Origin: Candidatus Phosphitivorax anaerolimi | Lineage (GTDB): Bacteria > Desulfobacterota > Desulfomonilia > UBA1062 | Length of the DNA: 64,000 bases | Assembly (NCBI GenBank): GCA_001896555.1 | Contig: MPOS01000028.1 | Span: forward strand, 7,603 to 71,602 | Direction of reading: 5' to 3' | Shown here: positions 1 to 64,000 of the stretch, one piece after another | Position numbering within the stretch: position 1 is the first letter of the stretch | Layout: the number at the start of each line of letters is the position of its first letter | Made by a program: the position numbers and the translations under genes | The notes under the pieces: generated by a model | What the model saw: only the letters and a program-made list of their open reading frames with translations | Told to the model about the DNA's origin: nothing | The model's database searches: none

Positions 1-502
1 CCTGCGTCACCTTGGGCAGGCCCCAGATCTTTCTGCCCCGGATAGTATTTTCCTTCGAGGTGACCGGCATCCCCGCGATATAGTACCCGAACCGGCTGAA
101 GAAATTGGTGATCATGGGCAGAACAGGGACATTGAAGGCCGGATCGACCATGACCGGGATGGCGATGGCGATCTCGTTGTACGGCCGCACCCCCATGACC
201 TTTTTATACTCGTAGCAGGAGAAGGCCACCAGTGCACGCCCCTTCGGCATTCGTACGGGTACGATCTCAGGGCTCAGCTGCTCTCTCAGCAGGGCCGCGG
301 CTTTCTCATAGGAGCACATGAACACGGCCATGGCGCAGGACACGTCGCCGTAGAATGTTGGGAACAGATAATCCTTGGTCACCCCGCCGATCATTTCCAG
401 AGGCTGCCGCGCCTTGCGCAGGGTGAAGCGCTGATAAAAATCGCCTTGGAATTCGTTTCGATTGTCCAGCATCTCTTCGGGTACATCCCACGTTGCCTTC
501 AT
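1..502 (-). CDS. Acetoacetate decarboxylase-like (ADC family) protein, 5' part only; continues beyond the window start
   Basis: The reverse-complement frame starts at ATG 502..500 with a GGAGG RBS. It reads MKATWDVPEEMLDNRNEFQGDFYQRF...YNEIAIAIPVMVDP...GRKIWGLPKVTQ with no stops to the window edge. The ORF track missed it because no stop lies inside the window. Family assignment is by sequence resemblance only. Confidence 0.45.
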   Translation of the reverse strand, partial: MKATWDVPEEMLDNRNEFQGDFYQRFTLRKARQPLEMIGGVTKDYLFPTFYGDVSCAMAVFMCSYEKAAALLREQLSPEIVPVRMPKGRALVAFSCYEYKKVMGVRPYNEIAIAIPVMVDPAFNVPVLPMITNFFSRFGYYIAGMPVTSKENTIRGRKIWGLPKVTQ

Positions 503-520
503 AGAGCGCCTCCTTTGCTT

Positions 521-537
521 TATGACCGAAGGTCATA
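521..537. promoter_or_regulatory. Palindromic operator-like site TATGACC-GAA-GGTCATA, 19 bp upstream of the ADC-like start codon
   Basis: Perfect 7-bp inverted half-sites with a 3-bp spacer, read directly. The same half-sites recur at 605..621. Confidence 0.5.
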
Positions 538-604
538 ATAATTGTGACAAGCACCCTCCTTCCATGTGTACGCCGGGAAGTGTGCCTGTTGGCCCAGTCA
601 ATAA

Positions 605-621
605 TATGACCATCGGTCATA
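605..621. promoter_or_regulatory. Second copy of palindrome TATGACC-ATC-GGTCATA, lying between the TetR stop and the ADC-like start
   Basis: Same 7-bp half-sites as 521..537, centres 84 bp apart. TetR-family dimers typically bind palindromes of 15-17 bp. Confidence 0.5.
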
Positions 622-636
622 AATAGCAAGCAAAAA

Positions 637-1230
637 TCAGTCGCAGCTGAAAAAACGCTTCAGGAGATCGCTCAGCATATTTTTCGCCTCCTGGGGAGAA
701 GAGAAGTGTTCTTCAATCAGGGCCTTGTAGCAGACATCCAGGATAATCCCCAGGACAACCTTGGTATAGAGCTCGAAGTCGTTGATCTGATAGTCTTCGT
801 ACTGATTCAGATAATTAAGGATGATCTCGGAAAAGCCTTGGATGGTCCGGCGCGTCGAGGGGTATATCCTGCCGCTGTGGAGGTTCTTCCGCAGCTCGAC
901 GAGCAGCATTCTGTTTCGGGAAAAATAGTCGATGATTGCCTCAGAGAGGATGATGATCTTGGGTACGTTCTGGAAGGGGATGATGACCTGGTCGAGGAAT
1001 TCTCTCGTGTACCGGCTGATGATGGTGTCCACGAGATCGTCCTTATCTTTGAAATACAGGTAGAACGTTCCCTTGGCGATCCCCGCCTTTTTCACGATCT
1101 CGCTGATCGTTGTTTTTTCCACACCGTTGGTTCGGAACAGACCGGCCGCACACTCTTCGATCGTATCGCGCGAAGTGGTCTTATCCCTTCCGCGGGCGCC
1201 CTTGGGTTTGCCGCCCTTGAGTTTTCTCAT
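637..1230 (-). CDS. TetR/AcrR family transcriptional regulator
   Basis: 197 aa. The N-terminal HTH (TISEIVKKAGIAKGTFYLYFKDKDDL) is a typical TetR_N domain. Confidence 0.85.
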   Translation of the reverse strand: MRKLKGGKPKGARGRDKTTSRDTIEECAAGLFRTNGVEKTTISEIVKKAGIAKGTFYLYFKDKDDLVDTIISRYTREFLDQVIIPFQNVPKIIILSEAIIDYFSRNRMLLVELRKNLHSGRIYPSTRRTIQGFSEIILNYLNQYEDYQINDFELYTKVVLGIILDVCYKALIEEHFSSPQEAKNMLSDLLKRFFSCD

Positions 1231-1337
1231 GCCTGGCTCAACACCTTCCCTGTTGATGTCTTTGTATTGCTTAGCACACTTTGCTCTCCGAATGAAGACG
1301 ACAAGGCCGACATGAGGGAGAAAGGAGATGGTAACGT

Positions 1338-1403
1338 CCTTAACTTATTAACTTCTTCTGCTCATACCCTTCTGAAGGTAGCGGGAAAATTCATAAGTTA
1401 AGG
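1338..1403. repeat. 11-bp perfect inverted repeat CCTTAACTTAT ... ATAAGTTAAGG with about 44 bp between arms
   Basis: Read directly in the intergenic region upstream of the TetR start and the secreted-protein gene. It also contains the tandem TAACTT-AT-TAACTT. Confidence 0.4.
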
Positions 1404-1538
1404 GCGTCCGCCTTGGTTTTTTATATATGTTATTTTCGCAACATCCATGCCGAACAATAATGAACCCATCCCCGAATAGGCTTAAAGGCAGGATATGATT
1501 GCCAGGATAGAAGGATTGGTGTATAAGGAGGAGATCAA

Positions 1539-2351
1539 ATGCATCTGTGGACGTGCGTTGTGAAGGGGATACGTGTTTTTTTGTTATGCGTCATGTCGGC
1601 GGTCATTCTGGGGGCGGCCTTTCCGTGCAGCTCTGCCGAGCTGGGGGGGTATACCTTTGACGACGACAGCATCGATCTGTATCTGAACCCTTATTTCAGC
1701 GACCACAGCAGGCCCGGGGACTTCATTACTACCCTGTACGGGTATGGGGACTTCGCCGGGCATGAAGTCATCCAGAGCCACCACCAGTATTACGAGCTTG
1801 ACGGCATATCCTGCAACGTGATCCTCGAGCGGGGATATTTTCCCGACTTTTCCCGGGGTTATGCCGATATGATCTACTACACGGCATATCACTACTATGC
1901 CAAGGACGCGGAAGACAACATTCATCTCCTTAAGTACCACTTCATCCCCCATGAGGGGCAAGGAGCGTCCTGGAGCTATGAAGACCTGCCAGAGGGCGCC
2001 ACGACCGTGAAATACCCCGCCGATCCCCAGCCGGGCCAGGAGGTGGTCTTCGGAACAGTCACAGCCACCGGCGTATCGGTCGGCGATATCCGCGGGTGCA
2101 CCACCATCGTGTTCGACTCCCTGCCCCATGCTCCTACAGGGAGCATCACCGAATACCTGGTGCCCGGCTCCGGGATCCTGGCGAGCTCGTTCAACTGGAA
2201 GGGCGGCATCAACGGCTTTTCCAAAGACGCAAGCGCCCCCGAATTCGCAGAAGAAGAAAACAGCGCATGGAAGGAGTGGTGGGACGACCACTGCTTCATC
2301 TCCGCGTGCTCGCCCCGGCATACCCGGCAGTGCACAATACCACAGCGGTAA
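1539..2351 (+). CDS. Hypothetical secreted protein, no recognisable domain
   Basis: 270 aa with a hydrophobic N-terminal signal-like segment (VFLLCVMSAVILGAAFP). Aromatic/Gly-rich, no motif recognised. Confidence 0.45.
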   Translation: MHLWTCVVKGIRVFLLCVMSAVILGAAFPCSSAELGGYTFDDDSIDLYLNPYFSDHSRPGDFITTLYGYGDFAGHEVIQSHHQYYELDGISCNVILERGYFPDFSRGYADMIYYTAYHYYAKDAEDNIHLLKYHFIPHEGQGASWSYEDLPEGATTVKYPADPQPGQEVVFGTVTATGVSVGDIRGCTTIVFDSLPHAPTGSITEYLVPGSGILASSFNWKGGINGFSKDASAPEFAEEENSAWKEWWDDHCFISACSPRHTRQCTIPQR

Positions 2352-2661
2352 TCAGTCGTGGGACCCATCCAAGGGCGATGGGCTGCATGGGATCCACCCT
2401 GACGGGAATCCGATAAACTCCTTGACTTTCTTCATGGATTCTTTATGGAATAATTGTAAGAAATGTTAATTACGAGATGCCTCTTGAAAAGGAATCGAGA
2501 GGTGTCGGCTTGCAATGAATTGCCCCTTAGGCTAGCGTAGGGGGTATTGAGTTCCGCAGGTTGAATAGTCCTTTTTTCAGCAAGCGAAAAGGGGTATTGG
2601 ACACCAAGAAAGAATGAATCGTTCCGAGGACTGAGATTACTACGGGCAAGGCAGGTGCACG

Positions 2662-3117
2662 ATGATCGCATACCAATTGACCATACCGACGGAGAACACC
2701 CCGGGCAAGCTTGCCAGGGTGTCCGGCATCCTCGCCAGGGAAAAGATCAATATCAGGGCCGTCACCATATCGTCATATGGTGATAGGGGCTTTTTCAACA
2801 TCCTGGTTGACGACCCCAAGCCGGCCCAGAAGGCCCTGACCCGGGAGGGCATCGATGCCCGGCTCAAAGAGGTGATCGCCGTGCTCATCGAAGACAGGCC
2901 GGGCGGGATGGACAAGCTCGTCCAGATCCTGGCCGGAGAGGGCATCAATATCGAGAATGCCTATGGGTTTGTGCTCGAGAGCAAAAAGACCGCCGTGTTC
3001 GTGGTCGATGTGTCCGATCTGGACAAGACAGAGAAGGTGCTCAAGGAGCACAAGTTCCAAACCCTGACGACCGAGGCCCTGGCCGCTATCGAGCCGTTCC
3101 ACTACATGAAATACTAA
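2662..3117 (+). CDS. Stand-alone tandem ACT-domain protein
   Basis: 151 aa. Two ACT-like beta-alpha-beta-beta-alpha-beta units (GKLARVSGILAREKINIRAV ... GGMDKLVQILAGEGINIENA). Confidence 0.65.
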   Translation: MIAYQLTIPTENTPGKLARVSGILAREKINIRAVTISSYGDRGFFNILVDDPKPAQKALTREGIDARLKEVIAVLIEDRPGGMDKLVQILAGEGINIENAYGFVLESKKTAVFVVDVSDLDKTEKVLKEHKFQTLTTEALAAIEPFHYMKY

Positions 3118-3404
3118 AAAATCCGCTCGATGAACGGCGTGAATCACGGGTGCCAGGCGAATTCCGGCGCCGGCCCTTCCCCGGGTCGCAGCGGCCGAGC
3201 CCTCCATATCCTCCGTGCAGGCCGCGCCGGACAAGGCTGTTCCTCTTTGCAGCGTCTTTCCCTCCCGCTTTGTTCCCGATCTCACCACTGGCTGCCTCGC
3301 TGCAGGCAGCAAGACATCCAGAGACTTTCCGGCATGAGGGCGCCTTGTTAGGCAGACACTGGGAGAGCCATACCCATGGGGGTCCGGAGGATGGGTGCTC
3401 CGGC

Positions 3405-4706
3405 CTACCTGAGCAGACTCGGAAGGAAGGTCGCGATCTGGGGGAAGGGGATCAGGAGGAAGGTGAGGAGGACGATCGCGAGCAGCAGGGGCACGACCCC
3501 CCTGAAGATCACCCCCAGCGGCACGTCCCTGGCCACCCCGCTCACCACATAGACATTCACGCCCACCGGCGGGGTGATGACCCCGATCTGGGTGACGAGC
3601 ACGATCACCACGCCGAACCAGATGGGGTTGAACCCGTAGTCGAGCACCACGGGGTAGAAGATCGGGATGGTGAGCATGATCAGCGCCAGCGAGTCGATGA
3701 AGCACCCGCCCAGCAAGTAGATCAGCACGATAAAACTCATGATGATCGCCGGATGGAGCTGAAACGACGAGATCCAGCTCGCGATGTCGTAGGGGATGCG
3801 CGAGACGGCCAGGAAATGGCCGAACACCGTGGCGCCAGCCACGATGATCAGGATCATGGCGCTGATCCGCGTGGTCTCGAACAGTGCCTGGACGAATCCA
3901 TCCCAGGTGATGTTGCGCTGAATGAGGGCGACCACCAGCGTGGCAAAGGCCCCGGCGGCCCCGGCCTCGGTGGGCGTGAAGATGCCCAGAAAGAGCCCGC
4001 CCATCACGACAACGAAGATGATAAGCGTCTCAATGGTGCCCGGGAGGGACGCGGCCCGCTCTTTCCAGGTGCTCTTCGGACCCTTTGGTCCGATCTCTGG
4101 CCTGAGTGTGGCCCAGATGAGAATGGTGCCCACAAAGAACAGGGTGAGCAGGACGCCTGGAAGGATGCCCGCGAGAAAGAGCTCGCCGATGGACTGCTCG
4201 GTGAGGATCCCATACACGATGAAGATCACGCTCGGCGGGATCAGGATGCCGAGGCTTCCCCCCGCTGCAACCACGCCGGTGGCCAGCTCGGGTTTGTAGT
4301 TGTACCTCTTCATCTCGGGCAGGGTGGCCGCGGCCATGGTGGCGGCGGTTGCGTTGGTGGAGCCGCAGATGGCGGAAAAGGCGGCGCAGGCCCCCACGGT
4401 GGCGATGGCGAGCCCGCCTGGGAGATGGCCGATGAAGGTGTAGGCCGTGTCGAACAGGCGCTTGGAGATCCCGGAGTGAAAGGCGATCTGCCCCATGAGC
4501 ACGAACAGGGGAATAACCGTGAGGTTATAGGAGCCGAACACGGAGAACATGTCCTTGGCCAGCAGGTTCAGCGACGCGTCCATCGAGACGATGGAGGCAA
4601 AGCCCAGAAAACCGATGATGGCCATGAGAAAGCCCACGGGCATCCGGGAAAAGATGAGCACGAACAGGGCGATGATGCCGATGATGCCGATTATGGTGGG
4701 GCTCAT
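3405..4706 (-). CDS. dctM: TRAP transporter large permease subunit (DctM family)
   Basis: 433 aa polytopic membrane protein of typical DctM composition and length. Its start overlaps the dctQ stop. Confidence 0.85.
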   Translation of the reverse strand: MSPTIIGIIGIIALFVLIFSRMPVGFLMAIIGFLGFASIVSMDASLNLLAKDMFSVFGSYNLTVIPLFVLMGQIAFHSGISKRLFDTAYTFIGHLPGGLAIATVGACAAFSAICGSTNATAATMAAATLPEMKRYNYKPELATGVVAAGGSLGILIPPSVIFIVYGILTEQSIGELFLAGILPGVLLTLFFVGTILIWATLRPEIGPKGPKSTWKERAASLPGTIETLIIFVVVMGGLFLGIFTPTEAGAAGAFATLVVALIQRNITWDGFVQALFETTRISAMILIIVAGATVFGHFLAVSRIPYDIASWISSFQLHPAIIMSFIVLIYLLGGCFIDSLALIMLTIPIFYPVVLDYGFNPIWFGVVIVLVTQIGVITPPVGVNVYVVSGVARDVPLGVIFRGVVPLLLAIVLLTFLLIPFPQIATFLPSLLR

Positions 4707-5200
4707 TCGACCTCAGCCCCTTTCAGCTGCCTAAAAAACTCGACGAAGAGCACCACTACCAGCATGGCGGTGCCGAACGCCACCCCGTAGACAAACGGAT
4801 AGGTGGGCATCTGCAGCGTTGCCGACACCTCGCCCGAGCGCTGGAGGCTCTGGGCATACTCGACGCTCTGCCATGAAACCACGGCGAAAAAGATCATGGC
4901 GATAAAGGCATTGACGGCGTTTACAATGATCCGGACGGTCCAGGGAAGCCGCATCACGAGAAAGTCAACAGCGATATGTCCCTTCTGGACCGAGGTGTAG
5001 GGAAGCGCGAACGAGATGATGACCGCGCCCGTGAAGCTGACGATCTCGTAGGTCCCGGGGATGGGGCTCTTGAAAAATCGCAGGATGACATCCGCGGTGG
5101 TGAGGAACATCATGAAGGCAACCCCTGCGGCGGACAACCAGTTCAACTTGTCTGCAAGGTTTGCCACGAATCTCTCGATGCGCAGAAAGGATATCATCAA
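4703..5200 (-). CDS. dctQ: TRAP transporter small permease subunit (DctQ family)
   Basis: 165 aa, 4 TM segments, translationally coupled to dctM by an ATGA overlap. Confidence 0.8.
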   Translation of the reverse strand: MMISFLRIERFVANLADKLNWLSAAGVAFMMFLTTADVILRFFKSPIPGTYEIVSFTGAVIISFALPYTSVQKGHIAVDFLVMRLPWTVRIIVNAVNAFIAMIFFAVVSWQSVEYAQSLQRSGEVSATLQMPTYPFVYGVAFGTAMLVVVLFVEFFRQLKGAEVE

Positions 5201-5272
5201 AATCTCCCCATGAAAACCCGGGGCAGCGCTCTCTCGAACGGGCCGCCCCGGGCATAGCCGATGAAATGCCCT

Positions 5273-6349
5273 TTACTCGATGTTTTTCTCCACGCACGCC
5301 TGCAGGATCGAGATGTTCTTCGCGGCATCGATGCCCTTTGCCTGCGCGGCGGCGATATATTCGTCGATCACGGGCTTGACAGCAGCCTTCCACCGAGGGA
5401 TCTCGTCTTCGGGCAGGGTGATGAATGTGTTCTTCTGCTCCTCATTGAAGGCTGTACCCTCTGCGTCGGCTTCGTCCCAGATCTGCCCGTGCACCGTGAT
5501 ATACTCGGCGCTCACATCCGTAAAGACCTGCTGGATATCAGCCGGCAGCCTGTTCCACTTGTCCTTGTTCATGACCACGAACATCGCCGTAGTGTAGCCG
5601 ACGCCCCGGCAGTCGATGGTGTAGTCGATGACCTCGGCCTGCTTCCAGCCCTTGAGCGTTTCAATAGGTGCGAAGGTCCCCTCAACCACGCCCTTCTGAA
5701 GGGCCTCGTAAGTGCCGGGCTGCGGCATAGCCACCGGCACGCCTCCAAGGGCCTCTACGAGCTTGGCGCTCAGGCCCGTGGAGCGGATCTTCATCCCCTT
5801 GAGGTCTTCGAGCCTGTTCACCGGTTTCTTGGTGTGCAGCAGGCCCGGGCCATGCGCATGGACATAGAGCACATGGACGTCATCGAGCTCCTTGGGTTTG
5901 ACCTGGGCATAATACTCGTTCGCCACACGGGTCGCCGCCATGCCGCTGGGATAGCCCATGGGCAGGTCCACGGCCTCCATGACCGGGAAACGGCCCCGGG
6001 TGTAGGCGAAGCATGACATCCCGATATCCGAGATCCCTCGCACCACGCCGTCATAGCATTCGTTCGCGCTGGTGAGCGTGCCGCCCGGGAACACGTTGAT
6101 CTTCACCTGCCCCTGGGTGCGCTTTTCGATCTCACGCGCCCATGCCTCACCGGTCTTGCACTGGGCATGGGTGGGCGGGAAAAAGATACTGTAGGACAGC
6201 TCCACCACCTCGCCCCTGGGCGCAGCACCACTATCGGTCACTACAGCCCCCTCTGCGGGCACTGTCTCCTCCTCAGCCTTCTTGGTACACGAAATGCAAA
6301 GCATCAGTACAAGAAGGCCACAAACCAAACTACAGATGGTTCTTTTCAT
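5273..6349 (-). CDS. dctP: TRAP transporter solute-binding protein (DctP family); probable lipoprotein
   Basis: Start moved to [21 protein letters not shown] (ATG at 6349, AGGGGGAG RBS). The periplasmic-binding-protein body matches the DctP family, directly upstream of dctQM. Confidence 0.8.
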
Positions 6350-6888
6350 GGAATCTCCCCCTTTGTGTTCCCTTGATAAAGCCGCCATTCGCAAACCCTG
6401 TATGGTGTCAAATCAGCGTCCTGGACAACGCAAGACCACATGCGTTGCCCTTCTTCAGGGAAGAGCCCATATTTTAGTAGGATCATGATGAAAATCAAGG
6501 AAATTATTCCCCGGCCGCACAGGGCACGGTTTGCTGTTGTCTCATGCGTATCCGTACAGATACCTGGGCGGAGGCATCCTTTGAATAACGTCATGACCTG
6601 CTGCGGGCGGAACCTGCAGGCTATATCCGCATGGAGACAGACACCGCGTTCAACCTGCGCGCCCATGCAGACACCTCCAGGTGCGGGAGACATACCGGTG
6701 CTGCATGGCGAGAGGGCATAAGCTGGGCATTGCAGGGAGGCTGCGTGCGTCTCGCGGCACGGGTGAGATGCGGGTGTCCTGCCTGCAAGTCTTGTGTGGT
6801 AGATATACGATACATTGGCGGGTCCGGGATGGTCCATACGGCACGCAGGCGCAGACGGCTGTTTTCCGGGGAGGTCCGTTTGCGGTTC

Positions 6889-7293
6889 TCAGGCCTCGAA
6901 ATCAGCGCCGCACGAGTCGCATTTTTCGCTGTCAGGCCACACCAGGTTTCCGCATGCGGAGCAGAGATGCACTGTGCCCGCCTGCGTGCCCGAAACCGCG
7001 CCCTTCACGGGCAGACCGAGGAGCTTCTTGAGCAGGATGATGATCTCGGAGAGCGCCCCGAAGAGCAGAAAGAGCACGCCGCCCGCCAAGGCGCATACGA
7101 GCCCGGTTGCGAGCCACAGAAAGGAGCCTGTCGCAATGGCAGCCGCAACGCCGGCAAGGCAGGCAATGATCCCGGCTGCGAGGAACGACCGGGATGCCAC
7201 CAGCAGCCCGCGCTCTTTGCCCTGGGTATCCCGGTAATGCTTCTGAACGATCTGCGCCTTCACGTATTCTTCACCAAGGTTCACGGCAGCCAT
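6889..7293 (-). CDS. Small membrane protein with C-terminal zinc-ribbon (CxxC-x13-CxxC)
   Basis: Two TM helices followed by CSACGNLVWPDSEKCDSCGADFEA. The start at MAAVNLGEEY (GGAGAG RBS) is preferred over the track's upstream start. Confidence 0.45.
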   Translation of the reverse strand: MAAVNLGEEYVKAQIVQKHYRDTQGKERGLLVASRSFLAAGIIACLAGVAAAIATGSFLWLATGLVCALAGGVLFLLFGALSEIIILLKKLLGLPVKGAVSGTQAGTVHLCSACGNLVWPDSEKCDSCGADFEA

Positions 7294-7473
7294 GCCCCCC
7301 GTTGCTCTCCCCGGCACGCACACGCCGGATCTCCTTGTTCAGGAGATGAAGATAAGCAAGCGGCTATTTGAAGCGATGTCCGAAAGGTGTCGCCTCCATA
7401 AACGCATCTTGAACGATGCACCCTCAGCGAAACAGATTCAAAACATCTTCGATGTCGGGGGGGCCTGCTCTCT

Positions 7474-7905
7474 TCAGAGGCCGTAGACCTGCTCGCCCTT
7501 GAGCACCTTAAACCCGTTTTGCTGCAGGGCCTCGATGGCCTCGTCCGTGGAGTCGAACCGGAAGATGATCACCGCGTTCTCGCCGCTGCGCTCGACAAAG
7601 GCATACATGTACTCGACATTGATCCCCCTGCTGGTGAGCAGCTCGAGAATGCTGTTGAGCCCGCCCGGCCTATCGGGGACCTCAACGGCCACCACGTGCG
7701 TCTTGCCCACGGCAAAGCCCTGTTCGTTCAGCACATCCTTTGCCTTTGCCACATCGTCCACAATGAGCCTCAGAATGCCGAAATCCGACGTGTCGGCAAG
7801 GGAAAGGGCCCGGATGTTGATCTTTGCATCGCTCAGGGCCTTGGTGACGCTGGAAAGCCCTCCCGGCTTGTTCTCCAGAAAAATCGATATCTGCTCTACC
7901 TTCAT
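7474..7905 (-). CDS. ACT-domain protein, terminal gene of the iorAB-paaK operon
   Basis: Start at [17 protein letters not shown] (ATG 7905, AGGAGG RBS). Two ACT units. Only a 10-bp gap after paaK. Confidence 0.7.
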
Positions 7906-7915
7906 CAAAGACCTC

Positions 7916-9217
7916 CTAGATATTCCGCTTGTCGAGCACCCGCTGAGCCTTGCCCTCAAACCGCTGGAGGGTGTTCGGCTCAACCAGCTTCACCTTGGCG
8001 GTCACGCCAAGATAGTCCTTGATATCCTTTGTAATGCGTTTCTCCATGTTCTGCAACTCGCGAATTTCATCCGAGAAGATCTTTTCGCTCACCTCGACCT
8101 GAACCTCCAGGGTGTCCAGGGAGCCGTCCCGGTCGACAATGAGCAGGTAGTGCGGCTCCAGGCCGTCGATGCCCAGGAGTACGCTCTCGATCTGAGAGGG
8201 GAACACATTGACGCCCCTGATGATGAGCATGTCGTCGCTCCTGCCCGAGACCCGCTCCATGCGCACGAAGGTCCTCCCACACTTGCAGACCTGCGGCATG
8301 AGCCTCGAGATGTCCTTGGTGCGGTAGCGGATGAGCGGGAAGGCCTCCTTGGTCAGCGTGGTGAACACCAGCTCGCCGGGTGTGCCCCAGGGGAGCACCT
8401 CGCCGGTGGCGGGGTCGATGGTTTCCACGATGAAGTGGTCCTCGTTGATGTGCAGGCCGTTGCGGCCCTCGATGCACTCCATGGCTACGCCGGGGCCCAT
8501 GATCTCAGAGAGGCCGTAGATGTCCAGCGCGGTGATATCCAGCTCGCGCTCGATCTGCTCGCGCATCCGCTCGCTCCAGGGCTCGGCCCCGAGGATGCCG
8601 ACCCTGAGCCTCAGAGACTTCATATCCACACCCATCTCCTTTCCAGACTCGGCCAGGAAGAGCAGGTACGAGGGCGTGCAGCAGATGGCGGTTGGTCCGA
8701 AGTCCTGCAGCAGCATGATCTGTTTCTTGGTGCTGCCGCCCGACATGGGGATCACGCTCGCGCCCAGTTTTTCGGCGCCGTAGTGTGCTCCCAGGCCTCC
8801 GGTGAACAGTCCGTAGCCGTAGGCGTTGTGGATGATGTCGTTCTTGCTGAGGCCGGCCGATACGAACGACCGGGCCATGAGCGTGGCCCAGGTCTCGACG
8901 TCGCGCTGGGTGTAGCCCACCACTGTGGGCTTGCCCGTGGTGCCCGACGAGGCGTGCAGACGCACGATGCTGCTCATGGGCACCGAGAACAGGCCGAAGG
9001 GGTAGTTGTCGCGCAGGTCCTGCTTGCAGGTGAAGGGAAGCCGCTTGAGGTCGTCGAGACTCCGGATGTCATCCGGGGTGACCCCGGCGTTGTCGAAGGA
9101 CTTCCGGTAGAAACCCACCGTATGATAGACCCTGCCCACCACCTGCTGCAGCCGTTTGAGCTGCAGGGCCTCGATGGCCTCGCGGGGGAGTGTTTCGAAC
9201 TCTTCGTTATAAATCAT
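7916..9217 (-). CDS. paaK: Phenylacetate-CoA ligase (PaaK family; aryl-acetate adenylating enzyme)
   Basis: 433 aa. AMP-binding motif SSGTTGKPT, the PaaK-type N-terminus [24 protein letters not shown], and the C-terminal domain all match. Confidence 0.85.
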
Positions 9218-9241
9218 CTGCTACCTCCTTGATGGTCAGCA

Positions 9242-9811
9242 TCATTGGATCTGGATCTGCCTGCCTCTTTTGAATCCTTCGATGTTCGCGGCCCGGATCT
9301 TCTCCTTGAGCATCGAATTGATGGCATCATACCACGCCGATTCGGGCGGGTCCAGCAGGGTGGAAAGTACGCCCAGCAGGATGATATTCACGCCCCTGGC
9401 ATTGCCCATCTCCTCGGCGATGGCCGAGCCCGGGACCAGGTGAATGTTCCGGGTTTTCTCCCTGAGGAAAGGGATCACGTCCGGGTACGCCCGGCTGCCG
9501 GACACGACCGCAGGCGGTGCGAGACGATACTGGTTGATGATCACCGTGGCGTCCTTCTTGAGATACTTGAGGTATCTGGCCGCCTCCAGCTCCTCGAACG
9601 AGAGCAGGATGTCACAGCAGCCATAGGGGATGAGGGGGGAATCCACATGCCCGGCAAACCGCACGTGGGACATGACACTCCCGCCCCGCTGGGCCATGCC
9701 GTGGATCTCCGATTTCTTCACGTCGTAGCCCGAGCGCATCATTACCTCGGAAAGCATGTCGGAAGCCAGGATGATCCCCTGCCCCCCGACTCCGGTCATC
9801 AGCACGTTCAT
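9242..9811 (-). CDS. iorB: Indolepyruvate:ferredoxin oxidoreductase beta subunit (gamma-domain protein)
   Basis: 189 aa beginning MNVLMTGVGGQGIILASDML (the pyruvate/ketoisovalerate oxidoreductase gamma motif). Overlaps the iorA stop. Confidence 0.85.
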   Translation of the reverse strand: MNVLMTGVGGQGIILASDMLSEVMMRSGYDVKKSEIHGMAQRGGSVMSHVRFAGHVDSPLIPYGCCDILLSFEELEAARYLKYLKKDATVIINQYRLAPPAVVSGSRAYPDVIPFLREKTRNIHLVPGSAIAEEMGNARGVNIILLGVLSTLLDPPESAWYDAINSMLKEKIRAANIEGFKRGRQIQIQ

Positions 9812-11538
9812 TTCTCACCTCCGATGGCCCCGGGTGCGCAGAGATCGGCGCACACGCCGCATCCCACACACGTCTCGTTGATGTGGGCCTTCTCGTCTCT
9901 GAATTCGATGGCGGGACACCCCAGTCCGATGCACACCTTGCAGCCCGTGCAAACATCCGCATCCACGGTGAGCGCCCTGCCTGGGACCTTGCGTGACTTC
10001 AGCAGAACGCATGGCGCCTTCGAGATGATCACTGACGGGCCTTCGAACGCCAGTGCCTCTTTCACGTCCTTTCTGGCCTGCTTGACGTCGTAGGGGTCAA
10101 CGGTCCTGACCCACTCGATCCCCAGCGCCCTGACAAGGTTTTCCAGGTCAAGGTTCACGGTCCTCTCGCCCCGTACCGTGATTCCGGTGCCCGGATGGTC
10201 CTGCGAGCCCGTCATGGCCGTGGTGGAGTTGTCGAGGATCACGATGAGCGCCGCGCCATTGTTGTAGGCGAGGTTGAGCAGCCCGGTGATGCCCGAGTGG
10301 TAGAAGGTCGAGTCGCCGATGACCGCGGCGATCTTCTCTTTCCCCGGACCGAAAACAGTGGCCATGCCGTGGGCGTGGTTGATGCCCGCCCCCATGCATA
10401 GGCAGGTGTCAATGGCCGAGAGCGGCGGGAGGAATCCCAAAGTGTAGCAACCGATGTCGCCTGCGATGAAGCACTTGTTGCGCTTCAAGGCCCAGAGCAT
10501 GCCCCGGTGCGGGCATCCGGGACACATGCTGGGAGGACGCGGCGGCAGGTCGGGCTGGGCCCCGTCATCCGGTGCGGCCCCTGTTATCGCGCTCTGGATG
10601 ATGTCCGGATTCAGCTCTCCGCACAGGGGCAGCCGGTCCTTGCCGTGGCAGTCGATGCCTAAGGCCTTCACCTGCTCCTCCATGAACGGGTCGAGCTCCT
10701 CGACGACCCAGAGCTCTTCCACCTGGGCGGTGAACTTTCTGATGAGCTTTTCCGGCAGAGGATACGACAGGCCCACCTTCAGAAACGAGGCATCCGGAAA
10801 GGCCTCTTTCGCATACTGGTAGGCCACCCCGGATGAGATGATGCCGAGCTTCGGACTGCCCATCTCAATGACATTCAGGGGCGAGGCGTCGGAATAAACT
10901 TTGAGCGACCGGATGCGCTCTTCGATCACGGGATGGCGCACCCGCGCATTGGCCGGCAGCATCACCCACTCCGCCGGATGGCGTTCGAGAGAGGGGGTGC
11001 GGCCGCCCTTCTTGTCGCCAAGCTCAACCACACCCATGGAGTGGGATATCCGCGTGGTGGTGCGCAGCAGCACCGGGGTCCCGAACTCCTCGCTGATCTG
11101 CACGGCTTCGATCGTGAAGTCCTTGGCCTCCTGCGAGGTGGATGGCTCCAGCATCGGGATCTTGGCGAACCGGGCATAGTGCCGGTTGTCCTGTTCGTTC
11201 TGCGAGGAGAACAGCTCGGGGTCGTCGGCGCTCACCAGAACGATCCCGCCCCGGATCAGGGTGTAGGGCAGGGTCATGAGAGGGTCTGCGGCCACGTTCA
11301 CCCCCACGTGCTTCATGACCGCCATGCAGCGGGCCCCTGCATAGGACGCCCCGGCGGCAACCTCAAGGGCGACCTTCTCGTTGGGAGTCCACTCCGCATG
11401 AATCTCGGGGTACTCGTCCGCCACGGTCTGCAGGATCTCGGTCGATGGTGTGCCGGGATATGCCGAGACAAAGCTCACCCCAGCCTCGAACGCCCCCCGG
11501 GCGATTGCCTCGTTTCCGCTCAATATCTTCTTCATCAC
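9808..11538 (-). CDS. iorA: Indolepyruvate:ferredoxin oxidoreductase alpha subunit (TPP-binding, two C-terminal 4Fe-4S motifs)
   Basis: 576 aa. N-terminal GNEAIARGAFEAGVSFVSAYPGTPSTEI; C-terminal CTGCKVCIGLGCP ... CVGCGVCADLCAP. Starts GTG 11538 / ATG 11535 with an AAGGGGAA RBS. Confidence 0.85.
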   Translation of the reverse strand: MMKKILSGNEAIARGAFEAGVSFVSAYPGTPSTEILQTVADEYPEIHAEWTPNEKVALEVAAGASYAGARCMAVMKHVGVNVAADPLMTLPYTLIRGGIVLVSADDPELFSSQNEQDNRHYARFAKIPMLEPSTSQEAKDFTIEAVQISEEFGTPVLLRTTTRISHSMGVVELGDKKGGRTPSLERHPAEWVMLPANARVRHPVIEERIRSLKVYSDASPLNVIEMGSPKLGIISSGVAYQYAKEAFPDASFLKVGLSYPLPEKLIRKFTAQVEELWVVEELDPFMEEQVKALGIDCHGKDRLPLCGELNPDIIQSAITGAAPDDGAQPDLPPRPPSMCPGCPHRGMLWALKRNKCFIAGDIGCYTLGFLPPLSAIDTCLCMGAGINHAHGMATVFGPGKEKIAAVIGDSTFYHSGITGLLNLAYNNGAALIVILDNSTTAMTGSQDHPGTGITVRGERTVNLDLENLVRALGIEWVRTVDPYDVKQARKDVKEALAFEGPSVIISKAPCVLLKSRKVPGRALTVDADVCTGCKVCIGLGCPAIEFRDEKAHINETCVGCGVCADLCAPGAIGGEK

Positions 11539-11564
11539 GTATTCCCCTTGACTCGACTCGGATA

Positions 11565-11605
11565 TAAAAAAAGGCCATGGCGTTCACCCATGGCCTTTTC
11601 TCTTC
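11565..11605. terminator. Intrinsic terminator-like hairpin flanked by A7 upstream and T-rich downstream (bidirectional)
   Basis: Stem AGGCCATGG / CCATGGCCT, loop CGTTCAC. On the minus strand the hairpin is followed by seven U. It lies about 30 nt upstream of the iorA start codon. Confidence 0.7.
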
Positions 11606-11617
11606 CCCGCCGGAAAC

Positions 11618-11689
11618 ACTGGCCTATGGGCGTACTTTCATCCCTCTAAAGATGAAAAAGTAAAAGCCCAAGAGTTCCAGTGTGTTCGG
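11618..11689 (-). CDS. Candidate 23-aa leader peptide MLPNTLELLGFYFFIFRGMKVRP (aromatic-rich) in the iorA leader
   Basis: Minus-strand mini-ORF (my own translation) ending 17 nt before the terminator hairpin. There is a weak GAAG upstream. A TTGACA-N15-TAGAAT promoter-like site lies at about 11740..11702 (minus strand). Confidence 0.25.
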
Positions 11690-11926
11690 CAACATAGCTT
11701 CTACACTATTCTATAGAAATATTTTGGCTGTCAAGCCTTTTTGCGCACAGGACCCAGCTGCATCCAGCATATCGGCAGGATCAGGCCTTCGACCCCCTAT
11801 GCATGCTTCGCATGAAGGACCTGGGCATGACCCTGTAACTCAAAACCATAGCCGGCCACTCTTGCTCATGATACCGGGCGTGTGAACGATGCGGCGGAAC
11901 CTGACCCCTCGCTGAAAGCGCTACCC

Positions 11927-12805
11927 TTACCCTGCTTCGGACGCACCCAGGGCCATGGGGACCTCGTCCTCCGCCGTGCTTTCCTTCCCGCGATCTGCAC
12001 CATGCCGGTAGACGTGCACATCCCTCTGGGGGAAGGGGATCTTGACGCCGTTGGCATCGAACTGCTTTTTCGCCTCTTCCACGGTTTCGAAGTACACTCC
12101 CCAGTAATCGGCCGTTTTTACCCAGACCCTCAACTCGATGTTCACGCTATTCTCATCGAGGGTCTTGACGATGATCATGGCCGCAGGATCTTTCAAAATC
12201 CGGTGGTCGTTGTCCACGATGTTCCGGAGGATCTTCCTCACCTTGTCGATATCGTCCTGATAGCTCACCCTGAAGGGCATGTCGACGCGCCTGGTTTCAT
12301 GCGCAGAATAGTTGACGATATTGTCGCTCATGATCTTGGAGTTGGGAATGATGACGAGCTTGTTGTCAGGGGTCTTCAGCGTGGTGGTGAATATCTGGAT
12401 CTTGTCGACCGTGCCTGCCACGCCCGCGCCTTCGATGTAATCACCCGCCTTGAATGGCTTGAATATGATCATGAGGAAGCCGGCGGCGAAATTCGCCAGC
12501 GACCCCTGCAGAGCCAGGCCGATCGCCAGGCCGGCGGCACCGATGACCGCGATGAACGAGGTGGTCTGGATCCCCAGCTGGGCGAGCGCCGCCAGGACGA
12601 TAAAGACCATGAGCGCGACATAGGTGACGTGTTCGACAAAGGAGACGATGGTCGGATCCACCTTTCCCTTGTTCAAAAAACGCTGGGTTATCTTCGTGAT
12701 ACCCTTTGCCGCCCATCGCCCGACAACCAGAATGACCGCGGCTGCAATGATCTTGATTCCATAAAAGGCAGCCAGCTCCTGCAATTTCATTACCAGCCCT
12801 TCCAT
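11927..12805 (-). CDS. mscS: Small-conductance mechanosensitive channel (MscS family)
   Basis: 292 aa. Three N-terminal TM helices including the Gly/Ala-rich pore helix (AVIGAAGLAIGLALQGSLANFAAG), then the MscS beta-domain. Confidence 0.85.
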   Translation of the reverse strand: MEGLVMKLQELAAFYGIKIIAAAVILVVGRWAAKGITKITQRFLNKGKVDPTIVSFVEHVTYVALMVFIVLAALAQLGIQTTSFIAVIGAAGLAIGLALQGSLANFAAGFLMIIFKPFKAGDYIEGAGVAGTVDKIQIFTTTLKTPDNKLVIIPNSKIMSDNIVNYSAHETRRVDMPFRVSYQDDIDKVRKILRNIVDNDHRILKDPAAMIIVKTLDENSVNIELRVWVKTADYWGVYFETVEEAKKQFDANGVKIPFPQRDVHVYRHGADRGKESTAEDEVPMALGASEAG

Positions 12806-13007
12806 ATGCTCCTCCTCGGTTGTTTTTAATTATGTGTTCGGATATCCTGACATGGATCTCGGTAAGCAGACGTGTTGTATCATGGCCCCTTAGACCGGGC
12901 CTGTCAACAGGAATACTGTAAATGTGCACTGTCGGGATAAACCGTCTTGACAGATACCTCGATCTTCCGATAGCCTCCCAAACGCAAGAATAAGGTGGGC
13001 TTTTAGA

Positions 13008-14090
13008 ATGGATCGAAAAGAGGCTTGGATCGCCCTCGATCTCATTCCCGGTATCGGGCCCAAAAGCGTGATCAGGCTCCTCGAGTTTTTTCACACCCCG
13101 GAAGCGATCATCTCCGCGCCGGTTTCGCGGATCAGGGAGCTGAACATCCTGAACCAGGCGCAGATACGCGGGATGAGCCGGGGTGTTGACAGGGAAGCAC
13201 TGAGGCGGGTGAAGACCGCGATAAAAGAGCACCGGTTTTCCGTGCTCACCTGGGACGATCCGGAATATCCCCGGGCACTGCGGCACATCGAGGATCCACC
13301 CGTGGTGCTGTATGTACGCGGCAGCCTGGAGGACTTTGAGCCCGCGGTAGCCGTGGTGGGGACCCGGGCACCTTCCCGATACGGGAGCGACACGGCATAC
13401 CGCCTCTCCCGTGACTTGAGCATGCAGGGACTTTCCATCGTTTCCGGGCTCGCCCGCGGCATCGACACCCGGGCACACACGGGGGCACTGGAGGGTCAGG
13501 GCAAAAACATCGCGGTGCTCGGCACCGGCATCGACGTGATCTATCCCCCGGAGAACGCCGGTCTGGCCGATAAGATCGCAGAAAGAGGAGCTGTCGTCTC
13601 CGAGCTGCCCCCTGGCGTGCAGCCCGAACCCGGAAACTTTCCCCGGAGAAACCGGATCATCTCCGGCCTCTCTTCAGGGGTGATCGTGGTGGAGGCGGCC
13701 GGACGCTCCGGAGCGCTCATCACGGCCCGGCTGGCAGGCGAACAGGGGCGGATTGTCATGGCGGTTCCCGGACCGGTGACCAACATGCGGTCGCAGGGCC
13801 CCCACCGGCTCATCCGTGAAGGCGCCGTACTGGTCAGGGATGCGGACGATGTCATGGAGGAGATCGCCCCCCAGATCAAGGGATTGATCGAAAAATCCGA
13901 AACATCCGGGCAGGCGCATGATGATATCCTGAGGCTTGTGGGCGGCGGCCCGCTGAGCATCGACGATATCGCCGACGAGCTGGGGCTCGAGGTGGTTGAA
14001 GTCGCCAGGAGGGTGAGCATACTTGAGCTGAAGGGAGAGGTCGTGAGAATCGAGGGCAACAGATTCACGGCAAGGAGCATACATGGCTAA
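13008..14090 (+). CDS. dprA: DNA-processing protein DprA (Smf)
   Basis: 360 aa. Rossmann-like DprA core (VVGTRAPSRYG ... IVSGLARGIDTRAH ... GTGIDVIYPPEN) plus a C-terminal winged-helix-like tail. Confidence 0.9.
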   Translation: MDRKEAWIALDLIPGIGPKSVIRLLEFFHTPEAIISAPVSRIRELNILNQAQIRGMSRGVDREALRRVKTAIKEHRFSVLTWDDPEYPRALRHIEDPPVVLYVRGSLEDFEPAVAVVGTRAPSRYGSDTAYRLSRDLSMQGLSIVSGLARGIDTRAHTGALEGQGKNIAVLGTGIDVIYPPENAGLADKIAERGAVVSELPPGVQPEPGNFPRRNRIISGLSSGVIVVEAAGRSGALITARLAGEQGRIVMAVPGPVTNMRSQGPHRLIREGAVLVRDADDVMEEIAPQIKGLIEKSETSGQAHDDILRLVGGGPLSIDDIADELGLEVVEVARRVSILELKGEVVRIEGNRFTARSIHG

Positions 14091-16422
14091 ATCACTCGTG
14101 ATCGTGGAGTCACCCACGAAGGCGAAAACCATAAAGAGATACCTGGGCAAGGACTTCGAGGTCCATGCCACCATGGGGCACATCAAGGATCTGCCCAAGA
14201 GCGTGCTCGGGGTGGATATTGACGACGGCTTTGCCCCTCACTATCTCGTCAAGCCGGAAAAACGGGAGACCGTAAAGAAGCTGCGCAAGCTCGCGGAATC
14301 TGCCGACACCATCTATCTGGCGTCCGACCCCGACCGCGAGGGCGAGGCAATCGCCTGGCACGTGGCCGAGGAGCTGAAAAAGCCCGGCGCCTCCGTGGGA
14401 CGGATCATCTTCCACGAGATCACCAAGAAGGCGATCGACCAGGCCATAAAGAAGCCGCAGCCGCTCAACCGCTCGCTCTATGACGCCCAGAAGGCACGGC
14501 GGGTCATGGACCGGATCGTGGGCTACACCATGAGCCCGCTGCTCTGGAAGCGGGTGAAGCGGGGGCTGTCCGGCGGCCGCGTGCAGTCGGTGGCGGTCCG
14601 TCTCATCTGCATGCGCCAGGAAGAGATCGAAAACTTCGTTCCCGAGGAATACTGGACCATCGATGTATCCCTTCAGACCCCGGGCGGCGAGGTTCTTGCC
14701 GCCAAGGTCGTGAACCCCAAGGAGATCCCCGACGAGCAGACCTCGCACCGCATCGCCGGGGAGATCAGAGGCGCCAAGAGCATTACGGTGGAGAAGATCA
14801 AGAAGCAGGTGAGGCAGAAGCACCCCCTGCCGCCCTATATCACCTCCACGCTCCAGCAGGCGGCTTCGTCCCGGCTGCGTTTTTCCGCCAAGAAGACCAT
14901 GATGATCGCCCAGCAGCTCTATGAGGGCATTTCGCTCGGGAGCGGCGAGGTCACGGGCCTGATCACCTACATGCGAACCGACTCACCCGTGGTGTCGGGA
15001 GAGGCGATCCAGCAGGCCCGGTCGTTCATCCCCGAGGCATACGGCAAGTCTTACCTCCCGGACAAACCCCGGCAGTACCGGGCCAAGAAATCGGCCCAGG
15101 AGGCGCACGAGGCCATCCGGCCCACAGACGTCCGCCACACCCCCGAGGCGGTCAGGCCTTATCTGAACAAGGACCAGCAGGCGCTCTACGAGATGATCTG
15201 GAGGCGGTTCATCGCCTCGCAGATGGCGAGCGCGGTCTTCGATCAGACCACGGTGGATATCGCCGCCGGGAACGTGGGCCTGCGGGCGGCAGGCTCGATC
15301 ATGCGCTTCGATGGATACTTAAAGATCTACGGCATGCAGGACGAGAAGGACACCCTGCTGCCCGAGGGCATGGCCGAGGGCGACGTGCTGACCCTGAAAG
15401 ACCTGTGCGAGAAGCAGCACTTCACCCAGCCACCCCCCCGCTATACCGAGGCGAGCCTCATCAAGGAGCTCGAGGAAAAGGGCATCGGCAGGCCGAGCAC
15501 CTATGCGCCCATCATCTCCACGATCCAGGAGCGAGGCTACGTGACCATGGAGCAGCGTGCGTTCGTGCCCACCGAGCTGGGCAGGGACGTAAACCAGCTG
15601 CTGGTCAAGCACTATCCCCACATCCTCGACATCGGCTTCACGGCCCGGATGGAGGACTCACTCGACGAGCTCGAAGACGGCAAGACCGACTATGTTCACA
15701 CCATGCGCTCCTTTTACGACACCTATAAGAAGGAGCACGAGCAGGCCTCCTCGGAGATGAAGAACCTCCGGGCCGAGCAGAGGCCCTCGGGCCTTAAGTG
15801 CGAGGTGTGCGGCAAGGACATGCTCATCAAGCTCGGCAAGAACGGCTATTTCCTCGGCTGCGCGGGCTACCCCCAGTGCACCAACACCCGGGAGTTCACC
15901 CGGGACGAAAGCGGCAGGATCCACCCCGTGGAGACGCCCGGCCCGGAGCCCACGGATGAGGTGTGCGAGAAGTGCGGCTCGCCCATGGTGCTCAAGAAAG
16001 GCAGGTATGGCCCCTTCCTGGCCTGCAGCAACTACCCCGCATGCAAGAACACACGGCCTGCGGTCAAGACCGAGATGACCGACAAGGTGTGTGAGAAGTG
16101 CGGCTCGCCCATGGTGGTCAGGAGCGGGAGGTACGGCCCTTTCCTGGCCTGCAGCAACTATCCGGCGTGCAAGAACATTCAGCCCTACCCTCTGGGGATC
16201 AAGTGCGCGATCCCCGGATGCACGGGCGAGATCAGACAGCAGCGCTCCCGCAAAGGCAAGACTTACTATTCCTGCTCGCAGAAGGGTTGCTCCTTCATCA
16301 GCTGGACCAAGCCGGTTCAGAAGCCATGTCCGGCGTGCAATGCCGAGTTCATGATTAGGAAGGGCAAGGCCCTCGTCTGCCCCAATCCGCAGTGCGGCCA
16401 CCATGAAGAAGAAGGATCGTAA
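14083..16422 (+). CDS. topA: DNA topoisomerase I with C-terminal Cys4 zinc-ribbon repeats
   Basis: 779 aa. TOPRIM N-terminus (LVIVESPTKAKTI), active-site region (LITYMRTDS), four CxxC...CxxC zinc ribbons. The conserved dprA-topA-trmFO order holds. Confidence 0.95.
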   Translation: MAKSLVIVESPTKAKTIKRYLGKDFEVHATMGHIKDLPKSVLGVDIDDGFAPHYLVKPEKRETVKKLRKLAESADTIYLASDPDREGEAIAWHVAEELKKPGASVGRIIFHEITKKAIDQAIKKPQPLNRSLYDAQKARRVMDRIVGYTMSPLLWKRVKRGLSGGRVQSVAVRLICMRQEEIENFVPEEYWTIDVSLQTPGGEVLAAKVVNPKEIPDEQTSHRIAGEIRGAKSITVEKIKKQVRQKHPLPPYITSTLQQAASSRLRFSAKKTMMIAQQLYEGISLGSGEVTGLITYMRTDSPVVSGEAIQQARSFIPEAYGKSYLPDKPRQYRAKKSAQEAHEAIRPTDVRHTPEAVRPYLNKDQQALYEMIWRRFIASQMASAVFDQTTVDIAAGNVGLRAAGSIMRFDGYLKIYGMQDEKDTLLPEGMAEGDVLTLKDLCEKQHFTQPPPRYTEASLIKELEEKGIGRPSTYAPIISTIQERGYVTMEQRAFVPTELGRDVNQLLVKHYPHILDIGFTARMEDSLDELEDGKTDYVHTMRSFYDTYKKEHEQASSEMKNLRAEQRPSGLKCEVCGKDMLIKLGKNGYFLGCAGYPQCTNTREFTRDESGRIHPVETPGPEPTDEVCEKCGSPMVLKKGRYGPFLACSNYPACKNTRPAVKTEMTDKVCEKCGSPMVVRSGRYGPFLACSNYPACKNIQPYPLGIKCAIPGCTGEIRQQRSRKGKTYYSCSQKGCSFISWTKPVQKPCPACNAEFMIRKGKALVCPNPQCGHHEEEGS

Positions 16423-17725
16423 GGTCCGCGTCATCGGCGGGGGGCTGGCCGGCGTGGAGGCGGCCCGGTTCCTGTCGGACAGGGGCCTTATAGTCGAGCT
16501 CTTCGAGATGCGTCCCGGCAAGAGCACCCCTGCCCACAAAACCGGGCTTCTGGGCGAGCTCGTATGCAGCAACTCGCTCAAGGGCACGGACCCGCAGACC
16601 GCCCACGGGCTGCTCAAAAAGGAGATGTCACGCCTGAACTCGCTCGTGCTCCGGGCGGCGCGAGAGACGAGCGTTCCCGCGGGCAAGGCCCTGGCCGTCG
16701 ACCGGGATGCCTTCGCCGCAACGCTCACCCGGGAGATCGAGTCGGACGAGCGTATACAGGTCGTGCGCCGGGAGGTGTGCGAGATCGACCCGGAGATCCC
16801 CACCATCGTTGCCACCGGGCCGCTGACCTCAGATGCCCTCGCGGCGCGGCTTGCGGACATGCTGGGGAGCGAGAGGATGTTTTTCTACGACGCCATCTCC
16901 CCCATCGTAGACGCACAGAGCATCGACATGAGCCGTGCGTTCTTCGGATCGCGCTGGGAGGAAGGCAGCGCAGACTACCTGAACTGTCCCCTGGAAAAAG
17001 ACGAGTACGACCGCTTCGTCCGGGCCCTGCTTGAGGCGGACCGGGTGCAGGCGCATGCCTTTGAGGACGCCCGCTTCTTCGATGCGTGCCTGCCTGTTGA
17101 GGTGATCGCCGGGCGCGGAAGCGAGTCGCTGCGCTACGGGCCCATGCGGCCGGTGGGCATGGTTGACCCATCGACCGGCAGGCGCCCCTATGCCGTGCTC
17201 CAGCTGCGCAGGGAAAACCTCAAAGGCGACGCCTACAACATGGTGGGGTTCCAGACACGGCTCACCTATCCCGAGCAGAAGCGGGTCTTCTCCCTCATCC
17301 CGGCGCTCTCCCGCGCCGTGTTCCACCGCTATGGGAGCATCCACCGGAATACCTATTTCGACTCACCCCGGGTGCTGAACCGGGACTTGAGCCTCAAGGG
17401 GTATCCCCGCGTTTTTCTCGCTGGGCAGCTCACCGGCGTGGAAGGCTACATGGAGTCCGCGTCCACCGGCATCTATGCCGCAATCGGCCTGCTGTCGGGT
17501 CTCAAGGGAAAGGAGCTCCCCGTCCCGCCGGCCGATACCGCGCTGGGCGCCCTCATTCAGTACATCACAGAGCCGCGCGAAGGCAGACTTCAGCCTTCGA
17601 ACATCAACTTTGGAATCATGGAAGCCTCAGTGAACATTCCCAAGAAAAGAAGAAGTGAGATACGACTTGAGCGTGAGGCCATGTCATTTGAAAACTGGTA
17701 CCATTCTCTGTCCGGTTTGATCTGA
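16403..17725 (+). CDS. trmFO: Methylenetetrahydrofolate--tRNA-(uracil-5-)-methyltransferase TrmFO (Gid)
   Basis: 440 aa. FAD-binding VRVIGGGLAGVEAA and GidA-like body; sits immediately after topA. Confidence 0.85.
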   Translation: MKKKDRKVRVIGGGLAGVEAARFLSDRGLIVELFEMRPGKSTPAHKTGLLGELVCSNSLKGTDPQTAHGLLKKEMSRLNSLVLRAARETSVPAGKALAVDRDAFAATLTREIESDERIQVVRREVCEIDPEIPTIVATGPLTSDALAARLADMLGSERMFFYDAISPIVDAQSIDMSRAFFGSRWEEGSADYLNCPLEKDEYDRFVRALLEADRVQAHAFEDARFFDACLPVEVIAGRGSESLRYGPMRPVGMVDPSTGRRPYAVLQLRRENLKGDAYNMVGFQTRLTYPEQKRVFSLIPALSRAVFHRYGSIHRNTYFDSPRVLNRDLSLKGYPRVFLAGQLTGVEGYMESASTGIYAAIGLLSGLKGKELPVPPADTALGALIQYITEPREGRLQPSNINFGIMEASVNIPKKRRSEIRLEREAMSFENWYHSLSGLI

Positions 17726-17791
17726 CTGACGCACTGAAATTATCGACTTGCCGGAGCAGGCCGCAACCTGCCCCTTTGTAGACTGTTCAGG

Positions 17792-17992
17792 CTACGCCTT
17801 TACTACATTTGCTGCCTGGGGGCCTTTGGGGCCCTTTACCACCTCGAAAACTACTTTGTCCCCCTCTGCAAGTGTCTTGAATCCATCCTGCTTGATGGCA
17901 GAGTAATGCACGAACACATCGTTGCCGCCATCTTCTGTGATGAACCCAAAGCCCTTTTTCTCATTAAACCACTTAACTGTTCCTGTAGCCAT
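17792..17992 (-). CDS. cspA: Cold-shock protein (CspA family)
   Basis: 66 aa, [18 protein letters not shown] ... with RNP1/RNP2 motifs. Confidence 0.95.
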
Positions 17993-18369
17993 GCATTTAC
18001 CTCCATTTGCAGCCCCTTCTCTGGCAAGGAGAAGAAACCGTAATGCTGTCGTCTGGAAAAACGTATTTCCCAGAAACCTGAGGAAAACTTACAGAGGGTT
18101 TTACCGCGGGTTACTGTGGTAATTTCGTATTCCAGCTAAAATCCATATAAAGGCAATTTTTTATGCTGTCAAGGAGGAACGATTGAAATCTTTAAGGAAA
18201 ATGACAGCTTTGCATACCGGGTGAAAAACATACCGTTTAAGAGTTGTTTTTTTCCCGTGTTTTCTTCCAGATACCCCTTGAAGCACCCCGGGGAAGTTGT
18301 TATGCATGAATCCTGCGAGGGAAAAAATCCCCCGGGCCTCCCGGAAACGGGAGGTGCAAAGGAGCACGC

Positions 18370-19839
18370 ATGATGATGAAGGCGGTCGAGGGTCTGAAAC
18401 CCGAAGGACTGTGGCGGTATTTCAACGAGATATCGCTCATACCCAGAGAATCGAGGCACGAGGGACGCATCAGGGATTACATCGCAGGCGAGGCCGGACG
18501 GCTCGGCCTGCGTCACACCGTAGACCGGGCGGGCAACATCGTGGTCTACAAGCCGGGAGAGCGCCCGGGTCGGGCGGTCATCCTGCAGTCCCACCTCGAC
18601 ATGGTCTGCGAAAAGGACGAGGGCACGCCCCACGATTTTCAGAAAGACCCTATCCGGCTCGTCCGCAACGGCGACTGGATCGGTGCACAGGGAACCACGC
18701 TGGGCGCGGACAACGGCATCGGCGTGGCGGCCATGCTCGCCCTCATGGAAGACCCCTCCGCCGCCCACCCCGACCTCGAGCTGCTCTTCACCATCGACGA
18801 GGAGACCGGGCTCACGGGCGCCAACCTGCTCGACACGGGTCTCCTCTCGGGCAGGACACTGATCAACCTCGACTCGGAAGAAGACGGCGTCTTCATCATC
18901 GGCTGTGCAGGGGGAAGGAGCACGCACCTCAGCCTGGACGTTTCATTCCAGGATGTCAGCGAGGACCTCACCAAAGTCCTGGTGAAGGTCGCGGACCTCA
19001 CCGGCGGCCACTCGGGCACGGATATCCACCGGGGGCGCGGCAATGCGATCAAGCTCCTGGCCCGCTTTCTCAAAGACGTGCCTTCCACGATCCCCTTGCG
19101 CCTGGCATCGTTTTCGGGCGGGAGCAAACACAACGTCATTCCCCGGGAGGCTCAGGCAGGCATCCTTGTCCGCAGGGAAGACATCGAGTCCCTCCGGGAG
19201 CTGGCTGACCGTGCCACAGTTGTGTATCACGGCGAGCTGAGCGGCATCGACGACGGGGTGAAGGTCCTGATCCAGGAAGAGGGCCCGGCTCTTGGACTGC
19301 AGGCTGCGGAGCCCGGAGACACGGCCCGGCTCCTGGACCTTGTCCATGCCCTGCCCCACGGCGTGATGAGCATGAACCCGTCCATGGAAGGCCTCGTGAT
19401 CACGTCCTCGAACCTAGCGGTTTGCCGGTTCGCGGGTCAGCGGTTCGACATTCTCACCAGCCAGCGCAGCATCTATACCTCGTCACTCTGGGATGTCTCT
19501 GAGATGGTCGCCTCCATCGCCAGGCTGGCAGGCGCCCGGGCCGAAAAGCTCCACGATTATCCCGCATGGAGGCCCGATATGAATTCTCAGGTGCTGGACA
19601 TCTCCCGCCGGGTATACACCGGGCTCTTCGGGGAAGAACCCAGGGTCGAGGTCATCCATGCGGGCCTTGAGTGCGCCGTGTTTGCAGAGAAGATGCCCGG
19701 GATCGACATGATCTCGCTGGGGCCCACCATCGAGCAGGCACACTCCCCTTCGGAGCGGGTGCTGGCGCCCACAGTGAAGAAGATGTGGGTTTTGCTCACC
19801 GCGATTCTGAACAGGCTGACAGACCATCCGGCAGCCTGA
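18370..19839 (+). CDS. pepD: Aminoacyl-histidine (Xaa-His) dipeptidase, M20 family (PepD-like)
   Basis: 489 aa. M20 metal-binding region (LQSHLDMV ... GADNGIGVA ... TIDEETGLTGA) and PepD-type length. Confidence 0.8.
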   Translation: MMMKAVEGLKPEGLWRYFNEISLIPRESRHEGRIRDYIAGEAGRLGLRHTVDRAGNIVVYKPGERPGRAVILQSHLDMVCEKDEGTPHDFQKDPIRLVRNGDWIGAQGTTLGADNGIGVAAMLALMEDPSAAHPDLELLFTIDEETGLTGANLLDTGLLSGRTLINLDSEEDGVFIIGCAGGRSTHLSLDVSFQDVSEDLTKVLVKVADLTGGHSGTDIHRGRGNAIKLLARFLKDVPSTIPLRLASFSGGSKHNVIPREAQAGILVRREDIESLRELADRATVVYHGELSGIDDGVKVLIQEEGPALGLQAAEPGDTARLLDLVHALPHGVMSMNPSMEGLVITSSNLAVCRFAGQRFDILTSQRSIYTSSLWDVSEMVASIARLAGARAEKLHDYPAWRPDMNSQVLDISRRVYTGLFGEEPRVEVIHAGLECAVFAEKMPGIDMISLGPTIEQAHSPSERVLAPTVKKMWVLLTAILNRLTDHPAA

Positions 19840-20112
19840 GCCGGCGTCTTCCCGTTTGACCCTACTTCCGGGCAAACCCCTTCCCGGCGAGACCAGCCGT
19901 TTCCGGTTGGTGATCCTCTTTTTGCCCGTGCCATACATGCTTCGCTTCCCGCACCCTCCCTCACTTCCAGAAGGCTTCCGCTGCAATCTCGTGCCCCTTA
20001 TCGCCGCTGCTTTGCGGGAGGCGGGGAATTTTTCTTTGCGCCGGGCCCTACAACCGGTTGTGTTCTCACGGGCAAGGGTATATACATTATCATGAAAATT
20101 CAATGAAATGAG

Positions 20113-20820
20113 GTGATGGGTATGAAGGATGGCTATAAACTGATGGGGTTTCAATATGAGTTCACGGGCAGCCTCTACAGTCTGGGGCAGATTCCCAGAT
20201 GCAAGGTCGCCATGCTGGATCACCTGAAGCCGGGCGACAAGCTGCTGATCGCGGGCGTTGGCCACGGCACCGAGGCGATAGAAGCCGCCAGGCGGGGGGT
20301 CGATGTCACCGCGGTGGACATCTCGAAAACCATGCTCAAGTACATGCAGAAAAAAATCGACCGGGCACGGCTCGACAAGCCCATCCGGATGATCAACAAC
20401 GACATCCTGGAGGAGCACCATCCCCAGGAGTTCGATATGGTCATGGCCAACTATTTCCTCAACGTCTTTTCCCGGGAGAAGATGCTCAAGATCCTGACCC
20501 ACCTCACCACCTTTGTCAAGCCGGGCGGTGCCATGGTGATCGGCGATTTCACCCTGCCGCATGAGGGCGGGAAGTTCTACAAGGCATTCCAGACCATCTA
20601 CTGGTACTTCGCGGCCACGTTCTACTGGGCAACTGCGGACAATGCCATCCATCCTATCTATAATTATCCGGCCCTGCTCAAGTCCCTGGGTTTCGAGATC
20701 GAGGAGATAAAGAACTTCAAGATGCTGGGTATGAACTGCCACCGGTCGATTCTGGGGAGAAAGAAGGCCGAATCAGGGTCGGCCGGGCAGAAGCAGACCA
20801 GGGCCGGCACCACGGCATAG
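20113..20820 (+). CDS. Class I SAM-dependent methyltransferase
   Basis: 235 aa. Motif I LLIAGVGHGTEAIEAA, DISKTML, post-I acidic NNDIL. Confidence 0.75.
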   Translation: MMGMKDGYKLMGFQYEFTGSLYSLGQIPRCKVAMLDHLKPGDKLLIAGVGHGTEAIEAARRGVDVTAVDISKTMLKYMQKKIDRARLDKPIRMINNDILEEHHPQEFDMVMANYFLNVFSREKMLKILTHLTTFVKPGGAMVIGDFTLPHEGGKFYKAFQTIYWYFAATFYWATADNAIHPIYNYPALLKSLGFEIEEIKNFKMLGMNCHRSILGRKKAESGSAGQKQTRAGTTA

Positions 20821-20908
20821 CAGCTCTACGCACGGGCACAGTCCCGGATAACGATCGCCTCGCATCAAGATCTGCAGCGGGAGATGTAAACCCGCCCCCA
20901 AATGCGGA

Positions 20909-21409
20909 TCAAGCGTGATGGGCCAGATCCAGCTCCAGGTATTTCGCCGCAGGGTCGGGATTGAACCGGTAGGGCGCGATCTCCCTGAACCCCAGGCTCT
21001 CATAGAGCCGTATCGCCGCCTGCATATAGCTCATGGTATCGAGCCTCATTTTCTCGTAGCCCAGCGCCTGGGCCTCGCGGATGAGCGCTCTGCACAGGCT
21101 GCTTCCGATCCCCTGGTTCTTGAACCGGTCATACACGAACAGCCGCTTCATCTCGCAGATACGAGCCTCGAGCAGCCTGAGCCCCGCGCCGCCCGCAGGC
21201 ACGCCATCGCGCAGCGCCAGGAGGAACAGCCCGTCCGGAGGGCCGTACATCGCCGGGAAGTTTTGATACTCCCGGTCGATATCCTGGAAAGACAAGTCCA
21301 GGCCCAACCAGTGTACATAGTCCTTCGTGATCCGGATTGCGCTGGAGAAATCCGAATCCGTGGAGCAGCGCCTGATTTCGATCGTGCAGTTCTTCCGGTT
21401 ATTCGTCAT
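20909..21409 (-). CDS. GNAT family N-acetyltransferase
   Basis: 166 aa. Acetyl-CoA motif RLFVYDRFKNQGIGSSLCRALIREAQALGY. Confidence 0.8.
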   Translation of the reverse strand: MTNNRKNCTIEIRRCSTDSDFSSAIRITKDYVHWLGLDLSFQDIDREYQNFPAMYGPPDGLFLLALRDGVPAGGAGLRLLEARICEMKRLFVYDRFKNQGIGSSLCRALIREAQALGYEKMRLDTMSYMQAAIRLYESLGFREIAPYRFNPDPAAKYLELDLAHHA

Positions 21410-21773
21410 GGCTTCTGGTTTTTCGATGATACAATGGAGACGCTGTGAAATCTATGCCCGTTTATTTATACCAGGGCCGTGAGAGATCATATCAAAAGAA
21501 TTGTTCTTAAATGCAAGTACGTTTCAGAATCGCCGGGAACCTGGCGTTCCAGCGTTTGTACCCCCTGTTCGGGGTGTGTGAGCTCATGAACCAAAAGGGG
21601 CCCTGTCTGTGCCGATACATTTGAATTGCCCAATCCGCACGAAATTCCCTCTTCCGAGGGTCTCGGCAAAAAAGAGCCCTTGATGGAAGAACGCCCGGGC
21701 GGGGTGACGGAGAGATGCCGGTGCCTGGTGACCGGTTACGGGAATCAAGCCTGAACCCGGATCACACAGGGCT

Positions 21774-23441
21774 CTACAACCCCGCCCCTGCCCGGCTGAA
21801 CACCGCACCGATGATCTCGAGGGCCTCGCTCTGGATCTGTCTTAGGTGCTGCTCTCCCTTGAAGCTCTCGGTGTAGATCTTGTAGATGTCTTCGGTGCCC
21901 GATGGGCGGGCCGCGAACCAGCCGTTTTCGGTCATGATCTTGATGCCGCCCAAGGGGGCCTGGTTACCCGGGGCCTCGGTGATCATGGCCGTTATCTTCT
22001 CCCCTGCGAGCTCACGGGCACTGATCATTCCGGGCGAGAGCCTTTTGAGCAGGGCCTTCTGCTCAGGGCCGGCCGTCACGTCGATCCGCTCGTAGACGGG
22101 CGAGCCGAAGCGGTCTTCCAGGTCGCGGTAGTGCTCAGAGGGGTCTTTCCCGGTCACGGCCAGGATTTCGGCCGCGAGCAGGTCCATGATGAAGCCGTCC
22201 TTGTCCGTGGTCCAGACCGTGCCGTCCTTCTTTACGAACGATGCGCCCGCGCTCTCTTCGCCGCCGAAGGCGCATCGCGAGGTCAGGAGACAGTCAACGA
22301 ACCACTTAAACCCCACCGGCACCTCCATGACCCTTCTCCCCAGGCTGTGCGCCACCCGGTCGATCATTGAGCTGCTCACCAGGGTCTTGCCGACGGCTGC
22401 ATCCGGGGGCCAGCTTTTCCGGGACGAGAAGAGATAGTTGATGGCCGTGCTCAGCACGTGGTTGGGGTTCATGAGGCCTTCTCCGCGCGTGACGATGCCG
22501 TGGCGGTCGAAGTCCGGGTCGTTGCCGAAGGCCAGGTCGTAGGAGCCCTTGAGGTCGATGAGGCGCGCCATGGCATAGGGCGACGAGCAATCCATCCGGA
22601 TCTTTCCGTCGTGGTCAAGGGTCATGAAGCTGAATGTGGGATCGGCCTTCGCATGCATGACCTCGATGTTCAGGCCGTACTTCTCCGCGATCCTGTCCCA
22701 GTAGGCCACCCCTGAGCTGCCCAGTGCGTCGGCGCCCAGGGAGAGGCCTGCGGAGCGAATGGCATCCATATCCAGGATGTTCTCCAGATCGTCCACATAG
22801 GGCTGCACATAGTCGTGCCTCCAGGTGGTGGCGGCGCGCAGGGCCTGCTCGTAGGGCATGCGTTTCACCCCGGCATTGCCGCCTGCGAGAAGCTCGTTGG
22901 CCTTGTTTGCGATCCAGTCGGTCACGTGTGTATCCGCGGGCCCGCCCTCGGGCGGATTGTACTTGAACCCGCCGTCTTCCGGAGGGTTGTGCGAGGGCGT
23001 CACCACGATCCCGTCAGCAAAACCGGCTTTACGATTACGATTATAGCTCAGAATGGCGTGTGATATCACAGGCGTAGGAGTGTAGCCGTCGCCTTCCTGG
23101 AGCAGCACGTTCACCCCGTTTGCCGCCAGGATCTCAAGCGCGGTCTTTTCCGCGGGACCGGAGAGGGCATGGGTGTCCTTGCCCATGAACAGCGGGCCGC
23201 TGATATTCTGCTGCGCGCGGTACAGGCAGATGGCCTGGGTTATGGCCAGGATGTGGGCCTCGTTGAACCCGCCTTTCAGCGACGTGCCCCGGTGGCCCGA
23301 GGTCCCGAACGAGACCCGCTGCGAGGGCTGTGATACGATATCAATCGGATACGAGTAGTATGCGTCGATGAGGGCGGTCACATCGACGAGCATGTCGAGT
23401 GTGGGCTCCTTGCCTGCTAGCGGGTGCGGGTGTACGCTCAT
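21774..23441 (-). CDS. pgm: Phosphoglucomutase (alpha-D-glucose-phosphate specific)
   Basis: Start moved to MSVHPHPLAGK (AGGAGG RBS). Active-site serine loop GIVVTPSHNPPEDGGFKYN, Mg site, sugar-binding loop. About 555 aa, as for E. coli Pgm. Confidence 0.9.
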   Translation of the reverse strand: MSVHPHPLAGKEPTLDMLVDVTALIDAYYSYPIDIVSQPSQRVSFGTSGHRGTSLKGGFNEAHILAITQAICLYRAQQNISGPLFMGKDTHALSGPAEKTALEILAANGVNVLLQEGDGYTPTPVISHAILSYNRNRKAGFADGIVVTPSHNPPEDGGFKYNPPEGGPADTHVTDWIANKANELLAGGNAGVKRMPYEQALRAATTWRHDYVQPYVDDLENILDMDAIRSAGLSLGADALGSSGVAYWDRIAEKYGLNIEVMHAKADPTFSFMTLDHDGKIRMDCSSPYAMARLIDLKGSYDLAFGNDPDFDRHGIVTRGEGLMNPNHVLSTAINYLFSSRKSWPPDAAVGKTLVSSSMIDRVAHSLGRRVMEVPVGFKWFVDCLLTSRCAFGGEESAGASFVKKDGTVWTTDKDGFIMDLLAAEILAVTGKDPSEHYRDLEDRFGSPVYERIDVTAGPEQKALLKRLSPGMISARELAGEKITAMITEAPGNQAPLGGIKIMTENGWFAARPSGTEDIYKIYTESFKGEQHLRQIQSEALEIIGAVFSRAGAGL

Positions 23442-23829
23442 GATCTGTTCCTCCTTCCATGCTCCTGTAGTAGCAATAATACGCACTCAGATCAGACATT
23501 CACACAGCTGCCGAGCGGTAAGGACCCGGCTGCGGGCATAAAAAGAATCCGGCTGTCCGCAGGCGGCGGTCGATCTCCCTCTCCGGACAGGCCGCTGGTC
23601 CTCTCATGCTGCTCTCCATTGTAACCGAAACACGGGCTGTGAACAATATCTCCCTGAAATCGAAAGAGGAAAGGCAGAATCCGATGCCCTTATTTTGCAA
23701 AGGGGAAGCCTGCCACACGTAAGCGGGAAACATCCCGGGGCGGTTGTCTGCGCCCGGGCAGGCACGCTCCTGCCCCGGGCGGATCATGTCAGGATCTCCC
23801 CCCAAATAGAGGGCCGGGGCGGTCCCGGG

Positions 23830-23988
23830 TCAGTAGGTCGCGCCCCCTTCGTCATAGATCTTTCTCAAGAGCTCCCGGTCAACGGTATCGCCGTCTACGA
23901 AGTGATTGGGCTCGGCGCCGCAGTAGGGGCAGTTCAGTTCCGGGTCAGTGATGACCTCTCCGCAGATTCCACATACGATCTCTTTCAT
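23830..23988 (-). CDS. Small zinc-ribbon protein (52 aa): MKEIVCGICGEVITDPELNCPYCGAEPNHFVDGDTVDRELLRKIYDEGGATY
   Basis: Below the 60-aa cutoff of the ORF track. My own translation of the minus strand shows CxxC-x13-CxxC. Confidence 0.4.
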   Translation of the reverse strand: MKEIVCGICGEVITDPELNCPYCGAEPNHFVDGDTVDRELLRKIYDEGGATY

Positions 23989-24031
23989 TCTGGTGTCCTC
24001 CTGATAATTTTTTTCGTGTCTTGCTCATCTC

Positions 24032-25477
24032 TTATGGGTTCTTGATGCGCCATATATCCTGGAGCGCGTCCCTAGCCGCGTTGTACCCGCACATGCCGTG
24101 AACCCCTGCGCCGGGCGGCGAGGAGGCCGAGCATATCCTGAACCGGTTCCAGCCGAATGCATAGGGCTTCCACGAGATATCCGGCCTGAAGAAAAGCTGC
24201 CTCAGGCTGTTGGCCCCTGCCGCGATGTCGCCTCCAACCAGGCTCTGATTGTGCCGCTGGAGGCTCCTGGCCGTGAGCACCCTCCGGGAAAGGATCAGTT
24301 TCGTAAATCCCGGGGCGAACCGCTCCACCTGCTGCTCTATCTGCGGCGCCATGTTCTGGTACGAGCCATTCGGCACATGGCAGTACGCCCAGGCGGTGTG
24401 CCTGCCCTGAGGGGCCCTGGAGGGGTCGAACAGGCTGGGCTGGCTGCAGATCACGAAGGGCCTCTCCGGATGAACGCCCTGCCAGACCTGGCGCTCGGCA
24501 AGGGCGATCTCGCGCGCCGTTCCTCCAAGGTGCAGGGTGCCCGCCTCCCGGCAGCCGGGCGCGGTCCAGGGGATGGGGCCGTCAAGGGCCCAGTCGATCT
24601 TGCAAACGCCCGGACCGTGCCGGTACCGCCTGAGCTGGAGCCGGTGCCTCAAGGGAAGCCGGCCCCTGGTTATCTCGAGGATCTGCCCGGGGGCGAGGTC
24701 GAAAAGCAGCACCCGGGAGTATGGCAGACTCCGGAAGTCGTGCACCTCGTACATGAGCCTGATCTCGGCATGCAGCGACTGCAGATATGTAACGAGTGCA
24801 TCCGTGATCCTGCCTGCACCGCCCCGGGGCATGGGCCACCCGGTGGCATGGGTCGAGGCCCCCATGAGCATGGCGACACCGGCGGTTCCCGGTGCATTCA
24901 GGGGACGGATGGAGTGGGCGCCGAGCCCGGCGAACAGCGCCTGAGCCTTCTCGGTCCTGAAAAGGTTGCGGCAGGTCTGTTCCACGCTCCGGACCCCCTT
25001 GAGAACGAAAGAGAGAAAGAGTCCCGGGTGCCTCGGCATATGGATGAGGGGCTTGAGGATATCCCGCGTCAGCGTGCTCCATCGGCGCGCAAAGGGCTCG
25101 ATGTAATCGTGATAGGCCCGGGTGTCTTCGCCCAGGTCCGCAGCCGGGGTTTCAAGGAAGCGGGAGAGGGTCAGACAGGTGCCGTCGTCAAAGGGGTGGG
25201 CCAGGGCCGCAGGGGGTGTGATCCACTCCACGGGAAAGGCGTGGGAAGGAAGGCCGCTGAAAAACGGTGTGCCGGCGGCCAGGGGAAAGACCGCGGCATA
25301 GGTGTCGTGGAGAAAACCGGGCAGTGTCCCCTCGTCCGAGCGGACGCACCCGCCCGGGGCGTCGGCGGCCTCAACAACGAGCACCGACCTCCCTGCCCGA
25401 GCCATGGTGAGGGCTGCCGCAAGGCCGTTGGGGCCTGCTCCCACGATGATGGCGTCATAGCTTGCCGGCCGCAGCAT
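24032..25477 (-). CDS. FAD/NAD(P)-dependent oxidoreductase, phytoene-desaturase-like (CrtI/amine-oxidase fold)
   Basis: 481 aa. N-terminal dinucleotide-binding YDAIIVGAGPNGLAAALTMARAGRSVLVVEA ... GG. Length and C-terminus resemble the CrtI family. Confidence 0.7.
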   Translation of the reverse strand: MLRPASYDAIIVGAGPNGLAAALTMARAGRSVLVVEAADAPGGCVRSDEGTLPGFLHDTYAAVFPLAAGTPFFSGLPSHAFPVEWITPPAALAHPFDDGTCLTLSRFLETPAADLGEDTRAYHDYIEPFARRWSTLTRDILKPLIHMPRHPGLFLSFVLKGVRSVEQTCRNLFRTEKAQALFAGLGAHSIRPLNAPGTAGVAMLMGASTHATGWPMPRGGAGRITDALVTYLQSLHAEIRLMYEVHDFRSLPYSRVLLFDLAPGQILEITRGRLPLRHRLQLRRYRHGPGVCKIDWALDGPIPWTAPGCREAGTLHLGGTAREIALAERQVWQGVHPERPFVICSQPSLFDPSRAPQGRHTAWAYCHVPNGSYQNMAPQIEQQVERFAPGFTKLILSRRVLTARSLQRHNQSLVGGDIAAGANSLRQLFFRPDISWKPYAFGWNRFRICSASSPPGAGVHGMCGYNAARDALQDIWRIKNP

Positions 25478-25768
25478 GGCGATGTAGCTCCCCTTTCTTT
25501 CTCAATAGCCCATAAGGCTCACATGGAAATACCCGATAGACCGGATCTGTGCGTTATGCCGGAGATTGCCCGTGCAACCCCGCTGACGGTCATCTCCTGC
25601 ACAGCCCTGTGCAAACCGGTAACCATACACCCTCCTCCTCGTGTGTTCCTGCCCCTTGCGAGAGAAAAAAGACGAGTGAGTCTTCGTGAATATAATAGAC
25701 TCCAGAGAGTGAGAGTCAATGAATACACCCCAGGCCGTGGATGGACCAGCGGAATGAGGAAGGAGCGG

Positions 25769-26503
25769 TCAGGGGCGCCGGAGAATATCCGCAAGAGAGC
25801 TCTGCCGCATGAGCTCGCCATACCACAGCGAGTATGCCTCGCTTCCCGGATGGAGGCGGTCAGAGGCGAAAAACCGGCCCGGGTCCTTGCGCACAGGGTC
25901 GTCGCCGCTCTCCCGGAACAGATCTACATACTCTACCCTTGTCTGGCGGGCCAGGAGGACAAACAGCTCCCGGGCCGCCCTGGCCCTCTCGGTGTACATC
26001 CAGCTTATGGGCGGAAAGAACGCGGGCGCGAGTCCAATATTACCGGGCCCCATCACGATCACCCTCCCCGAGATCGCCAGGGCCTGGTGTAACAGCCGAG
26101 ACAGGGGCTCCTTGATCTCGTCGGGGCTTTTCAACCGCAGGATGTCGATGCTCCCTGCATGGATGAGGATGACATCAAAGGCTTCCTCTTCCGCGGTGAG
26201 CAGCTGCTCCAGCACCTCGGTGACACCTGCTCCGTTGCGGCTTCTGTTGATGATCTCCACGGCAGGGAAGTCCCGGGCGATCAGGCCGGCAATGGAAAGG
26301 CCGGGATCACCGGCACCGGTGCCCACGCCGATGTTGTCTCCTACCACGAGGATGCGCCTGCCGGCATCATTGGAGCGTACCTCGAAGGCCTGCGACTCTC
26401 CTGCGAGCCTCACGGCCTGATAGACCCTGATCCCGAGAAACACGGCATTGAAGACAAAGATCCCCCCGATGAGGAGAGCGAGGATGAGGGGCATGCGCTT
26501 CAC
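25769..26503 (-). CDS. SGNH/GDSL-type hydrolase with N-terminal membrane anchor
   Basis: 244 aa. RILVVGDNIGVGTGAGD (block I with Ser/Gly), a Gly block, and C-terminal DRLHPGSEAY. Confidence 0.65.
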   Translation of the reverse strand: MKRMPLILALLIGGIFVFNAVFLGIRVYQAVRLAGESQAFEVRSNDAGRRILVVGDNIGVGTGAGDPGLSIAGLIARDFPAVEIINRSRNGAGVTEVLEQLLTAEEEAFDVILIHAGSIDILRLKSPDEIKEPLSRLLHQALAISGRVIVMGPGNIGLAPAFFPPISWMYTERARAARELFVLLARQTRVEYVDLFRESGDDPVRKDPGRFFASDRLHPGSEAYSLWYGELMRQSSLADILRRP

Positions 26504-26634
26504 CTGATCAACACCTCCGCGATCGTTTTTCCCTGCAATGCATACCGCAAAACCACCGGGATCACAACAGACTTGCCCCTTCCGCCCTTGGGGAGGGGAA
26601 CAGCCGGAAGAGGTTGCTCAAGGATCTGGGGGCC

Positions 26635-28047
26635 TCACGGAGAGGCGACCTGCCTTTCCTGGGCGCCGTCTTCCACGGCTCTTACCGTCAGCAGGCGCTG
26701 GAGGTAGGCGCCCGATGTCGTACCCTGGCCGATATACAGGTTCGACACCACCACCCGGTTCACCAGCCGGAAGCGCTCTTCTTTGCCCACGGGCTCCGAG
26801 TATCCCCGCATGTCGTGGATCGCATAGGGCACCCCGCCCACGCTGCCGAGAAAGAGCATGATGTGTCCGTTCATATGCAGGATGCTCGTTCCCCCGAGGG
26901 TTGGATCTGAAAGGAAGCCCAGCCGCTCTTCGGGGCCGGTCTGCCGAGTGAAGCCGGCGATGAGCCTCCCCACCTTTGCCTGCTGCAGGGAGTTTCTGGG
27001 AAACTGGATGCCCACGGTGGAGAAGACCACTTGGATAAACCTCGAGCAGTCCTGCTCGCCGTGCATGTCACCCCATCCGTAGGGCGAGTGGAGCAGCTTG
27101 AAGGCCTGGAGGATGATCGTCCGGGGCGTATAGGGAAGATATCCCCTGCTCACCTGGGAGGCCGTGATGAACCCGCCCCTGAACACGCACACGCCGCCTT
27201 CGTCCCGGAAGGGCAGCAGCACCTCGATCACCCCCGGAACACCGGAGTCCCGCGACGGGAAACGGCATCCCATCCGGACAAAGGAGTGGTGGCCCCTTAA
27301 GTCCTGATCCAGAAACAGGTCGACCTTGGCCTCGGTGGTGACCACAAAGGGCTCGGCGCTCAGGTAGTGCACTATCTGCTCACGCGTGCAGTAGGCTATG
27401 TCTGCGGCCTTTATCCATCCCTCGCTCAAGGGGGTGATGGTGTAGAGCCAGCTCCCGTCCACGGTGGCATGCAGGACCGCCAGGGGGGTCCCGATGTCGT
27501 AGGCGCTGTTCTGGAGCCGGTCGATGTCGGTGCTCTTCATGCTCGAATAGAGCTCCTGGTCTGTGGGAAGGATTCGCTGGTGGGTGTAGCCGGTCACCAT
27601 TCCGAGCCGGACGGGTATCTCCTCAGGCACTGCGCTGAGGTTCATCAGCGTTTTCATCTCACGGAAGAACGCGTCGTCGGTCCGTGAGCCGTCCTCGCGG
27701 AAGTATTTCCGCGCAGAGACGAACCGCAGGCTCCCCCGGACGGCATTCACGACCCGCGAGCCCTTCACGGTATCGGGAAACGCGGTCATGTCCTGAATCA
27801 TCCCGGTCCGGCTGCGAATGGCCTCGTTGAAGCCCGCTATATTCTCAGCCGGGATGATGACTCTGTCAGGATCAGGGTGAATGCCGATCCAGAAACCCGG
27901 GGTGTTCATCACCCACGAGGTTCCGGGAAGGAGCACCGGGGCGGAATAGTGAAAGACCCTTTCTCCGTCTGGTTTCGGCCCTGCACACGCACTCAAGAGA
28001 AACATGATGAGAACAAACCCGATGCTCCCCGCTAAAAATCTCTTCAT
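26635..28047 (-). CDS. NlpC/P60 family peptidase lipoprotein with SH3-like N-terminal region
   Basis: Signal plus lipobox (MKRFLAGSIGFVLIMFLLSACAG). The C-terminal catalytic Cys-His region DCSRFIQVVF ... HMNGHIMLFLG is typical of NlpC/P60. Confidence 0.7.
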   Translation of the reverse strand: MKRFLAGSIGFVLIMFLLSACAGPKPDGERVFHYSAPVLLPGTSWVMNTPGFWIGIHPDPDRVIIPAENIAGFNEAIRSRTGMIQDMTAFPDTVKGSRVVNAVRGSLRFVSARKYFREDGSRTDDAFFREMKTLMNLSAVPEEIPVRLGMVTGYTHQRILPTDQELYSSMKSTDIDRLQNSAYDIGTPLAVLHATVDGSWLYTITPLSEGWIKAADIAYCTREQIVHYLSAEPFVVTTEAKVDLFLDQDLRGHHSFVRMGCRFPSRDSGVPGVIEVLLPFRDEGGVCVFRGGFITASQVSRGYLPYTPRTIILQAFKLLHSPYGWGDMHGEQDCSRFIQVVFSTVGIQFPRNSLQQAKVGRLIAGFTRQTGPEERLGFLSDPTLGGTSILHMNGHIMLFLGSVGGVPYAIHDMRGYSEPVGKEERFRLVNRVVVSNLYIGQGTTSGAYLQRLLTVRAVEDGAQERQVASP

Positions 28048-28518
28048 GACAGACCATCTCCCCCGCAGCACCCTGCCTTCTGATTGGATCGCCCCGCGAA
28101 CCTTTGCTGAGAAAATGAACCGAAATCACACCTGAAACCCCTGTGGTTATCAAGCTGTTCGCCATCAGGACCTTCTCGGGGCTAAAAGCTCCAGTCGTCC
28201 CGCCGCCTTCCAGCGGCCCTTACGACAAGAAAGATTCTTCCCACGTCCGTGTGATTCCCTCCGGCATAGCTCACCCCGGCTTCATGCACGGTTGCGTGCA
28301 GGGAATTCTATCACAGGTACACGGCCAGTCAAGTGCCCCGGCGGAATCCGGGTTCTGATTCCTTAAAACGCACACCCGAAACGGGAAACGCCTCATCCCC
28401 GGTACGAACTCCTATGCAGACCCTGTACCCTTTCCAGGCAGCATGCTTAAGAAGGGATCAGACCCTCCCCTTAGTCTCCTTATAAGGAGCAGCGCATTAG
28501 GAGATAAAAGACTTCTGC

Positions 28519-28713
28519 TCAGTAACGGATGATGATTGCGTCATTCGGACACTTCTCGGCCGCTTCGATGCACTTCGCCTGGAGGTGGGGCGGCACCTCG
28601 GGCAACATGGCATACGCCTTCTTGCTCCCGGGATGGAACCGGAAGACCTCCGGACAGATCTTCACACACAACCCGACGGTCCCGCATTTTGTTTCATCCA
28701 CCTCTGCCTTCAT
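28519..28713 (-). CDS. Small 4Fe-4S ferredoxin
   Basis: Start at MKAEVDETKCGTVGLCVKICPEVF (AGGAGG RBS). Single C..C..C...CP cluster motif plus a distal Cys (KCPNDAI). Confidence 0.75.
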   Translation of the reverse strand: MKAEVDETKCGTVGLCVKICPEVFRFHPGSKKAYAMLPEVPPHLQAKCIEAAEKCPNDAIIIRY

Positions 28714-29078
28714 ACGATCCTCCTCTCTTCTGAGGCCTGCCGGCCGATTTTTCCAAGCGAGCATGCGGGTCAGCCGGGAAGGTGCAGCACCTGGAGACCG
28801 GGGCACTCAAAGCGCCTGCTGCTGCACGATTCTTCCCGATAGCCCCTGTCTGTTTCATAGGTTTATTATAGGCTCCCGTTTCTGTCCGGGAAGCCCCGGC
28901 AGGGATGCCTTCTCATGGACGGCTTGTAAAGGACTCTTCCGGCTGGTCAGGCACCCTTCGAGGGGTGCGATGAATCGCCTCAATTTTTCTAAGACGATCT
29001 CTTTGCCATGATCGAATACAGAACAGGCAGGAGACAGCGGAAAAGAACTGCAGGAATCAGCGGCTGTCTGCAGGGCAT

Positions 29079-29645
29079 TTAAAACCCCATCGCGGCCCGG
29101 AAGTCTCTGATATCCTGGTCTGTGAGTCCGGCGTGCTCGATACCGAGCTCCTTTCTCAGCTCGTCAAGGGAAAATCCCTGCAATGAAACCCTGTCAGGCT
29201 CTGCAATGTCCTCGATACTGATGTCAGGGTCATCCTCGGAACCGAAGAGCCGATACCGGTAAAGGCTCACCGGCACGGCGCAGACATCCCGACACATAGC
29301 GGCGGCTCCCACGGGGATGTCCTGGGAGAGGATGATCAGGCACGGCGGCAGGGTCACGTCGATCTCTTCGGCACGGTAGATCCTCTGGAGAAATTCCCGG
29401 TTCTCGCGGAACCACCGGTATCCCATGAACGAGCGAAGCAGGCAGCCAGCGAACCCGTCCGTTCCGATGGTGATGAGATAGACCCGGGCGTGGTCCGTGG
29501 CCAGCAGGTCTATCCTGCCGGTAAACGCGTTGCCCAGGTTGTGCTCCACGATACGCAACCCGCGGGCCTCCCTGAAATACTGTGCGCAGATCTGGTCGAG
29601 GTAGTCGACCGTCCTGCCTGAAACGGGCTTGAGTATCCTGGTCAT
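29079..29645 (-). CDS. Hypothetical protein, third gene of the ParA-CBM48 operon
   Basis: 188 aa, no motif recognised. Its start overlaps the stop of the upstream gene (ATGA), which implies co-translation. Confidence 0.55.
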   Translation of the reverse strand: MTRILKPVSGRTVDYLDQICAQYFREARGLRIVEHNLGNAFTGRIDLLATDHARVYLITIGTDGFAGCLLRSFMGYRWFRENREFLQRIYRAEEIDVTLPPCLIILSQDIPVGAAAMCRDVCAVPVSLYRYRLFGSEDDPDISIEDIAEPDRVSLQGFSLDELRKELGIEHAGLTDQDIRDFRAAMGF

Positions 29646-30544
29646 GGCCGGCCCTCCTCGCCGAATACCGGCAGCCCGCGCTGCTCAAGAAAGGCCCGGC
29701 TCACAGCCGCTAGGCTCTCCCGGGCAGGCGAGGGCTCAAACCCGAGGACCAGAGGCCGATGCTCTGACAGGGAATCCTCCAGGGCCTTGTCGCGCAGGAG
29801 ATGCCCGAGATATCCCACACTCACCCCCAGCCGTTGCTTCATGAACGTACAGAAGCGGGAGGATACCTCACTGGCCTGCTCACTGGAGGCCGGATCGATG
29901 AGCACCAGGGAGATTCCAGCTTTAGGGTCGCGCTGTTCGATCACCTTGGCACAGGCATAGCACTGGAGAAGAGAGGCCTCGTTCAGGGTGCTTAAGAGCA
30001 GTGCATCGAAATCCACCAGGCTCTTGGCAAGCGAATCCAGACAGAACGGGGTATTGACGACGGCCCATCGATCCCCGTTATGATCACCGGACCCGTTCAG
30101 CCGATCCAGAAGCTCTGCTTCGCCGTCCGGCTCGGAGCAGTGCACAGGGATGTCGTGCAGGCCGTAGAGCCTCACCCTCAGGACCCCGGAAGCGGTATCG
30201 GGGTGAGCGGCCTCGCCGAGCACGTCCTGAACCCCCTCTCCTTCCCGGCTGGACAGGTCGAAGATAATCATCTTTTGCCGGTGGCGTGCCAGCTCCAGCG
30301 AGAAATTGGCCGTGAAGTACGCCCCCATCAGGGCCGAGGCCGGGCAGATGACCCGTATGACCCGGCACTGTCTCGGCTGAGGCAGGTCCCGGCCCGGCTC
30401 TTGCCCGCCGGGTTCTCCCTCGGGTTTTTCATGGGATTCATCTTTCGGTGGTTCATGGGATTCATCCCGCGGCGAATCCGAGAGATAGAACCGGGAAACG
30501 TCCTTGAGGCCCCTGCCCAACCTGCTCTTCTCTTCCATGATCAA
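29642..30544 (-). CDS. ParA/MinD-like protein with a degenerate Walker A, carrying an N-terminal ParB-like peptide (SRLGRGLKDV) and an acidic/Pro-rich linker
   Basis: 300 aa. The body aligns to the MinD/ParA fold (VIRVICPASALMGAYFTANFSLELARHRQKMIIFDLSS), but KGGxGKT is replaced by PASALMGA. The N-terminus resembles ParB's ParA-stimulating peptide. It overlaps both neighbouring genes. Confidence 0.6.
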   Translation of the reverse strand: MIMEEKSRLGRGLKDVSRFYLSDSPRDESHEPPKDESHEKPEGEPGGQEPGRDLPQPRQCRVIRVICPASALMGAYFTANFSLELARHRQKMIIFDLSSREGEGVQDVLGEAAHPDTASGVLRVRLYGLHDIPVHCSEPDGEAELLDRLNGSGDHNGDRWAVVNTPFCLDSLAKSLVDFDALLLSTLNEASLLQCYACAKVIEQRDPKAGISLVLIDPASSEQASEVSSRFCTFMKQRLGVSVGYLGHLLRDKALEDSLSEHRPLVLGFEPSPARESLAAVSRAFLEQRGLPVFGEEGRP

Positions 30545-31599
30545 TCGATTTCGATCAGAGAGTTCTCCCCAAACTCGCTCCTGACGACCTTCGGGTTGGT
30601 GCTGTCAGTAACCCAGGTGCCGTCTACCAGAAACTTGTACTCGTATGCGCCCTTCTTAAGCGGGACAAAGCGCTTCCAGACTCCGCTTCCGTCCACATGC
30701 TGAAGCGGGGTCCTGCCCGGCTGCCAGTCGTTGAAGTCGGCAACCACGCAGACCTGCTTTGCATGAGGGGCGTAAAAGGAGAACAACATGCCTTTCTCCT
30801 TGCCCTCCTCATCCCGGGCGGCAGCAATTTTCTTCACCTTCATCTTGAGGACCTCGGCGGCAAGGTCAAGGTAGTCCCGGGCCCCGATCGAGTCCGGGGC
30901 GTAGTCGATCACAGGTCTGCCGTGGCTCACCGCCTCCTTGAGCCTGACATTGAAGTTGATGACCGCGGTGAACACCTGCCCGCCAAGGTGCTTCTGAACC
31001 TCGTGCAGGGATTCGTAGGCGATCCGGGTCCTGCGGTCGAACATGGTCAGCAGCGCGTTTGTGGTTATCGTGAGGTTCCGCTTGGCATTGACGATCTCGA
31101 TGGTCTCCATCAGCTTGGCCAGACCGTGGATGGCAAACAGTCCGGTCTCCAGGGGGATGATGGCCTCCGAGCACGCGAACAGGGCGTTGAAGGTCAGAAT
31201 GCCGATGTTGGGCGGGCAATCGATGATGCAGAAATCATATCGCTGCTCCACAGACTTCAGGACATCGGCCAGCAGATACTCCCGGTGGTCCCTTCCCAGC
31301 AGGGCGGGCTCCGCGGCGCTGAGCATCACGTCGGAAGGGATCAGATCGAGACCGCGCGAGATCTCGATGACCACGTCTCCGGGTTGCAGCTCCTTCCGCC
31401 CGGAATCCAGCAGGAGATCATAGACCGTGTACTCATATCCCCCCAGTCCGAGCCCGAGGCCAAGGGTTGCATGGGCCTGCGGGTCCATGTCCACGACGAG
31501 CACCTTTTTATTCTTCCGGGCCAGACACGCTGCGAGGTTGATGACCGTGGTCGTCTTCCCGCACCCGCCTTTCTGGTTTATGACTGCAATAGTCCTCAT
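30541..31599 (-). CDS. ParA/MinD-type ATPase fused to a C-terminal AMPK-beta-type glycogen-binding domain (CBM48)
   Basis: 352 aa. Deviant Walker A VINQKGGCGKTTT, ParA body to about residue 260, then VCVVADFNDWQ ... YEYKFLVDGTWVTDSTNPKV, which aligns with the AMPK beta1 glycogen-binding domain (VYLSGSFNNW ... YKFFVDGQWTHDPSEPIV). Confidence 0.8.
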   Translation of the reverse strand: MRTIAVINQKGGCGKTTTVINLAACLARKNKKVLVVDMDPQAHATLGLGLGLGGYEYTVYDLLLDSGRKELQPGDVVIEISRGLDLIPSDVMLSAAEPALLGRDHREYLLADVLKSVEQRYDFCIIDCPPNIGILTFNALFACSEAIIPLETGLFAIHGLAKLMETIEIVNAKRNLTITTNALLTMFDRRTRIAYESLHEVQKHLGGQVFTAVINFNVRLKEAVSHGRPVIDYAPDSIGARDYLDLAAEVLKMKVKKIAAARDEEGKEKGMLFSFYAPHAKQVCVVADFNDWQPGRTPLQHVDGSGVWKRFVPLKKGAYEYKFLVDGTWVTDSTNPKVVRSEFGENSLIEID

Positions 31600-31878
31600 G
31601 ACAAACCTCCCTTTGACATGAAATGATGGTGAATGTGTTGAAAACTCTCCTCCCTCCTGTTATCCGAGGGCGGGTCCACCGTGAAAGGCCCTATGAAAAG
31701 CGGGTATCTCCATGAAGCTCCACACCACATGCGCATCCCATTTCAAAGGGAAAAAGGGAACCCCTCTCGCATAACAGTACACCGTACATGCATGCGAATA
31801 CCATGGTGGGTCTGTCATGTCAACAGAATGATTGATCTTTTCTTCTTTTGTTTCTCTTAAAAGCACTCAGGCGGGCGG

Positions 31879-32406
31879 CTATGCCCCGTCAAAGGAGTGG
31901 CGTTCTGTCCTCCTGAGCCATGAAACAGGGTCTTTGAGGTATTCCTCAGCATCCTTCAGCGAGAGGTAATGCTCCCGTTCGATCCGGGAAAGCAGGTCGA
32001 AAAAGGCCTTTTCCCTCGGGTCGGAAACCGCGTCGCGGAGTCCGGCATAGAACTCCGACCCCTTCGCCTCGAACCGGGCAGCCGTCTCCAGGGCGCTGAT
32101 ATCATCGGCATCCGCCCTGCTCCCGCCTGCCTCACGGATGAGCCGGTCAACATCCAGGAGCCTTCCCACACGGGTCCCCCTGACCTCCAGCGGCAGACTC
32201 TCGGGCCACTTCTGCGAGCTCTCCCATTTCGCGTGCAGCTCTTTGAGCCTTTGGTAGTGCTCGAGCTCATCGTCCGCGATCTCCAGAAACATGGCCTTTC
32301 CCAGGGGGTTTTTCGTCCTCTGGGCATGCTTGAGATAAAATTCCCTTTCGCTCGTCTCGTTCCTGAGGGCCACATCGAGCGCATCCAGTCGCTGTCTCCC
32401 GTCCAT
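31879..32406 (-). CDS. Rubrerythrin/ferritin-like di-iron protein (no rubredoxin domain)
   Basis: 175 aa with four E-x-x-H helices (EREFYLKH, DELEHYQRL, EAKGSEFY, EREHYLSL). Confidence 0.7.
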   Translation of the reverse strand: MDGRQRLDALDVALRNETSEREFYLKHAQRTKNPLGKAMFLEIADDELEHYQRLKELHAKWESSQKWPESLPLEVRGTRVGRLLDVDRLIREAGGSRADADDISALETAARFEAKGSEFYAGLRDAVSDPREKAFFDLLSRIEREHYLSLKDAEEYLKDPVSWLRRTERHSFDGA

Positions 32407-32605
32407 GTTTTCTCCTTTTTTTAAGGTCTGCCGACCACGGTCTTTTTCAGGGGCTTTCTTTTCATAATAGGGGCCTTCACATGCGAGTCAATGAAACGCA
32501 TGCATTTTGCCGTTATGAAAAAATCTCCATGTGACGATAACGATCACATTCAATGCACTGTCCTGATCCGTCCCCGGGCGTACCAGGACATATCAGGATG
32601 ATATT

Positions 32606-34075
32606 ATGGAGAAGACATACTGCAGTTACCACCCTACGAAACCGGCGTTGTGGCATTGCGAGGGCTGCGACGCCGCATTTTGCCCTGACTGCATCACGCG
32701 GCGCGATCTCGGAAGTCACCGGAAAAACACCCTGTACCTCTGTCCCAAATGCGGGAGCTCCGCCAGCAGCCTGCCTGTCCAGAATCTCATAGAACCTTTC
32801 TGGAACAGGCTGCCTCGATTCTTTGTCTATCCTTTCACCACCACCGTGGTTGTGTTCATGCTCGTGCTCTCCCTGTTCATCACCCTCTTCTCCTCACCCA
32901 GCCTGGTGAGCGGGATCATCCAGTTGCTCCTCTTCGGGGTGCTGCTCAAATACTGCTTCGCCGTACTCAGGCAGACCGCCAGGGGCAACATGAACCCGCC
33001 GGATATCGACGAGCACACCATCGCCGACGATTTCATCGTCGTGGCCAAATACTGGCTGCTGGGTGTGGTGTTCATCGCCGCGGGCTTGCTCAGCCTGGCC
33101 GTCTGCACCCGGCTCAGCCTGGAGATCGGCTTTGCGGCGGGCATGGGGCTTTTCGCCGCATGCATTGTCGCCCTGCTGCTCCTGCTCCCTGCAGAGGTGA
33201 TCGTTCTGGCCACGAGCGGCCGCCTCCTGAGAGCGCTCAACCCGGCCGTGTCGGTGCGCATGGCGGTGAGGATGGGATCATCGTACCTGCTCATGAACTT
33301 TTTCCTCATCTTCCTCTATCTGGCCCCCGGGACACTGGCATACCTTCTGAGGCCCTTTTCGCCTGGCTTCGTCACGACCTTTCTCCTGGCCCTGGCGAAC
33401 TGCTATTATTCCATCGTGGCCCACCATCTCATGGGGTATGTCATCCTGCAGAATCACGACACCATCGGATACGATGTCGACATCGAGGAGCAGAACGCAT
33501 GCATTGTCGAAGGGAGCAGTCCCGACGACGTCTCCCGCGGGGTCCTGAATGCGGCGAACATCCTGATCAAGGAGGGAAAGCACAGCGAGGCCGCAGACCT
33601 GATCCGGCAGGAGACGCATGGTGACATCACGGACCTCGAGCTGGCCGGGCGCTATCATCAACTCCTGAAGCTCACCCGGCAAGACCGTGACATGCTTGAA
33701 CATGCAAAGCGTTATCTCGAGCTGCTGACCAAAGCGGGAAGGATTGAAACGGCAAGAACCGTATATCTGGAGTGCGTGGCCGCAGACCCCTCGTTCAACC
33801 CCAGGCCCCAGATCCTCTTTAAGATCGCGCGCTCGTTCAGCGAGGGAGGGAACAGCCGGGCGGCCCTTGAGGCATACAACCGCTTCATTCAGAGCTCGCC
33901 CGATGACCCCCTGGTTCCCAAGGCCTATTTCCTGGCGGCGAACGTCTTCTACGAGAAGATGCTCAGCCCGGAGAAGGCCGTTAAAACCCTCAAACGGCTC
34001 ATGCAGAAATTCCCTGACAACGAGATCATCCCCTATGCCAAGAAGTTTCTGGGCCGCATAGAGCAGCACGGCTGA
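32606..34075 (+). CDS. Membrane protein with N-terminal B-box-like zinc finger, about 6 TM helices and C-terminal TPR repeats
   Basis: 489 aa. CSYHPTKPALWHCEGCDAAFCPDC ... CPKCG; hydrophobic core at residues 80-290; TPR-like helical repeats at residues 330-480. Confidence 0.6.
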   Translation: MEKTYCSYHPTKPALWHCEGCDAAFCPDCITRRDLGSHRKNTLYLCPKCGSSASSLPVQNLIEPFWNRLPRFFVYPFTTTVVVFMLVLSLFITLFSSPSLVSGIIQLLLFGVLLKYCFAVLRQTARGNMNPPDIDEHTIADDFIVVAKYWLLGVVFIAAGLLSLAVCTRLSLEIGFAAGMGLFAACIVALLLLLPAEVIVLATSGRLLRALNPAVSVRMAVRMGSSYLLMNFFLIFLYLAPGTLAYLLRPFSPGFVTTFLLALANCYYSIVAHHLMGYVILQNHDTIGYDVDIEEQNACIVEGSSPDDVSRGVLNAANILIKEGKHSEAADLIRQETHGDITDLELAGRYHQLLKLTRQDRDMLEHAKRYLELLTKAGRIETARTVYLECVAADPSFNPRPQILFKIARSFSEGGNSRAALEAYNRFIQSSPDDPLVPKAYFLAANVFYEKMLSPEKAVKTLKRLMQKFPDNEIIPYAKKFLGRIEQHG

Positions 34076-35569
34076 TCAACCATCGAGATCATCCAGAAGG
34101 CGTCTGGCTACCAGACACTCCCCGGAGAGGGGATAGCGCATGCAGATCACCTGAAGATAGTTCCTGGCCTTTCCCTTCGATCCGTCCTTCATGCACGCCC
34201 GGGCTATGTGCAGGAGTCCTTCGGGCATCTTTGGAAGATCGGGTTTCCTCTTGAGCAGATAGCCCATGATCCGCTCCGCCTCTTCAAGATGGCCGGTGGC
34301 GGCGAAGTACGAGCTTATGGAAACGAGCAGGCTCGAAGGGAGCTTCGGTCCGTGGGCCTTTTGGATATAATCCCGATACACGGTCAGGGTCTCACGGTGT
34401 GCCTGACGGTCGTCCGCCAGGTGCGCCAGGAGCCTGCGGGCGCTGTCGTGGAATTTGTCGCTGCCGGGGTCGATCTTATCCAGGTGATATATCTGGGTGA
34501 GCGCGGTCCGGCTGTTCGGATCGATCTCAAGCACCTGATCAAGAAGGGCGCGCGCCCCCTTTGTGTCCAGCTTCTCCACCCGTTTCATAGCCTCGTCCAG
34601 GAGCGATGCCGCCTTTTCTCCCGGACCCTTCCCCTGCTCTAAAACCTCATCGGGGTCCTCACCCCGGACCTTCCGGCGGATGAGGCCCATGAGGGCGCCG
34701 CTCCCCAGGCCACCGATATGGGCCAGGTACGCGACCCGGCTCTCAGGCCCCAGCAGGAGCTGAAAGACCTCGTTGCCGATCCACAGGGCGAGGATGACAA
34801 TCCCGGGCACCAGGGTGTAATTGAAATAGAACCCGAGCGAATAGAACACCTTGATCCTGCGCCTTCCATAGAGCACTGCATAGGCGCCCATCAAAGCGGC
34901 AATGGCGCCGGACGCGCCGACGAGCGGGATCACGCTTGCGTGGTACATGGCGCCGAAGAGCGCCGCTGCGCAGAGGCCGCCTGCGATGTAGAGGCCCAGG
35001 AAGAGTACGCGTCCCCATGCAAGCTCGAGAATGCACCCCACCAGCCAGAGAAAGACCATATTGCCCAGCAGGTGCATGAACCCGCCATGGAGGAACATAT
35101 GGCCGAACATGCCCTTCATGCTCCAGTCCGCGGGTCTGAACCCGTAACGCATGGTTGTGGTGGACTGAAGGAGCCCTTCGAGATGGTTGCGCTTCTCCCG
35201 CCAGGATGAATAGACATCCATCTCAGGAGTGATGATGCGGTCGTCCTGAAGCCTGGCCATGAACTCGTCGTCATCCTGCATGGCGAGTATCAGGGGAGGG
35301 ATCTCCTTCCGGGAGTGAGCGGTGGAAGTGGCATCCCAACCGGCGGTATCGAGGCCGGCCACGGCCCCGAATTCCCGGTATTGCTCATAGGCTGCGACCT
35401 CCAGTTCGGCAAGGCCGGAGTCAAGGTAGTAGTCCCCGGCCTTCTGGAATATTTCAGGGTCGGAAGACTGGAAGGAGAAGAATACCACGCAGTTGATCAG
35501 GATGATGGCCAGGGTGATCACGGGGGGATTGCGAAGGCTCATCCTTCCGGAGAGGGGAATGATTACCAC
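34076..35569 (-). CDS. Rhomboid family intramembrane serine protease with C-terminal TPR domain
   Basis: 497 aa. Rhomboid core with catalytic GASGAIAALMGAY (Ser) and AHIGGLGSGALMGL (His), then TPR repeats. Its stop codon is directly adjacent to the stop of the convergent gene (TGATCA). Confidence 0.75.
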   Translation of the reverse strand: MVIIPLSGRMSLRNPPVITLAIILINCVVFFSFQSSDPEIFQKAGDYYLDSGLAELEVAAYEQYREFGAVAGLDTAGWDATSTAHSRKEIPPLILAMQDDDEFMARLQDDRIITPEMDVYSSWREKRNHLEGLLQSTTTMRYGFRPADWSMKGMFGHMFLHGGFMHLLGNMVFLWLVGCILELAWGRVLFLGLYIAGGLCAAALFGAMYHASVIPLVGASGAIAALMGAYAVLYGRRRIKVFYSLGFYFNYTLVPGIVILALWIGNEVFQLLLGPESRVAYLAHIGGLGSGALMGLIRRKVRGEDPDEVLEQGKGPGEKAASLLDEAMKRVEKLDTKGARALLDQVLEIDPNSRTALTQIYHLDKIDPGSDKFHDSARRLLAHLADDRQAHRETLTVYRDYIQKAHGPKLPSSLLVSISSYFAATGHLEEAERIMGYLLKRKPDLPKMPEGLLHIARACMKDGSKGKARNYLQVICMRYPLSGECLVARRLLDDLDG

Positions 35570-35950
35570 GGGCCAGCCCTTTTAAGAATATCGGCACACC
35601 GGCGTGTCCTGCTGCCCGGGTGCGCAATGTGCCGGCCCTGCCGGCGGCACGGCCGCTGCGATCTTCCTACTGCCCCTTTCCTGCTCTCTCCTGAGAGATT
35701 TCATGCCACACCCCTCGGCACATCCTGGTGAAAACTTGATGCACGGGGCATACAGCCGGGGCTTCTCCGGAGCATTTATGACAAGCGGGAAAGGGAGAAG
35801 GGAATTATGAGGGCCGCACTCCGAGGGGTGCCCGGGCAGAAAGGCGGGACCTTACAGTGGAGAACTGCTTTGCCAGCGAAAGGGATGCTGCAGAGAAAAG
35901 CGGGATGGGAAGACGGCCTTTCCTTTGCCGCCTCCCCTTTAAAAAAAGCT

Positions 35951-36235
35951 TCAGGCACTGGGCATCTCGAGTGACGAAATGAGACCCACGTCTGCTATGG
36001 CCTTGCTCAGCTTTGCCAGATTCTCGATCATGATCCGCGCATCCGGCGACAGATCGTTGCGTTTTCTGGCAATGCGCTGTATGTGCTCGCAGTATATGCG
36101 AATCTGCAGACAGACCTCCGAGAGGTTCTCAAGGCTGATGCTGCTCACGTAATGATCGATTTCGGTGTCCGACATGGTGGCAAGAATCGGAGTATCCATG
36201 ATACACCTCGTTTCTCGGGTATCGTGATCCTGCAC
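35951..36235 (-). CDS. Hypothetical small protein (possibly starting at the internal MDTPILATMSDTEID)
   Basis: ORF only; Ser/Leu/Ile-rich with predicted helices and no motif. Weak support. Confidence 0.3.
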   Translation of the reverse strand: MQDHDTRETRCIMDTPILATMSDTEIDHYVSSISLENLSEVCLQIRIYCEHIQRIARKRNDLSPDARIMIENLAKLSKAIADVGLISSLEMPSA

Positions 36236-36598
36236 CGCTCCCTTACCGCCCCTGTCCCCGTGAAGGGGCGATAGCCCGGCCGGATGCAGGTGTTACCCGT
36301 GTTCTCCTTGTGAGAAACGACCCTGTTCTTTCATACCCTGCCTTCTTCATCCTTATTGGACCATCCAATATCGTGCGAGGTCCCGCGCCGCCAGGCACCG
36401 GATGAGTTGATCCCATCCGGGCCGCCTGCGTGCAGTGCGGGCCACCGGCACACCGCCCCGCCCCCTGTTCGAGAATTGCCGCGGTATGAAGCCCGGGGGC
36501 GCCTGAACCCCATAAGAAGGACAATACGCGCTACCGCGGAAAGGCTCAACCCCTTACTGAAGGGCTGGTAGAGCAGCGATTCCATCTTCTCAAGTCCT

Positions 36599-36670
36599 CC
36601 TGCGGGATAGGCATCTGTCCAGTATCATGCAATTTACCGACCAGATATGACAGGCATCCTCTCCCGCAGG
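36599..36670. repeat. Long imperfect inverted repeat CCTGCGGGATAGGCATCTGTC ...(30 nt)... GACAGGCATCCTCTCCCGCAGG
   Basis: Read directly. The outer 9 bp (CCTGCGGGA / TCCCGCAGG) are perfect, the inner CTGTC/GACAG also pair, and GGCATC appears in both arms. It sits in a 520-bp non-coding gap downstream of the GGDEF gene. Confidence 0.5.
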
Positions 36671-36756
36671 GGACCTGACCCTTGGGAGGGCATGGGGAGG
36701 CCGGCTTCCAGGAGATGAGGGTTCGGCGGGACGGGCGCCGTGTTCTTGTCTCCTCG

Positions 36757-39700
36757 CTAGCCGCGTGCTGTTTTCAGGCGGGCATAGTACTGTTTCTTGG
36801 CATCGTACATCAGGGCATCGGCCTTCTTCATGACCATGTCCGGGGGTGTGTCGTCGGAGCAGGCCAGACCGACACTTATGTGAATAGGAATAACGGCGGG
36901 CTGCTCTCCGGGCTTGGACACGGAAATCTTAAGATGAGACGCCGCCTGGAGGATGCGGCCGTAGAGGATCTCGGCCTGGCTCAGGCTCGTAGAAGGCATG
37001 AGTACGGCGAACTCATCCCCGCCGAGCCGGGCTGCAACATCTGTCTGCCTGCATACAGACCTGAGCATCCTTCCGGTCAGGACTATGGCCTCGTCACCCT
37101 TTTCGTGGCCATAAGTATCGTTGATCTGCTTGAGCCCGTTGACGTCCACGATCATGATCGAGAAGTGCATGTTCCTATACCGCCTGGCGTGATCGATGAC
37201 CTTTTTCAGCTCCTGATTCAAAAAAGCGCGGTTGTACAGTCCCGTGAGCCCGTCTGTACTCGCCATGCGCTCGAGTTGGATCATGAGGAGCTTGTTCTGG
37301 GTCACGGCGGAAAGCTGTCCGAGAAATACCGCGAATATTTCCTTGGTCAGGCGGTCGAGCTCCTGGCCCTTGAATATCAGATACCCCATCATCTTGCTAT
37401 CCCGGCCCTCCATGGGGAACACGGTCCAGACATCGCCCGGCGAAGCCGGTATCCCTCTGGCGGCCAACGCTTGGTTGAGGGTATCCCCGAACTCGGACGT
37501 CATGATCTCCTCCCTCAACTCCAGGATCATCTTCTGCTCGGCCTCGCTGATACCGAGGAACGACATCGCCTCCAGGATGCCCCGTCTCCTGTTTTCCAGG
37601 ATGATGCCGCCCCGGAAGTCCGAGAACAGTGTGTGAAGCTGGCTGAGGATAAAGGAGAACAGCTCATCGAGGTTGTCCAGGTGATGAATCCGGGTGCTGG
37701 TCTCAAGCAGGGTGCGGAATATCTTGTTCTGCCTGCCGATAATATCACTGTTTTCCCTGAGCTCCTTGCCCTTGCGGACGGATTCGGCCAGGGCGCGGTT
37801 CAGCTCCCGGGTCCGAAGGTTCACCTTTTCCTCCAGCCCCTCGAGCAGCATCGCATTCTCGATGAGCGGCCCCAGCACCAGGGATATGTTCTGGAAAATT
37901 TCAAACTCGGTGCGCGAATAGGGCGAACCGTCGGCCTTTCTGCCGGGAAGCATGACACCCAGGAGCTCTCCCTTGTATATCACCGGGATGATCACCTCGC
38001 TGTCCTTGATAAGGCCCTCTCTGCCGTCGAAGGCATGGATGCTTGGATTCATCCGCACTAGGTTCTCCTGGGTGCACAGCGCCTGCTCGCGCTTGCATAT
38101 CTTGATGAGGGGGTGATCATCCCTGACATGCAGGCTCTTGCTTTCCACGTCCCTGGCCCCTGAGTCGGCGAAGAGCCCTGCGTCGTTCTGGGTGTTCCAT
38201 GTTTTCCAGCCAAAGAACACCTGCCTGCCCGAGAGATCGGGAAGCGAAAACAGCGATGCGAAGCTCGAGCTCTCGATGTTTTCAAAAAACCAGGCGTAGA
38301 GCATCTGATGGATCGTCTCCCGGTGGTGGATCCGGGAAAGCTTGCTGGTGAGCATGTAATAGCTGTCCTTGAGTGTGTCCTCCGACTTCGTCATGAACAG
38401 GTCGAGCACCGTGGTCCAGCCGCGCTTCACCGGCTGGAACAGGAAGACTACCAGGAGGATGCCCGTCAATGCCCGGGCCGTTTCCTGTCCTTCATGCAGG
38501 AAAAGGGCGGGTGAGAATCCCACCACGATCATGGCCAGTGCCAGGCCGAGCCAGAAGAAAACGATGCGGATATACTGAAGGGCCATCTTGAGGTTGAACT
38601 TGAAGAGCCCGTAGGCAAGGAAGAACAGCGCGATGAAAATAAAGGTACCGTAGGGATAAATCTCGTACCCGTAGATGGCCGGGTTGTTGGTGATGCTCAG
38701 GACGGCGATGATGATGAATGCGGTGAGCGTGTGCTTCACCCTTGTGCGCTGGCTTGTCCGGGGATCTTTGAATGCCCTGTAGAGCAGGAAGATGCCGTAG
38801 CAGATGCCTGCCCCCCACAGGGCGCTCATGAAGTCGTATGCTGCGGCCTTCTTGGCGAAAAATCCGAAGTAGTACGAGTGCATGCCGTCGAAATAGAGGT
38901 CGGTCTGGCTCAGAGGGGCCATGATCAGTCCGGCGAGGTACGCGGCATAGACAACCCACCACCCGTCTTTTTTGCCGATGACCAGATAGATCAGGTGGAT
39001 ATTCACCCCCAGCAGCAGAAGCGACAGGAAGAAATGGTCGATCCGCGAGATGATCAGGGCAAGCGTTGGATCGGTGACGATGCACTGCAGGAAGATGTCC
39101 AGGTTCAGTGCGGTATAGCAGAAACTGATGAGGCTGAAGAGCTGGCTCTCGGGCCGGTTTCTTTCCAGGCCCAGAACGAACAGAGAGAGAAACCCCGCAC
39201 CCAGAAACGAGAGCATTGGGGGAATCCCGTAGGGGATGATGCTGCTGGTGATATGTGAAACCGGGTAATCCTTGAGAACGTTTATCACACCCAGCGCGGT
39301 GGCCAGATAGAGAACGGAGAGGAGCAGTCTTAAGCCCTGTGAGATGGTCTGCCTTCTGGTCTGGACGCTCATGCTCCGGATGTCGCTGTAGAACAGGCCA
39401 TATCCTACGAGTATCAGGGAGATGAAGGCGAGGTTGTAAAAAGGATAGGAGCTCAGCCCGATGGTCGTTATCATGTTGCCCGTGAGGATAAGGACAGCGA
39501 ACGCGATTCCGGAGGCGATATAGGCCGTTGCCCTTCTCCGGATCGGGTTTCGCTCGTGCCGGTACGCGCTCACCAGCATGAAGATGCACCAGAACAGCAT
39601 GACCAAAGAGATCGTAATGAAGAGGAAATGCCCCAGGCCCACCAGCGCAAAGATCCCGGAAGGGAATAGGCTCACGCCTTGGCGTGACTCATAGAGCAAC

Positions 39701-40803
39701 AACGGGATGAGGAGCAGCCCAGGCACATAGGGCAACACAACATTCCCCTGCCCGGCCTTCCGGCAGGTGATCAGCACCAGGTGCGCGCAGATCCCCATGA
39801 GATTCACCAGGAAGATATCATTGATCAGGATGATCTGGCGCGAGAAATCCTCGGGCAGCCCGGTGATGATGAGGTCCCGGAGATTGACGACGCACACCAA
39901 GAGACAGATAACCACGTAGAGCAGGGCATCGACCCGGCCCGGCACCTTGCGCAGGGAAAACAGCACGCAGCCGGCCGTAGCCAGGAGGGAGACCGCGGTG
40001 ATCGTGGTGTGATGGAACCGCCAGGACAGGAAGTCGCCCACCTGCAGATCGTGAACCGATCCAAGAACAAAGATCAGATCGCAGATGAGCGGAAAGAGCA
40101 CAAAGCTGATGATGAAGGTATGCAGCAGGTTCTCCCGGGTGGGTGTGTTTTTCAGGTCGTCCCCCGGCCTGGCCGTCATGGCCGAAGATATGAGAACGAG
40201 CGGCACAAAGGCAAACCCGAAAAACCCCCACGAACCGCCCGAAAGCGCATCCAGACCCGGAAGCGCCATGAACAGGACGGATCCTGCCGCCATGAGCCCT
40301 CTGTTGAGCGTTCTTTCCCGGCCTGCGGCATGATCGGGAATGGAAAAAAGCCGCAGGTACACATACGCCGATCCGGCGGCTGACGAGGCAATGAAAAAAG
40401 GAGCCATCCGGATCTCCTCGTTCCCGTCGATCCAGAAGACGCCGATCATCAGAAACGAGAGGATATACGCGATCCACAGGGCGATGGTATTCCCCTTGGC
40501 GTCCAGATACCGGTGTATCAGGTGGAGCACCAGGGGGATGACGACGACCGGCAGGGGCCGGGTTATTTCAACGAGGAGCGCAGCGGTCCACGATCCCGGG
40601 AAAAGGGACAGCGAGAGGCAGGACAGGTTCCAGAAGAAACTCACCATACAACAGGCCGCCAGCAGCCTGAACTCCTTCTTCACCTCTGCGAACCGGGTGA
40701 TGAGGATAATCAGAGAGGCGCTGACCAGCAGGCTTGCCAGGAACGGCAGCATGAATGGGAAAAAATGAGAGAGATTCACGGTCAAATCCGTTTCTCCTCT
40801 CAA
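36757..40803 (-). CDS. Giant polytopic membrane sensor: about 26 TM helices, then a GAF-like domain and a GGDEF diguanylate cyclase
   Basis: 1348 aa. The C-terminus reads GLTGLYNRAFLNQEL ... RLGGDEFAVLMP (GGDEF with an RxxD-like site). A GAF-like region lies at about residues 1000-1150. The N-terminal 850 aa are almost entirely hydrophobic helices. Confidence 0.8.
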   Translation of the reverse strand: MRGETDLTVNLSHFFPFMLPFLASLLVSASLIILITRFAEVKKEFRLLAACCMVSFFWNLSCLSLSLFPGSWTAALLVEITRPLPVVVIPLVLHLIHRYLDAKGNTIALWIAYILSFLMIGVFWIDGNEEIRMAPFFIASSAAGSAYVYLRLFSIPDHAAGRERTLNRGLMAAGSVLFMALPGLDALSGGSWGFFGFAFVPLVLISSAMTARPGDDLKNTPTRENLLHTFIISFVLFPLICDLIFVLGSVHDLQVGDFLSWRFHHTTITAVSLLATAGCVLFSLRKVPGRVDALLYVVICLLVCVVNLRDLIITGLPEDFSRQIILINDIFLVNLMGICAHLVLITCRKAGQGNVVLPYVPGLLLIPLLLYESRQGVSLFPSGIFALVGLGHFLFITISLVMLFWCIFMLVSAYRHERNPIRRRATAYIASGIAFAVLILTGNMITTIGLSSYPFYNLAFISLILVGYGLFYSDIRSMSVQTRRQTISQGLRLLLSVLYLATALGVINVLKDYPVSHITSSIIPYGIPPMLSFLGAGFLSLFVLGLERNRPESQLFSLISFCYTALNLDIFLQCIVTDPTLALIISRIDHFFLSLLLLGVNIHLIYLVIGKKDGWWVVYAAYLAGLIMAPLSQTDLYFDGMHSYYFGFFAKKAAAYDFMSALWGAGICYGIFLLYRAFKDPRTSQRTRVKHTLTAFIIIAVLSITNNPAIYGYEIYPYGTFIFIALFFLAYGLFKFNLKMALQYIRIVFFWLGLALAMIVVGFSPALFLHEGQETARALTGILLVVFLFQPVKRGWTTVLDLFMTKSEDTLKDSYYMLTSKLSRIHHRETIHQMLYAWFFENIESSSFASLFSLPDLSGRQVFFGWKTWNTQNDAGLFADSGARDVESKSLHVRDDHPLIKICKREQALCTQENLVRMNPSIHAFDGREGLIKDSEVIIPVIYKGELLGVMLPGRKADGSPYSRTEFEIFQNISLVLGPLIENAMLLEGLEEKVNLRTRELNRALAESVRKGKELRENSDIIGRQNKIFRTLLETSTRIHHLDNLDELFSFILSQLHTLFSDFRGGIILENRRRGILEAMSFLGISEAEQKMILELREEIMTSEFGDTLNQALAARGIPASPGDVWTVFPMEGRDSKMMGYLIFKGQELDRLTKEIFAVFLGQLSAVTQNKLLMIQLERMASTDGLTGLYNRAFLNQELKKVIDHARRYRNMHFSIMIVDVNGLKQINDTYGHEKGDEAIVLTGRMLRSVCRQTDVAARLGGDEFAVLMPSTSLSQAEILYGRILQAASHLKISVSKPGEQPAVIPIHISVGLACSDDTPPDMVMKKADALMYDAKKQYYARLKTARG

Positions 40804-41026
40804 GCAAAGCTGTCAAATCCCGGATGTTTGGATGCGCATACAACCATAGACCTTCTATCGGAAAGTCATGCTGATAGATTGAGACGTAAGCGGGCATTTT
40901 TTCATCAGAACCGCTCGTATACCGGCCGGTCCTTTCTACCCGCTTTCGCGCCCGGCGCGCTGAAATCAAAGCCTAAGATGAGGGCTCGAACTGTCTCCCC
41001 GCTTAGGCCCGGACGGGAGAGCAGAT

Positions 41027-42493
41027 TCAGTAATACTCCAGCAGTCCCGACCTGATGCGCTCGGCCTGGAGGATCGTCTTCCACCGCTCCTCTGCCGCGG
41101 AAGTCCGCCCGATCCCGGGGAAGAGACGGAACAGGCCGTCGAGGTCTTCGGGAAATGCCGCGTTTGCAGCGGTTAGCACCCTGAAGGCTGCAGCCTCTTC
41201 AGGGCTCAGCTCGATCTCGGGCGTGGCGGGGGATCTCTCCAGGACCACGGTTTTCCCCGAGTCCAGCCGTATCTCCTTAAATGCGTTCCGGTAAGTCACG
41301 GCGGGGTGGATCGAGGGAAGGTGGTACGATACCCGCAGATCCCTGCATACCCCGTCCATCAGGTCCATGACCGTCCGGCTGAAGAACAGGCGGTCCTGCT
41401 TTTTCAGAAAGGATGCCCCATCGCACTTCCCGGCTGCGCAGGCCTCCTGGATCCGCTGCAGCAGGTCAGGGTCCGCCGCCTGCGACATGCTCCGGATCAT
41501 CCCGGTGTCGGTGACGTCCTCATGATTTTTTTTCAGGTGCCGGGCCCAGCTGCGGCGGAACGCCCGTGTCTGGAAGCGGTGCCGGTAGATCAGCGAGCAG
41601 TAGTTCACGCCCAGGTCGATACCCTGATTCGCGGCGCACACAAGCAGCTTCAATGCCGTGATCTCGGACTCCGCCACCCCGGTGAAGGGGCCGTGGACAA
41701 AGGTATAGCCTCGGGAGGCGAGCCTGGAATGGTTGAAGGCCGTGCACCTGATCTGGTGGAGGTTGAGAAAATCAACCCCCCGGTCCCTCATCTCGGGGAT
41801 CAGGCGGATGAGCAGATCCAATCGCTCCGGCACGGCCGGGATCTCGATCGTGACATGGGGGATGACGCCCACGGCTCGCTGCACGTGCTCCAGGGAGAAG
41901 CCCGCGGCCCCGATGTTGTAGCGGATCTCGTCGAGCCCGGTGTCTCTGAGCTGTGCGAGCATATCCGGGGTCGCGAGGATGCCGTTGGTATAGAGCCAGA
42001 GATAGATCCTCTCCTGAAAGCGCCTCTTGATCTCCCTGGCAAAGGCAAGCGTCCTGTCGAAGGTGAGGAAGGGCTCTCCCCCGCTGATGCTCGCACCCTT
42101 GAACCCGAAGTATTCCAGATAGTCGGCATAGTCTTCCGGGTGCCTGAAGGTCAGGGTGTTGGTGCCGGGCTCGTCGACGGCCTGCTGCTCGGACGGGCAG
42201 TAGAAGCACCGGGCGTTACAGATGTTGTTGATGAAGAGGCACGACCACGACCCTTCTCCACAGAGCCTGCAGCCAGGAGACAGCCTGCGGATATAGGGCT
42301 TGGTGCCGTTGAACGCGAAAAGGGCCTGCGGGGAAAGGGCATCGAGCAGCTCCCGGCGCTCGTGCTCGAACCGCAGGGCATCGGCGGGTGTGATCCACCG
42401 GAGCCGGTCGTAGAAGCACGCGCAATCCCGCCTGGTTTTTTCGACCAGCCCCTGATGATCAAACTCGGTCAGCTGCACAGGGATTTGCCCCAT
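41027..42493 (-). CDS. Radical SAM domain protein of unknown function
   Basis: 488 aa. CNARCFYC (Cx3Cx2C) preceded by CRLCGEGSWSC. No SPASM-type Cys cluster is obvious at the C-terminus. Confidence 0.7.
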   Translation of the reverse strand: MGQIPVQLTEFDHQGLVEKTRRDCACFYDRLRWITPADALRFEHERRELLDALSPQALFAFNGTKPYIRRLSPGCRLCGEGSWSCLFINNICNARCFYCPSEQQAVDEPGTNTLTFRHPEDYADYLEYFGFKGASISGGEPFLTFDRTLAFAREIKRRFQERIYLWLYTNGILATPDMLAQLRDTGLDEIRYNIGAAGFSLEHVQRAVGVIPHVTIEIPAVPERLDLLIRLIPEMRDRGVDFLNLHQIRCTAFNHSRLASRGYTFVHGPFTGVAESEITALKLLVCAANQGIDLGVNYCSLIYRHRFQTRAFRRSWARHLKKNHEDVTDTGMIRSMSQAADPDLLQRIQEACAAGKCDGASFLKKQDRLFFSRTVMDLMDGVCRDLRVSYHLPSIHPAVTYRNAFKEIRLDSGKTVVLERSPATPEIELSPEEAAAFRVLTAANAAFPEDLDGLFRLFPGIGRTSAAEERWKTILQAERIRSGLLEYY

Positions 42494-42749
42494 CTTCTGT
42501 CTCTTCCTGCACGGCCTGCTGTCTGCGCGTTCATCGTGCCCGGCGTGCCGGGAGAAGATCCTTGCACGTTCCCGCTCCGAGCCCTACACTTTACCGTCCG
42601 TCCGGAAAAGGCCGGAAACGGGAAAGGATCGCCGATAATACGCGCTTTCCTGAGGCAATGGTTATATGCGTGAAAAACTCGACACAAGTCAATGGAAAAC
42701 AAGGGGTGAGGCCCCATGTGGGCTTTGTCCTTTGGGGTACCTGCCCTGC

Positions 42750-43016
42750 CTACAGGACCAGCAGGATCTCCTCATGGGCGCCCAGTGCATCGGACAGGCC
42801 GCGGCGGTCTTCGTCGCTCATCACGCGAAGCTCCAGGTTCATGCAGTGGTACCGGTTGTTCCTGCTGCTTCGGGAAGGCTTCAGTGTATAGTGTCGGCCG
42901 GCTGCTATGAGGGCGACCGCGCCGCGGATGGCGTCCTGACTCTTCCCGAAGAGCTTGTAGACCCAGGTACAGGGATATTCGATCCGAGGACTTTTCGTGT
43001 AGAGAAAATATGCCAT
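42750..43016 (-). CDS. DUF493 (YbeD/UPF0250) family protein
   Basis: Start at MAYFLYTKSPRIEYPCTWVYKLFG, which matches the YbeD FPCxFTFKVMG signature. 88 aa. Confidence 0.65.
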   Translation of the reverse strand: MAYFLYTKSPRIEYPCTWVYKLFGKSQDAIRGAVALIAAGRHYTLKPSRSSRNNRYHCMNLELRVMSDEDRRGLSDALGAHEEILLVL

Positions 43017-43198
43017 GCAACTTTTGATATCCCCACTTCGCCCTGAATGCAACGATAAAAGCCCGGAGTCCGGGAAAAAAGGTTCACCCGGCAAGACATC
43101 TTCTGCACTATCGCAAGCACGCCTCGTATCCTTAAAAAGGAACTTCCTTGATAAGAATATCGAACCGGGATATATTCATGCATTATAGGAGGGTTATC

Positions 43199-44272
43199 AT
43201 GAAGGTGCTGGCACTGAACGGGAGTCCGAGGAGCGAGGGGATGAGCAAGTCCAAGATCATGCTCAACGCCCTAGTGGAAGGCATGCGGGGGGCAGGGGCC
43301 GAAGTGGACGTGGTGGATCTGCGGGAGAAAAAGGTCCGGACATGCAGAGGCTGCATGCGCTGCTGGACCACCTCTCCGGGAGTATGCGCCATCAAGGACG
43401 ACATGACCGCAGAGCTCTTCCCCAAGTGGCTAGAGGCCGACCTGGCCGTCTATTCCTTTCCGCTGTACCACTTCACCATCAACGCAGACATGAAAGCCTT
43501 TATCGAGCGTACCCTGCCCGTACTCCAGCCGTTTTTCATCTCCGTGGGAAAGGAGACCCTGCATCCGCTGCGCTACCGGCATCCCCGGGTTGCCTTTCTC
43601 TCTGTGGCGGGCTTTCCCGAACACTCGGTCTTCGACCAGCTCTCGTCCTGGGTCAGGTTCCTGTACGGCCGCTTCGGGATACTTACAGCCGAGATCTACC
43701 GGCCCATGGCCGAGGGGCTGACCGTCCCCTCGCTGAGGCACAAGGCGTCCGAGGTCCTGGATGCGACCCGCCGGGCGGGCGGTGAGATCGTAGAGCAGGG
43801 CTCGGTCTCGGAGGAGACTCTCGCGAGGATCACCCAGGACATGCACGACGATCCCCGGCTCTTTCTCAAAGCGGGCGACCTGATGTGGAAAACCTGTATC
43901 CGCGAGGGGGTGACGGTGCGCGGGTTTTCCGAGAAGGGCCTCGTGCCCAGACCTGATGATCCAGGCGAATTCATGACGCTCATGCAGGTGGCCTTCATGC
44001 CCGAGGCCGCCCGGAACATGAGCGCGGTCATTCAGTTCGACTTCAGCGGCAGGCACGAGAGCTCGTGCTCTTTTGTCATAGACAACGGCACGATCCGGGC
44101 GGCTGAGGGCGCGGCGGAATCTCCGGGCCTCACCATCCGGAGCGATTTCGACCTGTGGATGGACATCCTGTGCAAAAGGGCCGACGGCCAGCAGATGTTT
44201 CTGGAGAACAAGTATACGGCCCTGGGGGATCTCGATCTCTTGATGCGTATGAAAGAGCTCTTTGCGGGATAA
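43199..44272 (+). CDS. Flavodoxin-like (NADPH-dependent FMN reductase / iron-sulfur flavoprotein-like) domain fused to a C-terminal SCP2 sterol-carrier-like domain
   Basis: Start at MKVLALNGSPRSEGMSKS (AGGAGG RBS). CRGCMRCW Cys cluster. The C-terminal 110 aa (VIQFDFSG ... FVIDNGTIRAAEG ... LENKYTALGDLDLLMRMKELF) resemble SCP2. Confidence 0.6.
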   Translation: MKVLALNGSPRSEGMSKSKIMLNALVEGMRGAGAEVDVVDLREKKVRTCRGCMRCWTTSPGVCAIKDDMTAELFPKWLEADLAVYSFPLYHFTINADMKAFIERTLPVLQPFFISVGKETLHPLRYRHPRVAFLSVAGFPEHSVFDQLSSWVRFLYGRFGILTAEIYRPMAEGLTVPSLRHKASEVLDATRRAGGEIVEQGSVSEETLARITQDMHDDPRLFLKAGDLMWKTCIREGVTVRGFSEKGLVPRPDDPGEFMTLMQVAFMPEAARNMSAVIQFDFSGRHESSCSFVIDNGTIRAAEGAAESPGLTIRSDFDLWMDILCKRADGQQMFLENKYTALGDLDLLMRMKELFAG

Positions 44273-44607
44273 TCCGGCCTCTCAAGTCCCACGAGCCAGT
44301 ACCGGTCCCGGGACCTCTCCAGGCCACGAGGGCCGTGGCATGTTCGTTGCAGTTTCATCATGACGAACGATTCCCATGGCAGAGATCATAGAGGAAAAGA
44401 CCGCTCCCGGCAGAGATCACGACAGGCACAGGGCGGCACGGATTCCCCTTCACATCAACGGCCCTATCGGCCTCCCCCTGGCCTTGGCATGCGGCACGGC
44501 CAGGTGAATGCCGCGCCCGGTTCCGGCCCGGCGCATCTCTACACCGATCCTGTGGGGCAAGACCGTCCTTTTCCGCAGTACGCCCAGCTGGGAAAGGTGA
44601 GGTAGAG

Positions 44608-45474
44608 ATGAGTGAGAAAAAGAAAGAGCAGACATTCCCCCCGCAGCACCAGGACCGGCATCCCGGCCTCCGCACGGAAACCACCCCCAGACCGGAGACG
44701 GAAAAAGAGGGGTATCGCCCGGCGGGCAAACTCTCGGGAAGGGTCGCTCTGATTACCGGAGGAGACAGCGGGATCGGGCGGGCGGTCGCCGTCCTTTTCG
44801 CCAGGGAGGGCGCCGACGTGAGCATCGTCTATCTGAACGAGCACGAGGATGCACAGAGTACCCGCTTAGAGGTGGAGAAATACGGGCGCCTCTGCCTGCT
44901 GACAGCCGGAGATGTGGGCGACGAGGACTTCTGCCGTGAGGCGATCCAGAAAACCGCCGAGCGCTTCGGCCGGATCGACATACTGGTGAACAACGCATCC
45001 GAGCAGCACATCCACCGGGATCTTACCGACATCAGTGCAGATGAATGGCTCCGCACCTTCAAGTCGAACATCTTCGGGATGTTCTACATGGCCAAACACG
45101 CCCTGAACTATCTGAAGAACGGAGGAACGATCATCAACACCACCTCGGTGGTCGCCTACACCGGGCATCCGACCCTGATCGACTATGCATCCACCAAGGG
45201 TGCGATCGTGGCCTTCACCAGATCTCTGGCCATCAACCTGGCAGACAAGGGTATCCGGGTGAACGCCGTGGCCCCCGGGCCGATATGGACCCCGATCGTC
45301 CCCTCGTCATTCAGTGAAGAGCATGTGGCCTCTTTCGGGCTCAACACCCCCATGGGCCGGGCGGGTCAGCCGAGCGAGGTGGCCCCCTGCTATGTATTCC
45401 TGGCATCGGATGATGCATCCTATATGACCGGACAGGTCCTGCATCCCAACGGCGGGAGGATCGTGAACGGGTAG
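44608..45474 (+). CDS. SDR family oxidoreductase (YghA / general-stress-protein-39-like)
   Basis: 288 aa. ALITGGDSGIGRAVA, NNAS, YASTKGA (YxxxK), PGPIWTP. Confidence 0.85.
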   Translation: MSEKKKEQTFPPQHQDRHPGLRTETTPRPETEKEGYRPAGKLSGRVALITGGDSGIGRAVAVLFAREGADVSIVYLNEHEDAQSTRLEVEKYGRLCLLTAGDVGDEDFCREAIQKTAERFGRIDILVNNASEQHIHRDLTDISADEWLRTFKSNIFGMFYMAKHALNYLKNGGTIINTTSVVAYTGHPTLIDYASTKGAIVAFTRSLAINLADKGIRVNAVAPGPIWTPIVPSSFSEEHVASFGLNTPMGRAGQPSEVAPCYVFLASDDASYMTGQVLHPNGGRIVNG

Positions 45475-45531
45475 GATAATCCCCTATTTTTAAGGGGTTC
45501 CAGCCTTAGAAGCTGAAAAAGGAGTGTCGTC

Positions 45532-45957
45532 ATGACCACTACAGGAATCGACGGATTCGAAAGGACCATCCACCAGACCAATGAATGGATAAGGGACATC
45601 ATGGAGGAAATGGGCACACAAGACCGCAACGAGGCATATCTCGCCCTGAACTCCACCCTGCACGCCCTGCGCGACAGGCTCGTGGTTGACGAGGCCGTAG
45701 ATCTGGGCGCCCAGCTTCCCATGCTTATCAGAGGCCTGTACTATGAAGGGTACGACCCCTCGGACAAGCCTGCCAAGGCGCGCCACAAAGATGAATTCTT
45801 CGCGCTCATGAAGAGAGACCTTGCCCGGACACCGGGAGTTGACCCCGAGCGGGCGGCGCGCAGCGTCTTTGCCGTCCTGAAAAAGAGGATCTCCAAAGGG
45901 CAGATTGAAGACGTGAAGAGCATGCTGCCGGGTGATATCAGGGAAATCTGGCACTGA
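45532..45957 (+). CDS. DUF2267 domain protein
   Basis: 141 aa. FERTIHQTNEWIRDIMEEMG ... ALRDRL ... LGAQLPMLIRGLYYEGYDP matches the DUF2267 consensus. Confidence 0.75.
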   Translation: MTTTGIDGFERTIHQTNEWIRDIMEEMGTQDRNEAYLALNSTLHALRDRLVVDEAVDLGAQLPMLIRGLYYEGYDPSDKPAKARHKDEFFALMKRDLARTPGVDPERAARSVFAVLKKRISKGQIEDVKSMLPGDIREIWH

Positions 45958-46019
45958 AACATCCATCGGCCTATCGTGAGTTCAACCGGAGGAAAAGCCG
46001 GAGGTGCCGGAAGATCTCG

Positions 46020-46685
46020 TCACTGAAACATATTCACGATCCTGCCCGCGAATGCAGTCCCGCTTAAGAGATCCGAAATCCCGACCACAAGGACCGCAAT
46101 CAGGCTCAGCAACACCGGACTCAAGCCGGTCAGGCCGAGGATGCCCAGGGTCACGGCCCCGACCCCGATGAGCACCTGCACGCCGGCGGCCGCCGATATG
46201 GCCTGCCTGGCTATTTCCCTGGCGATCTTCCTCGACTCGATCCTCTCCACCAGGAGCATGTTCATCCGTGCGGCGATACCGCTCCCCAGGATCAAGGCGC
46301 CGCCCAGCACGACGGCCGCGGCAGGCAACAGGATGAGGGGATAGATATTCAGGAGTGAGAGTATCCCTAAGACAATGCCTGTCACGCCTCCGATGAACTC
46401 CGCCGTCATGCCGCCGCCCAGCTCCGAGCTTTCGATCCGGCCTGCAGAGGCATCGTGGACCAGCGCGGAAAACCTGCCGGCAATGGCCCCTCCCTGCAGC
46501 ATGAGGGCGGAGCCTGCCGTGATCGTTGCCACGCAGAGGAGGATCTGCGGGAATACCCCGGTGAGCGCAATCACCGCAATAGTGGCGGCACTCGCCCCCA
46601 CCACACCTTCTGCGACCGATCCCACGGCGATCTTCTGCGCGGCGCGTGATTCGCGGGGCTCAGTCATCTCTGTTTCATCCGCCAT
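46020..46685 (-). CDS. Gly/Ala-rich integral membrane protein, function unknown
   Basis: Start at MADETEMTEP. About six Gly/Ala/Ile-rich TM helices. No motif. Confidence 0.5.
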   Translation of the reverse strand: MADETEMTEPRESRAAQKIAVGSVAEGVVGASAATIAVIALTGVFPQILLCVATITAGSALMLQGGAIAGRFSALVHDASAGRIESSELGGGMTAEFIGGVTGIVLGILSLLNIYPLILLPAAAVVLGGALILGSGIAARMNMLLVERIESRKIAREIARQAISAAAGVQVLIGVGAVTLGILGLTGLSPVLLSLIAVLVVGISDLLSGTAFAGRIVNMFQ

Positions 46686-47227
46686 ACCGGTCCGCCTCTC
46701 TTCCTTAAGTGTTCTTCCCTTTGAGCCGCCTTGTAAGGATATCAGCCCCCTACGCCCTCCGGTGTTCTCTACAAAAGGCCCGGGGAAAAGCGGGCGTTCA
46801 AGGGGTCTTTTTATCATTATGGCATGGCCCTTTAAGGCACACGCCCTTCAATCCTGCTTCAAGTCTTAAAAAAAAGCAGGGGGATGTGAACCCGCCTTCA
46901 AAGTCATTCAAGAAGACCAGGGAGGGGGATCCAAGCCTCTGTGCAGGGCTGGGCAGCGGTGTTCGCATGAACAGAGGTATGACCTCACGAGGAACCGTAT
47001 CCATATGGGCTATGGGGCCGTTTCCGGCCTGTCCGCTCCGATTTATTGCCTTTTTTAAATCCGTATGAGAGTGGTGAGGCCACGAATATGAGATCGAGCC
47101 TGTCCTGTGCAGAAACCGTCCTTTCCCTCCCCTGCCGATGGGAAAATCCTCTCGTGTCCTTGTCTCTTGATATATAGGTAGCTTTACACCGCCCGATCTC
47201 AACCGCGCGCCGGTTATCGGGCCAGAG

Positions 47228-47989
47228 TCATAAGGGGTGGATGCCGATCCGGTAGCTCAGATACGGCTGTTCGTGTGCGAGGGCGAACCCGGCCCAGTTC
47301 AAGCCGCGGCCAACCTCCCTGCCGCAGTACAGTCGATAGTTCCGGGTGTCAGGCCCTTCCGGACTGAGCGAGAGACCTAAGCCAAGGCGCGAGCTCCTCA
47401 GCTCGGCGTCAAAGTCCGCCTCCTCCCAGGCCGGGATGCTTGAGTCCCGGCGCATTCCGGCTCTGGTGCGCAGAAGATCGAAGAGCTCGCCGTCCGCTTC
47501 ATTGAGTGCGATGAGCCTTCCCGTCGTCTTAAAGGAGCCTCTCATGCAGAAATGAATATCCTGCCCGCAGAGGTGGAAGCCCATCCGGCAAAATCCGGCA
47601 CCCAGAACCGGGAGGATCCTGCCTTCGGCTGCACAGAACGAAAGGATGCGGTCATGGATTTTCAGCAGGGGTGCCTGGATGGCGGTGTGTCTCATGAAGA
47701 CCTCGACCAGGAGCTCGGATATTCTGGTGAGGCATGCAGGGGCCTTTTTCCCGCCTGCATACCAGAAAAGCGCCCGGTCAAGGGCGAACACCATCTCGCC
47801 CGACCTCTCGCCCGTACGGTTGAGCGAGACCAGGCTCGGGAAGAAGGTCTTCAGACCTGTCCTGAAGACCGGGGCCCCGAAGCCTGCCGATCCGCCCGCG
47901 CAGACCCTCTCCCGGACACACAGGAAGAGACCCTTACCCATGAGCGCGGTTTTACCCTCCCCTGCTCCTGGGTCGTGCACGAGAGACAC
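47228..47989 (-). CDS. Hypothetical protein co-transcribed with the B12-binding radical SAM enzyme
   Basis: 253 aa, Cys-rich (8 Cys), no motif recognised. Separated by 46 bp from the upstream radical SAM gene. Confidence 0.5.
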   Translation of the reverse strand: MSLVHDPGAGEGKTALMGKGLFLCVRERVCAGGSAGFGAPVFRTGLKTFFPSLVSLNRTGERSGEMVFALDRALFWYAGGKKAPACLTRISELLVEVFMRHTAIQAPLLKIHDRILSFCAAEGRILPVLGAGFCRMGFHLCGQDIHFCMRGSFKTTGRLIALNEADGELFDLLRTRAGMRRDSSIPAWEEADFDAELRSSRLGLGLSLSPEGPDTRNYRLYCGREVGRGLNWAGFALAHEQPYLSYRIGIHPL

Positions 47990-48035
47990 CTTCTCCGAGA
48001 CCTCGAACTTTTGCCCATTCCCGATCGACAGGAGC

Positions 48036-49346
48036 TCACCCCCTTCCGTACTGACTTCTGCGGGCGGAAAACCGCTCTTGGGTTTCTGAAATACGCCTGC
48101 GGAGATAGTGCTCGTCGAATTCCGAGGAATAGATCATGCGGTTTTCGTTCTCGTATCGCCAGTCCAGATCTGTACGGACGCCGTGCACCCTCTCGAAGAG
48201 CCGCGTCCCCGGCAGCGGAACCGGGATGGTAAAGGAGATGTCGTCAAGCGGAAGGCTCAAGGCCCACTCAAGGGTCGTTTCAATGGTCTCGTACGTCTCC
48301 CCGGGATATCCGATCATGAAGAATCCCGCGGTCTGGATGCCCTTTTCGGAAAAGCGCTGCACGGTGAGTGCGGCCTTCTCCGTGGTGGTATGCTTGTTCA
48401 TGAGCCTGAGCACATCGTCGCAGCCCGATTCCAGGCCGAAATAGACCCTGCGGCATCCCGCCTGCTTCATGAGCTCGATATCGCTGGCCGGCACCGGCTC
48501 GGCACGCGAGAGACAGGTCCAGGCCATCTGCAGGTCTTCCCTTATCAGCATCCGGCAGAATCGGCGCACATGATCGATATCAAGGGTAAAACAGTCATCG
48601 GCAACCCACAACCCGTCGTATCCCTGTGAGCGGATGACCGTGATCTCTCTGAAGACAGCTTCCATGGACCGGGGGCGGTAGTACCTCCCGAAAATGGGCT
48701 TGGAGCAGAAGTCGCAGTCATAGGGGCAGCCGTAGGTGGTCATGATGCACGCCGGAGAATACCCTGAGCGTTCCTTCCAGAACTGCTGATACCCGGCGTG
48801 ATCGAAATCCCGGAGGGCGGGCACGGGCAGACGGTCGAGCTCTTTCTTTCGGCTCGGCCTGACCGGGACCTGGACCAGCGCGCCGTTTTCGAGGAAGGAG
48901 ATTCCCGGGTACCGGCTCCTCATCGAGAGCACGTCTTCAAGCCGTCCAGACTTGAGATAGTCGACACAGAACCGGGGAAACGACTGCACGGCCTCGCCCC
49001 TGAACACGATATCGAAGCCGGGAACGAACCGCTCCGGATTCACCGTCGGCATGGGTCCGCCGCACACCAGGACCGCGCCCGGCAGGCGCTCGCGGATCAT
49101 GCCGGCGAGCTTACGGGCGTTGTCCATCATGGTGATCGCCACGTACATGCCGATGATCCGGGGCCGGGAGGCCTCCAGCTCGTCCATGGCATGGTCCAGG
49201 CCCTGGAAGGTCAGGTCCGCCACCACCACGTCCACGCCCCTGTCGCGGAGAAGCATGGCGAGCTGGGCTATGCCGAGGGGATAGAAGAGCATGGCATCGG
49301 GGGCGGATCGGTATACATATGGGTAGACCAGGGCAACCTCGGACAT
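48036..49346 (-). CDS. B12-binding-domain radical SAM protein (class B)
   Basis: 436 aa. N-terminal cobalamin-binding Rossmann region (LGIAQLAMLLRDRGVDVVVADL ... IIGMY), then CPYDCDFC (Cx3Cx2C). Confidence 0.8.
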   Translation of the reverse strand: MSEVALVYPYVYRSAPDAMLFYPLGIAQLAMLLRDRGVDVVVADLTFQGLDHAMDELEASRPRIIGMYVAITMMDNARKLAGMIRERLPGAVLVCGGPMPTVNPERFVPGFDIVFRGEAVQSFPRFCVDYLKSGRLEDVLSMRSRYPGISFLENGALVQVPVRPSRKKELDRLPVPALRDFDHAGYQQFWKERSGYSPACIMTTYGCPYDCDFCSKPIFGRYYRPRSMEAVFREITVIRSQGYDGLWVADDCFTLDIDHVRRFCRMLIREDLQMAWTCLSRAEPVPASDIELMKQAGCRRVYFGLESGCDDVLRLMNKHTTTEKAALTVQRFSEKGIQTAGFFMIGYPGETYETIETTLEWALSLPLDDISFTIPVPLPGTRLFERVHGVRTDLDWRYENENRMIYSSEFDEHYLRRRISETQERFSARRSQYGRG

Positions 49347-49764
49347 CTCCTGCCGCGCTTCCTTTCCCCTGACGGTTTTCGTAATGAATGGGCGGATATC
49401 CCTTTGATATCAATGGCTGTTCTTCACAGCGCTCTAAAGATGCTGCATCGAGAAAGATAATAGTCACCCAAAGGACAATATCAACCGTCTCCTTCTTTGG
49501 CCTGGGGGACCGCACGGCGCCTGTTTTTCTTTTGCTTTCATCTGCAACCGTCTTGAGCCGATCAAAACCCATTCCGGAAATCATTCATCTGAACCCGCCC
49601 CCGAAAGGGGCGGCAGACTGCCCATTGATTTATGGACGTTTTCCCGGTATGTGAATCTGGTGAAAAAACGCGTCCCCTCTTCACGAAACGGCGGCGGACA
49701 GGCTTTTTCGCTTCCCGGCCCGGTTAAGGGCGGAGACAACTACGTCGAAGGAAAGGATGGTCAC

Positions 49765-50880
49765 ATGGTACGAGCAGGATTCATCGGCTGGCGCGGCATG
49801 GTCGGCTCGGTCCTCATGGACCGGATGATCGCGGAGAAGGATTTCAACGGGTTCGAGCCGATCTTCTTCACTACCTCCCAGGTGGGGCAGAAAGGCCCTG
49901 CCATCGGCATCGACATTCCTCCCTTGAAAGATGCGTACGACATACAGGAGCTGAAGACCACCGATATCATCGTGACGTGCCAGGGTAGCGACCATACCAA
50001 AAAGGTCTATCCCGAACTGAGAAAGGCCGGGTGGAAAGGCTACTGGATCGATGCGTCATCCGCCATGCGCATGCAGGATGACAGCATCATCGTGCTCGAC
50101 CCGGTGAACCGCGCGGTGATCGACGATGCCCTGCACAAAGGCATCAAGAACTATATCGGGGGCAACTGCACCGTGAGCCTCATGCTCATGGGGCTGGGCG
50201 GCCTGTTCCATCAGGGCCTGGTGGAGTGGATGACCTCGATGACCTACCAGGCGGCATCCGGTGCGGGCGCCAAGAATATGCGCGAGCTCATCGAACAGAT
50301 GGCCTTTATCAGCAGGCAGTCGAAAGATCTCCTGGACGACCCGGCCTCTGCGGCTTTGGACCTTGACCGAAGGGTACTCGAAGCCATGCACGACGGTTCG
50401 TTCCCCAGGGAGAACTTCGGATTTCCATTGGCGGGAAGCGTGCTGCCCTGGATCGATTCCGCGCTTGAGAACGGCCAGAGCAGGGAAGAATGGAAGGGCC
50501 TTGTCGAGACCAACAAGATCCTCGGCGCGAAAAAGCCCATCCCCATCGACGGCATCTGTGTCCGGGTGGGCTCCATGCGCTGCCACTCCCAGGCGCTGAC
50601 CATCAAGCTCACAAAAGACCTGCCTCTGGATGAGATCACTGCCATCATCGCCAATGCCAACGAATGGGTAAAGGTGATCCCCAACACCAAGGAAGAAACC
50701 TTGAAGCGCCTTACCCCCGCGGCGGTGACCGGCAGGCTCGAGGTTCCGGTGGGCAGGATCCGCAAGCTCAACATGGGCGGGGAATACCTCACCTGCTACA
50801 CCGTGGGCGACCAGCTCCTCTGGGGCGCGGCAGAGCCCATCAGGAGGATGTTCAGGATCGCGCTTGAGTACATCTCCTGA
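49765..50880 (+). CDS. asd: Aspartate-semialdehyde dehydrogenase (E. coli type)
   Basis: Start at MVRAGFIGWRGMVGSVLMDRM (as E. coli MKNVGFIGWRGMVGSVLMQRM). Active-site region GGNCTVSLMLMGLGG. The track ORF carries a spurious 38-aa N-terminal extension. Confidence 0.9.
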   Translation: MVRAGFIGWRGMVGSVLMDRMIAEKDFNGFEPIFFTTSQVGQKGPAIGIDIPPLKDAYDIQELKTTDIIVTCQGSDHTKKVYPELRKAGWKGYWIDASSAMRMQDDSIIVLDPVNRAVIDDALHKGIKNYIGGNCTVSLMLMGLGGLFHQGLVEWMTSMTYQAASGAGAKNMRELIEQMAFISRQSKDLLDDPASAALDLDRRVLEAMHDGSFPRENFGFPLAGSVLPWIDSALENGQSREEWKGLVETNKILGAKKPIPIDGICVRVGSMRCHSQALTIKLTKDLPLDEITAIIANANEWVKVIPNTKEETLKRLTPAAVTGRLEVPVGRIRKLNMGGEYLTCYTVGDQLLWGAAEPIRRMFRIALEYIS

Positions 50881-51015
50881 CAAGCGCCTTAACAAAAAAA
50901 GCGAGCGAAAAAGGGGGAACGGGCCTTAAGGTTTCGTCCCCCCTTTTCTTTTTTAGCCGGGCCGGAGAATCAGGGGGATGAACCGCGTCCGCCCATCCTT
51001 ACCTTTTGAGCAGGC

Positions 51016-52242
51016 TTAGCCTCTTTCTTTGCGCTTCTTGAGATCGAGCGCGGCCCGCAGTCCCTTTTCCCTGATCACCTTGATCTTCAGGCCCGTCTCC
51101 GTGAGCTTGAAAAAGCGTGTTCCGTATTTCCTGAGCTTGCGTTCGTCGATCTCGAAACCCAGGCCGGGCCGGGTGAAAGGGGCGAGCCTGCCGTCTTTGT
51201 CCGGGATCACGGGTTCAATGATGCCCTCGCGGAACTCAGGGACCCAGGACGGCTCTTCCAGGGGATACTCCAGGGGCAGGGTGTTGCCCCTATCGGCCAG
51301 GACCATGTTCCAGTTGATGTAGAAGCCGATGCCGTTGGTCCAGGTGTGCGGGCTGAAGAGCCGGCCTTTGAGCTTGCAGGTGTCGATCACCTTCTTCACC
51401 TGGGCGATGCCGCCCGCGAATGTGGCATCGGGCTGGTAGATGTCGAAGCAGTCCTTCTCGAACATGATCTTGATCTCGTCCCAGCCGTAGTTGAGCTCCG
51501 CGCCTGAAATCTTGACCTTCGAGGTCCTCTTGAGCTCGGCATTGCCGTCATAGTCGCGGGAATCCAGCGGCTCCTCGAGCCACTCGATCTGATTGTCCCA
51601 GCAGGCCGCCGCGAAGTCGCTGGCACGGCTCAGGTCCCAGGCCGGAACCTTGTCCACGATGGTGACCAGCCAGCCCTGGTTCGCATCTACGCCCAGGGTC
51701 ATAGCGTCTCCGATGCCCTTGCGGATCACCTCGATGTGTCTGATGTCCTCTGCGAGTGTGGCGTTCTTGACCCGGAGCTTGGCGGTCTTGTACCCGCGCT
51801 CCCTCATGGCCAGGAGCTCGTCCACCCGTTTTTCAGGGTCGTGCATCTCTCCGGTGGAGAGATAGACATCGATGGGCCGTGCGCTGCCGCCCAGCAGCTC
51901 GTAGACCGGTTTGCCCTCCTTCTTGCCTATGATGTCCCAGCACGCGGGCTCGATCCAGAAGTTCCTCCACCCGAGATATCCTGCCTGCTTGAGCAGGCCC
52001 TGCACCTGATCGATATCGGTGGGGTCCGCTCCGATGAGATAGCCTCCGATGAGGTCTCCCAGGCCCTGGCGCTCGGTGCCCATGGCCGTGCCCGCCGAGT
52101 AGCCTGTGATTCCCTCGTCCGTGACGATCTTGATGAGGGTGAACCGGTTGTGCGTCTGGGGATACCCCGGTATCCAGGTCGGCCAGAAGGTCTGAGGTAA
52201 AGGAACCGAGACATGGTAGAGCTCGATGGCCTTGATCTTCAT
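51016..52242 (-). CDS. Enolase-superfamily enzyme (mandelate racemase / muconate lactonizing enzyme family)
   Basis: 408 aa. Capping-domain N-terminus, barrel-domain metal ligands (LGVDANQGW ... EEPLD ... DIYQPD). Substrate unknown. Confidence 0.7.
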   Translation of the reverse strand: MKIKAIELYHVSVPLPQTFWPTWIPGYPQTHNRFTLIKIVTDEGITGYSAGTAMGTERQGLGDLIGGYLIGADPTDIDQVQGLLKQAGYLGWRNFWIEPACWDIIGKKEGKPVYELLGGSARPIDVYLSTGEMHDPEKRVDELLAMRERGYKTAKLRVKNATLAEDIRHIEVIRKGIGDAMTLGVDANQGWLVTIVDKVPAWDLSRASDFAAACWDNQIEWLEEPLDSRDYDGNAELKRTSKVKISGAELNYGWDEIKIMFEKDCFDIYQPDATFAGGIAQVKKVIDTCKLKGRLFSPHTWTNGIGFYINWNMVLADRGNTLPLEYPLEEPSWVPEFREGIIEPVIPDKDGRLAPFTRPGLGFEIDERKLRKYGTRFFKLTETGLKIKVIREKGLRAALDLKKRKERG

Positions 52243-52306
52243 AAATCCCCCTCCTATGATATTTTTTTAGGCCGAATACAGCCGGTGCCTCTTTTCACGC
52301 ATCCCT

Positions 52307-53203
52307 TCAGTGCTGGACCGGGTTGTATCCTTTGCGGCGCAGCAGGTTCAGGATGCCGTCCTCCCCCACAAGATGACCCGCGCCCACGATCACCAAGGTG
52401 TCTCCCTCGCTTTCCAGAAGCTTTTCCAGACAGGACATCCAGCTGAGGTTCCTGTCGGTGAAGAGCGCCTTTCTGATTCGGGGATACTCTTTAAGACTGA
52501 TGCCCACGATGGCCTCCAGTGCATCCGCATCGCCTCTCTTCCATGCGCTCACCAGGGCGTCCGACTTCTCCCCGATCACCTCGAGCTCCCGCAAGGCCTG
52601 CCTCAGGAGTTCCTCCTGCTGCTCTCCGGGCATCCCGGCGAGCAGCTCCACCTGGAAGCGGGCGGATTCCAGAAAGATCCTCTCCTTGCCGTCCTTCTCC
52701 GCCCTCGCGGCATAATGGGCGTCGATACCGAGCTCCGGCCTGAACCCCAGACGGCTCAGCTCAGCCCCGCTTAGGGTGACGGCGCACAACCAGGGTTTCA
52801 TCCGCTCAAACCGGGCGGGGGGGATTCCTGCAGTCTGTGCATGGTTCTGGAGAAGTCTAAAGGTGTCACCGGATATGTACTCCTTGAGCGTTGCATCGTC
52901 TCCATACATGCCGTGTTCCTTGAGGACTTGCTGCACATCGTCGCCTGCGATTTCCTTGACATCGGCCTCGAACACCACCCTTCTGCTCGCCTCGTATGCC
53001 CGGTCGATCCGCTCGTCCAGGGGATAGGCATCCGGTCTGAGCACATGCACGGAGCCCAGGAGATAGAGCGTTCCCTTCTCCGCCGCAAAGGACCACAGAA
53101 AAACCTTTCCGCCCCCGTCTTCCGCAGCCGTGGAGAGACCGGGCAGCACCCACATCAGACAGCAGAGCACGACTGCCGTAAGTAAGGCCGGGGCACAGCC
53201 CAT
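52307..53203 (-). CDS. TraB/GumN family protein (secreted)
   Basis: Probable start at the internal MGCAPALLTAVVLCCLMWVLPG signal. LWSF ... GTLYLLGSVH ... GAGHLVGEDG are TraB/GumN signatures. The longer track ORF would overlap the cysE end. Confidence 0.6.
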   Translation of the reverse strand: MGCAPALLTAVVLCCLMWVLPGLSTAAEDGGGKVFLWSFAAEKGTLYLLGSVHVLRPDAYPLDERIDRAYEASRRVVFEADVKEIAGDDVQQVLKEHGMYGDDATLKEYISGDTFRLLQNHAQTAGIPPARFERMKPWLCAVTLSGAELSRLGFRPELGIDAHYAARAEKDGKERIFLESARFQVELLAGMPGEQQEELLRQALRELEVIGEKSDALVSAWKRGDADALEAIVGISLKEYPRIRKALFTDRNLSWMSCLEKLLESEGDTLVIVGAGHLVGEDGILNLLRRKGYNPVQH

Positions 53204-53322
53204 GCCGCACCAGGCGGACCGCCCCTGCCTCGCGCTTATCGTGGGCGTCTGTACCGCCTGAACGGCCGCTCTCGATACGTTCCGGCAATCCGTACCGTTC
53301 TCTTGCGGAGATGTGGATAGGT

Positions 53323-54165
53323 TCATTCCTTCCCTTCCTGCGTGACCATGATCACCGACTGGGCGTGCTTTTCCTGCATCACCCGGGTATAGGGAGGCAC
53401 ATCGCTGGTGAGCCAGACATTGCCCCCGATGACCGAGCCCGTGCCGATGCGCACCCGGCCCAGGATGGTGGTGCTGGAGTAGATGATGACATTGTCCTCC
53501 ACGATGGGATGCCGGGGAATGCCCTTGACCAGCCTGCCGGAATCGTCTCTGGGAAAGCTCACCGCGCCCAGGGTGACGCCCTGGTAGAGCCGGACGTTCC
53601 GGCCGATCTCGCAGGTCTCTCCGATCACCGTGCCCGTGCCGTGGTCGATGAAGAACCGCTCGCCGATGGTCGCCCCGGGATGGATGTCGATGCCGGTCTG
53701 GGAGTGAGCCATCTCGGTGATGATCCGGGGGATGATCTCCACACCCAGGCGGTGGAGTTCGTGGGCGATCCGGTAGTTGGTCATGGCCTTGACGCTGGGA
53801 TACGAAAAAATCACCTCGCCCGTGCTCCTGGCCGCCGGATCGCCCTCGTAGGCGGCCATGACATCGGACGCCAGAAGGCTCCTGATCCGTGGGATCGCGT
53901 TGATGAACTCCCTAGACAGGGCGCGCGACCGCTCGTCGCACTCGATGATCGCCTGTCCGTAGGTGATCTCGCAGGAGAACCCATACCCCCTCTTGATCTG
54001 CTCGGAGAGGATCCTCTCCGCCTTTTCCAGGTGGTTTCCCAGGATATAGGGCATGCTCTCCAGGGAGACCTCCGAGTCGCTGAAATACCCCGGGAATATC
54101 ACCCTGCGCAGCCGCTCGACAAACTCGGTGAGCGCGTCGATGGAGGGCATGACCTTGTCCTGCAT
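53323..54165 (-). CDS. cysE: Serine O-acetyltransferase; the start codon is uncertain (the track ORF extends to 54450)
   Basis: Left-handed beta-helix hexapeptide repeats (GIDIHPGATIGERFFIDHGTGTVIGETCEIG) and the DPAARS motif. The N-terminal SATase helical region is present. The start could be MQDKV, MPSID or further upstream. Confidence 0.75.
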   Translation of the reverse strand: MQDKVMPSIDALTEFVERLRRVIFPGYFSDSEVSLESMPYILGNHLEKAERILSEQIKRGYGFSCEITYGQAIIECDERSRALSREFINAIPRIRSLLASDVMAAYEGDPAARSTGEVIFSYPSVKAMTNYRIAHELHRLGVEIIPRIITEMAHSQTGIDIHPGATIGERFFIDHGTGTVIGETCEIGRNVRLYQGVTLGAVSFPRDDSGRLVKGIPRHPIVEDNVIIYSSTTILGRVRIGTGSVIGGNVWLTSDVPPYTRVMQEKHAQSVIMVTQEGKE

Positions 54166-54516
54166 GGGCTTCTGGTAGACCCCCTCGTAGGATTCAGGCC
54201 TGCACAGCTCGTTTACAACCTTGTGGATGGTCTTCTCTGTCTTGATCAGCTCTATCTGCCTGTTGTTTTCCACCTTCAACCTCCGTTGAGTATCCCGGGC
54301 ACTTGAGTGCCCGACGATCAATGGTACGGGCACGAAGGGCAAGCCCTGGATCTTCTTGAAGTCTGAAAGATCAAGCGGGAATGTGTCCCCGCCTTCAAAA
54401 TCCTTAAAACAAGCGCACGCTAAAGGAGGATTCACCCCGCTTGGAACCAAAAAGCCAGGACCGGCCTATGTTCTCTCCCTTCAAGCCCTTAAAAAAACGG
54501 GCCGTGGAAGGAGCTT

Positions 54517-55440
54517 TCAAGGAAAAAGATCCGGATCGCTCAGGTATCTCTCTGCCGTGTCGCACACAACGAACACGATGAGCTTTCCCGCGTTCTCGGG
54601 CCTCTTGCCGATCTCTATTGCGGCATGGGCATTGGCGCCCGATGATATACCGCAGAGAACCCCCTCCTCCCTGATGAGCCGCCGCGCCATGTGGAAGGCC
54701 TGATCTGCTCCTACCGTGAACACCTCGTCGATGACGCCCCGGTCGAGAACATCCGGAACGAATCCGGCCCCGATTCCCTGGATCTTGTGGCTGCCCGGCC
54801 TGCCGCCCGAGAGCACGGGAGAATCCTTGGGCTCGACCGCCACGATCTGCACGCCGGGCTTGCGCGCCTTCAGGAACCTGCCCACCCCCGTGATGGTACC
54901 GCCGGTGCCCACCCCGGCCACGAAGATGTCGACGCGGCCGTCCGTGTCGTCCCAGATCTCGCGGGCCGTAGTGGCCTCGTGGATCCGCGGATTCGCAGGG
55001 TTGGAAAACTGCTGGGGTATGAATGAGCTGCGATACTCCTTGGCCAGCTCATTCGCCCTGGCAATGGCCCCCCGCATCCCCTCGGAGGCGGGAGTGAGCA
55101 CGAGCTCGGCGCCAAACCCAGCAAGGAGCTTTCTGCGCTCCATGCTCATGCTCTCGGGCATGGTGATGATGAGCCGATAACCCCTGACAGCGCACATGAA
55201 GGCCAGGCCGATGCCCGTATTGCCGCTCGTGGGCTCGATGATCACGGTGTCTTTCTGGATGAGGCCCTGCCTCTCCGCCTCGAGGATCATGCTCATCCCG
55301 ATGCGATCCTTGACAGATGAGCAGGGGTTGTAGAATTCGAGCTTGCCCGCCACCTCGGCCACGCAGGCTCCCGTCACCTTGTTCATCCTCACCAGCGGGG
55401 TGTTCCCCACCAGCTCGACCATGTCACGGGCAATCTTCAT
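54517..55440 (-). CDS. cysK: Cysteine synthase A (O-acetylserine sulfhydrylase)
   Basis: Start at [17 protein letters not shown] (AGGAGG RBS). PLP-lysine region [24 protein letters not shown]. Confidence 0.9.
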
Positions 55441-55628
55441 GGATCCGCCTCCTTCCCGGGCATCTTCCATTTATTACATAATACTGCGCTTTCGCGTACG
55501 TGAAAAGAACCCTCTGCCCTCCTTGAAGGGGGAAAGGGGTGTGGCCCGGATGACCGGCAGATCATCAGAATCGTCCCTTCCGGGTCAGCCAGGAACACGC
55601 GCGCAGGGCGGGCATCCTGCCGGGAAGG

Positions 55629-55904
55629 CTATTCGAGATCCGATCCCGGCGGCGGAATCGGCGTGACCGGCTGGGTAGGGTCCTTGCGCTTGTCCCTGTC
55701 CCGCTTGCGCTCCTGGCACAGGAATAGGAGTGCTTTGGCATTGGTCTTCACGTGGGCAAAGATACTCTCCAGGCCGTCAAACTTGTCGTAGTGCGCCAGA
55801 TTGTACTGCAGCTCCTCGATGATCTTTCTTAAGGTCTCTTCATGGAGCTCATGTTTGCGCTTTATCAGCACCTTTTTGGCCTCAAGTTCCATTTCGGAGT
55901 CCAT
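55629..55904 (-). CDS. Hypothetical small coiled-coil/basic protein
   Basis: 91 aa, ORF only. Confidence 0.35.
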   Translation of the reverse strand: MDSEMELEAKKVLIKRKHELHEETLRKIIEELQYNLAHYDKFDGLESIFAHVKTNAKALLFLCQERKRDRDKRKDPTQPVTPIPPPGSDLE

Positions 55905-56115
55905 GGCTCCCTCCTTTCATATGCTGGCACTCTCAGTGTCATAAAAAAACCTACTCCATATCCCTTAACCGGTCAATGGGTATCATCCCGGTTTCCCCTG
56001 GACAAGGGCTTCTTCTGAAAGGGCACTGCGCCTGGATGGAATGATTTTGCTTGATTTATTGTTCGTTTTCGTATTGTCCTATTTAGAACTATTTGCCGTC
56101 TGTATCCAGGGGGGA

Positions 56116-56604
56116 ATGGACATGAAAAACACGAGGAAAGGGGCGTTTCTCATTGCGCAGATGCACCAGATATCCGGCAGGATCTTCTCCAAGCTGCTCA
56201 AGGATCACGGTATTCACGACATCACCCCCTCACAGGGAAGAATCCTCTATGCCCTGTGGCAAAAGGACGATGTGCCGATCCATCGCCTCGCATCTGAGAC
56301 CTCTTTGAAAAAATCCACCCTCACTGTCATGCTCGATGCCTTGGAGCGTTCCGGCCATATCATCCGCATTCCGTCCGGGGAAGACCGCCGGAGGATCCAT
56401 GTCCGGCTCACGGACAAGAACCGGGGTCTTTGGAGCGTCTATGTCCGTGTGTCCCGGCAAATGACCTCGCTGGGTTATGCGGGCTTCTCGGATTCCGAGA
56501 TCGATACATTCGAGGGCATGCTCGAAAGAATCTTGGCAAACCTCAAGTCAGCAGAAGAGGCCCTGAACGGGAAAGGCGCCTCGTCAGAGGGAGGCAAGCC
56601 ATGA
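56116..56604 (+). CDS. MarR family transcriptional regulator
   Basis: Start at MDMKNTRKG. Winged-helix ITPSQGRILYALWQKDDVPIHRLASETSLKKSTLTVMLDALERSGHIIR. Its stop overlaps the next gene (ATGA). Confidence 0.8.
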   Translation: MDMKNTRKGAFLIAQMHQISGRIFSKLLKDHGIHDITPSQGRILYALWQKDDVPIHRLASETSLKKSTLTVMLDALERSGHIIRIPSGEDRRRIHVRLTDKNRGLWSVYVRVSRQMTSLGYAGFSDSEIDTFEGMLERILANLKSAEEALNGKGASSEGGKP

Positions 56605-57404
56605 TACGGGTCAGGGAGTGGGGAGGAGTCACGGGTTTTCTCATGGGCAGGAGCATGGGGCCGTATGTGCCGTATACGGTCCATGCCTTCCTGGTGGGGA
56701 ACACGCTCATCGACACCGGCGCGGTCCATGCGCGGGAAGATTTCATGCACGCCCTTGCAGGCAGGCCGGTGGGCGCGGTCATCAACACGCACCACCATGA
56801 GGACCACATCGGGAACAACACACCGGTCAGGCAGGTGTTCGGGGCTAAAGTATACGCCCCGGAAGAGTCCCTGCCCTTTATCGCCGACCCGGACAAACTC
56901 GGGCTCAGATTCTATCAGCGCGTGGTCTGGGGATGCCCTGATCCTTCTGAGGCCTCTCCGCTGGGGGCGTCCATAGAGCTTCCCGGCCATGTTTTCCAGG
57001 TCATTCACACCCCCGGGCACTCACCCGATCACGTATGCCTGCTGGAACCGGACAAGGGGTGGCTCTTCACCGGAGATCTCTTCTGCGGGAGGACTGTCCG
57101 CTACTTAAGGCGCGACGAGGACTTTGAGCTCATTCTCTCTTCATTGAAAAAGCTCTGCACATTCGATTTCTCAACGATCTTCTGCGGACTCAAGGGCAGG
57201 GTAGAAAACGGCAGTCAGGCCTTGGAGGCAAAGATCAAATCCATGGAAGAGCTGAAAGTCCGGGTCATGGACCTCCACCGCGCAGGATGTTCTCGCCGGG
57301 AGATTAGGAAGAGAGTCCTTGGCCGCGAGGGGGCCATGTATTACCTGACCGCGGCCCATTTCTCGAAGCAGCATATGGTCGACAGCATCCTTAATCAGGA
57401 ATAA
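56601..57404 (+). CDS. MBL-fold metallo-hydrolase
   Basis: Start at MIRVREWGGV (GAGGGAGG RBS). HHHEDHIG (HxHxDH), HTPGHSPDH, and the later Asp/His ligands. Confidence 0.8.
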   Translation: MIRVREWGGVTGFLMGRSMGPYVPYTVHAFLVGNTLIDTGAVHAREDFMHALAGRPVGAVINTHHHEDHIGNNTPVRQVFGAKVYAPEESLPFIADPDKLGLRFYQRVVWGCPDPSEASPLGASIELPGHVFQVIHTPGHSPDHVCLLEPDKGWLFTGDLFCGRTVRYLRRDEDFELILSSLKKLCTFDFSTIFCGLKGRVENGSQALEAKIKSMEELKVRVMDLHRAGCSRREIRKRVLGREGAMYYLTAAHFSKQHMVDSILNQE

Positions 57405-57568
57405 ACCGCCATCCCTTGGGGCATCTTCCGGCTATCCCTGATGATCCTGCCGCGGGAACGCTCTCAAGCGGAAGAGAGGGCAAGCCCGCCGTGGATGAGA
57501 ATGATCGTGCATCGTGCAGGGACGGCACGGGAGAGGTTCCCCATGAAAGATACTCCCCTCCCCTTGGT

Positions 57569-58519
57569 CTACACGATGGGAAAAAGAAAGTTCCACAGGC
57601 TGAGACTGCCCAGCCGGGACGGAGAATAGCGCTTGCCGGAGATAATGGCCTCTGCCGCAAGGATCCCGCTTCTGACCGCCGGGCCGATGCCCTCCCCCAT
57701 GTCGATGGTGGCGAGACCGGCTGCGTCTCCGGTGATATAGATGTTGCCCAGCTGCATGGGCCCGGTGTCCTTCCTGATGAAATAAACATGCCGCCGGGGC
57801 GAGAACTCGTGGTCTCTGACCAGGGATAGCCGCCTCAGTTTTTTCTCGAACGAATCCCAGTGCTCGCGGATGCCCTTGCCGCTGCCCGCGAGCTTGCAAT
57901 GCTTCCCGCCCAGGCCTACGTTGACGAAGCCTCCGCTCTTGGGGACATACCAGGCATAGCCGGGAAGGCCCTCTTCGAAGAACCACAGCCGACTCACTGG
58001 GTCGGCGTCGGGACAGGCGAACTCCTCTTCCATGGTCACGATGAGGGATTCCCTGGGCCGGGGCCTCCTGTCGCGGAAGAAGGTCGAATATACGGGGCAG
58101 GCGGTGCCCCCTGCGCCAACCAGGAACCGGCACCTGAAGGCGTCGTCGATCACGAATGTCCGGCCTTCCTCTCGGATCGTGCGCACCCGGTGAGTGTGTA
58201 CGGGAACCCCTGCCCGCTCCAGCAACCACGAGTCGAACTCGCTGCGCCGGATGGAATACTGCTTGGTGGGCAGGGTGAAACACCTGCCATGGATGTGCAC
58301 GGTAATGCGCCTGATAGCGAGTATGCCGAACGGGTAGGCCCCGGGACGGATATCGAGGCTCCTGCAGGTGGCCGGGGTGATCCAGCCTGCACAGGGTTTT
58401 GCCCGGGGGAAGGTCTCCTTGTCGATGATAGCGACCTCCCGGCCGTACTGCCTGAGCTTCCATGCACAGCTTGCTCCTGCAGGACCGCCCCCGATCACGA
58501 TCACATCCGACTCGAGCAT
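57569..58519 (-). CDS. FAD-dependent oxidoreductase (geranylgeranyl-reductase-like flavoprotein)
   Basis: Start at MLESDVIVIGGGPAGASCAWKLRQYGREVAIIDKE (GxGxxG plus acidic end). The C-terminal GDAAG FAD motif is present. Confidence 0.7.
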   Translation of the reverse strand: MLESDVIVIGGGPAGASCAWKLRQYGREVAIIDKETFPRAKPCAGWITPATCRSLDIRPGAYPFGILAIRRITVHIHGRCFTLPTKQYSIRRSEFDSWLLERAGVPVHTHRVRTIREEGRTFVIDDAFRCRFLVGAGGTACPVYSTFFRDRRPRPRESLIVTMEEEFACPDADPVSRLWFFEEGLPGYAWYVPKSGGFVNVGLGGKHCKLAGSGKGIREHWDSFEKKLRRLSLVRDHEFSPRRHVYFIRKDTGPMQLGNIYITGDAAGLATIDMGEGIGPAVRSGILAAEAIISGKRYSPSRLGSLSLWNFLFPIV

Positions 58520-58529
58520 ACGCCCTCTC

Positions 58530-59651
58530 CTACTCAAGCCTGCAGTAGGGCTGCTGCGAGCCGGGCTTGGTCATCACCACCTGCCAGAGCTGTATGGAAC
58601 GGGACCGGAATGCCCCGGCAGAGCTCAGGAGATAGAACCGCCACATCCGGTGAAACCGCTCGTCATAGCGATCTTTCAACTCGGGCCAGTGCCGCTCGAA
58701 GTTCTCGTACCAGGCCATGAGGGTGCGGTCGTAGTCGGGTCCGAAATTGTGCCAGTCTTCCATGACCATGATCCCTTCCATGGCCCTGCCGAGCTGCGCG
58801 ATCGAGGGCACCTGCCCGTTGGGAAAGATGTATTTTGTGGTCCAGGGGTTGCCGATGGTGACGCTCACATTGCCCCCAATGGTATGGAAAAACCCGATCC
58901 CGTCGTTTTTGAGGGTCTTGTCCACCACCTCCATGTAGGTCCGGTAGTTCTTGTAGCCCACATGCTCAAGAATTCCGATGGAGATGACCCGGTCGTACTT
59001 TCCGGTCACCTCCCGGTAGTCCTGGTATCTGATATCGACCGGCAGACCTTTGCAGAGCTCTTTTCCAAGCGCCACCTGCTCTTTCGATATGGTGACCCCG
59101 GTCACCTCCGCACCATAGGTCTCTGCGGCATACCGGGCAAACGAGCCCCATCCGCACCCCAGGTCAAGAACCCGCATCCCGGGCTTTATCCCTGTCTTCC
59201 GGCATACCAGGTCCATCTTGGCCACCTGGGCTTCGTCGAGGTTTTTCGCATTTTTCCAGTAGCCGCAGGTGTAAACCATCCTCGAGTCCAGCATGGCGCG
59301 GTAGAGATCGTTGCCGATATCGTAGTGTCTCCTGCCCACCTCGTGAGCCCGCGTTCTCCTCTGGAGGTTGAACAGCAGGGCCGTGAAAGCGTGCCGGACG
59401 GCATATAGGCCGCCCTTGAGCATTCTGTCGAGCCGGGCCCTGAGCGCCCTGTCGAACAGTTGATCCAGGGCCTCGCAGTCCCACCACCCATCCATGTATG
59501 ACTCGCCCAGGGCAAGCACGCCGCCGCGCATGATCCTGTCATAGAAATCCCGATGATGTATGATGATATCCCACGGATTGTTTCCGTTGATCCCGATGCC
59601 CGCGGTGAGAAGGAGATCCCGCATGATACGCGGGGCATCATGTTTTGCCAT
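58530..59651 (-). CDS. cfa: Cyclopropane-fatty-acyl-phospholipid synthase
   Basis: 373 aa. SAM motif VLDLGCGWGSFARYAAE and the Cfa-specific N-terminal region (YDIGNDLY ... MVYTCGYW). Confidence 0.9.
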   Translation of the reverse strand: MAKHDAPRIMRDLLLTAGIGINGNNPWDIIIHHRDFYDRIMRGGVLALGESYMDGWWDCEALDQLFDRALRARLDRMLKGGLYAVRHAFTALLFNLQRRTRAHEVGRRHYDIGNDLYRAMLDSRMVYTCGYWKNAKNLDEAQVAKMDLVCRKTGIKPGMRVLDLGCGWGSFARYAAETYGAEVTGVTISKEQVALGKELCKGLPVDIRYQDYREVTGKYDRVISIGILEHVGYKNYRTYMEVVDKTLKNDGIGFFHTIGGNVSVTIGNPWTTKYIFPNGQVPSIAQLGRAMEGIMVMEDWHNFGPDYDRTLMAWYENFERHWPELKDRYDERFHRMWRFYLLSSAGAFRSRSIQLWQVVMTKPGSQQPYCRLE

Positions 59652-59739
59652 AACTCCCCCCTCATGCAGTGTCCTTGTATTAATTCATGATATGCGGGCA
59701 CCTGGCATTGTCAAGATCAACCATTCGATAGTATTGATA

Positions 59740-59952
59740 TTTTTTGTCTTTTCCAGCAACCCTGCCGGCCGGAATCCCTCCTTTGTCCTGTAAAGACGGT
59801 TTTTCACTTCAGGGAGACTCGCCTTCGAAAAGAAATACCCAGGCCCCACAGAACCCTCATGGCGATGCTCTGGTTTGCCGAGAAAGGGAATACTCCAGTA
59901 GTTCCTTTGTTTTCGCCAGGCGGACTTCGTGCGCCGCCTGGTCTTTTATTTC
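59740..59952 (+). ncRNA. Candidate small RNA (about 200 nt) from a TTGTCA-N15/17-TAGTAT/GTATTG promoter-like site to the terminator
   Basis: The region 59652..60346 is 695 bp without a credible ORF and ends in a clean terminator. This is weak, sequence-only support. Confidence 0.2.
59914..59952 (+). terminator. Intrinsic terminator: stem CCAGGCGG / CCGCCTGG followed by TCTTTTATTT
   Basis: Read directly. No plus-strand CDS lies upstream of it, so an untranslated transcript is implied. Confidence 0.55.
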
Positions 59953-60346
59953 ACCGGCGGGGAGCAAACGCTTTTACGATCCGATCCTTTCCGCTCACGG
60001 ATTACACAAGACCTTTTCCATGGCAGAGCTCCCTCCCCCGGGCATACCAGTGTTTCATGGAGACCCGGTTCTTTGGAACGATGTCCGGGCAGCATGGGAA
60101 AGAACCCATCTTCCTTGGCTCTATGCCTTGCTTTACAGATGACTCCGGACACCGGGTTTTCGGGTGCATGCTATAAAACTACAATAAGGTTATGGCCGGA
60201 GGATGAGGGGAAAGGTAAAGAGAATGGAACACGGGCCGCGGTAAAAAGGCCGGCTTAAGGGGCTGGTGATTGTCGCTCCCCATGAGACCGCCGAGCCTAT
60301 TATACCCGCTTGTCGGCAGATGCTCAACCGGGTTTCCCCGCCGGGT

Positions 60347-61441
60347 TCACAGGTGGGTCGCACGGAAGCGTATCGCCAGACAGTGGCCGGTCCCAAAGGG
60401 GTTTGTCTGGTAGATGACCTGCTCGAAAACGTTGATCTCCCAGGTTATCTTCACCATGTTCGCATCGACCGCCTCGACCCGGCAGAAGATACCTCCCGCA
60501 CCGTCTCCCGGGTCTGTCTCACCGGGGTCTGGAGAAGAGAGCGTATCGTCCTGCATCACCTCGTAATCCATGAGAAAGGTATGCTCCCTGACAAATTCAC
60601 CCTCCCATCTCCACTGGGTTGCGTCACCCGAGGCCAGCACCTTGGCAAAGGCGCTTGTAGCATCAAAGGTGGCCGAGCTGCCGTCTTCGCTGATCTCAGC
60701 GACAATGCCGCTGTTGACATAGGTCAGGTTCCTGTCCACGATGGCGGTGAGCCCGCTCTCCCTGCGCAGCACAGTCATATGGTAATAGTGGCAGAATCTG
60801 TCGTTTCCCAGATAGCATTCACCGGGCTCGAAGGAGGGATCTGTATCCGTGTCCGTAAAACCTGTATCGAGGGTGCGGGCATCGGAGGTATCCACGGCCA
60901 CGAGGTAGGTGCTGAAATGCATGGATTCCACCACGGCCAGGTTGCCTCCCGTATCCAAGCCGTACAGGGGCAGTTCCTCCCATCTGTTGTTCAGGCTGTC
61001 GTAATAGAGCACGAAGAGGTTTTCTTCCCGGACCGCGCGGCCGTCGATGATCCCGTCATTGTTGAGGTCATCGTATGGGAGATGGAGCAAGACCGGCTGG
61101 GAGAACTGGATGCCGTCCGGGTGGAAGTCGATGCACCTGCCTCCTGCCCGATACCCGGCGGGAAGAGCTTGGGGGAGATCCTTCCGGGAAATGGAGATGC
61201 CCTGCTCGCTGTCCAGGGCGCCGGCGGGAATATACACCCGGGCGCCAGAGATCCCGCTTGCAGGATCGGCGATCTCGACGATCCCGCCTTCAGGGCCGAT
61301 CACGGCCGGGGAGCCCGCGCCTCCCGCTTCGCCTTCGTCCCTGATTTTGCAGGCTGCGAAGCAGGACACAGCGAGCAGAATCGCCAGCCAGACTGCGACG
61401 CCGCTTCTCACGATGTTTCTTGGTAGATGTGTGCAGCCCAT
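60347..61441 (-). CDS. Hypothetical lipoprotein (Gly/Asp-rich, beta-rich)
   Basis: 364 aa. Signal plus lipobox-like LAILLAVSCFAAC. No motif recognised. Confidence 0.5.
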   Translation of the reverse strand: MGCTHLPRNIVRSGVAVWLAILLAVSCFAACKIRDEGEAGGAGSPAVIGPEGGIVEIADPASGISGARVYIPAGALDSEQGISISRKDLPQALPAGYRAGGRCIDFHPDGIQFSQPVLLHLPYDDLNNDGIIDGRAVREENLFVLYYDSLNNRWEELPLYGLDTGGNLAVVESMHFSTYLVAVDTSDARTLDTGFTDTDTDPSFEPGECYLGNDRFCHYYHMTVLRRESGLTAIVDRNLTYVNSGIVAEISEDGSSATFDATSAFAKVLASGDATQWRWEGEFVREHTFLMDYEVMQDDTLSSPDPGETDPGDGAGGIFCRVEAVDANMVKITWEINVFEQVIYQTNPFGTGHCLAIRFRATHL

Positions 61442-61756
61442 GTCCGATCCTTTGGAAAGTCGGCGCCGTCACCAAAAGACGCCCGTTTTGTCCTTTATCG
61501 TCACCCGGGCTCTGAGGGATGAATCTTTAAGGGGATAATCCTTCTTTGTTGATCATAAGGGGCTAAGGTGGATGAAAGCGATCAGGCGTAAAAAACCCAC
61601 GCATCGGGCGCTGAGAGCCTGCGGGCCGAGAAATGGATCGATGGTAAAACGAACCCGGCAGAGTGAATCCGGCATCAGGCTAAATCAGACCCCGGGCAGT
61701 CACCCTGCCCGGGGGCCGCAGACGGCAAGGATCCGTCCGGCCGCCTGCGGACCTGC

Positions 61757-62227
61757 TCATTGAGCGGCAGGGGGGAGATCCTCAAGCCCACCCCTTTTCT
61801 CTCTCTTGCCGTGGAAATCCCTGATCATGGTCATGAGCTTCTGGTAGCGTTCGTGTCCGAGCATCTTTCTCACCTGAAGAAAATACCGGAAACGCTCCAT
61901 GGAAAGCCTCTCCCGGCAGCGCTCGATCTTTTTGAACTGTTCCATGGCCGCCTTTTCGTCGAGGTTCTGCTGTTCGAGGATGTTTTCGAGCTCGAAGCGC
62001 TCCCGTTCAAGGTCGTTCTTGAGCTCGATCAGGCCCCGCCGATTCTGCACATAGAGCTCATCCAGCGAGTCCTTGTCGGCCTGGCTCAACTCCAGGGCAT
62101 CCGCCACCTCGGGCATCCGCCACCACCTGCCCGGAGGCCCCTCTCTCCCCATAGCCTCGGCAACGGCCGGGAACACGAATATGACCACCGCACAGGCAGC
62201 AAGCGCCGCCACACTCTTCCTTCTCAT
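61757..62227 (-). CDS. Periplasmic Spy/CpxP-like (heavy-metal-sensor family) protein
   Basis: Start at MRRKSVAALAACAVVIFVF with a perfect AAGGAGG RBS. Helical LxxxQ repeats (LELSQADKDSLDEL, KNDLERERFELENILEQQNL). Confidence 0.6.
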   Translation of the reverse strand: MRRKSVAALAACAVVIFVFPAVAEAMGREGPPGRWWRMPEVADALELSQADKDSLDELYVQNRRGLIELKNDLERERFELENILEQQNLDEKAAMEQFKKIERCRERLSMERFRYFLQVRKMLGHERYQKLMTMIRDFHGKREKRGGLEDLPPAAQ

Positions 62228-62228
62228 C

Positions 62229-62771
62229 TCACGCCTCCTTTGTTCTCGATTCCTGATCCATGTTCCAGCCTTCCACGGGTACGATGAAATCGAATATCTC
62301 TTCATCGATTCCAGCGGTTTCCTCGGGAGAGATCTCCCGGTATGCGTCGGGCAACGGGTTCTCTTCAAGCGCGAGGACCTCTGCCAGGAGCATCTCGTCT
62401 TCGGCCATCTCCTGTGCTATGTCCTGATAACTCACAGGGGAGATACTGCTTTGGAACACGGTCCACACTGCGATCAGCATAACCAGGGCAAAACCCAAAC
62501 CCGTTCCCCAGGCAAGCCTCCACAGAAGGACCGGCCTGTGCGGCAGTTCGCGACCCTCTACCGGCAGAACCGGCCTCCGTACAGGCTCAGGCGTATGCTC
62601 AGCAGCCATGTGTCCGAGCCGGCGAAGCCCGCCATCCAGCTGCTTAAGCTCCTCCCGGCAGACCGGGCACTCCCTCAGGTGCCGCCTCTGCTCGGGATCG
62701 AGATCGTTCTCGTCCACCACGTAACGGATCACCCGAGCGATGCTGCACCCTGGCTTTCGGTCTTCGCTCAT
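62229..62771 (-). CDS. Anti-sigma factor with N-terminal zinc-finger (HxxxCxxC) and one TM helix
   Basis: RRHLRECPVCREEL; TM helix at LGFALVMLIAVWTVF. Overlaps the ECF sigma gene by 4 bp. Confidence 0.7.
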   Translation of the reverse strand: MSEDRKPGCSIARVIRYVVDENDLDPEQRRHLRECPVCREELKQLDGGLRRLGHMAAEHTPEPVRRPVLPVEGRELPHRPVLLWRLAWGTGLGFALVMLIAVWTVFQSSISPVSYQDIAQEMAEDEMLLAEVLALEENPLPDAYREISPEETAGIDEEIFDFIVPVEGWNMDQESRTKEA

Positions 62772-63382
62772 GCCTTTTCCTCCTTCAGAAACCCCGAAAG
62801 GTCGCTCTCCCTGCGGAACTTCTCCACGGCGCGGTAAAGGTGCGTCTTGATAGTACTTTCATTCTTCTCCATCACCTCTGCGATCTCCCTGATGCACAGG
62901 CCGTCGAGAAACTTAAGCCTGAACACCTCTCTCTCGGACGGGGAAAGCCGGGAGAAAAACTCATTGAGGCGGGTCCAGAACTCCTTGCGCTCCAGATAGT
63001 CGGAACCGCCTCTGATCGGGTCGGGCACCTCGCTGTCATCCCGCTCGCGGGTGAACAGGGTGAAGATGGAACGCAGGCGTTTCTTTCTCAGGAAGTCATT
63101 GATCGCGTTGAGCGCGATCCGGTAGAGCCAGGGTTTGAACAGTTCCGGATCACGCAGAGACCTCACCCCCTGAAAGGCCCGCACGAAGATCTCCTGTGTG
63201 ATGTCCTCCGCGTCCATGCGCGAGGTGATCCGGCTGTACACCATGGCGAATATCCTCCTATGGTAGGCATCCATGAGCTCCTCGAACGCCTCCCGGTCTC
63301 CCGCAGCCGCCCTTCTTACGGCCGCGGCCTTATCGACCCGGCCGCAAAGATCGGTGCCTTCCTGCATCACCGCCATGCGCAT
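62768..63382 (-). CDS. ECF (sigma-70 group IV) RNA polymerase sigma factor
   Basis: Region 2 (DAEDITQEIFVRAFQG ... FKPWLYRIALN) and region 4 HTH (CIREIAEVMEKNESTIKTHLYRAVEKF). The true start may be the internal MQEGTD. Confidence 0.85.
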   Translation of the reverse strand: MRMAVMQEGTDLCGRVDKAAAVRRAAAGDREAFEELMDAYHRRIFAMVYSRITSRMDAEDITQEIFVRAFQGVRSLRDPELFKPWLYRIALNAINDFLRKKRLRSIFTLFTRERDDSEVPDPIRGGSDYLERKEFWTRLNEFFSRLSPSEREVFRLKFLDGLCIREIAEVMEKNESTIKTHLYRAVEKFRRESDLSGFLKEEKA

Positions 63383-63599
63383 CTCTTCCCTGCTCTCATC
63401 CTCATCCCCGCCGCCTCTATGGGGCGCCCGCCCGAAGCAGTTTCCGCTGCATCTACGGGTTCGGAAAATACCTTTCCGCTTCCCTTGAACAGCGGCCGTT
63501 CGACATATAGCTGCCCATAGAGACGGGGGAACAGAACTTTTTGTCTACAAAAATGGTCCCCTTCCTTAAAAAGATGGCCCAAGGCCGATGGCTGGCTCA

Positions 63600-64000
63600 T
63601 CACCGCCGCACCGGGATGCGCATCACCCTGGCTTCGTGGCCGGTGATCGCCAGAAACCGCCGGATGTCGTCAACGGCCATGATCAGAGTGCTCGTGTTCA
63701 CCAGGGGATGGCACTGCATGGACTGGCATTGCCAGAGATCCTCGTCCACGATCACCTCCACCCGGTGGTCAGGATCGTTGAGAACAGCCAGGATCGTAAC
63801 CGATCCCGGGGTGAGTCCCAAATACTGCATAAGACGCTCCTCTGATGCGAAACTCAAGCCCTTGACCGAGAGAAGCCCTTCCATGGCCTTGATATCCACC
63901 GACTTCTCCGCGCCGACCGTGACCAGGAAGTGCCTGCGTCCCTTCCGGTCTCTCAAGAAGAGGTTCTTGGTCTTTGCCGCACTCGAGGGAATGGAGAGGA
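63600..64000 (-). CDS. YbaK/ProX-type aminoacyl-tRNA deacylase domain protein, 5' end beyond the window
   Basis: The C-terminal 118 aa (GLSFASEERLMQYLGLTPGSVTILAVLND ... HPLVNTSTLIM) resemble the YbaK/EbsC family. The ORF stays open to the window edge. Confidence 0.5.
   Translation of the reverse strand, partial: LSIPSSAAKTKNLFLRDRKGRRHFLVTVGAEKSVDIKAMEGLLSVKGLSFASEERLMQYLGLTPGSVTILAVLNDPDHRVEVIVDEDLWQCQSMQCHPLVNTSTLIMAVDDIRRFLAITGHEARVMRIPVRR

Follow-up and report, generated by a model that had tools for sequence, protein, structure and literature searches.

A candidate ribosome-mediated attenuator with Tyr and Phe codons in the leader of an iorA–iorB–paaK–ACT operon

Organization of the iorA operon and its leader

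The window (the whole 64 kb stretch of DNA analysed) carries on its minus strand an operon running from iorA to dctM, assigned with Pfam and NCBIfam:

3405–11535, minus strand: operon, iorA to dctM
9808–11535, minus strand: iorA
9242–9811, minus strand: iorB
7916–9217, minus strand: paaK
7474–7905, minus strand: ACT-pair protein
6889–7323, minus strand: Zn-ribbon protein
5273–about 6300, minus strand: TRAP transporter gene dctP
4703–5200, minus strand: TRAP transporter gene dctQ
3405–4706, minus strand: TRAP transporter gene dctM

IOR alpha matches TIGR03336 at 736 bits (cutoff 651) and PaaK matches TIGR02155 at 639 bits (cutoff 646); the ACT-pair protein shows likeness to regulatory subunits of biosynthetic enzymes. 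From the tight packing of these same-strand genes we infer that the transcript runs on through the TRAP genes. Relatives have the same gene order, with iorA–iorB–paaK–ACT as the constant downstream genes, followed after ACT either by the Zn-ribbon protein and TRAP transporter or by a Peripla_BP_6 ABC binding protein. The iorA–iorB–paaK–ACT cluster is widespread in bacteria and is usually annotated as serving aromatic amino acid or phenylacetate catabolism.

The interval between mscS and iorA is differentiated into a promoter-like site, a leader ORF, a spacer, a hairpin, a U7 tract, an SD and the iorA start, in that order on the minus strand:

11929–11927, minus strand: mscS stop codon, the upstream neighbour of the leader
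11734–11729, minus strand: −35 hexamer TTGACA, in conserved A-rich surroundings (AGAAAANNCTTGACAG in relatives)
11713–11708, minus strand: candidate −10 hexamer TAGAAT, N15 spacer from TTGACA
11695–11624, minus strand: leader ORF of 23 codons plus UAG, MLPNTLELLGFYFFIFRGMKVRP then stop
11666–11692, minus strand: region 1, the 5′ strand of a long leader hairpin in the fold, pairing with region 2 and its 3′ flank; predicted anti-antiterminator
11648–11665, minus strand: regulatory codon block UUU UAC UUU UUC AUC UUU (F Y F F I F)
11621–11632, minus strand: region 2, CGCCCAUAGGCC, holding the last Pro codon and UAG; antiterminator 5′ strand
11585–11596, minus strand: region 3, AGGCCAUGGGUG, the terminator 5′ arm and also the antiterminator 3′ strand
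11566–11580, minus strand: region 4, the terminator 3′ arm CCAUGGCCU, overlapping the start of U7
11596–11572, minus strand: hairpin, composed of AGGCCATGG (11596–11588), loop GTGAACG (11587–11581) and CCATGGCCT (11580–11572); as RNA, AGGCCAUGG, loop GUGAACG and CCAUGGCCU, extendable by A–U pairs
11572–11566, minus strand: T7 run, T11572 doubling as the last base of the 3′ arm
11549–11544, minus strand: SD AAGGGG
11535 (ATG) or 11538 (GTG), minus strand: iorA start, 27–30 nt past the T run

A preliminary description of this locus had placed a hairpin terminator with U7 about 30 nt before iorA, a minus-strand TTGACA–N15–TAGAAT promoter-like site upstream of it, and between them a 23-codon ORF with five aromatic residues in six positions. 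All three are borne out: the first distance is 27–30 nt, the promoter-like site spans 11734–11708, and the aromatic stretch reads FYFFIF. The ORF had been said to end 17 nt before the hairpin; the gap is in fact 27 nt, or 24 nt counting the A–U extension. The 15-nt spacer of the best −10 hexamer in the window is unusual, and a promoter scan offers AATAGT, with an 18-nt spacer from TTGACA, as an alternative. Homologues of iorA are called at 575 aa, corresponding to the ATG start.

The hairpin has a GC-rich stem of 9–12 bp followed by U7, with a predicted ΔG of −19.2 kcal/mol. A single match to its pattern exists in the 64 kb window, where 0.09 would be expected by chance, and the 151-nt leader has a predicted folding energy of −64 kcal/mol, far below that of shuffled sequences (z = −5.97). 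In a consensus scan of the window, nothing promoter-like appears in the gap from terminator to iorA, which the SD fills, in agreement with the earlier proposal that the terminator lies inside the operon leader. There is no second copy in the window, judged by a pattern search, a covariance model run with filters off, and a scan for a terminator combined with a biased sORF. Nor do Rfam leader families match in the window at gathering thresholds; at E ≤ 10, the interval 11400–12100 returns only two terminator-like sRNA fragments of 16 bits.

The leader belongs to iorA

We assembled 23 distinct leaders including that of the window, drawn from relatives with IorA 73–100% identical and from another lineage. 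The best IorA match, 82% identical, comes from a Desulfomonilia MAG. The layout upstream of iorA recurs at 8/9 of the closest genome loci (IorA 72–82% identical), and contig look-ups place the leader at seven of nine loci of IorA homologues that are 73–85% identical. A metagenome scan with the pattern GCCCATAGGC N15–45 GGYCRTGGG yielded at least 6 real leaders among the 120 matches listed, the rest being chance matches within coding DNA. The leader was not found at 71 more distant IorA loci (57% identity or less), and two sets of close relatives (L008 and L214/L215) are without it. IorA relatives at 64–68% identity have a TetR gene upstream instead; one of them, L202, has besides the TetR gene a different small ORF and hairpin at the same promoter spacing.

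Upstream neighbours vary among the loci (mscS, Usp, flavodoxin-like, methyltransferase and CSD (cold-shock) genes, some of them divergent) while iorA is constant, and the promoter, ORF and hairpin therefore belong to iorA and not to mscS. This bears on a suggestion of the preliminary description, that the hairpin is a constitutive terminator of mscS. The hairpin does lie downstream of mscS on the same strand, but about 330 nt past the mscS stop codon and with a consensus −35 promoter in between, and in relatives an identical hairpin follows unrelated or divergent genes. With the leader staying beside iorA whatever the upstream gene, the comparative data exclude this reading, which we regard as having next to no probability.

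The same comparison bears on whether the leader is a gene in its own right, encoding an independent sRNA or a 23-aa hydrophobic microprotein, with iorA transcribed from a separate promoter. A promoter, a transcript of roughly 130 nt and a strong terminator would make a self-contained unit, and L206, with 176 nt extra between terminator and iorA, has room for a further promoter. L206 is the exception, however: in 22/23 leaders the T run lies 21–43 nt from the next start codon, a space filled by the SD and lacking a promoter-like site between the U tract and iorA. The element is also always co-oriented with, and directly upstream of, aromatic-related genes, in three arrangements, and its peptide is poorly conserved save for the aromatic content and the end. 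An independent gene is thus very unlikely, although the terminated leader RNA could have a second role in trans.

A short ORF with frame-specific aromatic codons

The leader ORF is 20–24 codons long and ends in a Pro codon followed by UAG in all 23 leaders. In 22 of them, 4–8 Tyr/Phe residues cluster at about codons 9–17, against an aromatic background of 7% in the neighbouring proteins. Alignment of orthologous upstream regions, put forward in the preliminary description as a check, thus finds both the mini-ORF and its aromatic codons conserved. The bias is specific to the reading frame: over all leaders, 116 TTY/TAY triplets are in-frame, and the two other frames have 40 and 30. Among close relatives the aromatic block changes between F and Y and synonymously between UAU and UAC or UUU and UUC, keeping its aromaticity, and the peptide outside this block and the end drifts freely, with poor conservation. 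The ratio of Tyr to Phe is variable, from the all-Tyr leader of L140 (MRNYACIQAYRYVYYYRKKRCP) to the all-Phe leader of L123 (ending GFAGGFFFGFRGAGP).

CTTGACA is kept in all 20 iorA-clade leaders with upstream sequence, and in each of these the distance from the −35 to the ATG is 29–34 nt. This spacing implies a leader 5′ UTR of about 0–5 nt, and the absence of an SD for the leader ORF would follow, because so little RNA precedes the start codon. L112 and L123, which have a longer 5′ UTR, carry a GGAGG-type SD at the right distance before the leader start.

One leader departs from the pattern. In L209 (IorA 74% identical) the promoter, ORF length, Pro–UAG end and terminator are all kept, and the ORF (MDNDPTRVPRCSCRRLACKCACP, then stop) contains six Cys and not one aromatic residue; region 2 is weaker in this leader (CCCUUAGGCC). 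This Cys-rich type is a single case among the 23.

The invariant Pro–UAG raises the question of a nascent-chain sensor, and we considered a TnaC-like arrest peptide: within the ribosome tunnel, the aromatic nascent chain and its Pro–UAG end would together detect a free small molecule (Phe, Tyr or aryl acid), and a ribosome held at the stop codon would set the choice between terminator and antiterminator. TnaC ends in Arg–Pro–stop, as does the window leader, and peptide release after a C-terminal Pro is established to be slow in E. coli; the Pro may accordingly add dwell time at the stop codon. Yet the Pro codon and UAG lie within paired region 2, and this RNA constraint alone fully explains their invariance. 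Across the leaders only the Pro–stop is shared with TnaC: no other residue, of the kind that serves TnaC as sensor, is conserved at constant spacing from the Pro, and Trp12/Asp16 have no counterpart. Termination here is intrinsic and not Rho-dependent, and a ribosome held at this stop would favour termination, giving the same polarity as tRNA sensing. The match between leader codons and downstream pathway described below (FFF with paaK, WWW with a trpB-like gene) is moreover a prediction of tRNA sensing. A purely TnaC-like switch is accordingly very unlikely. Only marginally more likely is a dual sensor in which the aromatic nascent chain and the Pro–UAG end together cause release arrest on region 2, in answer to a free ligand (Phe, Tyr or aryl acid) in addition to tRNA charging; the residue before Pro–UAG is Cys, Arg or Gly in the leaders. 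Were it correct, the leader would be a hybrid of the TnaC and trpL types, one exchangeable chassis whose codons different lineages have adapted to Tyr, Phe, Trp and perhaps Cys.

Terminator and antiterminator share region 3

Across the leaders, the terminator is a GC-rich stem of 9–13 bp followed by U5–U8. It has 92% paired cells in the alignment, with compensatory changes in the outer pairs, and is what RNAalifold returns as the consensus structure. The UAG stop sits inside a nearly invariant stretch, GCCCAUAGGCC (region 2), which resembles the terminator 3′ arm and is able to base-pair with GGCCAUGGGC (region 3), the 5′ arm. Of the 20 aligned leaders, 18 have an identical region 2 core, GCCCAUAGGC, and the other two differ at one wobble-compatible or mismatched base. 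The predicted antiterminator joins GCCCAU(A)GGCC to GGCCAUGGGC; in the window it is an 11-bp helix that runs from C11621–G11595 to C11632–G11585 and bulges the A of UAG. The preliminary description had called for folding of the leader in search of an alternative antiterminator pairing, and this 2:3 helix is such a pairing: over the 20 aligned leaders it has 96% paired cells, compared with 24–44% when the partner is slid by 1–3 columns.

The pair flanking the antiterminator varies between UA (13), GC (2), UG (2) and CG (1). These bases fall within the loop of the terminator, so that only the antiterminator accounts for their complementarity to region 2. Both antiterminator strands are longer in L112 and L123, in a complementary manner, reaching about 15–18 bp. 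The cores of regions 2, 3 and 4 are almost invariant and the sequences are related; the covariation evidence is consequently modest, coming from a few flanking pairs and exceeding shuffle controls by a small margin.

For the antiterminator, we folded the transcript truncated immediately upstream of region 4 and placed a modelled ribosome footprint on the aromatic codons, reaching 12 nt past the A-site codon. Such a stalled ribosome yields the 2:3 helix in every Tyr/Phe leader. Region 2 stays outside the modelled footprint at most aromatic codons and, in most leaders, even at the last of them. In all but four leaders the 2:3 helix (predicted ΔG −18 to −39 kcal/mol) is about as stable as the terminator (−17 to −31 kcal/mol) or more so.

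A third pairing, 1:2, between region 2 and the codons just 5′ of the aromatic block, is predicted in 15/23 leaders. In the window this hairpin reaches −37.8 kcal/mol; in other leaders it is weak or absent. It is not recovered by MAFFT with RNAalifold because the ORF region does not align structurally, and was therefore assessed sequence by sequence.

So conserved an RNA core might instead be the target of a small ligand or an RNA-binding protein, making the ORF incidental, and L209, which keeps the RNA architecture without aromatic codons, fits this idea. Against it, there is no match to an Rfam family, even at E < 10, and the RNAalifold consensus holds no conserved multi-helix structure resembling a ligand pocket. 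Nor would such a switch explain the frame-specific Tyr/Phe bias, the fixed start, the stop within region 2 or the SD of L112 and L123. We consider it highly unlikely. What the computation shows is a conserved ORF with biased codons, a terminator, and two pairings that exclude each other, and the ribosome-mediated attenuator proposed in the preliminary description gains support from the recurrence of ORF, codon cluster, terminator and antiterminator in 22 further leaders.

Leaders of the same type precede other aromatic genes

In L112 and L123 the same type of leader stands directly before paaK–ACT, the encoded PaaK being 68% identical to that of the window, and in L140 it stands before a Peripla_BP_6/Liv-type ABC transporter. 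A covariance model built from the Tyr/Phe leaders detects a second, oppositely oriented element in both L112 and L123 (match at L112:3092–3204, 23.9 bits, E = 0.004). The leader ORF of this sister element (MMEKTAILLGWWWQIL in L112 and MMKTILQGWWWRTL in L123, each followed by a stop) contains W–W–W codons, and is accompanied by a region-2-like GCCCA(A/G)UAAGGCC and a GGCCGUGGGCAG/CUGGCCCACGGCC hairpin. Downstream lie genes for a Phenol_MetA_deg outer-membrane protein and a TrpB-like PLP enzyme (NF009057, 746 bits).

Phe codons thus precede a phenylacetate ligase and Trp codons a TrpB-like, indole-condensing enzyme, so that the codons match the amino acid that would be produced downstream. Such a match is what sensing of tRNA charge predicts. 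Taken together, the FFF/paaK, YYY/ABC transporter and WWW/TrpB-like leaders suggest a ribosome-coordinated regulon for aromatic salvage.

Proposed mechanism and direction of the pathway

We consider it probable that the iorA leader is a ribosome-mediated attenuator sensing charged tRNA-Tyr and tRNA-Phe. On this model the ORF would be translated, translation would be coupled to transcription, and transcription would start at, or a few nucleotides before, the leader AUG. With Tyr and Phe plentiful, the ribosome would pass the F–Y–F–F–I–F block and reach Pro–UAG within region 2; by covering region 2 while it terminates there, it would free region 3 (GGCCAUGGG) to pair with region 4 (CCAUGGCC, then U7), and RNA polymerase would stop 27–30 nt before iorA. 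When charged tRNA-Tyr or tRNA-Phe is scarce, the ribosome would stall on the aromatic codons and hold region 1, leaving region 2 free to capture region 3 before region 4 is transcribed. The terminator would thereby be blocked, allowing read-through into iorA–iorB–paaK–ACT–TRAP.

Most likely, then, the operon is switched on when Tyr or Phe runs short. For a catabolic operon this polarity is puzzling, as the preliminary description had found; the puzzle is resolved if the operon is anabolic, derepression at Tyr/Phe shortage being paradoxical for a degradative pathway and natural for a salvage route. The polarity suggests a synthetic role for the iorAB–paaK enzymes, with aryl acids as starting material and aromatic amino acids as product, instead of degradation. 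Aryl acids would be imported by the TRAP or ABC transporter and activated by PaaK, and IOR would reductively carboxylate the activated acids to arylpyruvates, from which transamination would give Phe and Tyr. Reductive carboxylation of aryl acids to Phe/Tyr is known from rumen bacteria on biochemical grounds and from Methanococcus maripaludis on genetic grounds.

We infer this anabolic direction of IOR and PaaK for the organism of the window. The probably co-transcribed PaaK and TRAP uptake genes support it, as do the leaders before paaK–ACT and the ABC transporter, the sister WWW leader and the IOR route of M. maripaludis, where IOR works anabolically from aryl acids (Porat 2004, as cited in PMC4162585).

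The leader would add a conserved family of amino-acid-sensing attenuators in the Thermodesulfobacteriota, carried by Desulfomonilia-like MAGs and at least one other lineage. Attenuator polarity would also serve as regulatory evidence on the direction of a pathway. This bears on the metabolic reconstruction of MAGs from anoxic sediments and digesters, and on which organisms there consume phenylacetate and 4-hydroxyphenylacetate.

Comparison with known systems

We found no attenuator upstream of iorA or paaK described in the searchable full-text literature, and a search for a Tyr-codon leader in Deltaproteobacteria gave nothing relevant. Several characterized systems resemble the iorA leader in part.

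TnaC is a sensor of free Trp that blocks Rho and turns on a catabolic gene. The iorA leader likewise encodes a peptide of about 24 residues that ends in Pro–stop upstream of aromatic metabolism genes, but it uses an intrinsic terminator, lacks conserved Trp/Asp positions and would follow the opposite regulatory logic. With trpL it shares architecture and logic, and the W–W–W leader of L112 and L123 is a direct analogue, although in place of trpEDCBA the unit it precedes encodes a stand-alone TrpB-like enzyme together with an outer-membrane channel.

In attenuators of the pheL/pheM type, the terminator lies before the first structural gene and is relieved when charged tRNA is scarce (PMC11802643). 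Those of E. coli pheA (pheL) and pheST (pheM) share with the iorA leader a Phe-rich leader ORF, mutually exclusive 2:3 and 3:4 pairings, a 1:2 alternative that is predicted in 15 of the 23 iorA leaders, and an intrinsic terminator, with no similarity in sequence or by covariance model. The iorA leader differs further in its mixture of Tyr and Phe, whose ratio depends on lineage; in a stop codon embedded in the antiterminator strand; in a 5′ UTR that is probably very short or absent; in its Desulfomonilia-like host; and in its targets, which are IOR, PaaK and transporters rather than the shikimate/prephenate pathway or a tRNA synthetase.

Closer in codon content is aroR of Corynebacterium glutamicum, a Phe–Tyr–Phe leader that controls aroF by ribosome stalling (PMC11802643). 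Both are mixed Phe/Tyr leader peptides placed before a gene of aromatic amino acid supply. The aroR target is DAHP synthase, in de novo synthesis, whereas that of the iorA leader would be aryl-acid salvage; the iorA leaders have 4–8 aromatic codons against three, and the sequences are unrelated. Mycobacterial leaderless polycysteine sORFs, which act on translation by unmasking a downstream RBS (bioRxiv 10.1101/834739), are similar in placing a short sensory ORF near the 5′ end, in pausing on a single kind of codon and in occurring at several loci. The output of the iorA leader is instead a canonical intrinsic terminator, and its own start is probably near-leaderless, judging from spacing.

The iorA leaders are a family without an Rfam model whose proposed mechanism is of a known type. 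That mechanism is ordinary; the interest of the family lies in its target pathway and in the direction that its polarity implies.

Leaders with Trp or Tyr codons ahead of other genes

At two loci from relatives or metagenomes in which the Phe-codon leader precedes paaK-ACT rather than iorA (L112 and L123), we find a sister attenuator, predicted from sequence.

L112:3092-3204, plus strand, sister attenuator, Trp type
L123:~10861-10960, plus strand, sister attenuator, Trp type
L140:9120-9243, plus strand, all-tyrosine leader

The Trp-type leader peptides, MMEKTAILLGWWWQIL (L112) and MMKTILQGWWWRTL (L123), each closed by a stop codon, contain three Trp codons in a row. At both loci the region-2/terminator design matches that of the Tyr/Phe leaders, region 2 being the stretch with the Pro codon and UAG stop that would supply the 5′ strand of the antiterminator. 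Downstream lie genes for an outer-membrane protein of the Phenol_MetA_deg family and for a PLP enzyme resembling TrpB. The Trp element and the Phe-leader/paaK-ACT unit occupy opposite strands, near each other in L112.

The L140 leader, MRNYACIQAYRYVYYYRKKRCP plus stop, has only tyrosine among its Tyr/Phe codons and precedes, in place of iorA, a Peripla_BP_6/Liv-type ABC transporter (binding protein and LivH/LivM-like permeases).

N-terminal codons are alike (MFEKTA.../MMEKTA...) when the leaders of L003, L207, L191 and L009 are set against the L112 Trp leader; these leaders come from different lineages and would sense different amino acids. This likeness may reflect a translation-initiation requirement or common descent of the chassis.

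Divergent iorA leaders

L209:2840-2970, plus strand, orthologous iorA leader
L202 (2750-3000), L203 and L205, TetR-family gene directly upstream of iorA (IorA identity 64-68%)

L209 keeps the promoter spacing and ORF length of the orthologous iorA leaders, and it too closes its ORF with Pro-UAG and carries the terminator. Its ORF, MDNDPTRVPRCSCRRLACKCACP plus stop, has six Cys and no aromatic residues, and region 2 is weakened. This leader, the single Cys-rich, aromatic-free example found, may be decayed or re-coded.

In L202, a different small ORF (MFMSDNSFFRTLSGLLSAPKRESHCS plus stop) sits at the same distance from the CTTGACA box as in the leaders, followed by a hairpin (GGCCGTGACT/AGTCATGGCC) with a T-rich tail; the pair may constitute a diverged attenuator relative. 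Separately, L206 (2825-3000) has ~176 nt extra between leader terminator and iorA, against 21-43 nt at all other loci.

Other features of the window

6889-7323, minus strand, gene for a small Zn-ribbon protein of 144 aa, in the interval from the ACT gene to dctP
6346-6837, minus strand, possible further ORF, in the same interval
~50905-50955, strong palindromic hairpin AAAAGGGGGGACGAAACC...GGCCCGUUCCCCCUUUU, flanked by A and T runs

At the position of the Zn-ribbon protein, L206 and L209 encode a protein of 132-146 aa. Read in either orientation, the hairpin at ~50905-50955 scores as a terminator, and it probably acts bidirectionally.

What the first reader, a model, noticed from the sequence alone, without database searches (positions are those of the whole stretch)
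29642..30544. Partner protein combines a ParB-like N-terminal peptide with an ATPase-dead ParA-like fold
The N-terminus MIMEEKSRLGRGLKDVSRFYL resembles the conserved ParB N-terminal peptide (GLGRGLSALL type) that carries the arginine which stimulates ParA ATPase. Next comes an acidic/Pro-rich low-complexity linker (DESHEPPKDESHEKPEGEPGGQEPG). The remaining 230 aa align with the MinD/ParA fold, but the P-loop is replaced (PASALMGA instead of KGGxGKT), so ATP cannot be bound. A pseudo-ParA that acts as the activator or adaptor of a true ParA would be unusual. It may heterodimerise with the CBM48-ParA.
Basis: partly seen in the sequence, partly recalled or inferred. Interest (0 to 1): 0.65.

Follow-up and report, generated by a model that had tools for sequence, protein, structure and literature searches.

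The report
ParB-tagged dead MinD partner of ParA-CBM48
This gene encodes a MinD/FlhG-shaped protein that has lost its ATP-binding motifs but carries a ParB-like docking peptide at its tip, and it is a fixed partner of a glycogen-binding-domain ParA ATPase in a widespread, undescribed three-gene module.

Summary
ORF 29642..30538 (-) starts at the ATG two codons inside the TTG call. It has three parts: a conserved N-terminal peptide (RLGRGLKDVSRFYLS), a variable E/P/G-rich disordered linker, and a 230-aa MinD/FlhG-fold body.

- **Fold:** the family profile matches FlhG 4rz2 at E=4e-27. The AF2 model has pLDDT 86.6, and Foldseek ranks FleN, FlhG and MinD first.
- **Dead active site:** the signature lysine, Walker A Lys/Thr and Walker B Asp are all replaced.
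- **Peptide:** it is the most conserved stretch of the protein.
- **Genomic association:** a DNA scan for the peptide alone found 45 genome loci and 119 metagenome loci. In all but one chance-like hit with enough upstream flank, a Soj-type ParA sits directly upstream, and a CBM48 domain was detected in nearly all of them.
- **Third component:** In Rokubacteria, Gemmatimonadota and Acidobacteria the same peptide is fused directly to that domain with no MinD body. One locus fuses all three parts.

Best reading: a ParB-like activating adaptor built on a pseudo-ATPase scaffold. The cargo, possibly glycogen, is unproven. I found no literature on this module.

The parts
29642..30538 (-). Target CDS (298 aa from the ATG at 30538; the ORF lister's TTG at 30544 adds 2 codons): N-peptide, linker and P-loop-less MinD/FlhG-fold body
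   Evidence: (orthologue starts)
30479..30538 (-). N-terminal peptide, residues 1-20 (MEEKSRLGRGLKDVSRFYLS). Family motif: [KR]-L-G-R-G-L-x-[DE]-V-S-x-[FLY]-[FY]-L-[ST]. ParB-like ParA-binding tag (inferred function).
   Evidence: specificity scans
30368..30478 (-). Disordered acidic/Pro/Gly-rich linker, residues 21-57; length varies from 13 to 52 aa in the family
30426..30468 (-). 24-nt tandem duplication inside the linker (encodes KDESHE twice); absent from the aligned orthologues
29675..30367 (-). MinD/FlhG-fold body, residues 58-288
30314..30349 (-). Degenerate P-loop, residues 64-75 (ICPASALMGAYF) in place of xSGKGGVGK[TS]
30053..30055 (-). Asn162 at the Walker B aspartate position (VVNTP in place of hhhDxP)
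30541..31599 (-). Upstream partner gene: Soj-type ParA ATPase (residues 1-255, intact KGGCGKT P-loop) fused to a C-terminal CBM48/AMPK-beta-type glucan-binding domain (residues 263-352)
29079..29645 (-). Downstream third gene (188 aa; its start overlaps the target's stop codon, ATGA): remote NucS-C/YraN-like PD-(D/E)xK domain lacking the E-x-K catalytic pair, plus a C-terminal tail

Best explanation
The ORF encodes the cognate partner, a ParB-like ATPase-activating adaptor, of the adjacent Soj-type ParA-CBM48. Together with the downstream nuclease-dead NucS-like protein it forms a self-contained three-gene positioning module.

Proposed mechanism:
1. ParA-CBM48 has an intact deviant Walker A, an intact Walker B and the conserved DNA-binding basic residue. 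It dimerises on ATP and binds the nucleoid. Its CBM48 domain binds an alpha-glucan such as glycogen. This step is inferred.
2. Residues ~5-20 of the target protein sit at the end of a 13-52-aa flexible tether. They dock into the mainly hydrophobic partner pocket at the ParA dimer edge, as the ParB LG(R/K)GL peptide does. This stimulates ATP hydrolysis and releases ParA. This step is inferred from motif, position and gene linkage.
3. The MinD/FlhG-fold body no longer cycles nucleotide. It serves as a static scaffold that couples the peptide to the third protein. The inference rests on gene fusion and on replacement of the body by the third domain in other phyla.

Shown here: the anatomy, the fold, the loss of catalytic motifs, the conservation, and the strict three-way gene linkage. 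Inferred: peptide-ParA binding, ATPase stimulation, the scaffold role and the identity of the cargo.
For: - **Fold and dead motifs:**
- **Peptide conservation:** the peptide is the most conserved segment of the protein, and conservation is at the protein level.
- **Specificity of the peptide:** a DNA pattern for the peptide alone retrieved 45 genome loci. Every locus with usable upstream sequence has ParA-CBM48 directly upstream. It also retrieved 119 metagenome loci. Of the 107 with at least 300 nt of upstream flank, 104 have CBM48 upstream, 2 have ParA only, and 1 is a chance-like hit at a contig end.
- **Reverse test:** three ParA-CBM48 genes 39-46% identical to the window's, with downstream sequence available, are each followed by a homologue of this family plus the third domain.
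- **Portability of the peptide:** in Rokubacteria/Methylomirabilota, Gemmatimonadales, Acidobacteria and a Planctomycetales MAG, the same peptide (DKPLGRGLEDVSHLFLS) is fused by a P/S-rich linker directly to the third-gene domain, with no MinD body. In L055 the peptide, a degenerate MinD body and the third domain are one 466-aa protein.
- **The ParA is Soj-like:** best PDB matches are M. xanthus ParA 8ray (1e-53) and T. thermophilus Soj (1e-42). Its catalytic residues are invariant in 150-151 of 151 sequences. The equivalent of M. xanthus ParA R238 is K or R in 148 of 151. Four of the six ParB-pocket residues defined in PMC12462528 (L150, L152, L155, L187) are conserved hydrophobic residues.
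- **Match to the ParB motif:** M. xanthus ParB's critical positions L11, R13, L15 and L18 correspond to L, R, L and V of this motif.
- **General rule and precedent:** ParA/MinD partners use a charged, disordered N-terminus (bioRxiv 10.1101/2022.06.09.495121). FlhG is a MinD-fold protein whose N-terminal motif activates another NTPase.
Against:
- The resemblance to ParB is only about 8 residues long. A 24-position profile of the peptide finds no ParB in PDB sequences.
- After position 8 the motif differs from ParB: S where M. xanthus ParB has I19, followed by a family-specific FFLS.
- Two of the six ParB-pocket positions are not hydrophobic in ParA-CBM48 (V116 becomes P/Q/E; L192 becomes R or is variable).
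- ParA and CBM48 always co-occur, so gene linkage cannot tell whether the peptide targets the ATPase domain or the CBM48 domain.
- The cargo is unknown. Neighbouring genes are not enriched for glycogen metabolism.
- A ParA that carries its own cargo-binding-type domain does not fit the standard model in which the partner sits on the cargo.
Confidence: 0.6

Rival explanations
1. The peptide is a docking tag for something other than the ParA ATPase domain, such as the CBM48 domain, the third protein, DNA or a cargo surface. The protein would then be a structural or regulatory subunit that does not act by stimulating ParA hydrolysis.
For: The match to ParB is short and the second half of the motif (VSxFFLS) is family-specific. 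The peptide profile finds no ParB. ParA and CBM48 always co-occur, so linkage cannot separate the two possible targets. Two ParB-pocket positions are not conserved in ParA-CBM48.
Against: The LGRGL core, the basic residues before it, the N-terminal disordered setting and the gene position directly after a Soj-type ParA all match the ParB arrangement. Four pocket residues are conserved hydrophobic residues. When the peptide moves to another scaffold it still sits in the gene directly after ParA.
Confidence: 0.2
2. One reading: the dead MinD-fold body forms an asymmetric 'half-dead' heterodimer with ParA-CBM48 across the nucleotide-sandwich interface and modulates its cycle.
For: Both proteins share the superfamily fold over the whole ATPase domain, and they are encoded next to each other with probable translational coupling.
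Against: - The body is closer to FlhG/MinD than to Soj: 4e-27 against 0.1. It shares only 15% identity with the neighbouring ParA.
- ParA/MinD dimers are ATP sandwiches that need the signature lysine and a bound nucleotide on both sides, by established knowledge of the family. Both elements are missing in this body.
- Whole phyla run the system without any MinD body (93 of 119 metagenome loci). A heterodimer therefore cannot be the core mechanism.
Confidence: 0.1
3. The protein is still a nucleotide-dependent switch. It would bind ATP or another nucleotide non-canonically and behave like a slow FlhG/FleN-type regulator rather than a static scaffold.
For: Distant members keep a classical GxxxxGK[ST] motif (L006 SGESVRGKS, L023 SGEGTRGKT, P0051 SGSDVIGKS). 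One relative, P0121, has an LGRGL-type N-terminal motif (without the VSxFFLS half) together with a fully intact GKGGTGKS. The first Switch I aspartate is kept in 64 of 76 members.
Against: In the window protein and its whole subfamily every phosphate- and Mg-contacting residue is gone: K to A, K to G, T to A, D to N, and no glycine-rich loop remains.
Confidence: 0.05
4. The gene is a decaying duplicate with no function.
For: Loss of all catalytic motifs.
Against: The gene is intact and full-length. The family profile found 53 cluster representatives at E<=1e-10, and members occur in MAGs labelled as several phyla, with conserved family-specific positions (Y194, N78, E82, G245, S256, P262) and strict synteny.
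Confidence: 0.02

Closest known systems
Chromosomal ParB/Spo0J N-terminal ParA-binding peptide (LG(R/K)GL..L[IL]); M. xanthus ParB residues 11-19 (PMC12462528)
   Same: A short motif in a disordered N-terminal region, preceded by basic residues, with L-G-R-G-L and a hydrophobic residue at +7. It is encoded directly downstream of a Soj-type ParA. It is presumably a docking and activating tag.
   Different: There is no ParB/Srx CTPase domain, no HTH and no ParB dimerisation domain (no Pfam hit). The motif continues as VSx[FL][FY]L[ST] in place of AL[LI]. It is carried on a dead MinD fold or on a dead nuclease fold. No parS-like repeats were found nearby.
FlhG/FleN (YlxH), the MinD-type ATPase of flagellar number control (PDB 4rz2, 4rz3, 5j1j)
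   Same: It is the closest fold and sequence relative. It has the same architecture: an N-terminal extension carrying a short motif that activates a partner SIMIBI NTPase (DQAxxLR acting on FlhF), followed by a MinD fold.
   Different: FlhG is an active ATPase with KGGxGK[ST]. The target has lost the Walker A, signature lysine and Walker B residues. It has LGRGL in place of DQAxxLR. No conserved C-terminal segment follows the last fold helix in the alignment, although amphipathicity was not computed. It has no flagellar gene neighbours. Its partner is a ParA, not FlhF.
Non-ParB partners of ParA/MinD ATPases (McdB, PomX/PomY, MinE, ParP/TlpT), known as ATPase-activating proteins
   Same: The partner is encoded next to the ATPase and uses a charged, disordered N-terminal peptide as a portable 'luggage tag'.
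   Different: I know of no described partner built on a ParA/MinD-fold pseudo-ATPase, and three literature searches and one review check found none. Here the ATPase itself carries a cargo-type (CBM48) domain.
Three-component archaeal segregation machinery AspA-ParB-ParA of pNOB8 (recalled from memory, not checked here)
   Same: A ParA plus an adaptor plus a third protein, encoded in one operon. The adaptor links the ATPase to the third component.
   Different: The folds are unrelated. That system binds a defined centromere, and no centromere-like repeats were found here.
Atypical ParA/MinD-fold proteins with weakened ATPase sites, such as TadZ/CpaE and BcsQ (recalled from memory; BcsQ also appears among the fold hits)
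   Same: Superfamily members used mainly as scaffolds or localisation factors.
   Different: By my recollection those proteins keep a recognisable P-loop and bind ATP. The window protein has none of the phosphate-binding residues.

Membership tests
ParA/MinD (deviant Walker A) ATPases, functional members | SIMIBI/MinD alpha-beta fold | tested here: met
   AF2 pLDDT 86.6. Foldseek probability 1.00 to FleN, FlhG, MinD and Soj. Profile E=4e-27 to FlhG.
ParA/MinD (deviant Walker A) ATPases, functional members | Deviant Walker A xKGGxxGK[ST] with signature lysine | tested here: not met
   The window has CPASALMGAY. The signature K is kept in 1 of 76 members and the Walker A K in 20 of 76.
ParA/MinD (deviant Walker A) ATPases, functional members | Walker B aspartate and Switch I (Walker A') aspartates | tested here: not met
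   Walker B D is N in the window (N in 51 of 76, D in 7 of 76). The second Switch I D is lost in the window. The first D is retained.
FlhG/FleN | N-terminal DQAxxLR FlhF-activating motif | tested here: not met
   The N-terminus is [KR]LGRGLx[DE]VS... in all family members examined.
FlhG/FleN | C-terminal amphipathic membrane-targeting helix | tested here: inconclusive
   The alignment ends just after the last fold helix (271-286). The tail (GLPVFGEEGRP) is not conserved. No hydrophobic-moment calculation was done.
FlhG/FleN | Flagellar gene neighbourhood (flhF, fliA) | tested here: not met
   The neighbours are ParA-CBM48 and a NucS-like protein. No flagellar families appeared among 182 neighbouring ORFs.
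ParB/Spo0J | N-terminal ParA-binding motif LG(R/K)GL..L[IL] in a disordered region | tested here: inconclusive
   LGRGLxxV matches 4 of the 5 critical positions of M. xanthus ParB. The peptide profile retrieves no ParB, and the motif is too short for statistics.
ParB/Spo0J | ParB/Srx (CTPase) domain, HTH and C-terminal dimerisation domain | tested here: not met
   No Pfam or NCBIfam hit. The body is a MinD fold.
ParA/MinD partner proteins (ATPase-activating proteins), a functional class | Encoded adjacent to, and co-inherited with, a specific ParA/MinD ATPase | tested here: met
ParA/MinD partner proteins (ATPase-activating proteins), a functional class | Charged, disordered N-terminal peptide | tested here: met
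   Residues 1-20 contain K4, R6, R9, K12 and R16. The N-terminal ~55 residues are modelled at low confidence (10-residue block means 51-72). The peptide is highly conserved.
ParA/MinD partner proteins (ATPase-activating proteins), a functional class | Stimulates the cognate ATPase and links it to a cargo | not testable with these tools
   Needs biochemistry and cell biology.
NucS / YraN PD-(D/E)xK nucleases (third gene, 29079..29645) | Family-level sequence match | tested here: not met
   NucS model PRK04247 scores at best 24 bits against a cut-off of 216 (E=1.6e-5, profile positions 131-231). It matched 3 of the 14 aligned members and 4 of 7 sequences scanned individually. This is a remote resemblance only.
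NucS / YraN PD-(D/E)xK nucleases (third gene, 29079..29645) | Catalytic D...(D/E)-x-K triad | tested here: not met
   The 'IDLLAxD' element is kept, but the expected E-x-K position reads LITIG, IIDFD or IVVSG. The motif assignment comes from established knowledge of the fold.

The most novel reading that the evidence does not exclude
This is a widespread, undescribed bacterial positioning system for alpha-glucan (glycogen) granules, found in MAGs labelled Desulfomonilia/Thermodesulfobacteriota, Bacteriovoracaceae, Methylomirabilota, Gemmatimonadota, Acidobacteriota, Planctomycetota and Eisenbacteria. In it the nucleoid-binding ParA carries the cargo-binding module itself (CBM48). The activator is assembled from two pseudo-enzymes: a P-loop-less MinD fold and a nuclease-dead NucS-like fold. 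A ParB-type peptide has moved between these two scaffolds during evolution.
Probability: 0.3. Interest if true: 0.85.

Novelty: new variant of a known kind. Interest (0 to 1): 0.68.

Why it matters
ParA/MinD systems are the main way bacteria position large cargos, and each new partner type has revealed a new cargo or a new rule.

This module differs from the described systems in three ways:
- The activator peptide sits on a pseudo-ATPase of the same superfamily as the motor.
- The same peptide appears on a second, unrelated scaffold in other phyla. This is natural evidence for the 'portable luggage tag' idea.
- The motor itself is fused to a glycogen-type carbohydrate-binding module, which points to a storage-polysaccharide cargo. 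The 2024 review of the family that I checked does not mention such a cargo.

The module is compact (two or three genes) and defined by a searchable 14-residue signature. The hypothesis can be tested directly with three purified proteins, one peptide, DNA and glycogen.

Tried and rejected
- **AF2 on the 8 close orthologues** gave an unusable model (pLDDT 34). It was repeated with 57 diverse sequences.
- **The search for related loci** with the family alignments failed because no stretch was conserved enough. I replaced it with a degenerate DNA pattern for the peptide. The first pattern had too few fixed bases.
- **Apparent fusion in L047** of the pseudo-MinD body and the third domain is an artefact of a masked run of N and was discarded. 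The L055 fusion is uninterrupted.
- **Centromere-like repeats or palindromes** around the operon: nothing beyond chance-level short repeats. The promoter and terminator scans were at background.
- **Neighbour-gene Pfam enrichment** over 182 flanking ORFs: only lineage-specific synteny appeared (rubrerythrin, OmpA), with no consistent glycogen genes.
- **Defence-system or phage origin:** there were no PADLOC or PHROGs hits for the target or the third protein.
- **Peptide profile against PDB sequences:** no ParB was retrieved. This is uninformative because the motif is short.
- **Third-protein profile** against PDB sequences and Pfam gave nothing usable. Only NCBIfam gave weak NucS and YraN hits.
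- **Literature searches** for ParA+CBM48, glycogen positioning and pseudo-ATPase MinD found nothing relevant.
Full report
**1. What is in the sequence**

On the minus strand three ORFs are packed end to end.
- 30541..31599 encodes a 352-aa ParA with a C-terminal CBM48.
- 29642..30544 is the finding.
- 29079..29645 encodes a 188-aa protein.

The ParA stop codon (TGA, 30541-30543) lies 2 nt before an ATG at 30538. Six of seven aligned orthologues begin at the equivalent of that ATG with M-[DEG]-[EQ]-[KRV]-x-[RK]-LGRG[LI]. The real product is therefore 298 aa (MEEKSRLGRGL...), and the TTG call only adds 'MI'. The stop of the target overlaps the start of the third gene (ATGA). The arrangement suggests translational coupling of all three genes. 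Near-identical proteins come from Desulfomonilia MAGs.

**2. The body is a MinD/FlhG fold without an active site**

- The single sequence has no Pfam or NCBIfam hit, and only a marginal FlhG hit in PDB sequences.
- A profile of the eight close orthologues, searched against 1.84 billion representatives, found 662 relatives. Fifty-three had E<=1e-10. Most of the strongest are full-length proteins of about 270-320 aa with the same N-terminus. Beyond that point the hits are genuine SGKGGVGK[TS] FlhG/MinD proteins.
- With a 57-sequence alignment (A2), AlphaFold2 gives pLDDT 86.6 and pTM 0.80. Residues 58-288 form an alternating beta-alpha fold. The N-terminal ~55 residues are modelled at low confidence (10-residue block means 51-72).
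- Foldseek ranks FleN (5j1j, E=6e-12), FlhG (4rz2, 4rz3) and MinD first, ahead of NifH and Soj.
- The A2 profile matches FlhG at 4e-27, FleN at 8e-21, archaeal MinD at 3e-13, and Soj only at 0.1.
- Against the adjacent ParA the profile aligns over the whole domain but weakly (probability 53%, 15% identity). The protein is a distant paralogue of the FlhG/MinD branch, not a recent copy of its neighbour.

A column-by-column alignment with eight real ATPases shows 'ICPASALMGAYF' in place of 'TSGKGGVGKT'. The table gives the state of each catalytic position in the window protein and in 76 unique family members.

| Position | Window | Kept in family |
|---|---|---|
| Signature lysine | A | K in 1 of 76 |
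| Walker A lysine | G | K in 20 of 76 |
| Walker A Ser/Thr | A | S/T in 42 of 76 |
| Walker B aspartate | N | D in 7 of 76 (N in 51) |

A few distant members keep a classical GxxxxGK[ST] motif (L006, L023, P0051). One relative (P0121) combines an LGRGL-type N-terminal motif, lacking the VSxFFLS half, with a fully intact GKGGTGKS. This suggests descent from an active ATPase. 'ATPase-dead' is well supported by sequence. 'Cannot bind ATP' is a reasonable inference that has not been measured.

**3. The N-terminal peptide is the most constrained part of the protein and marks this system specifically**

- In A2 the mean column conservation is 0.71 for residues 5-20, 0.93 for LGRGL, 0.38 for the body and 0.14 for the linker. 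The best 16-residue window of the whole protein is the peptide.
- Across 87 unique versions the consensus is [KR]-L-G-R-G-L-x-[DE]-V-S-[HR]-[LF]-[FY]-L-[ST]. In the MinD-type proteins it starts almost always at residue 7.
- Third codon positions, and the CTN/TTR and CGN/AGR alternatives, are fully mixed. Selection therefore acts on the peptide. That sample was collected with the pattern itself, so it shows synonymous saturation only and is not independent evidence of conservation.
- A degenerate DNA pattern encoding only this peptide was scanned over 596 Gb of species-representative genomes and gave 45 loci. Every locus with usable upstream sequence has a ParA-CBM48 gene immediately upstream.
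Of the 107 loci with at least 300 nt of upstream flank, 104 have CBM48 upstream and 2 have ParA without a detected CBM48. One is a chance-like match at a contig end.

**4. A third component, and portability of the peptide**

- The downstream 188-aa gene is as tightly linked as the ParA.
- In MAGs labelled Rokubacteria/Methylomirabilota, Gemmatimonadales, Acidobacteria and Planctomycetales, the gene after ParA-CBM48 encodes the same peptide (DKPLGRGLEDVSHLFLS). A P/S-rich linker follows, and then a ~150-aa domain homologous to that third gene. There is no MinD body at all. This two-gene form accounts for 93 of the 119 metagenome hits.
- In L055 a 466-aa protein carries a variant peptide, a degenerate MinD body and the third domain in one chain.
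- In L007 the gene order is third protein, then an LGRGL-tagged active MinD (P0121), then ParA.
- In the opposite direction, ParA-CBM48 proteins only 39-46% identical to the window's (P0299, P0311, P0295) are each followed by a family homologue and the third domain.

The conserved core is therefore ParA-CBM48, the peptide and the third domain. The dead MinD body is an optional adaptor that carries the peptide when it is present. In A4 the third proteins of the three-gene form have C-terminal extensions beyond the core, most ending in a conserved L..ELGIE.AGLTD.EI..F-like tail. The two-gene form ends at the core. I read the tail as a candidate docking element for the MinD body. This is inference only.

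**5. The neighbours**

- *ParA-CBM48, ATPase domain.* It matches M. xanthus ParA (8ray, 1e-53) and T. thermophilus Soj (1e-42) best. Across 151 unique sequences the signature lysine, Walker A lysine and Walker B aspartate are invariant. The equivalent of the DNA-binding arginine R238 of M. xanthus ParA is K or R in 148 of 151.
- *ParB pocket.* I mapped the six ParB-pocket residues of M. xanthus ParA (PMC12462528; the 8ray numbering offset of 19 was verified at all six positions in the alignment). L150, L152, L155 and L187 are conserved hydrophobic residues (I/V/L, L/I/V, F and L/V/I). V116 and L192 are not conserved.
- *CBM48 domain.* It matches GlgB N-terminal CBM48 modules and the AMPK beta CBM. 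W292 and W329 are invariant, K322 is K or R, and N346 is mostly N. From my memory of the AMPK beta1 CBM-cyclodextrin structure these are the glucan-contacting positions. That assignment was not verified here.
- *Third protein.* It has no Pfam or PDB sequence hit. The NCBIfam NucS model matched the C-terminal nuclease domain (profile positions 131-231) in 3 of the 14 aligned members, and in 4 of 7 sequences scanned individually, with best E=1.6e-5. YraN hits were weaker. The IDLLAxD element is present, but the E-x-K position is not conserved. I read it as a nuclease-dead PD-(D/E)xK-like domain, with moderate confidence.

**6. Mechanism**

The best-supported reading is a ParA-type positioning module in which the target is the ParB-equivalent.

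- The peptide matches the ParA-binding motif of chromosomal ParB at four of the five positions shown to be critical in M. xanthus: L11, R13, L15 and L18 correspond to L, R, L and V. I19 corresponds to S.
- The peptide sits in a disordered N-terminal region on a flexible tether. It is encoded directly after a Soj-type ParA that keeps most of the hydrophobic partner pocket.
- Partners of ParA/MinD ATPases generally use such N-terminal tags.
- The closest structural relative, FlhG, already shows the architecture 'N-terminal NTPase-activating motif plus MinD fold'.
The 2025 study argues that this residue is not an arginine finger but helps remodel the active site.
- The family-specific second half of the motif (VSxFFLS), and the two divergent pocket positions, could insulate the system from the housekeeping ParAB. 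This is inference.

What the system positions is open. CBM48 suggests glycogen or another alpha-glucan. One locus has a GH57 branching enzyme next to the module (L057), and a phosphoglucomutase lies 6 kb away in the window. However, neighbour enrichment is negative. A ParA that carries its own cargo-type domain departs from the standard scheme.

**7. Rivals**

- The peptide may target CBM48, the third protein or another surface instead of the ATPase domain. Gene linkage cannot separate these possibilities.
- The heterodimer idea is disfavoured for three reasons. The body lacks everything needed for an ATP-sandwich interface. It belongs to a different branch of the superfamily from its neighbour. 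Most versions of the system lack the body altogether.
- Residual nucleotide binding is conceivable only for the distant members that keep GK[ST].
- A functionless relic is excluded by the conservation.

**8. Comparison and novelty**

The protein is not a member of FlhG/FleN, of functional ParA/MinD ATPases or of ParB, because defining features of each were tested and not met. It fits the functional class of ParA/MinD partner proteins on the two features that could be tested.

I found no paper describing a ParA-CBM48, a ParA-driven glycogen system or a pseudo-ATPase partner. A 2024 review of the family does not mention glycogen or carbohydrate cargos. NCBI labels one orthologue 'MinD/ParA family ATP-binding protein'. 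That label is misleading for a protein with no P-loop.

I rate this as a new variant of a known kind of system. It appears in MAGs labelled as several phyla, and it should interest the ParA/MinD field.

Noticed in passing
window 29079..29645 (-): The third gene of the operon encodes a 188-aa protein with no Pfam hit. NCBIfam gives weak hits to the NucS C-terminal nuclease domain (best 1.6e-5) and to YraN. The E-x-K of the PD-(D/E)xK motif is not conserved, so this looks like a second pseudo-enzyme in the same module.
   Followed up: partly
L010, L013, L015-L017, L019, L026, L029, L030, L032, L039-L042, L044, L048, L049, L051, and 93 of the 119 metagenome loci (L059 onward): In a two-gene form of the system (Rokubacteria/Methylomirabilota, Gemmatimonadales, Acidobacteria, Planctomycetales) the same N-terminal peptide is fused directly to the third-gene domain, with no MinD body.
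   Followed up: yes
L055:6237-7637 (+): A 466-aa protein after a 409-aa ParA-CBM48 carries a variant peptide (EGRGIESVARHFLT), a degenerate MinD body and a C-terminal third-gene domain in one chain. PilM, PilN and PilO genes and a type II secretion E-type (T2SSE/MshEN) ATPase gene lie on the other side of the ParA gene.
   Followed up: partly
L007:1130-2077 (P0121): A relative with an LGRGL-type N-terminal motif (it lacks the VSxFFLS half) and a fully intact GKGGTGKS P-loop. The gene order is permuted: third-like gene, this gene, then ParA. It may represent the active ancestral state. Only a 2.3-kb contig is available.
   Followed up: partly
window 30426..30468: A 24-nt tandem duplication inside the linker encodes KDESHE twice. 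It is absent from the aligned orthologues, which shows that the linker tolerates length change.
   Followed up: yes
A4 alignment columns ~160-294; window 29079..29200 approx.: In A4 the third proteins of the three-gene form have C-terminal extensions beyond the core, most ending in a conserved L..ELGIE.AGLTD.EI..F-like tail. The two-gene form ends at the core domain. The tail is a candidate docking element for the MinD body.
   Followed up: no
L057:7663-9495 (+): A GH57-type glycogen branching enzyme (Glyco_hydro_57 + BE_C) lies directly downstream of the three-gene module. Together with two GHL15 (hypothetical glycosyl hydrolase) neighbours seen, it is one of the few carbohydrate-related links beyond CBM48.
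   Followed up: no
L021:3562-3909 (+): A stand-alone 115-aa CBM48-like ORF lies about 2 kb upstream of a complete module.
   Followed up: no
window 32606..34075 (+): A 489-aa protein combines an N-terminal B-box-type zinc finger, a DUF4013 membrane region and C-terminal TPR repeats. It is conserved next to a rhomboid-TPR protein (34076..35569) in related MAGs. A B-box domain is unusual in a bacterium.
   Followed up: no
window 36757..40803 (-): A 1348-aa protein whose only recognised domains are a C-terminal GGDEF and DUF3369. The N-terminal ~1000 aa are unannotated.
   Followed up: no
L047:2298-3365: An apparent fusion of the MinD body and the third domain in this Bacteriovoracaceae MAG is caused by a masked run of N in the record. 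It is not real.
   Followed up: yes
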